A DNA stretch of 35,161 bases from a virus. The position numbers and the translations under genes were made by a program. The notes under the pieces were generated by a model that saw only the letters and a list, made by a program, of their open reading frames with translations, ran no database searches and had not been told where the DNA came from. The DNA lies in the IMG/VR virus record IMGVR_UViG_3300045988_152413. The stretch is one strand, 5' to 3'. This document shows positions 1 to 35,161 of the stretch, piece after piece (within the stretch, counting starts at the first letter, position 1; each line of letters starts with the position of its first letter).

Positions 1-21
1 GTTCCAGAGGGGGGTTATTGA
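1..21. repeat. Terminal direct repeat copy 1 (identical to 35141..35161)
   Basis: gttccagaggggggttattga is found at both window ends. This fits a circular assembly overlap. It lies inside a tandem array, so a repeat-induced contig break is also possible. Confidence 0.8.
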
Positions 22-104
22 GGGGGGTTCCAGAGGGGGGTTCCGCAGGGGGGTTCCAGAGGGGGGTTCCAGAGGGGGGTTCCGCAGGGGGGTTATCGCC
101 CCCC
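1..104. repeat. 13-bp tandem iteron array, part continuing from the window end
   Basis: Units of G6 plus 7 nt read by eye at 9-21, 22-34, 35-47, 48-60, 61-73, 74-86 and 87-99 (GGGGGGTTCCAGA / GGGGGGTTCCGCA / GGGGGGTTATTGA / GGGGGGTTATCGC). The last unit forms GGGGGG-ttatcg-CCCCCC (87-104). Confidence 0.9.
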
Positions 105-394
105 TGCTCGCCCTTCTTGCCGCTTGCCTTCCTCTTCTTCGGTGCTCCCCATGTGTTGTGGTTCTGTGACTTGATCGAACTGTCGAGACTGCTCTTCATC
201 CCCAGGAACGCTTGCTTCATGTAACGCGCCGTTTGATCTCCCTTAGCGTCCATGAAGCTCGGTTCCCTTCCGAACGCCGCCCAAAGCACAACCTCGGGAA
301 TGAAGGCGAACTGCTCCTCCTCGGTCATCTCCGCGATCTGAGCGTTGAATTGCTTGAACCACGTGAAGCTGTTCCCGGTCAGGTTCTCTTCCAT
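1..394 (-). CDS. Replisome-organizer-like replication initiator, N-terminal part (ORF leaves the window at position 1 and continues at 35140)
   Basis: ATG at 394. Translation: MEENLTGNSFTWFKQFNAQIAEMTEEEQFAFIPEVVLWAAFGREP...GAPKKRKASGKKGEQGGD, then NPPAEPPSGTPLW-type repeats. There is no stop before position 1, so it is absent from the ORF track. The N-terminus resembles DUF6291-type phage replication proteins (from memory). Confidence 0.6.
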   Translation of the reverse strand, partial: MEENLTGNSFTWFKQFNAQIAEMTEEEQFAFIPEVVLWAAFGREPSFMDAKGDQTARYMKQAFLGMKSSLDSSIKSQNHNTWGAPKKRKASGKKGEQGGDNPPAEPPSGTPLWNPPAEPPSGTPLNNPPLE

Positions 395-402
395 CTCTTG
401 CC

Positions 403-489
403 CTACTTCCTGTTCCTTCGCTGCCACTCTTGGCACTCGATGCAGCGGCATCCGTATACCCTGTAGGCAATGACATTGCCGTGTCGCAT
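403..489 (-). CDS. Tiny Cys-rich ORF (28 aa)
   Basis: ATG at 489; translation MRHGNVIAYRVYGCRCIECQEWQRRNRK. It carries an HG..Y..GCRC..C motif. AAGGAG lies 12 nt upstream. The ORF is below the track cutoff. Confidence 0.25.
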   Translation of the reverse strand: MRHGNVIAYRVYGCRCIECQEWQRRNRK

Positions 490-585
490 CGTCCCTGGCA
501 GCTCCTTAGCCTGCAAAGGTTGGATTGATTGCGGGATTGTCTGGCAACCAGCGCAACCCCGCCCGTAAACGATCAATCCCCGCCC

Positions 586-1176
586 TTAGAACGGAATGTC
601 TTCGTCATAGATGCTCGCCACCTGCTGCGGTGCCTGCTGCATCATCGGCATAGCCTGCTGCACTGGTGCCGCCTGCATCGGCTGCTGCATAGGCTGAGGG
701 GCGAACTGCTGCATAGGCTGCTGCTGCATAGGCTGCGATGCCGCTTGATGGGCGAACTGCTGCGGCTGCGCCGCCTGCTGCTGCATAGGCTGCTGCATAG
801 GCTGCTGCGGCTGTTGCTGTACTGGCTTGCTCGCGGTCTGTCCCTGCTGGCGGCTCATGAACTCGATCTCGTCAACGATGATCTCGATCTTGCTGCGGTT
901 GGTGCCGTCATCAGCCTTCCAGCGCGATTGGTTGAGCTTGCCTTCGATCGCTACCTTCATGCCCTTCTCCAGGTGAGGGGCAACGCCCGTTGCGCGGTTC
1001 CCGAAGATCGTGCAGTCGATGAAGTTTGGGTAATCCTCCCATTCCCCCGTCTGCTGGTTCTTGCGGCGATCGTTCACCGCTACGCCGATTGTGAGGACGC
1101 TTGCGCCGCCCTGCGTCTGTCGAAGCTCAGGATCGCGGGTGATGTTGCCCGTGATGGTTGCCTTGTTGATTGCCAT
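586..1176 (-). CDS. ssb: Single-stranded DNA-binding protein
   Basis: OB-fold N-terminus (MAINKATITGNITRDPELRQT...), Q/P/M-rich linker and acidic DEDIPF C-terminal tail. AAGGAG RBS. Confidence 0.95.
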   Translation of the reverse strand: MAINKATITGNITRDPELRQTQGGASVLTIGVAVNDRRKNQQTGEWEDYPNFIDCTIFGNRATGVAPHLEKGMKVAIEGKLNQSRWKADDGTNRSKIEIIVDEIEFMSRQQGQTASKPVQQQPQQPMQQPMQQQAAQPQQFAHQAASQPMQQQPMQQFAPQPMQQPMQAAPVQQAMPMMQQAPQQVASIYDEDIPF

Positions 1177-1191
1177 TGGCTCTGTCTCCTT

Positions 1192-1836
1192 TTAGAAAGT
1201 CTCTTCGTAGGTTTGCTCTGGCTCTACAGCAGTCTGCTGTGCTGTCGCAGGGGGAACCTCATCGGTGTCGATTCCCATCTCCGCGCTGTCGTAAAGCCCA
1301 GCGAAGTTGGCAGGGAACGCTTCGCGCAGGGCATGGACAACCGCGCATTTCCGAATCATCGTTGCTGGCTTTGATGCCCATTGCTGGTTGAGCGAGCCAT
1401 CGTACTTCTTCCCTGCGTACTCGTTGAAACCGACTTCATCGAAGCTCGGAACGCTTCTCCCTTTGATGTGGACTTTTGCCCAGCCACCCACAAGCTGCTC
1501 GCCCGGCATGAGCATCGAGCCTTCGCGCCTGTGGAACGACCCATCGGTTCCGATGACGGAAATCCCCGCTTCCATTCCGTCAAATGTCGGGTTGCTCGCC
1601 GCAGTCTTTGTGTAGAAATCTTTTCCCACGACCATCGTTGCAGGCGAGTTAGCCTTGTATTTGACCAGGTGAGCGTCCTTTACATACGGGTTCAAGCCGT
1701 ATGCAGCGCACATTTCCAGGAACATCTTCACTTCCGTTGGCGTTGCAAGTGGGCAGATGTAGTCGATCACGTCTTGCGCCGTGAGGGTGATCGACTTCCC
1801 ACTTGCTTCATATGTCTTAGATAGCTGGTTGCTCAT
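1192..1836 (-). CDS. recT: RecT/Bet-family single-strand annealing recombinase
   Basis: Motifs EVKMFLEMCAAYGLNPY and KPATMIRKCAVVHALREAFP are typical of RecT/Bet proteins. The gene lies adjacent to ssb. Confidence 0.8.
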   Translation of the reverse strand: MSNQLSKTYEASGKSITLTAQDVIDYICPLATPTEVKMFLEMCAAYGLNPYVKDAHLVKYKANSPATMVVGKDFYTKTAASNPTFDGMEAGISVIGTDGSFHRREGSMLMPGEQLVGGWAKVHIKGRSVPSFDEVGFNEYAGKKYDGSLNQQWASKPATMIRKCAVVHALREAFPANFAGLYDSAEMGIDTDEVPPATAQQTAVEPEQTYEETF

Positions 1837-2737
1837 TGTGAACCTCCCTGATATTGCGAATCTCTCTGATTCTTCCGCTGATGCTCATCGATTTAAGGAA
1901 CCCGATGACCTGCTGCTTCTGCCACTCGGTCATCGCGCATGTGATGGTGTAGTTCCTTGGCTCTTCCTGCTGCGGCTGCGCCTGCTGCTGCGGCATCGGC
2001 TCGGGTTTCGGCTCTGGCTCAGGCTCGGGGGCAGGCTCAGGCTCTGGCGCAACGCCCATCTCTGCGTTGAGCTGGTCGATCCGCGCCTGCTCCTCTTCCC
2101 TCATGGCGTTGAGGTTCAGCGCCGCCTGTAGGCTGAGGGTTCGAAAAAACTCCGCTTCCGCTTCCTTCTCGAACGCAAGGTGACTTGTTTTCAGCGCCGC
2201 CCAATCGCTCAGCGCCTGCACAAGCAGCGCGTGAAGCTTCTCCTGCGCCTTTATCAGGCTCCAAGACTTCGCAATGCTCATCTTGTCTCTGACGATCCCG
2301 AAACGCTCGATCGGGACAAGCGCCGCAAGCGTTGGCGCATCGGCTTCGTAAAACTCGCAGAGCAGCTCATATCTCTCTTGCCTGATCTGCTGATCCCGTT
2401 TAGCCGCTTCGCCCTTGTAGGCGTTGACAAGCTCGGTCATAGGCTCAATAGCCTGCTTGAAAGCCGCTTCAACCTTGTCCTGCGGCTTCTTCCACTCACG
2501 CTTGAACCGTTTGCGAGCTTCGTCTGCGTGTTTCAGATGCCCGTTGATGTCGGTTGCGATGCGCTTAACGTCCTCCGTCTGCATCTCTGGAAGCTGGTCG
2601 ATGCTTCCTTGAAGCTCGGTTACTATCTCCGAGCAGTTCCTTATCTCGGCATCCATGCCGAGGATCAGGCTCGTTACCTCGCCTGTGTCGATCTCGATCA
2701 ACGCAAGATCGTTCTCGATGATCTTTGCTTCTTCCAT
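1817..2737 (-). CDS. DUF1351-like recombination-module protein (coiled-coil, PEPEP linker)
   Basis: About 300 aa, helical, immediately upstream of recT as in many Gram-positive siphophages. The family call is from memory only. Confidence 0.45.
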   Translation of the reverse strand: MEEAKIIENDLALIEIDTGEVTSLILGMDAEIRNCSEIVTELQGSIDQLPEMQTEDVKRIATDINGHLKHADEARKRFKREWKKPQDKVEAAFKQAIEPMTELVNAYKGEAAKRDQQIRQERYELLCEFYEADAPTLAALVPIERFGIVRDKMSIAKSWSLIKAQEKLHALLVQALSDWAALKTSHLAFEKEAEAEFFRTLSLQAALNLNAMREEEQARIDQLNAEMGVAPEPEPAPEPEPEPKPEPMPQQQAQPQQEEPRNYTITCAMTEWQKQQVIGFLKSMSISGRIREIRNIREVHNEQPAI

Positions 2738-2762
2738 GCCTTTCCTTTCTCTCTGGTTCCGT

Positions 2763-2915
2763 TTATCCGAAGATGGTCTTGCTTATTGCCGCTATGAACT
2801 CGGGCAGAACCATCGCCCAAAAGGCAAGGAAGAAGATCGTCACGTAAGCCATCAGCTCACTTTCCGCTGCTGCTGCGGTGGTATGATTGCGTTGTTGGTT
2901 AGGCTTCCGCATCAT
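2763..2915 (-). CDS. Small membrane protein (50 aa)
   Basis: Its ATG overlaps the upstream stop (ATGA). C-terminal hydrophobic segment: YVTIFFLAFWAMVLPEFIAAI. Confidence 0.5.
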   Translation of the reverse strand: MMRKPNQQRNHTTAAAAESELMAYVTIFFLAFWAMVLPEFIAAISKTIFG

Positions 2916-3148
2916 CGGTTTTGCTGTGCGTTGGCGCGGAGCCTTTCCTTCGTATAGGCGCATTTTGCGTTCCTCCTTCCGATGCTCTTCATCTCCGATT
3001 CATCGAACGGAATCCTCCACATGACGGAGCTTCCGTCCCCGAAGTCGTAGGCTTGAATCCTCCCAGCCGCGCAACTCTCCCTGATCGTCTTAGCCGATAC
3101 GTTGAGCAGTTTCGCCAGCTCAGGCGGCGTGTAAAGTCGCGTTGCCAT
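2912..3148 (-). CDS. Excisionase/MerR-type HTH DNA-binding protein
   Basis: LYTPPELAKLLNVSAKTIRESCAAGRIQAYDFG matches the HTH_17 / excisionase-family pattern. Confidence 0.65.
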   Translation of the reverse strand: MATRLYTPPELAKLLNVSAKTIRESCAAGRIQAYDFGDGSSVMWRIPFDESEMKSIGRRNAKCAYTKERLRANAQQNR

Positions 3149-3150
3149 CG

Positions 3151-3507
3151 CTACATTCCTTTAGCGATGATCGCAACATGCGAGATGCTCCCATCAGTAC
3201 GGAGCCAGGCAAAAGCGATTGCTTTTTTGCAGATGGCGTTGTCGAAGCAGATTCCCCAATCGTCAAACGCGTCAACGTCAGCCGAAAGACTGTGATCAAT
3301 GAATTCAAACTCCAAATCATCAATCTCTTCGTCCTCGTCAAGGACAACGATTTTCAGAAGGTAATTAACGTCAAGGCAGTTCGAGTAAACAGCATCAGCG
3401 TTGATTCCAGATGCTTTGGAAACGCGCATGATCTCAACCGCATCAAGAGATGCCTTCATGCCATCTGCGACCTTCTTGCGGATTTTCTTCGTGATCTTCT
3501 TTTCCAT
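3151..3507 (-). CDS. Hypothetical acidic early protein
   Basis: 118-aa ORF with an AAAGGA RBS and the acidic run VVLDEDEEIDDLEFEFIDHSLSADVDAFDDW. Looks AT-richer than its neighbours by eye. Confidence 0.6.
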   Translation of the reverse strand: MEKKITKKIRKKVADGMKASLDAVEIMRVSKASGINADAVYSNCLDVNYLLKIVVLDEDEEIDDLEFEFIDHSLSADVDAFDDWGICFDNAICKKAIAFAWLRTDGSISHVAIIAKGM

Positions 3508-3573
3508 CTTTCTTCGTCCTTTCTTATGTGGTGGAAACGTGAATCTCTGTTACAAAAACTGTTAATTGCCTGC

Positions 3574-3984
3574 TCAAAGCGCCGTATTTTTTTCGGAACT
3601 TTTTTTCAGGCGGTTTTCCATTCGCCGCACCGCCTGGCGCTCTGCGTTGTATATGCGCCTTAGCTCGGTGTCGGCTTCCTTGCGCTCAAGCGATTCAAGG
3701 TGGCGCTTGCGCTGCTGCATGTTCTCGATACGGTCTGCAAGGTTGCAGTCGGGGCATTTGCCGCTGTTGTTGTGCGAGTTGAGAACAGCGCCGCAAACAT
3801 CGCATTGCCTGTATTTGGCAAGGGATACGCCCTTGCGGCTTGCCCTCATGCGGATCGCTTCAATCGTTCGATCCGTTCCGCACATGGTGCGGAGCTGCTT
3901 GCGAATCCTGTAAGCTCCCTGATCCCTATAGCGCCTGATAACAGCGTCCTCGGCTCTGCTCCATCGCTGGATTTCGCGCATCAT
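3574..3984 (-). CDS. Hypothetical zinc-ribbon / basic helical protein
   Basis: CDVCG...CPDC four-Cys motif followed by an Arg/Lys-rich helix. ATGA overlap with the upstream gene. Confidence 0.55.
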   Translation of the reverse strand: MMREIQRWSRAEDAVIRRYRDQGAYRIRKQLRTMCGTDRTIEAIRMRASRKGVSLAKYRQCDVCGAVLNSHNNSGKCPDCNLADRIENMQQRKRHLESLERKEADTELRRIYNAERQAVRRMENRLKKSSEKNTAL

Positions 3985-4202
3985 GCGCTCCTCTTGCCGA
4001 TGATCGATAGGAACATCTCCCTAGCGTCATCATCGTGAAGCTCATCGAGCATCAGCTTCAACTCGTCAGCCTTGAGGGTTGACGGGTCGTTGAACCTCGC
4101 CGTTGCCGTGGGACGCGAGATACCGAGGATTCGAGCCATCTTAGTAGGCGTGAATCCGCAATACCGCAGAACGCGCTTCTCGTAATGCTCGCATTCGTCC
4201 AT
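3981..4202 (-). CDS. Cro/antirepressor-position HTH regulator
   Basis: First gene of the leftward operon and divergent from cI. HTH segment: TPTKMARILGISRPTATARFN. AAGGAG RBS. Confidence 0.65.
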   Translation of the reverse strand: MDECEHYEKRVLRYCGFTPTKMARILGISRPTATARFNDPSTLKADELKLMLDELHDDDAREMFLSIIGKRSA

Positions 4203-4234
4203 TCGTACTCCTTTCTATCGTTTGGTTTCCAAAA

Positions 4235-4302
4235 AGCGCCTACGGGTGGAGGGTTGAGCAAGAATCCGCTGGTTAGGAGAAGTGTTTAGTCCCGTAGGCG
4301 CT
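4235..4302 (-). promoter_or_regulatory. 12-bp perfect inverted repeat (AGCGCCTACGGG / CCCGTAGGCGCT) in the early leader; terminator-like on the - strand
   Basis: Arms at 4235-4246 and 4291-4302 with a 44-nt spacer. A T5 run follows on the - strand, just before the cro-like RBS. A third GTTAGGCGCT copy lies at 4313-4322. Confidence 0.5.
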
Positions 4303-4407
4303 TAGCGCCGCCGTTAGGCGCTGAATGAACGGCTGCGGTGTGTTCCAAATCCCCGCTTCCAATACGGCTTGCAGCCGCCCATTCATCGACTAACATTGCT
4401 TAACCTC

Positions 4408-4436
4408 AATATATATTCATCTTTACACTTTGTAAA
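4408..4436 (-). promoter_or_regulatory. Candidate early leftward promoter
   Basis: On the - strand: TTTACA (4436-4431), 17 nt, TATATT (4413-4408), inside the AT-rich cI/cro intergenic region. Confidence 0.4.
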
Positions 4437-4509
4437 TAATTAAATTTTAGTTTTAACTAAATTTTTTTTACGAATAGTAAAATTAGATTGACGTGAAAGG
4501 TAGTTTAAA

Positions 4510-5181
4510 ATGCAATCAATCGACAGCTTTGGGCGCAACTTTCGCGCCATACGTGAAGATAGCAAGCTAAAGCAATACCAGATCGCCGAAAGACTCGGGA
4601 TGACCTCTCCTGCTATCTCTATGTGGGAGAACAAAGGCACTAAGCCGCGCGACAAGAAAACAGTCGAAGCAATATGTGACCTATTCGGCGTGAGCGAAAC
4701 CGATTTGTTCGGGTACTCTGACGGTTACTACGCAAGAACGCGCCTTGGGAATGTGTCTAAGGAGAAGATAAAGCCTGTTGCCGCTTCTGGCTTGCTGCCG
4801 ATCATCGGAGCAGCACACGCTGGCGATCCATGCCCAGCGTTCGAGCTTGACTGCGGCTCGATACCCTGCCCAGAAGAGTATTGCAAAGAGGGGAACTTCT
4901 TCATCAAGATAACGGGCGATTCGATGAACAACGTCCTGACCGATGGATCGTATGCCCTGATAGATACGCACGTTGACGCTCAAAGCGGGGATATTGCGCT
5001 GGTTAAGGTCAACGGCGATGACGCTACGGTCAAGCGCATAAAGAAGATGGACGGATTCATCGTCCTTGAGCCTGACAGCACCAATCCATCGCACAAGCGG
5101 AGGATCATCGATGCAACCGACCAATCATCGCCAGAGGTGAGGATTCTCGGCAAGGTAGTTTACGCCGTCAACAGGCTTTAG
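4510..5181 (+). CDS. cI: cI/LexA-like phage repressor (XRE HTH plus S24 peptidase)
   Basis: N-terminal HTH (KQYQIAERLGMTSPAISMWENK). C-terminal S24 motifs (LPIIGAAHAG, GDSMNN, VKRIKK). Divergent from the cro-like gene. Confidence 0.9.
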   Translation: MQSIDSFGRNFRAIREDSKLKQYQIAERLGMTSPAISMWENKGTKPRDKKTVEAICDLFGVSETDLFGYSDGYYARTRLGNVSKEKIKPVAASGLLPIIGAAHAGDPCPAFELDCGSIPCPEEYCKEGNFFIKITGDSMNNVLTDGSYALIDTHVDAQSGDIALVKVNGDDATVKRIKKMDGFIVLEPDSTNPSHKRRIIDATDQSSPEVRILGKVVYAVNRL

Positions 5182-5194
5182 GGGGTTGATTGAT

Positions 5195-5986
5195 ATGGGA
5201 TTGCTCTCATTCCTTCGCGGATCAAGCAGAAAGGCTTATGCAGGCAAACACGCAAGGCAAGAGAACCATGATCCGGTGCAAGCCGAAATCGAAAGAACGA
5301 AAGAAGCGATAGAGGAACGAAAGCGCAACAGTCCGCGCTTCTGCGTTGAGGATAGCGACAACAGGACGTTCGAGCCGCCTGCACCGTGCGGGTTCTCGTT
5401 CGATAACGTCAATTACCATCATCGAGTGCAAGGCGATAAGGAAACGGGCGAAATCCTGAAAGACGATGTATGGGTCGATCTGCGCGAGCCGAACTACTCC
5501 GCAAACCTTCGCAACATAATCGAGACGCTTGAGGTGCTCGACCTCGCAGAGAACGAGGTTTCAGGATTCCCCTCAGCTGCATACCGTCAGCTCATAGAGG
5601 GCGCATGCGCAAACGGGTACTTCAAGCGAAAAGGTCGCTCGATGCACTATTGCAGCGGCTTTATAAAGGTGCTGCCGCTTACGGCAAGCGGAAAAGTTAA
5701 GAAGCATCCGATCGAATGCAATATGGAGTACAGCGTTCCAACCAATGTCAACGCTTCCCTGGAAGCGGATAGGCACGACAACGTGCTTCTCACGGCAAAG
5801 TACGGCAAGGACGGAAACATAGGCGCTGGCGAGTACATACTATGGGAAGGAAGGGACGGCTGGAGCATCTCTTTCGACCGCAGAAAAGACGGAAGCTACA
5901 GCCTTAAGTCGATCAAGCACAGCCGCATAAACGGGACAAGCGGCTCAAGCGGTTGGAACGCCTTATACAAGCGCGGGAAAGTCTAG
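5195..5986 (+). CDS. Hypothetical 263-aa protein in the lysogeny operon (candidate moron)
   Basis: ATG at 5195, 9 nt after AGGGGG; the track start at 5186 is TTG. It sits 14 nt after the cI stop and ends 2 nt before the int ATG. I recognise no motif in it. Confidence 0.7.
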   Translation: MGLLSFLRGSSRKAYAGKHARQENHDPVQAEIERTKEAIEERKRNSPRFCVEDSDNRTFEPPAPCGFSFDNVNYHHRVQGDKETGEILKDDVWVDLREPNYSANLRNIIETLEVLDLAENEVSGFPSAAYRQLIEGACANGYFKRKGRSMHYCSGFIKVLPLTASGKVKKHPIECNMEYSVPTNVNASLEADRHDNVLLTAKYGKDGNIGAGEYILWEGRDGWSISFDRRKDGSYSLKSIKHSRINGTSGSSGWNALYKRGKV

Positions 5987-5988
5987 CC

Positions 5989-7173
5989 ATGAGAACGAAG
6001 GGCATAGGCGGCATATATGCGATGGAGGATAAGCCGAAGAGCAAATGCCGCAAATGGAAGATAAAGATAAGCGTGGGCATCAACCCAGCAACGGGGAAGT
6101 ACGCCCAAAGGGCGATGACCTTCCACGGAAGCTATACCGAAGCCGTTCAGGCTCGCGAGGATTTCAAGCGCAAGCTGCTCGGGATGAGCCATGCCGAATC
6201 GAAGAAGATGACGCTCAGCCAATGCTGCGAGCTTTGGCTTGATGCCGCCGACCCGTTCCACCAGCTTTCCGAGAATGCGCGGTACTCCCGCCAATGCGCC
6301 GTTAAAGCGGTCTGCCATTGCATCGGAGCCTTGCCCGTGTCGCAGATCACCGACAAGCACGTTGTCGATATGGTCAAAGGCTGGATCGAGGGAAAGACGC
6401 TCAGCGGAAGGCGCTACAGCGGCAACACCATCAACATATACTGCTCTGCGCTCTCTGGCATGATGACGCACTTTGCGATCCCCAAAGGCTACGCAAGCCG
6501 CAACCCATTTGCAGGCTACTCAAGCGTGAAGAAGGATCAGCGAGAGGTCAACGCCATAAGCGTTAAGCAGTTCGAGCGTTTGGCTTACGACATATACGAT
6601 CAGCAAGACCCTCGATGTATGGCTCTGCTGCTTGCCCTGCTCGCTGGTTGCCGCGCAAACGAAGCGTTGGCTGTGCAATGGAAGGACATTCAGGGCGGCT
6701 TCATAACGATCAAGGGAACGAAGAGCAAGGCGGCGAGCGCAACGCTGCCGATGATAGACACGCTCGCCGATATGCTCGCTATGTGGCGCGTTACGCAGGC
6801 GAACAACATGAAGGCGTTGCAGCTGACGCAAACGCCCGAAACGTACGTATCGACCAATCTTATATACGAGCAGGAATCGTACTCAACGCTCAACAGGGCA
6901 TGGAAGAAGCTCGGTTCCGAGCTTGGCTTCGATGATCCCCGCCCCCACGATCTACGCCACTGGTTCGTCTCGTATCTCTGCATGAGCGATATGAACATCA
7001 AGGCTATTCAGCAGATGGCAAGGCACAGCGACATAACGACAACGATGGACATATACGCAAGGATTCACGAGCGCGATTTGGCGGCAGAGACGGCGAAAAT
7101 TCAGCGTTTTGGAGCCGATTCTTCCCAAACTCTTCCCAGCGCAGACGAGGTTAGTAGCGTTTTCAGCGTTTGA
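5989..7173 (+). CDS. int: Tyrosine recombinase / phage integrase
   Basis: Catalytic signature: AGCRANEAL (R), HDLRHWF (HxxR), ARHSDITTTMDIYARI (H..Y). Arm-type N-terminus. The ATG at 5989 is preferred over 5953 because it follows the upstream stop and GGGAAAG. Confidence 0.9.
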   Translation: MRTKGIGGIYAMEDKPKSKCRKWKIKISVGINPATGKYAQRAMTFHGSYTEAVQAREDFKRKLLGMSHAESKKMTLSQCCELWLDAADPFHQLSENARYSRQCAVKAVCHCIGALPVSQITDKHVVDMVKGWIEGKTLSGRRYSGNTINIYCSALSGMMTHFAIPKGYASRNPFAGYSSVKKDQREVNAISVKQFERLAYDIYDQQDPRCMALLLALLAGCRANEALAVQWKDIQGGFITIKGTKSKAASATLPMIDTLADMLAMWRVTQANNMKALQLTQTPETYVSTNLIYEQESYSTLNRAWKKLGSELGFDDPRPHDLRHWFVSYLCMSDMNIKAIQQMARHSDITTTMDIYARIHERDLAAETAKIQRFGADSSQTLPSADEVSSVFSV

Positions 7174-7242
7174 GCTGCGTTTATCAAGTGCGTTGATGAT
7201 TTCGCGCAACTATCGCAAATATAGTTAAATCGGATTCACCAA

Positions 7243-7272
7243 GGGTTCTGACGGTTCTGAGGGTTCTGAGGG
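7243..7272. repeat. Three 9-bp-spaced GGTTCTGA direct repeats
   Basis: Copies at 7244-7251, 7253-7260 and 7262-7269. Candidate integrase arm-type sites. Confidence 0.6.
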
Positions 7273-7309
7273 AACGGCGATTTTGCCGAAAAAGGGAAAA
7301 CCGAGAATG

Positions 7310-7345
7310 AAAAAACGGGAACGATTCTTCCTAGATTCGTTCCCG
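7310..7345 (-). terminator. Rho-independent terminator (- strand)
   Basis: CGGGAACGA...TCGTTCCCG stem (7316-7345), followed on the - strand by T6 (7315-7310). Confidence 0.6.
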
Positions 7346-7501
7346 TCCAGATTCTGCTTTAGCCAATCATTCGCGGCAATCCATCGAACATGACAGCTGC
7401 GTTCCCGTGAGCATCGAGCCAATGGTATTCCGCTATATCGTCAGCTTCCCCGCATTGCTCGCCTTTTCAATCGCTCTGCGTGAACCGCACTCCATCAGCA
7501 A

Positions 7502-7530
7502 TAAAAAAGCGCCCTGCCGAAACCAGGCGC
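7502..7530 (-). terminator. Rho-independent terminator after the endolysin gene
   Basis: On the - strand: GCGCCTG-gtttcgg-CAGGGCGC, followed by TTTTTTAT. It lies 20 nt after the endolysin stop. Confidence 0.75.
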
Positions 7531-7550
7531 AATGACAGTCAATGTTTTAG

Positions 7551-8396
7551 TTAAAGCTTAAGGAGCTTGCGCCATGTGTTGCGCCCAACGATTCCGTCAT
7601 CTTCAAGTCCGTTGTCAGCCTGAAACGCCCTTACAGCTCGCTGCGTATCGCTGCCGTTGATGCCGTCAGCTCCGCACGATCCGCAGTTGTAGCCTAGGAC
7701 AATCAAACGCTCTTGCATCAGCGCCGTGATGTTCCCGCGCGATTTGCGCCCAAGCTGAGGGCAGCCGTTCAGCGTGTTCGTGCCTGGGATTCCATCGACC
7801 ACCTGATGAGAGTAGCCTTGAGCGTTGCACTCGCGCTGCAAGCGCCGCACCCAATCGGAGAACGACCAATCGCTGTTGCTGGTCGAATCCTGCGAAGGCT
7901 CGGGAGAAGGAACGTTTGCGCTTTGCCCGTCCCATGCGGGACGGAAGAACCCCATGATGAACCAATTGGAGCCTTTAACGCCGTAGGATCGCGTTCTGCG
8001 CATGACTGCGCCGCCGTTGTCGTTGCTGCTTACCGAGGTGTTGCCCTCGATTGTGGTAACGCTTGCGGAGCCGTTGCGCGATTCCACGATTCCCACGTGG
8101 CAGGCACGGGAGCCGTTCGAGAAGAACACAATATCGCCCTTCTGCGGCTTCTCCTCGCGGTCGAGCCAACGCCCGAGCTTCTTTGCGTAGTTGACGTGCG
8201 ATGGGCAGTAGGCGAACTTTCCGACAATGCCCAAGACTCCCACCTGATCTGCGCACCAGGAGACGAACATATCGCACCAAGGGTTGTAATCCAAGCCGTA
8301 CCATTCGCCGTACTTTACGTGGTTGCTTCCAGCGGGGTTCTCTTTAACGCCGATCTGGCTTGCAGCAACCGCAACGAAGTCGTTAGCATTCGCCAT
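7551..8396 (-). CDS. Endolysin: CHAP amidase/peptidase plus C-terminal PG_binding_1
   Basis: NPWCDMFVSWCA (Cys) and GDIVFF..CHVGIV (His). C-terminus: LGYNCG..DGINGSDTQRAVRAFQADNGLEDDGIVGRNTW. ATG at 8396 with a GGAGG RBS is preferred over the Arg-rich extension to 8474. Confidence 0.9.
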   Translation of the reverse strand: MANANDFVAVAASQIGVKENPAGSNHVKYGEWYGLDYNPWCDMFVSWCADQVGVLGIVGKFAYCPSHVNYAKKLGRWLDREEKPQKGDIVFFSNGSRACHVGIVESRNGSASVTTIEGNTSVSSNDNGGAVMRRTRSYGVKGSNWFIMGFFRPAWDGQSANVPSPEPSQDSTSNSDWSFSDWVRRLQRECNAQGYSHQVVDGIPGTNTLNGCPQLGRKSRGNITALMQERLIVLGYNCGSCGADGINGSDTQRAVRAFQADNGLEDDGIVGRNTWRKLLKL

Positions 8397-8514
8397 TGTT
8401 CTCGACCTCCAAAACCTCAGCCGTTTGATCTGGAATATCCGAATCGGTTGCAATGCCGCTCGGCATCGCCGCAAGCTCCTCCTCGGTTGCGTTGTCAGTC
8501 TCGTAATCGCCCAT
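8383..8514 (-). CDS. Possible 43-aa acidic ORF between holin and endolysin
   Basis: Translation: MGDYETDNATEEELAAMPSGIATDSDIPDQTAEVLEVENNGEC. Its ATG overlaps the holin stop (TAATG) and its stop overlaps the endolysin start region. No TM segment. Confidence 0.3.
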   Translation of the reverse strand: MGDYETDNATEEELAAMPSGIATDSDIPDQTAEVLEVENNGEC

Positions 8515-8870
8515 TACTGCTCCTTACGCTCGAAATATTGTGCGAGCTTGCCGTTGTCGAGGTCGGGGTTGATTGCCTTTGCGTTCTCGAAGATAGACAT
8601 GATCTCGCTGCCGATGATGTAGATGCAGGCGGGGACGATCAATGGCATGTCGAAGCCAAGATCGACATGCTGGCTTCCCATCTCGATCAAGATAGCCATG
8701 CACACGATCAGCACATAGCCGCTCTTGTGCCACAAGCCTTCACGCATCTTCGAGCTTGAGAGTTCGCCGTTTTTAGCCGCCTTCATTACGCCCGAGACAA
8801 CATCAAGGACCACGAACGCCGCCGTGATCCAGATCGCCCATTGCTGCTCTGCCGTGAAGAGAACATCCAT
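8514..8870 (-). CDS. Holin (Phage_holin_4_1 / TIGR01593-like)
   Basis: Two to three hydrophobic helices plus the GSEIMSIFENAK motif. ATG at 8870 follows AAGGAGG. Located immediately upstream of the endolysin. Confidence 0.8.
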   Translation of the reverse strand: MDVLFTAEQQWAIWITAAFVVLDVVSGVMKAAKNGELSSSKMREGLWHKSGYVLIVCMAILIEMGSQHVDLGFDMPLIVPACIYIIGSEIMSIFENAKAINPDLDNGKLAQYFERKEQ

Positions 8871-8933
8871 TCGCTTGTTCCTCCTTTGTCTGGTGTTAAC
8901 GTTCGAGCTGATTTTCGCTGCCAGTATCAGGGC

Positions 8934-8964
8934 GCAAAAAAAGCGCACCGTTTCCGATGCGCTT
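8934..8964 (-). terminator. Rho-independent terminator after the tail module
   Basis: On the - strand: GCGCA-loop-TGCGC followed by a T7-8 run, between the 293-aa gene and the holin. Confidence 0.55.
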
Positions 8965-8977
8965 AAAGCTTGCTTGG

Positions 8978-9859
8978 CTATTGGATTTGCACAGGCTCTC
9001 CCGCCTGGTTGTACGCATAGACGGCAGGCGTTGACACCTTCCCGTCAGCACCGTAAGCGTGAATCTTCGATAGCAGACCAGCGCCGTCAGATCCGTAGGC
9101 TGTGACGCTGCTCCCGTTGCCACTGATGTCAACATACAGCGTTTCAGACGGGCAATCGAAGGTGTTCCCGTACCATTCCTGATACTGGATGACCCTCAAG
9201 CAAAGATACTTAAAACCTTTGAACTGGTATGGAACCGTAAGCGTAAACGTCATCGTCTCATCGTTCGCGCTTACAACTCTCGAGCTTCCTGGCTCAGCGG
9301 TTCCCCAGTCGAAAGTGACCCAATCGGCAACAGGCTGCTTGTCATCCTCCGCTGCGCTCATCACGGGAACCAGGTTCCACAGCCAAGCGTTGCTCTCTCC
9401 CGTGGTGTTGCCCGTGGCGGTGACGGTAACCGTATCGCCGATCTTCGCCTTGTCCTTATCGACCGATACGGTTGCAGGCGTAAGCAGCGGAATCGTGTAC
9501 GAGCAGGACGCTTCCGAGGTGTACGTTCTGCCGCTGCCGGCCGTGTAGTAGCATTTGCATCTAGCCTTGACGGTTTGACCGCGCTTGAACGTCCCGAGGT
9601 AAGACCATTGCGCTCCGTACCAGCTGCCCGTATAGCCGATCGATGCCGTTCCCGATCCGTGGTGCTCCGTCTCGTAGCTCACACGCGCCCATGAACCCTC
9701 ATCGCCATCGGTTACGTAGATGTTCTCAACCGTGTAAATCTCAACCTCGTCAGCAGAGGGGAAATCGCCATACGCGATCTCGACCCATGCTTGGAAGTTA
9801 GAGCCTGACGGCTTGCCGAGATTGCCCTTCGCGCTCGATACGGTTCTACGCCTTGCCAT
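8978..9859 (-). CDS. Hypothetical tail-distal structural protein (beta-rich, 293 aa)
   Basis: Last ORF of the tail-fibre cluster. Rich in Gly/Thr/Ser/Tyr. No motif recognised. Confidence 0.6.
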   Translation of the reverse strand: MARRRTVSSAKGNLGKPSGSNFQAWVEIAYGDFPSADEVEIYTVENIYVTDGDEGSWARVSYETEHHGSGTASIGYTGSWYGAQWSYLGTFKRGQTVKARCKCYYTAGSGRTYTSEASCSYTIPLLTPATVSVDKDKAKIGDTVTVTATGNTTGESNAWLWNLVPVMSAAEDDKQPVADWVTFDWGTAEPGSSRVVSANDETMTFTLTVPYQFKGFKYLCLRVIQYQEWYGNTFDCPSETLYVDISGNGSSVTAYGSDGAGLLSKIHAYGADGKVSTPAVYAYNQAGEPVQIQ

Positions 9860-9861
9860 GT

Positions 9862-10368
9862 CTACCTCCCAGCATAGATGATGTAGTTAACCGCGAGATA
9901 AGGCTGCATGACGTTAAAAGCCTTGCCATCGCCAGAGAATGTGATCACGTCAATATCGGTTCCTGTGTTTCCGCTCAGCGAGAGGGGCGTGTAGTCTTCC
10001 GATTCCGTCTTGTGTGTTGCGCCGCTTCGCGGATACACGTTAGGCACATTTGAAGAGTTAAGACGGGCAAAGATCGAAGCGTAATCCTTAGGAAGCTCGG
10101 AAGCTGTCAGCGCATGAGCTTCCTCGCCGCCAGTTGTTCCTAATACATGGGAAGCAGACGATCCGATGGCTGTCCTTCCCGCCATGCTCGGAAGGTTGAA
10201 GGTCGTGCTCCCATCGCCATCGCCGTATGCTGTACCTATCGCATCGAAGAGAAGGCTGTATTCCTCCCTGCTTACCTCCGAGCCATCGCACATAAGCCAA
10301 CCGCTAGGGGCAGTCGATCCGCCGTATGCCGTGATCGTGCCTATTGGCGTTGAGCTGCCGCTAATCAT
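9862..10368 (-). CDS. Tail fibre protein with phage tail collar domain
   Basis: GWLMCDGSEVSREEYSLLFDAIGTAYGDGDGSTTFNLPSMAGR...GGEEAHALTASELP matches the Collar-domain pattern. Confidence 0.85.
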   Translation of the reverse strand: MISGSSTPIGTITAYGGSTAPSGWLMCDGSEVSREEYSLLFDAIGTAYGDGDGSTTFNLPSMAGRTAIGSSASHVLGTTGGEEAHALTASELPKDYASIFARLNSSNVPNVYPRSGATHKTESEDYTPLSLSGNTGTDIDVITFSGDGKAFNVMQPYLAVNYIIYAGR

Positions 10369-11744
10369 TGCCCCCCACCGAGCTTGATGTAGATAGAGCC
10401 AGGGGTTCCCGTTGCAGGCGGTTCGCCAGTGCCTACCGTGATCCCAAGGCTCTCCAACGCTTCGGGAGCCGTTGCAGCGCCAGTGCCGCCGCGCTTAATC
10501 GGCAGGATTCCAGCCGCAACGTCTTCTGCGCTGTGCGTGTGGATAGACGGGATGAAGGTCGTTGGCTTGCCGCTGATCTCGCTGTATGCGTATGACGGCT
10601 TGCTATCAGCCTTCGCCCAGTCCGCAAGATCGGTAATGTCGGCTTTGCCGTGCTTGTGACCGATCCTTGAGAAGATTCCGCTCAGCTTTGTGAAGAAGTA
10701 GCTCAAGCCAGTGGTGTTCACCACCTCGTCACCTGCCTTGGTGGCTCCCCCTGCGATAGCGTCTATGGTGTCGGTGCTGATAGGGTCGAAGCTAGAGCCT
10801 GTGATGCCCATCTTCTCCCATTTCCCGTTCACGTAAAGCCACTCTGCGTAGCGGTCGTTCTCTCCCTGCTTCCCGAAAGGCACAAGATAGATGATCCCAG
10901 GCGAGCCAGCAAGCGATGGAACCCCGTCAGTGCCGAACTCGCCGTCTGCGCAGATGTGAAGCTTCGTCCCCTGCGCTGCGCTGATCATGTCCGCAAACTC
11001 AGCCTTGCGCTTCGCTTCCGCTTCCGCTCGCGCCGTCTCCGCTGTGCTTCTGGTGCCTTCTGCCGAGGATCGGTTGGATTCCGCTTGAACCCTTCCAGAT
11101 TCAGCCGTTGCCCTCTTCTGCTCCTCGCTTGCTCGCTTCGATTCAGCCGCGCTGCGCTTCGATTCCGCTGCTTCACGTGCGCTTTCTACCGAAGAACGCG
11201 CTTCCTCGGCTTGCGCCCTTGCTGCTTCCGCTTCTGTTCGCGCTGTTTCGGCGCTTGCCCTCCCCTGTTCAGCGGTTGCGCGGTCTGCTTCTGCCTGCTC
11301 GATGGCTTTGAGGGTTTCGGCGTACTGGGCAACGTAATCATCGAGCTTGTCCTTCAACTCTTCGAACTCGGGAACGTAGACAGCTTCTGCCTGCGCGGTC
11401 GGGACAGCATCAAGCACATCGAAGCAGACGCATTGCGTGGTGCCGATGTATCCCTCTTTCTCGAGCATCACGTACGCTACGCTGATCTTCCCTCGTGCGG
11501 AAGCAAGGGAAGCGGGAAGCGTGTACGTTGCCGTGCCGTCCTCGATCACGGAAACCTTCTCGAAAACCACGCCGTCAGGCTTCGAAGCGCAGAAGCGAAC
11601 AGCCGTGTACTGCGTAAGGTCAACCTTCTCGCCGTCCTCGTTAACAACGATCGCGAGCGTAACCGACCCGATCTCTCCCTTGCGAATCTTGATCGTGCGA
11701 ACGTCATCTGGCTTCGCCAGATCAAGAGTAAGCGCATATCTCAT
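10365..11744 (-). CDS. Tail fibre / baseplate upper protein (BppU_N-like head, heptad coiled coil, C-terminal binding domain)
   Basis: N-terminus: LDLAKPDDVRTIKIRKGEIGSVTLAIVVNEDGEKVDLTQYTAVRFCASKPDG. About 14 AExxRxx heptads at aa 150-247. Confidence 0.8.
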   Translation of the reverse strand: MRYALTLDLAKPDDVRTIKIRKGEIGSVTLAIVVNEDGEKVDLTQYTAVRFCASKPDGVVFEKVSVIEDGTATYTLPASLASARGKISVAYVMLEKEGYIGTTQCVCFDVLDAVPTAQAEAVYVPEFEELKDKLDDYVAQYAETLKAIEQAEADRATAEQGRASAETARTEAEAARAQAEEARSSVESAREAAESKRSAAESKRASEEQKRATAESGRVQAESNRSSAEGTRSTAETARAEAEAKRKAEFADMISAAQGTKLHICADGEFGTDGVPSLAGSPGIIYLVPFGKQGENDRYAEWLYVNGKWEKMGITGSSFDPISTDTIDAIAGGATKAGDEVVNTTGLSYFFTKLSGIFSRIGHKHGKADITDLADWAKADSKPSYAYSEISGKPTTFIPSIHTHSAEDVAAGILPIKRGGTGAATAPEALESLGITVGTGEPPATGTPGSIYIKLGGGQ

Positions 11745-12079
11745 GCGATGCCCTCCATTACCTCAATGTCGAATGCTTGCGTTGCAATCACGTCCGTTTC
11801 GTCATACGAGAGCCGGAGATACGCCCTGCAATCTCCCTCGATTGCCGTAAGCGTTTCATCGACCTCGTATACGACCTCGCCGTTGAGCACAGAGCATTGC
11901 AGCTCGTAGCCGTGCGGCATGACGCAAAGCGCCACATCGTAGAGCGTCAGGTCAAGCTCCTCGGCTGCCTGGTATACGTGCATAGTGAGCCGCGCGTTGC
12001 CCATCTCGCCCTTCCTCAGCGTTACCGTCCTGTTCTGCATCGGCTTGTCAACGCCAAGCCGCAAAGCGTAATCGATCAT
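11741..12079 (-). CDS. Small BppU_N-like baseplate protein (112 aa)
   Basis: MIDYALRLGVDKPMQNRTVTLRKGEMGNARLTMHVYQAAEELDLTLYDV parallels the N-terminus of the next gene. The ATG at 12079 overlaps the upstream stop (ATGA). Confidence 0.65.
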   Translation of the reverse strand: MIDYALRLGVDKPMQNRTVTLRKGEMGNARLTMHVYQAAEELDLTLYDVALCVMPHGYELQCSVLNGEVVYEVDETLTAIEGDCRAYLRLSYDETDVIATQAFDIEVMEGIA

Positions 12080-12330
12080 GATGCCTGCCTTACGCCGATG
12101 ACGTAATGGTTGCTTGCCTGCGAGACAATCAGAACCACGTTCCCCTTTGCGCAAGAGCAGTACCGAACCGCCATGAGCGGGCTTCCGTTCACCGTCACAG
12201 AAGCCGTTCCGTCATCGAACGTATCCGTAACCTTGCCAGTGGTGATCTTGCAGTAATTCCTGCGCAAGAAAGGCTTTAGCGCATCGGCTACCGCCTTTAT
12301 GAGCTGATCAGGATTTCGCCACGTTGCCAT
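12076..12330 (-). CDS. Small hypothetical tail/baseplate protein
   Basis: 84-aa ORF within the tail module. No motif recognised. Confidence 0.55.
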   Translation of the reverse strand: MATWRNPDQLIKAVADALKPFLRRNYCKITTGKVTDTFDDGTASVTVNGSPLMAVRYCSCAKGNVVLIVSQASNHYVIGVRQAS

Positions 12331-13420
12331 AAAGCTTCACCGTCCTTCTCATGGTTGTCTCGCTCTCGGTGTCGGGAGTTGCCTTCACGCTGCGCTTGTA
12401 TGCGCTGTATTTCCCGCTCAAACCGCTTCGCTGGTAGTCAACTGCAACGGTATCTCCTGCGTTGAACCGCTTGCCTGCGTGACCGATCGTAAGGCGCTCG
12501 ATTGATTGCATCCCCTCGATCAGCAGCGCCTTAGCCTTCTCCTGGCATTGCGCCTTCGTCTCAAGCCCCTCAACCTCCTCGAACCGCACGATGCGCATCC
12601 CACGCGCCGCCGTGCTGTACGGGTTGTTCGGATCGGCGTTCTCAGCCGATCCGATTACCTCTGAATCGTCCTTGAGCTTAGAGCGCACAACCACAACGTT
12701 AGGCGTGTCGTGAACGTCCCATTCTCGTTTGATCGTCTCGTCCGAAACGTCCTCTTCGGTATCGCTGAAAACCGTGGTCGCAACAGCTGTCTCTGGGTCT
12801 TGGTAAGGCTTTGCGATCACGTTCCCCCAAACGTCCACGTTGAGCGAGCCGTATCCGTAAAGCTCCATGATGTCGTTCGCCATCTCTAGAAAGGAGGTTC
12901 CGACCTCCCATGTCTTTATTGCTGCAACCTCCCAGCCGCCTGGTGTGAGCATAAGCGGCAAGCCGACCTCGTACACCATCTCGGACACAACGGGGAGGTA
13001 ATTAACCGTGTACGCCGCACCTACTGCGTAATTGCCCTCAAGCAGACGCTGCTCAAGCAGCACAAGGACGCTGTAGAGGTCGGCGGTTCCAACGTGCGAG
13101 CCTTCGCAGATTTGCTCGCTTTTGGAGTAAACGAAGAAAGTCCCGTAGCATTTTGACTCGACCTCGCCGTCAAGCTCCATGTCTGCGTAGACGCGCAGAA
13201 GATCATCCCCAAGGTCGGGCATGTCAACATACTCGATCGAGCCAGAAACCTTAAGGCTCGTAAGCTGCGCTTCCTCGATGCTGCATGACGTGATGCCGCT
13301 TACGGTTCCCACTTCCTCGTAGGCGTTGTCCTCGTAGGCTTCCGACTTCCAGCCAACAACGCGCCGAACGCGGACGAAGCGCCAGGAGGTCGTTCGACCT
13401 CCCTTGTTCATGTCGATCAT
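12308..13420 (-). CDS. Tal-like baseplate hub / prophage tail protein (N-terminal domain only)
   Basis: It takes the position after Dit. About 370 aa. The ATG at 13420 overlaps the Dit stop (ATGA). The family call rests on position and size. Confidence 0.6.
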   Translation of the reverse strand: MIDMNKGGRTTSWRFVRVRRVVGWKSEAYEDNAYEEVGTVSGITSCSIEEAQLTSLKVSGSIEYVDMPDLGDDLLRVYADMELDGEVESKCYGTFFVYSKSEQICEGSHVGTADLYSVLVLLEQRLLEGNYAVGAAYTVNYLPVVSEMVYEVGLPLMLTPGGWEVAAIKTWEVGTSFLEMANDIMELYGYGSLNVDVWGNVIAKPYQDPETAVATTVFSDTEEDVSDETIKREWDVHDTPNVVVVRSKLKDDSEVIGSAENADPNNPYSTAARGMRIVRFEEVEGLETKAQCQEKAKALLIEGMQSIERLTIGHAGKRFNAGDTVAVDYQRSGLSGKYSAYKRSVKATPDTESETTMRRTVKLYGNVAKS

Positions 13421-15369
13421 CGGGAAACCTCCTGCCAATCGATCGAGACGCTTGCCCAGTTGCGCGATCCAGTGTCCATGTCGTGCGATGTGTCGATCGT
13501 TGCGAGGATCAGATCGCCGAACGGGAAGCGCAGCCACACGTCCCCGTTGTGGTTCTCAAGCTCGATGAACGCCGCAAGGCTTGCCAGATCGCCATCGCCA
13601 AGCACATCGCGGAACGCCCAAACGTCAGCCTTAGCCGTGTTCTCCCTTGTCTTGTGGGTTCCGTAGAAAACCTTCGGGAGCTTCGAGCTTGCAACGGTTC
13701 TGATTACCTTCTCGCCCTTAACGCCATCGGGGTTGCTCAGGTTCCTGCGCATCTTCGCAACCTTGGCGTTCCCCGCGCCGTAGTTCACGCAAAGGAAGCC
13801 GTTTGAAGGAACCTTCACCGTCTGCGAAGCTTCGGCAACCGCGCCAGAAGCAGCGTAGGCAACGACACGGTACGTGATCGGCTTGTCCAAAGGCGGCAGG
13901 ACATCGACGAAGCTTTGCCCATCGTATAGCGTGTCTGCCACAAGCTCGCCATCGCGGAAAACGTTGAAATGCTCGGTTGCAACGGCGTTGAGGGTGTCGT
14001 AAACGGTGACCTCGTTCGAGTGCGTGTCAGGATCGAGCATCACGGAGAACACTGGGTCAGCTGGAGGGGTGTAATCGACCGTAAACGAAGCGGAATCAAC
14101 CGCTTGAAGGCTCGTTGTGGACACTGCCAAAACCTCGACCGTGTACGTGCGCTGATGAACTGGCGTGAAGTCCGTAGGCTTGATCTCGACCGATGTGTCA
14201 GCTCCCTCTAACCGCTCGTAGTACACAACCACGCCGTCATCGTTTACGAAAGACACGGAATAGTAAGCCTGCGTACCGCTTGCGTCCTCGTAGTCCCACG
14301 ACACGGAGACGGGAACCTCGGTTATCTTCTCCGCAACGCTTACGGTGATCTGAGGTGCCGTTCTGATGAAGAAGGTGATCGCTGCGCTCCACGCAGACCA
14401 CGCATTCTCAGCCGTCCCGCTGCCATCGTATGCGCCCTTTGTGCGAACCTGCCACGTGATGTTCTTGTTCACCGTTGCATCGGTGATGACGTTGAGCAGC
14501 AGGGACGATTCCGTGGTTAGCGTCACCGTCTGCCAATCGGTTTCCGTGTCAGCTCGCCACCGAACCTGAGCGCCCGTCTGCTCGCTGCCGTCCTGCGGGT
14601 TGTGGGCGAACTTTAGCGTTGGGTTGCCGTCAGAGATGTTGAGAGTATCGCCGTTCAAAGGGGAGATAATCGTTGGCACCGCTGGTGCTTGAAGGCTCGT
14701 GATGAACTCCGATACGTCAGACCAGCCAGAGTAGCCGTCTGCGTTCTCGTATCGAACTCTGTAGGCGAACGTTCCCGCGCCTACCGAATCGCTGTAGCTC
14801 GTGACAACGTTCGAAGCGTTTAGAACAGTTGCCCAATCGCCGCCGTACTCCATGCGCTGAACCTGCGTTTTGACGGCGTTCGCTGCGTTGTTCTCCCAAT
14901 CAACGTTGATGATCCCAGCCTTGCCGCGAGAGACGTTCGGCTTGCCAGGCTTGGATGGAGGGCGAAGGATCGCGGCACCGACCCAGACGTTTACCGAAGC
15001 GGTGCGCTGCTCGTCCTTGCCGGATGCGCCGTAGCCGTTGACTACCTCCTTCTTGATCAGGCAGGAACATGTGACGTTGCGACCGTTCCTCTGGCGATCA
15101 ACGGTAACGCGCTTGTCGATCCAGCCGAAGTTCCCCGCACCGTAGCGCGAGAACACCACATCGGTAGTGGTGCCGACTTCCCTTCCGTCAACGTAGATTC
15201 TGATTCGCCGCCCGTACTGCGTGATCCTCCACGCGTTGCAGCAGCCTTGGATTCTGATAACAGCCTTCTTGTCGGTCTGGCTCTCGACCCAGGCGTTGAC
15301 ATACGCCCTGGTCTTGCCGCCGTGCCACTCAACGATCCATGAGCTGTATGCGTCAGCCACGGTATCCAC
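13417..15369 (-). CDS. Distal tail protein (Dit) with FN3/Ig-like insertions
   Basis: It follows the TMP. Several W/Y-rich beta repeats (YRVRYENADGYSGWSD, WSAWSAAITF). The GTG start is inferred. Confidence 0.7.
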   Translation of the reverse strand: MDTVADAYSSWIVEWHGGKTRAYVNAWVESQTDKKAVIRIQGCCNAWRITQYGRRIRIYVDGREVGTTTDVVFSRYGAGNFGWIDKRVTVDRQRNGRNVTCSCLIKKEVVNGYGASGKDEQRTASVNVWVGAAILRPPSKPGKPNVSRGKAGIINVDWENNAANAVKTQVQRMEYGGDWATVLNASNVVTSYSDSVGAGTFAYRVRYENADGYSGWSDVSEFITSLQAPAVPTIISPLNGDTLNISDGNPTLKFAHNPQDGSEQTGAQVRWRADTETDWQTVTLTTESSLLLNVITDATVNKNITWQVRTKGAYDGSGTAENAWSAWSAAITFFIRTAPQITVSVAEKITEVPVSVSWDYEDASGTQAYYSVSFVNDDGVVVYYERLEGADTSVEIKPTDFTPVHQRTYTVEVLAVSTTSLQAVDSASFTVDYTPPADPVFSVMLDPDTHSNEVTVYDTLNAVATEHFNVFRDGELVADTLYDGQSFVDVLPPLDKPITYRVVAYAASGAVAEASQTVKVPSNGFLCVNYGAGNAKVAKMRRNLSNPDGVKGEKVIRTVASSKLPKVFYGTHKTRENTAKADVWAFRDVLGDGDLASLAAFIELENHNGDVWLRFPFGDLILATIDTSHDMDTGSRNWASVSIDWQEVSR

Positions 15370-23807: not shown

Positions 23808-25060
23808 TGAGCGCCTTCCATCATCGCGATCGAATTGTCCGCAAGCGCCCTATCTACAAGTTTCGCCCTTTCGGCTTTGCGTATCTTGCTCTGCGCATAT
23901 GCCGTGCCGCTTTTCAGCATCACCGTCATTTGCTGGTTCTTGTCGAGGTGAACCTTTCCGTAAAGACCAAGCTCGCGCCTTGCCTTCTCGTATGTGTACT
24001 CGCGCCATTCGCGGCGGCTCAATATCTTCGGATGCCTGTTTATCAGAGATTGCAGCTCGCCGCGCTTGCATTTCAAACGGCGGTTAACGTCATCCGTATC
24101 GAGCTTCATGCTGTGAAGCACCTCGTGCTCGCGCTTTAGCTTTCGAATCTCGTTCTCGAGCTTCGCCTGCTCCGTGTGCAGCGCCGCCGATTGCTCAGCC
24201 GTGTATCCCGTCCCCTCAAGCGGGTCGGAGAAACGCCGCCCGATGTTGGGGTTGAAAACGCGGATACGGTGACCGCAGTTGTAGTCGTTGATCTGATCGC
24301 CAACGACCTCCTCGAAGCTCGGGAAGCCTGCGATGCTAGCGTCGGTGGAGTAAACGCGCCCCTCCCATCGGTGGTGCGTGTCACGCGGGTTAGCCGTCTT
24401 GCTTACCTCGACCAAACCAAACGAGCTATCAGCGGCATCGAGCGTTGCCTTGATCTTCGGCTCGCGCCCCTCTGCCGCAATCGCTCTCCTGATCCCCACG
24501 TCAACGGGAACATGAACGACCGTTCCGTCCTTGCGCGTGTAGGTCGAAGCCGTCAAGCCTTTACGCGCCATCTTCGCGATGCCTGCCGACAGCGCCCGTT
24601 CGTATCCCACGCCTGGATCATCGATGTTGCCCGTGGACGCAAACGCCGCTTCCGAAGCAATCTTTAGGTACTCCATGTAGGCGCTCTGCGCCATCTGCTG
24701 CGACATCTTGGCTGCGTACCGCTGGACGCTTGCAATCGGCTTCCTTGCCCTCTGCTGCGCCCTCTTCGCGGCAAAGCTTGCAGCCTTCGGTGTGGACTTC
24801 CCAGCGTCCTCAACGTCTGCAATCCAGTTGCGTATGAAGCTCCCTCGGAAGTCGTGCTCGATGGCTTCGTTAACGGATTCTCGGTTCGCCCCCGCTATCT
24901 GCTGCAACTTCGCGAGAAGCGCCCTCCCGCTCTTCCTGATAGCCTTGTGCGCTATCGGAGCGGAAACGAGGGCAGAAGCGGCTGCAATGAGCATCGCAAG
25001 CTCCATATCGCTTAGAGCGTCCTCCGATTCGGCGCTAGCGTCCTTCTCCTCGTCAAGCAT
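23804..25060 (-). CDS. Minor head protein, SPP1 gp7 / Mu F family
   Basis: Follows the portal gene. RWEGRVYS...NDYNCGHRI resembles the MuF core. Coiled-coil C-terminus. Confidence 0.8.
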   Translation of the reverse strand: MLDEEKDASAESEDALSDMELAMLIAAASALVSAPIAHKAIRKSGRALLAKLQQIAGANRESVNEAIEHDFRGSFIRNWIADVEDAGKSTPKAASFAAKRAQQRARKPIASVQRYAAKMSQQMAQSAYMEYLKIASEAAFASTGNIDDPGVGYERALSAGIAKMARKGLTASTYTRKDGTVVHVPVDVGIRRAIAAEGREPKIKATLDAADSSFGLVEVSKTANPRDTHHRWEGRVYSTDASIAGFPSFEEVVGDQINDYNCGHRIRVFNPNIGRRFSDPLEGTGYTAEQSAALHTEQAKLENEIRKLKREHEVLHSMKLDTDDVNRRLKCKRGELQSLINRHPKILSRREWREYTYEKARRELGLYGKVHLDKNQQMTVMLKSGTAYAQSKIRKAERAKLVDRALADNSIAMMEGAQ

Positions 25061-26472
25061 TACTGCTCACCGAAGCTTGCGTAATCGTCCTCTGCGATAG
25101 CGCCAGGAACGTTAGCCTTCGCTTCCTCCTCGCTCTCGCCGTACCACTTCCTGCGGTACTCCCAAGGGTTCAGCGTTACGTTAAGCTCGCTCTGATCCTG
25201 CGCCTTCTCAGCCTGCGTATCGACAATCACCGAATCGTCCCAGTTGACCGTAATAGTGCCAGGATCGCCCAGACCAGCGCCGAGGAACCTCGTTGCGCAA
25301 TGGCACAATGCGCGGCAGATGTCGGCGATTGCTCCCTGCATCAAACGCTCGTGGCTGCGGATGGAGCGCATCAGGTCGGCGTTGTCGGAAACGACTTCCT
25401 GAGCGGTTTTCATGCCGCCTGCCGCATCGATGTCGAAATACTTCTTTCCGAACCCGCAGTCATCGCCAAGCTTCTGTATCGCCAGGCGGTATGCGCTGAC
25501 CTGCTGCTCGGTTCGCATCTGAGGTGCAAACGGCACGATAGGCTGACCATCGCCAACGCCGTTGACCCTGCGGTATACAGTGTTGTCGTTCTTGCCGAAC
25601 GGGATAGCCTGGCGGTTTCCGTCTTTGTCCTGCACATCGATGAGCATGTCATCGATGAAGATGCGGAGCTTGGCAAGATCGACCTCGTTGAAGATCGCAT
25701 CGAAGCAAAGGTCAACCGCTTGAACCTCATCGATCGAATCCGCGAAAACGCTCTGCCCGTAAGGCGTGACGTCCACGAACGTATTGGAGATAGCAGGCTT
25801 CACAAGCGCAAAGGTCGGCGTTTCGCATCCGGTGGCGAGGTCATCGACCACACCGTCAACGGATACGCGCTTCTTGGTCTTTCGGTCGAACAGAACCGTC
25901 TTGATGTGGTAGCCGTCAGGCTCTGATACGTGCAGCTGCACCTGATCGAGCACCTTGCCGCCGATTGCAACGCGGCTCGTGAACGCGCATTCCGTAACGC
26001 CGTCATCGTCCCACGTGAGCGGCAGAACCTGCTTAGCCTTGTATCGGCGAACCTGCATCTTCTGCGCCGTAAGATCGAGCCACAGCGCCCACGCGCCAGT
26101 GCCGAGGGCGAAAGCATCCTGCACAAGCTGCTTGCCGTTCCCGAAGAAGTTGATCCCCTCAAGGTAATCGGCGAGCCATGCGTTGCAGGCTTCGTCCTCG
26201 CATGAGACGGTGATGGGGTCGCTGAACATAAGCGCCGCCCATTCCTTGCATACACGCTTCGCAGGCTTGCAGGATCGGCGGTGAATCTTGAGCGTATGCC
26301 CCATGCCGTCCTTGTCGTGGTAGTCGTAAAACTCTCCACGGGATGCGTAGCAGTCCCGCCATTGCTCTATAAGGTCGGTCATAACGCCATCGCACAGCTC
26401 GTACCCTAGGCTTGTAAGGTACTTCCGAACATGCAACGGAACCGTGTAGTCTACTTCTTCGCTTGTTGCCAC
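25060..26472 (-). CDS. Portal protein (SPP1 gp6-like)
   Basis: 470 aa, immediately after terL, acidic C-terminus. Size and position are typical. Confidence 0.85.
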   Translation of the reverse strand: MATSEEVDYTVPLHVRKYLTSLGYELCDGVMTDLIEQWRDCYASRGEFYDYHDKDGMGHTLKIHRRSCKPAKRVCKEWAALMFSDPITVSCEDEACNAWLADYLEGINFFGNGKQLVQDAFALGTGAWALWLDLTAQKMQVRRYKAKQVLPLTWDDDGVTECAFTSRVAIGGKVLDQVQLHVSEPDGYHIKTVLFDRKTKKRVSVDGVVDDLATGCETPTFALVKPAISNTFVDVTPYGQSVFADSIDEVQAVDLCFDAIFNEVDLAKLRIFIDDMLIDVQDKDGNRQAIPFGKNDNTVYRRVNGVGDGQPIVPFAPQMRTEQQVSAYRLAIQKLGDDCGFGKKYFDIDAAGGMKTAQEVVSDNADLMRSIRSHERLMQGAIADICRALCHCATRFLGAGLGDPGTITVNWDDSVIVDTQAEKAQDQSELNVTLNPWEYRRKWYGESEEEAKANVPGAIAEDDYASFGEQ

Positions 26473-27762
26473 CTATGCGCTCCTCAGAACATCGCTCATC
26501 ATCATGTAACGGACGGCATCTATGCTGTGGTCGTTGCCGTCTGGAATCTCGTCAATCCATTCCCCCGCCTTGTTGCGCTCGAACTCCTTCAATCGGAACT
26601 CCTCGAAGGCGTTGGGGCATCTAACGGGGTCGATCTCGATGGAACGCAAGCCTGCGAGCCACATGTAGCTTATGCGCCGCATGTTTCCCTTCCTCGCTGG
26701 CTTCGCGTTGATCCCGAAGGTTCGGCGGTAATCCGCCATCTGCTGCTTGCCGTCTGCCGTGTCATCGCACCACACAACGTCCTTGTGCGTGTAGGCGGTG
26801 CCGCCCTTGTAGTCGGGGTAAGTCAACGATCGCCTTACGATCTCGCCCGTTTCCTTCGGAAGCTTCTTGTTCGCCGAATGCTCCTCGAACAGGATCAGCT
26901 TGCGCTCTCGCGGAACCCACTCGCCGCGAATGAAGCGCCACGGGTCGGGGAACCAACCCCAGTCAACGCCGTTCCTTACGCGCTCGAACCCTGCAACCTC
27001 CGAATCGCCGATCCTGCGCTCAACGATGTTGTCGAACACCGAGCCGCCCGTTCCCGTGATCTCGCCCATCAGCTCCCATGCGTATGCGGTGGGGTCGGTT
27101 TGCTTAAGCCACTCGGCATCCTCGATGAAAGGCTCTCCAAGCCAATCGGCGTGACCGCCCTCCACAACGTCTAGGTACGTGCTGTGGTGCACCAGGCAGC
27201 CAGGCTTGCGCTGCATCTCAAGGCATTGGCGGTTTACCCAGCTCCAAAGCGTCTTAGGCGGGTTGTAAGAATAGAAAGTCCAGAACACCGAGCCGCCGCG
27301 CTTGAAAGACTTCAACGCGCTTCTCACGGCTTCCCAGCCTTCGAACTGGTCAAGCTCCTCGAACCACTGGATAGCGCAGTAGCCTTTAACGAACTTCACG
27401 CCCTTCATCTTCAATGGATCGTCCATCCCTCGGAAAACGATCTTCTGCCCAGTTGGCACGTAAACGATCTCCATCGGAGAAACCCTCGCACGGAAGAAGC
27501 TCGACAAACCCAGGATGTCGATCGCCCATATGATCTGCGCGTAAACGGAATCGCGAAGCGTGTTCCCGAAGCGCCGAACGACAACGGCGTTCGCCCACGG
27601 GAACGCAACGATCAGGCAGACGATAAGAAGGCTGATGACGCTCGATTTCAGCGAAGCTCGACCGCCCATCAGCCAAAACTCGCCGTGGTCGTGGTTCAAC
27701 GCGCTCTCAACAACGCCGTAAAACTTGCTGATCGTCAGGTCGGCTAGGTTGATGCTCCTCAT
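26473..27762 (-). CDS. terL: Terminase large subunit (PBSX/Terminase_3-like)
   Basis: Walker A-like MGGRASLKS, an FEELDQF Walker B-like motif, and a C-terminal nuclease D..D pattern. Confidence 0.9.
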   Translation of the reverse strand: MRSINLADLTISKFYGVVESALNHDHGEFWLMGGRASLKSSVISLLIVCLIVAFPWANAVVVRRFGNTLRDSVYAQIIWAIDILGLSSFFRARVSPMEIVYVPTGQKIVFRGMDDPLKMKGVKFVKGYCAIQWFEELDQFEGWEAVRSALKSFKRGGSVFWTFYSYNPPKTLWSWVNRQCLEMQRKPGCLVHHSTYLDVVEGGHADWLGEPFIEDAEWLKQTDPTAYAWELMGEITGTGGSVFDNIVERRIGDSEVAGFERVRNGVDWGWFPDPWRFIRGEWVPRERKLILFEEHSANKKLPKETGEIVRRSLTYPDYKGGTAYTHKDVVWCDDTADGKQQMADYRRTFGINAKPARKGNMRRISYMWLAGLRSIEIDPVRCPNAFEEFRLKEFERNKAGEWIDEIPDGNDHSIDAVRYMMMSDVLRSA

Positions 27763-28136
27763 CCCTTGCCGCCCTTCTTCGGGTTGAACACGATGCGCGG
27801 AACCTCTTCGGAATCGCCCGAATCATCGATGACCCTGGTTACTCGCCCGTACTCGTTGGGATACTTCCTTTCGAGCAGCCACGCCGCCGCTTTCCAGTCC
27901 CTTTCCTGCGCGTCCCTCATGATGATCTGCGTCAGCTTGTCCTTGAAATCGACCTCGACCTTTTTGACGGCTTCGGAAAATTCGCGCTGATTGGCAGTCT
28001 GCGGATGATGGAGCCACGTGCTAAGCGTCTGAGGGCATACGCCGCAGGCAAGGGCGATGTCCTTGTCCAAAGCGCCGTGCTTCTTGAGCTTCACGGCGAT
28101 CCTTATTACGTCCTTTGTGCATTTCTCTTTAGCCAT
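27759..28136 (-). CDS. terS: Terminase small subunit
   Basis: HTH (LDKDIALACGVCPQTLSTWL). ATGA-coupled to terL. ATG at 28136 is preferred over TTG at 28163. Confidence 0.75.
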   Translation of the reverse strand: MAKEKCTKDVIRIAVKLKKHGALDKDIALACGVCPQTLSTWLHHPQTANQREFSEAVKKVEVDFKDKLTQIIMRDAQERDWKAAAWLLERKYPNEYGRVTRVIDDSGDSEEVPRIVFNPKKGGKG

Positions 28137-28161
28137 GCCGCTAATTCTGCTGGCGTGTCGC

Positions 28162-28191
28162 AAAGCAAAAGAAACCCCGCCGAAGCGGGGT
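28162..28191 (-). terminator. Rho-independent terminator directly upstream of terS
   Basis: On the - strand: ACCCCGC-UUCG-GCGGGGU followed by UUCUUUUGCUUUG. Confidence 0.75.
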
Positions 28192-28234
28192 CTGAATGGT
28201 GGTATTCTAGCGAAGTCTCTTGGTCATTGTGAGA

Positions 28235-28266
28235 CAAAAAGAAAGGGAGCCGATAGCGCGGCTCCC
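28235..28266 (-). terminator. Rho-independent terminator after the 47-aa ORF
   Basis: GGGAGCCG-loop-CGGCTCCC stem, followed on the - strand by TTTCTTTTTG. Confidence 0.7.
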
Positions 28267-28276
28267 TTTCTCATGC

Positions 28277-28420
28277 TTAGGCTTTCTCGCTTGGGCGAAT
28301 CCCGATTATCCTTGCAAGCTTCTTCAAGGCTTCCTCGTAGCTTTTGCCGCTTGCAATTTCCTCGTCAACAAGCCGTTGCATTTCGTCTTTGGTCATTGTG
28401 TTGTATTCTCCTTCACTCAT
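28277..28420 (-). CDS. 47-aa ORF with its own promoter and terminator
   Basis: Translation: MSEGEYNTMTKDEMQRLVDEEIASGKSYEEALKKLARIIGIRPSEKA. AAAGGA RBS 8 nt upstream. Below the track cutoff. Confidence 0.5.
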   Translation of the reverse strand: MSEGEYNTMTKDEMQRLVDEEIASGKSYEEALKKLARIIGIRPSEKA

Positions 28421-28443
28421 GGGAAAGTTCCTTTCTCTTTCCC

Positions 28444-28470
28444 GTTGATATAATTATAACATATATCAAC
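28444..28470 (-). promoter_or_regulatory. Extended -10 promoter bracketed by a 9-bp inverted repeat (operator-like)
   Basis: On the - strand: GTTGATATA-TGTTATAAT-TATATCAAC. The TGnTATAAT element lies at 28461-28453. Confidence 0.55.
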
Positions 28471-28489
28471 GGTATATGCGTTAGAATTA

Positions 28490-28675
28490 TTATTCTTTTT
28501 CTATTTCTCTTCTTATAAGATTCTTGATCACTGTCGAAGCAGGTATATCTTGCGCCTTAAGCCAATTGTAAAGTTCGATCTCGTTAGGCGAGAATTTAAG
28601 GTTGACCTGCTTTGTCTTTTCCCTCTGGTACTTCGCGCTCGCCCTTTTCTGAGCTTCGGTTGCAGTCATTGCCAT
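28490..28675 (-). CDS. Ribbon-helix-helix (Arc/CopG-like) DNA-binding protein
   Basis: KQVNLKFSPNEIELYNWLKAQ..ASTVIKNLIRREIE fits a beta-alpha-alpha pattern. Start is ATG 28675 (alternatives 28669 and 28681). Confidence 0.65.
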   Translation of the reverse strand: MAMTATEAQKRASAKYQREKTKQVNLKFSPNEIELYNWLKAQDIPASTVIKNLIRREIEKE

Positions 28676-28705
28676 CCACACCCCTAAGCGTTTCTTAAAC
28701 AGTTC

Positions 28706-28722
28706 ATGATCATATTATAACA
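28706..28722 (-). promoter_or_regulatory. Extended -10 promoter of the RHH gene
   Basis: On the - strand: TGTTATAAT (28722-28714), then the ATGATCAT palindrome (28713-28706). Shares the 14-mer ATATATGTTATAAT with the promoter at 28453-28466. Confidence 0.55.
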
Positions 28723-28745
28723 TATATATAGGTTTATAATATGCA

Positions 28746-28778
28746 ATAAAAAACAAGCCACGCATTACCGTGGCTTGT
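28746..28778 (-). terminator. Rho-independent terminator after the radical SAM gene
   Basis: ACAAGCCACG-loop-CGTGGCTTGT (10-bp stem), followed on the - strand by TTTTTTATT. Confidence 0.8.
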
Positions 28779-28781
28779 GCA

Positions 28782-29767
28782 TCAGCTGAACATCTTTGCT
28801 GAATCTTTCATCATTTCGTAAAAGCTCTTCTGCTTTATAAGATCATAGATTCCAGCACTTTGGCTTATCGAACTGAAGCAATTGGCTGTGCCTTTGTCGC
28901 GCATCTTGCCTGTAGCGACAGCACCAGAGCCGTTCTTTACGCTGACGCAATTGAACGGATTGCCCTCGAACCCAGGGATGTCACCGCATCCACAGCAAGC
29001 CGTTGAATCTCCAAGACTCCTAAGCCTGTTCTCAGCACACCAGAACGCAAGACCAAGCTCGCGGCAATGTGATCTGATCTCAAGATAGTCGCGCTTTAGC
29101 GTATCGCCTGGGTACGCCCAGTCGCCGCCTAAGCGAACAGTGCCAGGCTTCTTCTTCTTGAACTTCATGCCCTCGATCGTTATTCCATGTATCCCAGCCT
29201 TCTTCATGTCAGGAAGCGCCTTTATAAGCGTCTGCTTGCATTGCGGAAGATACGGCTGCACACGTGCTATAACGCGCTTTACATTAGGTGAAACCTTAGA
29301 AGCAATCTCTATGCGCTCTTTGAAAGTGGGCGCTCCTTTCTCAAGCTTGTCAAGAAGCGGACTTGTCATGCTTATCTGCACTACTGCATTGCACCTGGAA
29401 AGAAGGGATAGATATGGCTCCTCGGCTACAAGCCTTCCCTTTGTGCTCACAATGAACGGATATTGCGTCTCGCTCAGAACCTTTAGAACCTCAAGGGTGC
29501 ATCTGTGCCTTTCCTCCTCCGGTTGGAAAGGATCGGACAACCCCCCCAATGAAGCGGAATGTCCCAATCGCACCAGTTTGTTTCGAGCGTCCTTTTCCCA
29601 GACACGAAACGCTTAACCTGCTCAACGCAATGAAGCGGTTTAACCGCTGCTATGTCGCGCTTGTTCCTTGCGAAGCAGTAACGGCAATCGTGAGAGCAGC
29701 CTTCGTATGTGTCTAGCCTTATCGGGTACTCGCATAGGACAACCTGGCTTCCGCAGTTTACCCCCAT
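28782..29767 (-). pseudogene. Radical SAM enzyme (SplB/COG1533-like) interrupted by a frame change at a G7 (C7 on +) tract
   Basis: The N-terminal ORF carries CSHDCRYC and ends ...IPLHWGG. The -1 frame continues GGLSDPFQPEEERH. The tract is at 29541-29547. The span is 986 nt, not a multiple of 3. Confidence 0.75.
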
Positions 29768-30253
29768 TGCTCAGCCGCCTTAACGATGATTGAAGCTGCC
29801 TGATCCTTCCCAGCGTCATCAATGAAAGCCTTTACAACATCTTTCTTCTCAGACGGAAAAGTCAATGTGATGTTGAACGAGTTCTTCTCCAACTCGTCCT
29901 TGAACGAGACAAGATCGTCATCAAGCAGATCCTGAATCGCATCGAAACCGCCATCAAAACCAAAATCCTCGAAATCGAAATCAAGCTCGTCAAGATCGAA
30001 GCTCAGCGTGTCCAAGTCCCAGCCAGTGTTCATCGTCGGCTGGTTGTGAACGTGCGTGTACGCCCTGCGCTGGTCGCTTGTGAGGTGATCGAGGTGACAA
30101 CGGGCAGAACGTCAAGACGTTGAAGTCGAGCTCCTCGATGCTCTTAACGATCTGGCTGATCTGCTCGTTAGTGTGAACCTTAGCGTTTCTCGCGTAAGGC
30201 ACAAGCTCATCGGTCGGAACCTCCTCGACCGTCAATTCCGGTTGCTGTCTCAA
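29758..30253 (-). pseudogene. ParB N-terminal-domain-like gene, frame-disrupted and lacking the central core
   Basis: TTG start at 30253 with an AAAGGAG RBS. LVPYARNAKVHTNEQISQIVKSIEEL is in one frame; LDHLTSDQRRAYTHVHNQPTMNTGWDLDTLSFDL is in another. The GxxR segment is not found. The span is 496 nt. Confidence 0.55.
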
Positions 30254-30302
30254 TGCAGCTCCTTTCTCTCAGCTTCAGATGATCGGCGCTTGTATCAGGG
30301 CG

Positions 30303-30346
30303 CAGAAAAAGAACAACCCCCTGCCGACAGAAATAGCAGGGGGTTG
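30303..30346 (-). terminator. Rho-independent terminator after the Lar-like gene
   Basis: CAACCCCCTGC-loop-GCAGGGGGTTG (11-bp stem), followed on the - strand by TTCTTTTTCTG. Confidence 0.75.
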
Positions 30347-30429
30347 CCGAAAGGACACAGCGGTTAGAAAGGCGTGACGTGAAAGAACCCGCTGCAACGC
30401 TTATGTTCCGCCAGTGTCGCAATCCGCGA

Positions 30430-30762
30430 TCATGCGTCAACAGCCTTCATGATCCGCTCAACGAAGCAGTCTGCATGATCGATCTCTCCGTGGCTGTCGT
30501 AGACCACGAAGAATTTGTTCTCAAGCTCATCGGCAATCTTCAAAAGCTCGTCCCGATCGATCACCCGCTTATTCCAGGCTGCAATCGCCGATTCGTTCGC
30601 CATCTCGGCGGTTTTTGTCTCCATGCCCTGTGACACAACCTGCGCACAGCAGCTACGGCAATTAACAGACGCAACGAACCACGTCTCGCTTATCTGGCTC
30701 GCTTCGTGAAACTCAGGCTCGCTCCCGCAGAACGGGCATGGCTTAAGCTCGATCTCGCTCAT
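30430..30762 (-). CDS. lar: Lar-family restriction alleviation-like protein with a C-terminal extension
   Basis: LKPCPFCGSEPEF...AIAAWNKR matches the Lar-family pattern. ATG at 30762 follows GAAGGAG. Confidence 0.65.
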   Translation of the reverse strand: MSEIELKPCPFCGSEPEFHEASQISETWFVASVNCRSCCAQVVSQGMETKTAEMANESAIAAWNKRVIDRDELLKIADELENKFFVVYDSHGEIDHADCFVERIMKAVDA

Positions 30763-30939
30763 TCTCTCTGCTCCTTCTCGCACTCGCCGAACCATTCGCG
30801 GAAGCTATTCGCGCAGTCGTTGCAGAGGTGTATATTCTTTCTCAGCTTGTAAATCCCCCTCGTCGGATTGCGCAAGAAGAAATCCCTAGCCGTTCGCGAG
30901 ACGTACTCCCCCGCACCTGTCGCACTTGTAAACCCTCAT
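30759..30939 (-). pseudogene. Mini zinc-ribbon gene apparently split by a 1-nt change in a G5 run
   Basis: MRVYKCDRCG(G) is in one frame. EYVSRTARDFFLRNPTRGIYKLRKNIHLCNDCANSFREWFGECEKEQRE is in the +1 frame and ends in an ATGA overlap with lar. The span is 181 nt. Confidence 0.4.
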
Positions 30940-31554
30940 TCGCCCACCATCCTCTCGCCACATTCGGGGCAATAACGCGGTTCGCAATCGCACGGGATGT
31001 CCAGATCCCAGAATCCGCCGCCGCTCTGGTGGTACTCGACCACGCACCCGACAAAGCCGCACGATGGGCAAACAAAGGCATCGGCTGTGTTCATGTTCGA
31101 CAGGCGGGCATCGTCCACGAGCTCGTGCGAGAAGTCGGTCATGGCGTGCTGGTGCCACCTCTGGTAGCATTTCGGTGCCCCGCACGTGGGGCAGAATCCA
31201 GATGGCCCAGTCATCGTCGGTCACCACCCTCGCTCCGCATTTTGAGCAGTAGTTGAACTCGCCGATTATGCGGTAGCCTTCGCAATCCTCGACAATGTTC
31301 CCGCACTCTGAGCATTTGAAGCCGTTCTCGCAACTGCCCTCCTCGGTTTCGTCGTAGACGTTTCGACAGGTCTGGCGGTCTATCAGGTCGGCGAGCAGAT
31401 GGAATATGTCTCCCTTGCCGACAACCGCGCGGATTGCTCTGAGCGCCATTGCATTGTGCTCCTGCTTGGTGCACATGAGCGGCATTCCTTCGATGCGCTC
31501 GTCAAGGCTGCGCAGCTTTCGCGCTACATCGCGGCGCCCTTCGTTGCTAACCAC
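30886..31554 (-). CDS. Zinc-ribbon protein; only the first roughly 114 codons look coding, the rest is an Arg-rich read-through
   Basis: GTG at 31554 follows GGAGGAGG. Reads ...LADLIDRQTCRNV..FKCSECG..NYCSKCGARVV. One extra G after AGGG would give a stop in an ATGA overlap with the 92-aa ORF at 31211. Confidence 0.45.
   Translation of the reverse strand: MVSNEGRRDVARKLRSLDERIEGMPLMCTKQEHNAMALRAIRAVVGKGDIFHLLADLIDRQTCRNVYDETEEGSCENGFKCSECGNIVEDCEGYRIIGEFNYCSKCGARVVTDDDWAIWILPHVRGTEMLPEVAPARHDRLLARARGRCPPVEHEHSRCLCLPIVRLCRVRGRVPPERRRILGSGHPVRLRTALLPRMWREDGGRMRVYKCDRCGGVRLANG
30936..31214 (-). CDS. Multi-CxxC zinc-ribbon protein (92 aa)
   Basis: CPTCG...CPSCG...CDC...CPECG. Its composition looks protein-like, unlike the overlapping frame. 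Confidence 0.55.
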   Translation of the reverse strand: MTGPSGFCPTCGAPKCYQRWHQHAMTDFSHELVDDARLSNMNTADAFVCPSCGFVGCVVEYHQSGGGFWDLDIPCDCEPRYCPECGERMVGE

Positions 31555-31708
31555 GTGCAGCCACCTCCTCCATGCGGCGAACAAGGTCGCTGTGCATTGC
31601 ATACTCTGCCGGGCACGATTCATCGCCATAGTCAAGGTCGAACTCTTCGCAGTAATCGTATTCGTCCATCAGAGCATCTTCTGCGATCTTCTCGAAGCTA
31701 TCGCTCAT
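31547..31708 (-). CDS. Small acidic protein (53 aa)
   Basis: ATG at 31708 follows AAGGAG. Translation: MSDSFEKIAEDALMDEYDYCEEFDLDYGDESCPAEY... Confidence 0.55.
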   Translation of the reverse strand: MSDSFEKIAEDALMDEYDYCEEFDLDYGDESCPAEYAMHSDLVRRMEEVAARG

Positions 31709-31899
31709 GCTTACCGCGCTCCTTGCATTCCTCAATGGCATTGCGAATACTCGCGTAGCATTCATCGCAAGCGTCCATTGCATCGTTGCTTGTGATATAT
31801 CCGTATCTCTTCTCGTATTCAGCGGAAACGGCTACCACCTTGGAGGAGTTTGCCTTTGATTTCGGCTCCGCACATATCGCAAAACGTTTTCCTACTCAT
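31698..31899 (-). pseudogene. Mini zinc-ribbon gene apparently split between two frames
   Basis: MSRKTFCDMCGAEIKGK (its ATG overlaps the thyX stop) is in one frame. (SSK)VVAVSAEYEKRYGYITSNDAMDACDECYASIRNAIEECKERGKHER is in the +1 frame. The span is 202 nt. Confidence 0.35.
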
Positions 31900-32504
31900 C
31901 GCTGCTCCTCCTCGATCATGTGGATGATTTCCATCCATTCGCCGCCTAGCATGTAGAAAGACCGCATCATATCCTCCGCAAGCTCGCGTATCTCCCATTG
32001 CGCCGCCTTATCGCTTCTGGCTTTGTAGAAGCTCATGAACTCGCGCAGGTTCATCGTCACGATGATGTCGGTTTTGGTGGCTTCTGGGAGCACGTAGCGC
32101 GCGTCCTCTGGCTTCATTCCATCGTCTAAAAGCGACTTGTAATACTCCGCGCATCGCCACATCTCGCTCGCGTACTCTTCGAGCATTCGGTCATCGTCCC
32201 TGATCGATGGCGGGATCACGTACCAATCAGCGTCAGTGTTGACCACAACGTAACGCTGGCTCAGCTGGCAGAAGCTTGCCAGGCGGTGCCGCACGAGCTG
32301 GTGGCTGCACGCTCGGCTTATGCCCTCGATGCGCCATGTCACCGACACGTGCTCGAACACGCTCATATGTTCTCGCTTGAAGCAGCGCCTTGCCCTCTTA
32401 GCCTTGTCATCGTCGCTGCCGCCCCTGGCGGTCGATACGCCTGCAACCGAGCCGATCAGCTGCAACGGGAACTCCGTTGTCTTGGCTATGATTCCTGATA
32501 GCAT
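31896..32504 (-). CDS. thyX: FAD-dependent thymidylate synthase ThyX
   Basis: ThyX signature RHRLASFCQLSQRY (RHRxxSxxxxSxR). Confidence 0.9.
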   Translation of the reverse strand: MLSGIIAKTTEFPLQLIGSVAGVSTARGGSDDDKAKRARRCFKREHMSVFEHVSVTWRIEGISRACSHQLVRHRLASFCQLSQRYVVVNTDADWYVIPPSIRDDDRMLEEYASEMWRCAEYYKSLLDDGMKPEDARYVLPEATKTDIIVTMNLREFMSFYKARSDKAAQWEIRELAEDMMRSFYMLGGEWMEIIHMIEEEQR

Positions 32505-32527
32505 TCAGATTCCTTTCTATTCATCGG

Positions 32528-32878
32528 TTACGCCGCCAACTTCACGAAGTGGAAGCCGTAAGCCGTGCCGCCCGTCCTCATGCTGTTGCTTATCGCGGAA
32601 GCGACAACCGCCGCATCTTTCCCCAATCCGAGCGCGGCAAGCGCAGAGCCTGCCTGCTTGACCGTCTCGAACTCCATGCCAGTCTCAACGCAACGAACCC
32701 TCGTCTCGCGCTTCGAAGGCTTCAAAGGCTCAAGCTGGTGAAGCTTGCGCTTCGTCAGGTGCTTAGCAGGCTGCTCGGTTTCCTGCTCTTCCTCGACTTC
32801 CGGCTTCACTGGCTTCTGCTCGACCACCTGTAGAAAGCGTCCATAGCCGCCTGAGTTTTTGCAGTAGCAGACTGGCAT
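32528..32878 (-). CDS. Hypothetical protein with a NUMOD1/IENR-like C-terminal DNA-binding motif
   Basis: VRCVETGMEFETVKQAG...ISNSMRTGGTAYGFHF resembles homing-endonuclease-associated HTH modules (from memory). Start is the ATG at 32878. Confidence 0.45.
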   Translation of the reverse strand: MPVCYCKNSGGYGRFLQVVEQKPVKPEVEEEQETEQPAKHLTKRKLHQLEPLKPSKRETRVRCVETGMEFETVKQAGSALAALGLGKDAAVVASAISNSMRTGGTAYGFHFVKLAA

Positions 32879-32879
32879 G

Positions 32880-33317
32880 TTATTTCGCCCCCGATCCTGC
32901 CGAAACGCCCGTTGAGCCGTAGCCGCCACGGTCTGCGCATCCCATCGAATCGACCTCCTCGAACTCGATGTCCTCGGCGTATCTAACGGGCATGAACTGC
33001 GCGATTCGAGTTCCCTGCTCGATCACGGTGTCCCTGATCGCATAGGCAACGAACCCCCAAACATCGCCATCGCCGCTGTAGTCGTTCTCGATGATCCCAA
33101 CGCTGTTAGCCATCATGATCCCGTGCTTTAGGCACGTGGAGGATCGCGGCACCAGAACGCCCATGAAGCCGCTTGGAAGCTTCATCGACACGCCCAGGGG
33201 AATGATCCTCACCTCGCCTTTCCTCAACGTCACCGTCTCGCTTGCCGCCATGTCCCACATAGCGCCGTGGCGCTCTATCCTGCTCGCACCATCGTGGTAC
33301 TTGATCTTTGCCTTCAT
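32880..33317 (-). CDS. dut: dUTP diphosphatase (trimeric dUTPase)
   Basis: Motifs GIIENDYSGDGD, RIAQF and RGGYGSTG. ATG at 33317 follows AAAGGAAG. Confidence 0.9.
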   Translation of the reverse strand: MKAKIKYHDGASRIERHGAMWDMAASETVTLRKGEVRIIPLGVSMKLPSGFMGVLVPRSSTCLKHGIMMANSVGIIENDYSGDGDVWGFVAYAIRDTVIEQGTRIAQFMPVRYAEDIEFEEVDSMGCADRGGYGSTGVSAGSGAK

Positions 33318-33481
33318 CGGCTTCCTTTCTGCCTGCTCCTGCACTCCTTCGTGCAGTAGACGTTGTTCCTGCTTCGCTGCTCGAACTCCCTGCCGCATCC
33401 TCGGCACCTCACGCGCCGTGGGTTCTTGTTCCAATCGAACGGGGCGGCGTGTGGGAAGATGTTCGCGTTGTCGCTGATCAC
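33314..33481 (-). CDS. 55-aa zinc-ribbon protein
   Basis: The GTG start forms a GTGA overlap with the upstream stop. Reads ...RCRGCGREFEQRSRNNVYCTKECRSRQ. Its stop overlaps the dut ATG. Below the track cutoff. Confidence 0.55.
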   Translation of the reverse strand: MISDNANIFPHAAPFDWNKNPRRVRCRGCGREFEQRSRNNVYCTKECRSRQKGSR

Positions 33482-33687
33482 AGCGCATCAGTCCCGCACA
33501 TGTCCCATTGGCTGCTTTGCAGCTCGCTGCTCGAGAGCGGCATGTCGTTGAGCGTGCAGTAGCCTGTCTGCATGTTCGTCCCGCCAACGCACCATGCCCT
33601 AGCGGAATCGCAGTCGATGCAACGTAGCTTCTTCGCCCTCGCTATCCTCTCCCGCTCTTCCTCTTCTGCCTGCGCCGCTGGTGTCAT
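33478..33687 (-). CDS. 69-aa Cys-containing hypothetical protein
   Basis: GAGGAGG RBS, ATGA overlap with the rusA stop, CIDC motif. Confidence 0.55.
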   Translation of the reverse strand: MTPAAQAEEEERERIARAKKLRCIDCDSARAWCVGGTNMQTGYCTLNDMPLSSSELQSSQWDMCGTDAL

Positions 33688-34079
33688 CTCGCTACCTCCT
33701 CTATCTCTACCGCCACCATGTCGCTATCCCTGTGCGTTCGGTCGTGCTTCGTTGCCGTAAGGCTCACGACCTGCGAATCGTCCACGAACGCCAACCCGTT
33801 CATCGCATCGAGCACAGCCTTGGCGATGTTGTCTGCGTCTGGCTTGTACGTGTCGAACTCTCTGAGCAGCTTCTGAGGGCGGTTCTTGGGCATTCGGCGG
33901 TAGATGTCCACTTTCACCGAAACCGCGCCCTCTAGCGGTGCCACAGCGCCGCATTGAGCCTTGAACGCCGCAACCATCGCCCTCTTCTCGCGTTGGTTCT
34001 CCTTCGGGTCGTAGGATTGCCCGTTGCGCTTGATCCTCGGACGGCGCTTCGTGGGCGTGAAATCGATCTCGAACCTCAT
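33684..34079 (-). CDS. rusA: RusA-family Holliday junction resolvase
   Basis: KPDADNIAKAVLDAMNGLAFVDDSQV is the RusA signature. Confidence 0.9.
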   Translation of the reverse strand: MRFEIDFTPTKRRPRIKRNGQSYDPKENQREKRAMVAAFKAQCGAVAPLEGAVSVKVDIYRRMPKNRPQKLLREFDTYKPDADNIAKAVLDAMNGLAFVDDSQVVSLTATKHDRTHRDSDMVAVEIEEVAR

Positions 34080-34759
34080 TGGCGGCTCCTTCGGTCAGCG
34101 CCCGTGAAGCTCACGCTCTTCATCAGGGCGAGCCTTGACTGCATAGCCTTGGCAGTCTCCACTCCGTACAGATCGCCGAACTGCTCGCTCCTGATGTCTG
34201 GCGTTAGCTGCGTGGTGACGATCGTGGGTCGCTCGCACCGCCTGGCATCGAGGATCGCCTTCACGGCTTGAATGCCCCTCGGCTCCTCGTTCCCGAGGTC
34301 ATCGATCACCAGGAAGTCAACGCCCTTGCAGCGGCTCAGCATCTCCTTGTCGCGGTTCCACGCCCACTCCGCTATCTGCTGCGAGGAGACGAACTTGATC
34401 CGGCACACTGGGGCGCAGGCAACAAGCGAAGCGCAGGCTGCGTAAGTCTTGCCGCGCCCAACCTTGCCGACAAGAAGCAGGTCGCTTGAGTGCCACGGCT
34501 GGGTTCGCTTGCCCTGGTGCCTTAGACGCTGGTTGTCGAGGAACCATGCGTAAACCTGCCGCGCGTTCGCGAGAACGGAAGGTGGGCAGCTCGCGATGTT
34601 TGCCCTCTCGAACTCGCGCGGTATTCCGCTCTCCCTGATGCGCTGCTCTGCCCTGATGCGCTGCTCGTCCTGCTCGATGCGCTCAACGTCATCGGAGTTG
34701 CGGGTGTAGAAGCCTTTGCAGCGTTCGATGCTGCTAAGAAGCGTAGCTTGCAAGCTCAT
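34076..34759 (-). CDS. DnaC/IstB-like AAA+ helicase loader
   Basis: Walker A GKVGRGKT, Walker B FLVIDDLG. Located downstream of the initiator. Confidence 0.85.
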   Translation of the reverse strand: MSLQATLLSSIERCKGFYTRNSDDVERIEQDEQRIRAEQRIRESGIPREFERANIASCPPSVLANARQVYAWFLDNQRLRHQGKRTQPWHSSDLLLVGKVGRGKTYAACASLVACAPVCRIKFVSSQQIAEWAWNRDKEMLSRCKGVDFLVIDDLGNEEPRGIQAVKAILDARRCERPTIVTTQLTPDIRSEQFGDLYGVETAKAMQSRLALMKSVSFTGADRRSRQ

Positions 34760-35161
34760 CGTCCATGACCTTCCTTCCTCTGATGCTCTTCGTTGGTTCC
34801 TTCATCTTCGAAGCGATTACGTAGCCTTCGAGCTTGTCGGGCGAGAACAGGGTGCCTGGGTTCAGGTTCTGCTGGAACTTGGTTCCCTCCCATTCCTTGC
34901 GCTTGAACCGAACCATCTCGCGCACGTCATCGACCGTGAACCTTCCCTCAAGGCTCGCGATGTACTCGCCGTTCGGGTTGCGCGTGAACTCGACTGGTGC
35001 CACGCCCCTAAGCTCCTCGTTCAAAGCCTTCAAACATTGAAGGGAAAACGATGGATTGGATTCTCTTTTCTTTTCTTGTCTTATCTTTTCTTGTCTTATC
35101 TTTTCTTTTCTTAGGTTCTGTAGGGGGGTTCCAGAGGGGGGTTCCAGAGGGGGGTTATTGA
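34734..35161 (-). CDS. Replisome-organizer-like initiator, C-terminal part (continuation of 1..394)
   Basis: The frame is open from the window end through the repeats into ORF 34734..35033. FTVDDVREMVRFKRKEWEGTKFQQNLNPGTLFSPDKLEGYV resembles the conserved phage replisome-organizer C-terminal domain (Phg_2220_C-like, from memory). Confidence 0.6.
   Translation of the reverse strand, partial: NNPPLEPPSGTPLQNLRKEKIRQEKIRQEKKRESNPSFSLQCLKALNEELRGVAPVEFTRNPNGEYIASLEGRFTVDDVREMVRFKRKEWEGTKFQQNLNPGTLFSPDKLEGYVIASKMKEPTKSIRGRKVMDDELASYAS
35061..35120. repeat. Polypyrimidine (+ strand) AT-rich tract with a 15-bp tandem repeat
   Basis: TTTTCTTGTCTTATC at 35071-35085 and again at 35086-35100, with degenerate copies on both sides. 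It directly abuts the iterons. Confidence 0.85.
35123..35161. repeat. 13-bp tandem iteron array, first three units
   Basis: Units at 35123-35135, 35136-35148 and 35149-35161. After removing the 21-nt duplicate the circular array has 9 units. Confidence 0.9.
35141..35161. repeat. Terminal direct repeat copy 2 (identical to 1..21)
   Basis: Same 21-mer as positions 1..21. Confidence 0.8.

What the first reader, a model, noticed from the sequence alone, without database searches (positions are those of the whole stretch)
5195..5986. Unknown 263-aa gene wedged between cI and integrase: candidate lysogen-expressed exclusion or defence gene
It is the only + strand gene other than cI and int. It starts 14 nt after the cI stop with its own AGGGGG RBS and ends 2 nt before the int ATG, so it should be co-expressed with the repressor in lysogens. 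This is the classic slot for superinfection-exclusion, abortive-infection or lysogenic-conversion genes. I recognise no motif in it, no clear TM segment and no nucleotide-binding loop. Its C-terminal third is Gly/Ser/Lys-rich beta-like sequence. The cI plus orf263 block looks AT-richer than the genome by eye (not computed).
Basis: inference. Interest (0 to 1): 0.65.

Follow-up and report, generated by a model that had tools for sequence, protein, structure and literature searches.

The report
Swappable unknown gene in phage repressor operon
A real, conserved gene of unknown family and apparently new fold sits between the repressor and integrase of a gut Coriobacteriia phage; it is exchanged as a one-gene cassette between near-identical phages and is most likely a membrane-tethered protein that lysogens make to fend off other phages, which is untested.

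Summary
ORF 5195-5986 (+, 263 aa) starts 14 nt after the cI stop behind AGGGGG and ends 2 nt before the int ATG. No terminator-like site separates the three genes. The protein matches nothing in Pfam, PHROGs, NCBIfam, PADLOC or PDB sequences. A confident AlphaFold model (pLDDT 82.6, pTM 0.73) has no Foldseek relative in the PDB.

It is not an orphan. An exhaustive search finds a small family of about 30 clusters, 20-35% identical. Shared features are an N-terminal MGLF(D/S)xFKK motif, a variable linker and a conserved alpha/beta core.

Five divergent lineages keep the order cI(HTH+S24) → member → tyrosine integrase. Other members lie on a complete 4.3-kb plasmid, an integrative island, beside an endolysin, and beside host genes next to one phage-like ORF.

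In phages with 96-100% identical flanks, the slot holds a second allele that is only 36% identical, with breakpoints at the gene borders. Within allele A dN/dS is 0.21. Several copies are frameshifted.

Best reading, at about 45%: a lysogen-expressed, membrane-tethered exclusion or abortive-infection protein. The function is inferred, not shown. The AT-richness claim is not significant.

The parts
4203..4509 (.). Divergent regulatory region between the cro-like gene (3981-4202, -) and cI. It is AT-rich (GC 0.417), has overlapping palindromes at 4429-4470, and is the presumed site of the promoter driving cI-orf263-int.
   Evidence: The promoter for the + strand operon is inferred; the consensus scan gave only weak matches.
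4510..5181 (+). cI-type repressor (223 aa) with an N-terminal HTH_3 and a C-terminal Peptidase_S24 autocleavage domain. It is the first gene of the operon.
   Evidence: PF01381 4.5e-9; PF00717 1e-20. The HTH part (about 4450-4750) exists as two alleles among relatives.
5180..5185 (+). AGGGGG ribosome-binding site of orf263. It overlaps the cI stop codon and lies 9 nt before the ATG.
5166..5986 (+). Exchangeable one-gene cassette. In relatives L009/L010/L011/L013, nucleotide identity to the window falls from 96-100% to 40-60% from the last ~5 codons of cI to 2 nt before the int ATG, then returns to 86-99%.
5195..5986 (+). orf263 (263 aa plus stop), a member of an unannotated protein family. This copy is allele A.
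5195..5230 (+). N-terminal MGLLSFLRGSSR motif (family consensus MGLF[D/S]xFKK), a putative amphipathic membrane-targeting sequence. It is followed by a basic, low-confidence linker to about residue 24.
   Evidence: The resemblance to PspA/Vipp1 helix alpha0 'MGLFDRxxRV' comes from PMC13051332. One member (P0021) has a true TM helix here instead.
5273..5926 (+). Globular alpha/beta core (residues 27-244): helix 27-45, nine or ten long antiparallel strands, and three helices at 100-140.
   Evidence: pLDDT above 90 over most of the core. There is no PDB structural neighbour.
5384..5452 (+). Most conserved family motifs: (E)PCGFxFxNV (P64-V72, with C65 and F67 invariant) and the D-x-E-T-G-E hairpin turn (T84 invariant; G85 and E86 at least 90% conserved). 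dN/dS here is 0.03.
5675..5710 (+). PLTASGKVKKHP loop (family consensus EPLTxTGKVKKYP). It is conserved in most members but replaced by IPPEPYGDPPRCP in allele B.
5989..7173 (+). Tyrosine integrase (394 aa), the last gene of the operon. It is 98-99% identical in all relatives, whichever orf263 allele they carry.
7174..7550 (.). Intergenic region between int and the convergent endolysin gene, the presumed attP. It contains a 9-nt repeat, AGGGTTCTG x3.4, at 7242-7272.
   Evidence: The attP assignment is inferred.

Best explanation
orf263 is an accessory (non-core) gene of a temperate siphovirus of gut Coriobacteriia. It is transcribed with the cI repressor and integrase, so it should be made continuously in lysogens.

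The protein has a short N-terminal amphipathic motif that tethers it to the cytoplasmic face of the membrane. A flexible basic linker follows, then a globular alpha/beta domain of apparently new fold.

I propose that it protects the lysogen, and hence the prophage, against superinfecting phages. It would act as a single protein at the membrane, either blocking productive genome entry or sensing an incoming phage component and aborting the infection. For a cytoplasmic peripheral protein the second seems somewhat more likely. The two deeply diverged alleles that swap between otherwise identical phages would then be alternative specificities.

Shown: gene reality, operon architecture, family membership, conserved synteny, carriage on several kinds of mobile or likely mobile DNA, cassette exchange and purifying selection.

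Inferred: membrane tethering, expression in lysogens, and the anti-phage function itself.
For: - Operon: the intergenic gaps are 14 nt and 2 nt, orf263 has its own RBS, and no terminator-like site lies between cI and int.
- Synteny: the order cI(HTH+S24) → member → tyrosine int recurs in five lineages. The members share 23-36% identity and the repressors of three of them only 31-42% with the window's. These are the window type, allele B, L005, L003 and L012.
- Other contexts: a complete 4.3-kb circular RCR/Mob/ParE plasmid (L004), an integrative island in Ca. Aphodovivens (L015), beside an endolysin gene (L001), and beside host genes next to one phage-like ORF in an Actinomycetes MAG (L014). 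This is how cargo genes behave.
- Cassette exchange: flanks are 96-100% identical while the gene is 36% identical at protein level, with breakpoints at the gene borders. The orf alleles and the cI-HTH alleles occur in all four combinations. The gene's function is therefore not co-adapted to a particular repressor specificity or integrase.
- A separate excisionase-like gene exists at 2912-3148.
- Membrane association: the conserved N-terminus MGLF(D/S)xFKK begins like the lipid-binding helix alpha0 of PspA/Vipp1 (PMC13051332). It is hydrophobic and basic like the MinE membrane-targeting sequence (residues 2-12; L3, L4, F6, F7; PMC5473585). In member P0021 it is replaced by a bona fide TM helix (maximum KD 3.11).
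- Selection: dN/dS is 0.21 overall and 0.03 in the core motifs. Several frameshifted or truncated copies exist, as expected for a useful but dispensable gene.
- Precedents: lambda cI-rexAB and Gordonia phage CarolAnn 45-44-43 are defence genes co-transcribed with the repressor, and Charlie encodes a single prophage-expressed exclusion protein (PMC6426606).
Against: - There is no direct evidence of function or of expression.
- Neither the window protein nor any of the 26 family members tested matches PADLOC, Pfam or PHROGs.
- The slot is not a hotspot with varied cargo. All seven IMG/VR phages with this integrase carry allele A or B. That would also fit a gene with a phage-specific role.
- Within allele A selection is purifying, with no region of dN/dS above 1.
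- Classical Sie proteins are integral membrane proteins or lipoproteins, and this one is neither.
- The amphipathic moment of the short N-terminal motif varies between members (0.13-0.72).
Confidence: 0.45

Rival explanations
1. Lysogenic-conversion or fitness factor unrelated to phage defence. In this reading a membrane-associated protein made in lysogens alters host physiology, for example envelope stress handling, transport, signalling or competitiveness in the gut.
For: The architecture and cargo-like distribution are the same as above. The membrane-targeting-type N-terminus resembles the start of the stress protein PspA/Vipp1. The gene is very common in human-gut metagenomes: clusters of 39 and 391 sequence variants, on contigs up to 326 kb.
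Against: A host-directed function gives no obvious reason for two 36%-identical alleles to replace each other precisely in otherwise identical phages. No domain is shared with any known host pathway.
Confidence: 0.2
2. Accessory component of the lysogeny switch or of integration/excision. It would sit in the slot that ImmA holds in immR-immA-int operons. Possible roles are a modulator of cI autocleavage, an anti-repressor control, or an integrase cofactor or directionality factor.
For: The position between repressor and integrase is conserved in five lineages. Every relative with this integrase keeps a copy, intact or frameshifted.
Against: - There is no Peptidase_M78/HExxH motif or any DNA-binding domain.
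- cI already carries its own S24 domain.
- The orf alleles reassort freely with both cI-HTH alleles and with a 98%-identical int.
- Members occur without cI or an adjacent int, on a plasmid and on an island.
- A separate excisionase-like gene is present.
- Frameshifted copies persist in several independent samples.
Confidence: 0.15
3. Maintenance or competition function of mobile elements: an entry-exclusion, stability or anti-defence protein that benefits phages, plasmids and islands alike.
For: Members are present on three kinds of mobile element, including a 4.3-kb plasmid where it is one of only two cargo ORFs, next to a ParE toxin-antitoxin pair.
Against: There is no similarity to known partition, TA, entry-exclusion or anti-defence families. 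Most occurrences are in prophage repressor operons.
Confidence: 0.12
4. Decaying or non-functional ORF kept only by linkage between cI and int.
For: Frameshifted, truncated and fused copies exist: L008/L031, L013/L021, L023 and P0005-P0009.
Against: dN/dS is 0.21, and 0.03 in the motifs. The family is conserved at 20-35% identity with invariant residues. All five AlphaFold models are confident and concordant. The gene has its own RBS.
Confidence: 0.03

Closest known systems
Lambda cI-rexA-rexB and Gordonia phage CarolAnn 45-44-43 (repressor-cotranscribed exclusion systems)
   Same: The gene lies immediately downstream of, and in an operon with, the immunity repressor, so it should be expressed in lysogens. 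The proposed role is defence against other phages at the membrane (PMC6426606).
   Different: This is one gene, not two. There is no DUF4747 (RexA-like) domain and no multi-pass membrane partner. Integrase follows in the same operon.
Sie2009 (lactococcal P335 phages) and Ltp (S. thermophilus TP-J34) superinfection-exclusion proteins
   Same: Both are single accessory genes in the lysogeny module of Gram-positive temperate siphophages and act at the membrane. The Ltp paper (PMC3952083) was listed but not read; the locations are from my own knowledge.
   Different: Those proteins are integral membrane proteins or surface lipoproteins. orf263 has no TM segment, signal peptide or lipobox, and its globular domain is predicted to be cytoplasmic. 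There is no sequence or PHROG relationship.
ImmA (COG2856 metalloprotease) in immR-immA-int operons of ICEBs1 and Gram-positive phages
   Same: The gene order is identical: repressor, then the middle gene, then integrase, on one strand (from my own knowledge of ICEBs1).
   Different: There is no HExxH or Peptidase_M78 domain. The repressor here has its own S24 autocleavage domain. The alleles assort independently of repressor type.
PdpSau / AbiP (prophage or plasmid single-protein abortive-infection proteins with an N-terminal membrane anchor)
   Same: Size is similar (PdpSau is 278 aa). An N-terminal membrane-binding element is followed by a cytoplasmic domain, the genes are prophage accessory genes, and one relative (L001) also lies beside an amidase endolysin gene (PMC10127798).
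   Different: PdpSau has a true TM helix and an OB-fold. orf263 has only a short amphipathic motif and a different, unmatched fold. There is no PADLOC Abi hit.
PspA/Vipp1 helix alpha0 and the MinE N-terminal membrane-targeting sequence
   Same: The N-terminus begins MGLF(D/S) followed by basic residues. This resembles the conserved MGLFDRxxRV start of alpha0 and the hydrophobic/basic MinE residues 2-12.
   Different: The resemblance covers only the first ~10 residues. The rest of the protein is unrelated to ESCRT-III/PspA or MinE (no Pfam hit).

Membership tests
Known anti-phage defence proteins (PADLOC-DB 2.0) | Significant HMM match to a defence-system component | tested here: not met
   There were 0 hits for the window protein at E up to 10. 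Among 26 family members there were only isolated, non-recurrent hits at E of 0.005 or worse.
RexA/RexB-type repressor-linked exclusion | Gene co-transcribed with the immunity repressor | tested here: inconclusive
   The architecture fits: a 14-nt gap, its own RBS and no terminator. Transcription itself cannot be tested with these tools.
RexA/RexB-type repressor-linked exclusion | RexA-like DUF4747 protein plus a multi-pass membrane partner (RexB-like) | tested here: not met
   No Pfam hit. No TM protein is encoded between cI and int.
ImmA/IrrE anti-repressor metalloprotease (Peptidase_M78, COG2856) | HExxH zinc-protease domain, partnered with a repressor that lacks its own cleavage domain | tested here: not met
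   There is no Peptidase_M78 hit and no HExxH motif. cI carries Peptidase_S24.
Sie2009/Ltp-type superinfection exclusion proteins | Transmembrane segment or lipoprotein signal that exposes the protein at the cell surface | tested here: not met
   The maximum 19-residue hydropathy is 0.66. There is no signal or lipobox; the N-terminus is MGLLSFLRGSSRK.
AbiP/PdpSau-like | N-terminal TM helix plus a cytoplasmic OB-fold nucleic-acid-binding domain | tested here: not met
   There is no TM helix and no OB-fold or other PDB neighbour by Foldseek.
Excisionase / recombination directionality factor | Small (about 60-120 aa) HTH or winged-helix DNA-binding protein next to int | tested here: not met
   The protein is 263 aa with no DNA-binding domain. 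A separate 78-aa excisionase-like gene lies at 2912-3148 (phrog_66).
The unnamed family defined here (P0010, P0013-P0035, P0037, P0038; BFVD A0A8S5N3L1, A0A8S5T0U8 and A0A8S5LTZ0 as likely members by fold only) | End-to-end homology, with the N-terminal MG[LIF][LF] motif and the PCGFxFxNV, D-x-E-T-G-E, PLTxxGKxKKxP and Y-x-K-D-G-x-I-G-K motifs | tested here: met
   phmmer E-values run from 1e-26 to 1e-3 for about 28 distant representatives. The alignment has C65, F67, T84 and P172 invariant. Three BFVD structural hits have E from 5e-5 to 2e-4.
N-terminal amphipathic membrane-targeting sequences (PspA/Vipp1 alpha0, MinE MTS) | Short N-terminal hydrophobic/basic segment that binds lipid | not testable with these tools
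   The sequence resemblance is present, and one member has a TM helix in its place. Lipid binding needs an experiment.

The most novel reading that the evidence does not exclude
orf263 founds a new single-protein anti-phage system of previously unseen fold. It would be tethered to the inner face of the membrane by a PspA/MinE-like N-terminal motif. Its target specificity would be set by interchangeable alleles (A and B, 36% identical) that recombine as exact one-gene cassettes between the conserved cI C-terminus and the int start. That would make it a second, 'heterotypic' immunity determinant that assorts independently of the repressor's own specificity in gut Coriobacteriia phages.
Probability: 0.3. 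Interest if true: 0.65.

Novelty: new variant of a known kind. Interest (0 to 1): 0.45.

Why it matters
Repressor-linked accessory genes are a productive source of new anti-phage mechanisms; RexAB, CarolAnn 43/44 and the cluster N mycobacteriophage systems are examples. Almost nothing is known for phages of gut Coriobacteriia (Eggerthellaceae).

This gene offers three things. The family is absent from every curated library. The predicted fold is confident and has no PDB neighbour. There is also a natural experiment: two alleles in isogenic phage backbones, plus frameshifted copies. That makes a reciprocal exclusion test straightforward.

If it proves to be a defence determinant, it would add a new single-gene system and a tidy example of modular specificity exchange. 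If not, it still marks a widespread lysogen-expressed protein of the human gut virome, with hundreds of sequence variants.

Tried and rejected
- **Curated libraries.** Pfam, PHROGs, NCBIfam and PADLOC gave nothing for the window protein. Pfam, PHROGs and PADLOC also gave nothing for all 26 aligned members.
- **PDB by sequence.** Neither the single sequence nor the family profile found anything.
- **PDB by structure.** Foldseek with two models gave a best E of 0.23-0.34 and TM below 0.25. The top hits (TamA, VDAC, p32) reflect only long antiparallel sheets.
- **Annotated phage and plasmid collections.** tblastn against INPHARED phages with three different members found nothing, and neither did PLSDB plasmids. 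Megablast of the structural region against phages also found nothing. No annotated relative exists.
- **Automatic locus searches.** The search for related loci failed with the full family alignment. With a sub-alignment it found nothing in genome or metagenome contigs. A hand-made degenerate DNA pattern for CGFxFx[ND]V-11aa-TGE did work.
- **Distant members.** P0014, P0016, P0017 and P0022 were not found in IMG/VR, so their contexts remain unknown.
- **MucBP adhesin hit.** The 1919-aa P0036 shares only a 'DKVTGEIIKDD' hairpin-like repeat. I treat this as local chance similarity.
- **Catalytic Cys idea.** C65 is invariant, but there is no invariant His/Asp partner, so I rejected it.
- **P-loop idea.** The PLTASGKVKK loop does not fit Walker A and is absent in allele B, so I rejected it.
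- **Conserved partner gene.** The neighbours differ between loci: SHOCT, DUF2283, and unknown 115-aa and 126-aa ORFs. There is none.
- **Horizontal acquisition from composition.** Not significant.

Full report
**1. The observation**

The ORF is exactly as described.
- The cI stop TAG is at 5179-5181 and AGGGGG at 5180-5185.
- The ATG is at 5195, the stop at 5984-5986, and the int ATG at 5989.
- The upstream gene (4510-5181) is a classical HTH_3 plus Peptidase_S24 repressor. The downstream gene (5989-7173) is a tyrosine integrase.
- No terminator-like site lies on the + strand between cI and the end of int. With gaps of 14 nt and 2 nt, the three genes look like one operon.

The window itself is a complete temperate siphovirus genome of about 35 kb.
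- It was assembled as a circle. The ends overlap by 21 nt inside a 13-nt repeat array.
- The - strand carries these modules:
  - Early genes: cro-like, excisionase-like, RecT and SSB.
  - Replication and nucleotide genes: DnaC-like, RusA, dUTPase, thymidylate synthase and a Lar-like gene.
  - Packaging, tail and lysis genes.
- The host is very probably an Eggerthellaceae bacterium. A scaffold of Eggerthella sp. CAG:209 carries the same cI-orf-int block, with a 97% identical orf263.

- The cI+orf263 block is only slightly below the genome GC (0.527 against 0.559, 17th-19th percentile).
- A possible fourth + strand ORF (28057-28518) could not be excluded.

**2. What the protein is**

It matches no curated family or solved structure by sequence.
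- Nothing in Pfam, PHROGs, NCBIfam or PADLOC.
- Nothing in PDB sequences.
- Nothing in annotated phage or plasmid records.

The indexed protein search found only near-identical copies plus one 27% relative. An exhaustive phmmer pass over 1.84 billion representatives found 31 hits at E up to 1e-3. Most are proteins of 226-343 aa and 20-35% identity, and they align end to end.

The family signature has three parts:
- An N-terminus that almost always reads M-G-[LIF]-[LF] followed by basic residues (consensus MGLF[D/S]xFKK).
- A variable, low-complexity linker.
- A core with the motifs (E)PCGFxFxNV, D-x-E-T-G-E, N..K, WP, EPLTxTGKVKKYP and YLKDGxIGKG, and a C-terminal GW..Y. C65, F67, T84 and P172 are invariant.

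None of the 26 aligned members hits Pfam, PHROGs or PADLOC. The only source annotation found is 'hypothetical protein'.

AlphaFold2 with 11 sequences gives a confident, reproducible model.
- Mean pLDDT is 82.6 and pTM 0.73. The five models range from 80.1 to 82.6.
- Residues 1-24 are disordered. Helix 27-45 follows, then nine or ten long antiparallel strands and three helices at 100-140.
- Foldseek finds no PDB neighbour for either model (best E 0.23-0.34, TM below 0.25).
- The only significant structural hits are three uncharacterised gut-virome 'Siphoviridae sp.' proteins in BFVD. These are presumably family members.
- On present evidence the fold is new, or at least unrepresented in the PDB.

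**3. Context across relatives**

Thirty loci besides the window carry a family member. Counting lineages rather than copies gives this picture.
- **cI(HTH+S24) → member → tyrosine integrase, on one strand**, in five lineages:

| Lineage | Repressor identity to window | Member identity to window | Extra genes in the operon |
|---|---|---|---|
| Window type (allele A) | 75-98% | 86-97% | none |
| Allele B | 75-98% | 36% | none |
| L005 | 42% | 29% | 45-aa SHOCT gene between cI and member |
| L003 | 31% | 27% | DUF2283 gene before int |
| L012 | 33% | 23% | 115-aa gene between cI and member |

  The L012 prophage abuts the host CCA-adding enzyme gene.
- **L004** is a complete 4.3-kb circular plasmid with a 30-nt terminal overlap. 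Its gene order is Rep, member, a 126-aa ORF, a ParE toxin-antitoxin pair, and Mob_Pre.
- **L015** (Ca. Aphodovivens avistercoris, Coriobacteriia) is an integrative island. An integrase lies 3.7 kb away and there is no cI.
- **L001** lies beside an Amidase_3 endolysin.
- **L014** lies beside host genes, next to one phage-like ORF, in an Actinomycetes MAG.

No partner gene is conserved. So the member is always on or beside DNA that looks mobile. It is most often wired to the repressor, yet it can exist without repressor or integrase.

**4. The cassette**

The most telling result is the mosaic among close relatives.
- In L009, L010, L011 and L013 the DNA is 96-100% identical to the window through the C-terminal half of cI.
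- Identity drops to 40-60% from about 5166, the last five codons of cI, to 5986.
- It returns to 86-99% two bases before the int ATG.
- The replacement gene (allele B, 247 aa) is a true homologue. It keeps MGLL…, PCGFDFCNV, DKATGE, EPNY and WP, but is only 36% identical and has lost the PLTxxGKxKK loop.

The cI HTH region (about 4450-4750) also has two alleles, 58% against 98% identical. The four combinations of HTH allele and orf allele all occur. The gene is therefore exchanged as an exact one-gene module, independently of immunity type, and with an essentially invariant integrase (98-99%).

Within allele A, 11 unique coding sequences give dN/dS of 0.21, falling to 0.03 across the CGF/TGE motifs. 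No segment exceeds 0.7.

Several copies are damaged. The same frameshift recurs in independent samples (L008 = L031; L013 = L021), and other copies are truncated or fused (L023, P0005-P0009). The gene is useful enough to be conserved but is dispensable.

**5. Membrane association**

No member except one has a hydrophobic segment.
- The N-terminal motif is hydrophobic and basic. It begins like the lipid-binding helix alpha0 of PspA/Vipp1, 'MGLFDRxxRV' (PMC13051332). It also resembles the MinE membrane-targeting sequence, residues 2-12 with L3, L4, F6 and F7 (PMC5473585).
- The exception, P0021, replaces the motif with a genuine TM helix, MNWMFAVLFILVVVIVAMFVAG, followed by basic residues.
- This substitution is the best available evidence that the N-terminus serves to place the protein at the membrane, with the globular domain in the cytoplasm.
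- This is an inference from sequence. Lipid binding is untested, and the helical moment of the short motif varies among members.

**6. Interpretation**

The data exclude a chance ORF. They make a core lysogeny function unlikely (regulator of cI, integrase cofactor or RDF), for these reasons:
- There is no protease or DNA-binding domain.
- cI has its own S24 domain.
- An excisionase-like gene exists elsewhere.
- The alleles reassort freely with cI type and with int.
- Members occur without either partner.
- Frameshifted copies persist.

The pattern fits known prophage accessory genes that act against other phages. Those genes are wired to the repressor, carried as cargo on several kinds of mobile element, exchanged as precise cassettes, located at the membrane, dispensable, and unannotated.

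The clearest precedents are lambda cI-rexAB and Gordonia phage CarolAnn 45-44-43, both co-transcribed with the repressor, and the single exclusion protein of mycobacteriophage Charlie (PMC6426606). PdpSau/AbiP are single Abi proteins with an N-terminal membrane anchor (PMC10127798).

orf263 is not a member of any of these families, because each defining domain was tested and not found. I therefore commit, at about 45%, to a lysogen-expressed, membrane-tethered, single-protein exclusion or abortive-infection function in which alleles A and B are alternative specificities.

Whether it blocks genome entry or aborts infection cannot be decided here. The cytoplasmic, peripheral topology leans towards sensing or abortive action.

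The rivals:

| Rival | Confidence | Main point |
|---|---|---|
| Non-defence conversion or fitness function | about 20% | Same architecture; very common in the gut |
| Lysogeny or integration accessory | about 15% | Kept alive because every relative with this integrase retains the slot occupant |
| General mobile-element maintenance or competition | about 12% | Found on three kinds of element |
| Junk ORF | about 3% | Contradicted by selection and fold |

**7. Novelty and score**

An unknown gene in a lysogeny module is a familiar kind of object, and no function is shown, so this is not a surprising finding for a specialist. It is, however, a solid lead:
- a real family absent from all curated resources;
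- an unmatched fold;
- a clean natural allele swap;
- an understudied host group.

I rate it a new variant of a known kind, with interest 0.45.

Noticed in passing
window 1-96 and 35122-35156: There is a tandem array of a 13-nt unit, GGGGGGTTCCAGA. About 7 copies lie at the start of the window and 2.7 at the end. It gives 7 matches where 0.6 are expected by chance. The window ends overlap by 21 nt inside it, so the circular assembly was cut within an iteron-like array next to the DnaC-like loader gene. It is a candidate replication origin.
   Followed up: partly
window 4450-4750 (cI N-terminal HTH) compared with L002, L007, L008, L010, L011, L013: The HTH half of cI exists as two alleles among close relatives, about 58% against 98% nucleotide identity. 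The switch back to 93-100% identity lies near 4750-4850, the HTH/S24 domain boundary. This is immunity-specificity swapping, and it assorts independently of the orf263 alleles.
   Followed up: partly
window 7242-7272: A 9-nt repeat, AGGGTTCTG x3.4, lies in the int-endolysin intergenic region, the presumed attP. These are possible arm-type integrase binding sites. No tRNA gene was found anywhere in the window.
   Followed up: no
window 28057-28518 (+): A 153-aa + strand ORF lies in a gap of about 600 bp with no long - strand ORF, upstream of the terminase small subunit gene. It has no PHROG match.
   Followed up: partly
window 30430-30795 (-), 31896-32504 (-), 32880-33587 (-): The phage carries a Lar-like restriction-alleviation gene (phrog_599), a thymidylate synthase and a dUTPase-domain protein. 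The first is a candidate anti-restriction function.
   Followed up: no
L008/L031, L013/L021, L023; proteins P0005-P0009: Damaged copies of the gene recur. The same frameshift appears in independent samples, after about aa 229 in allele A and about aa 200 in allele B. There are also truncations, and one deletion (P0008) fuses orf263 at about aa 155 in frame to integrase at about aa 25.
   Followed up: partly
L001 2027-3058 (protein P0010): After the homologous region ends, the called ORF runs on into a second 'MGLLSLVRGNARRLL' segment. This looks like the N-terminus of another family member, possibly the remnant of a tandem copy.
   Followed up: no
window 4234-4246 / 4291-4303 and 4313-4336 / 4371-4394: There is a perfect 13-nt inverted repeat and a 24-nt, 83% complementary inverted repeat between the cro-like gene and the AT-rich promoter region. 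They may be operators or a leader structure.
   Followed up: no
protein P0036 (1919 aa, not in the window): A MucBP-type surface adhesin hits orf263 residues 69-94 three times through its repeated '…VEIDKVTGEIIKDDGW…' hairpin. I treated this as local similarity of a beta-hairpin turn, not as homology.
   Followed up: partly
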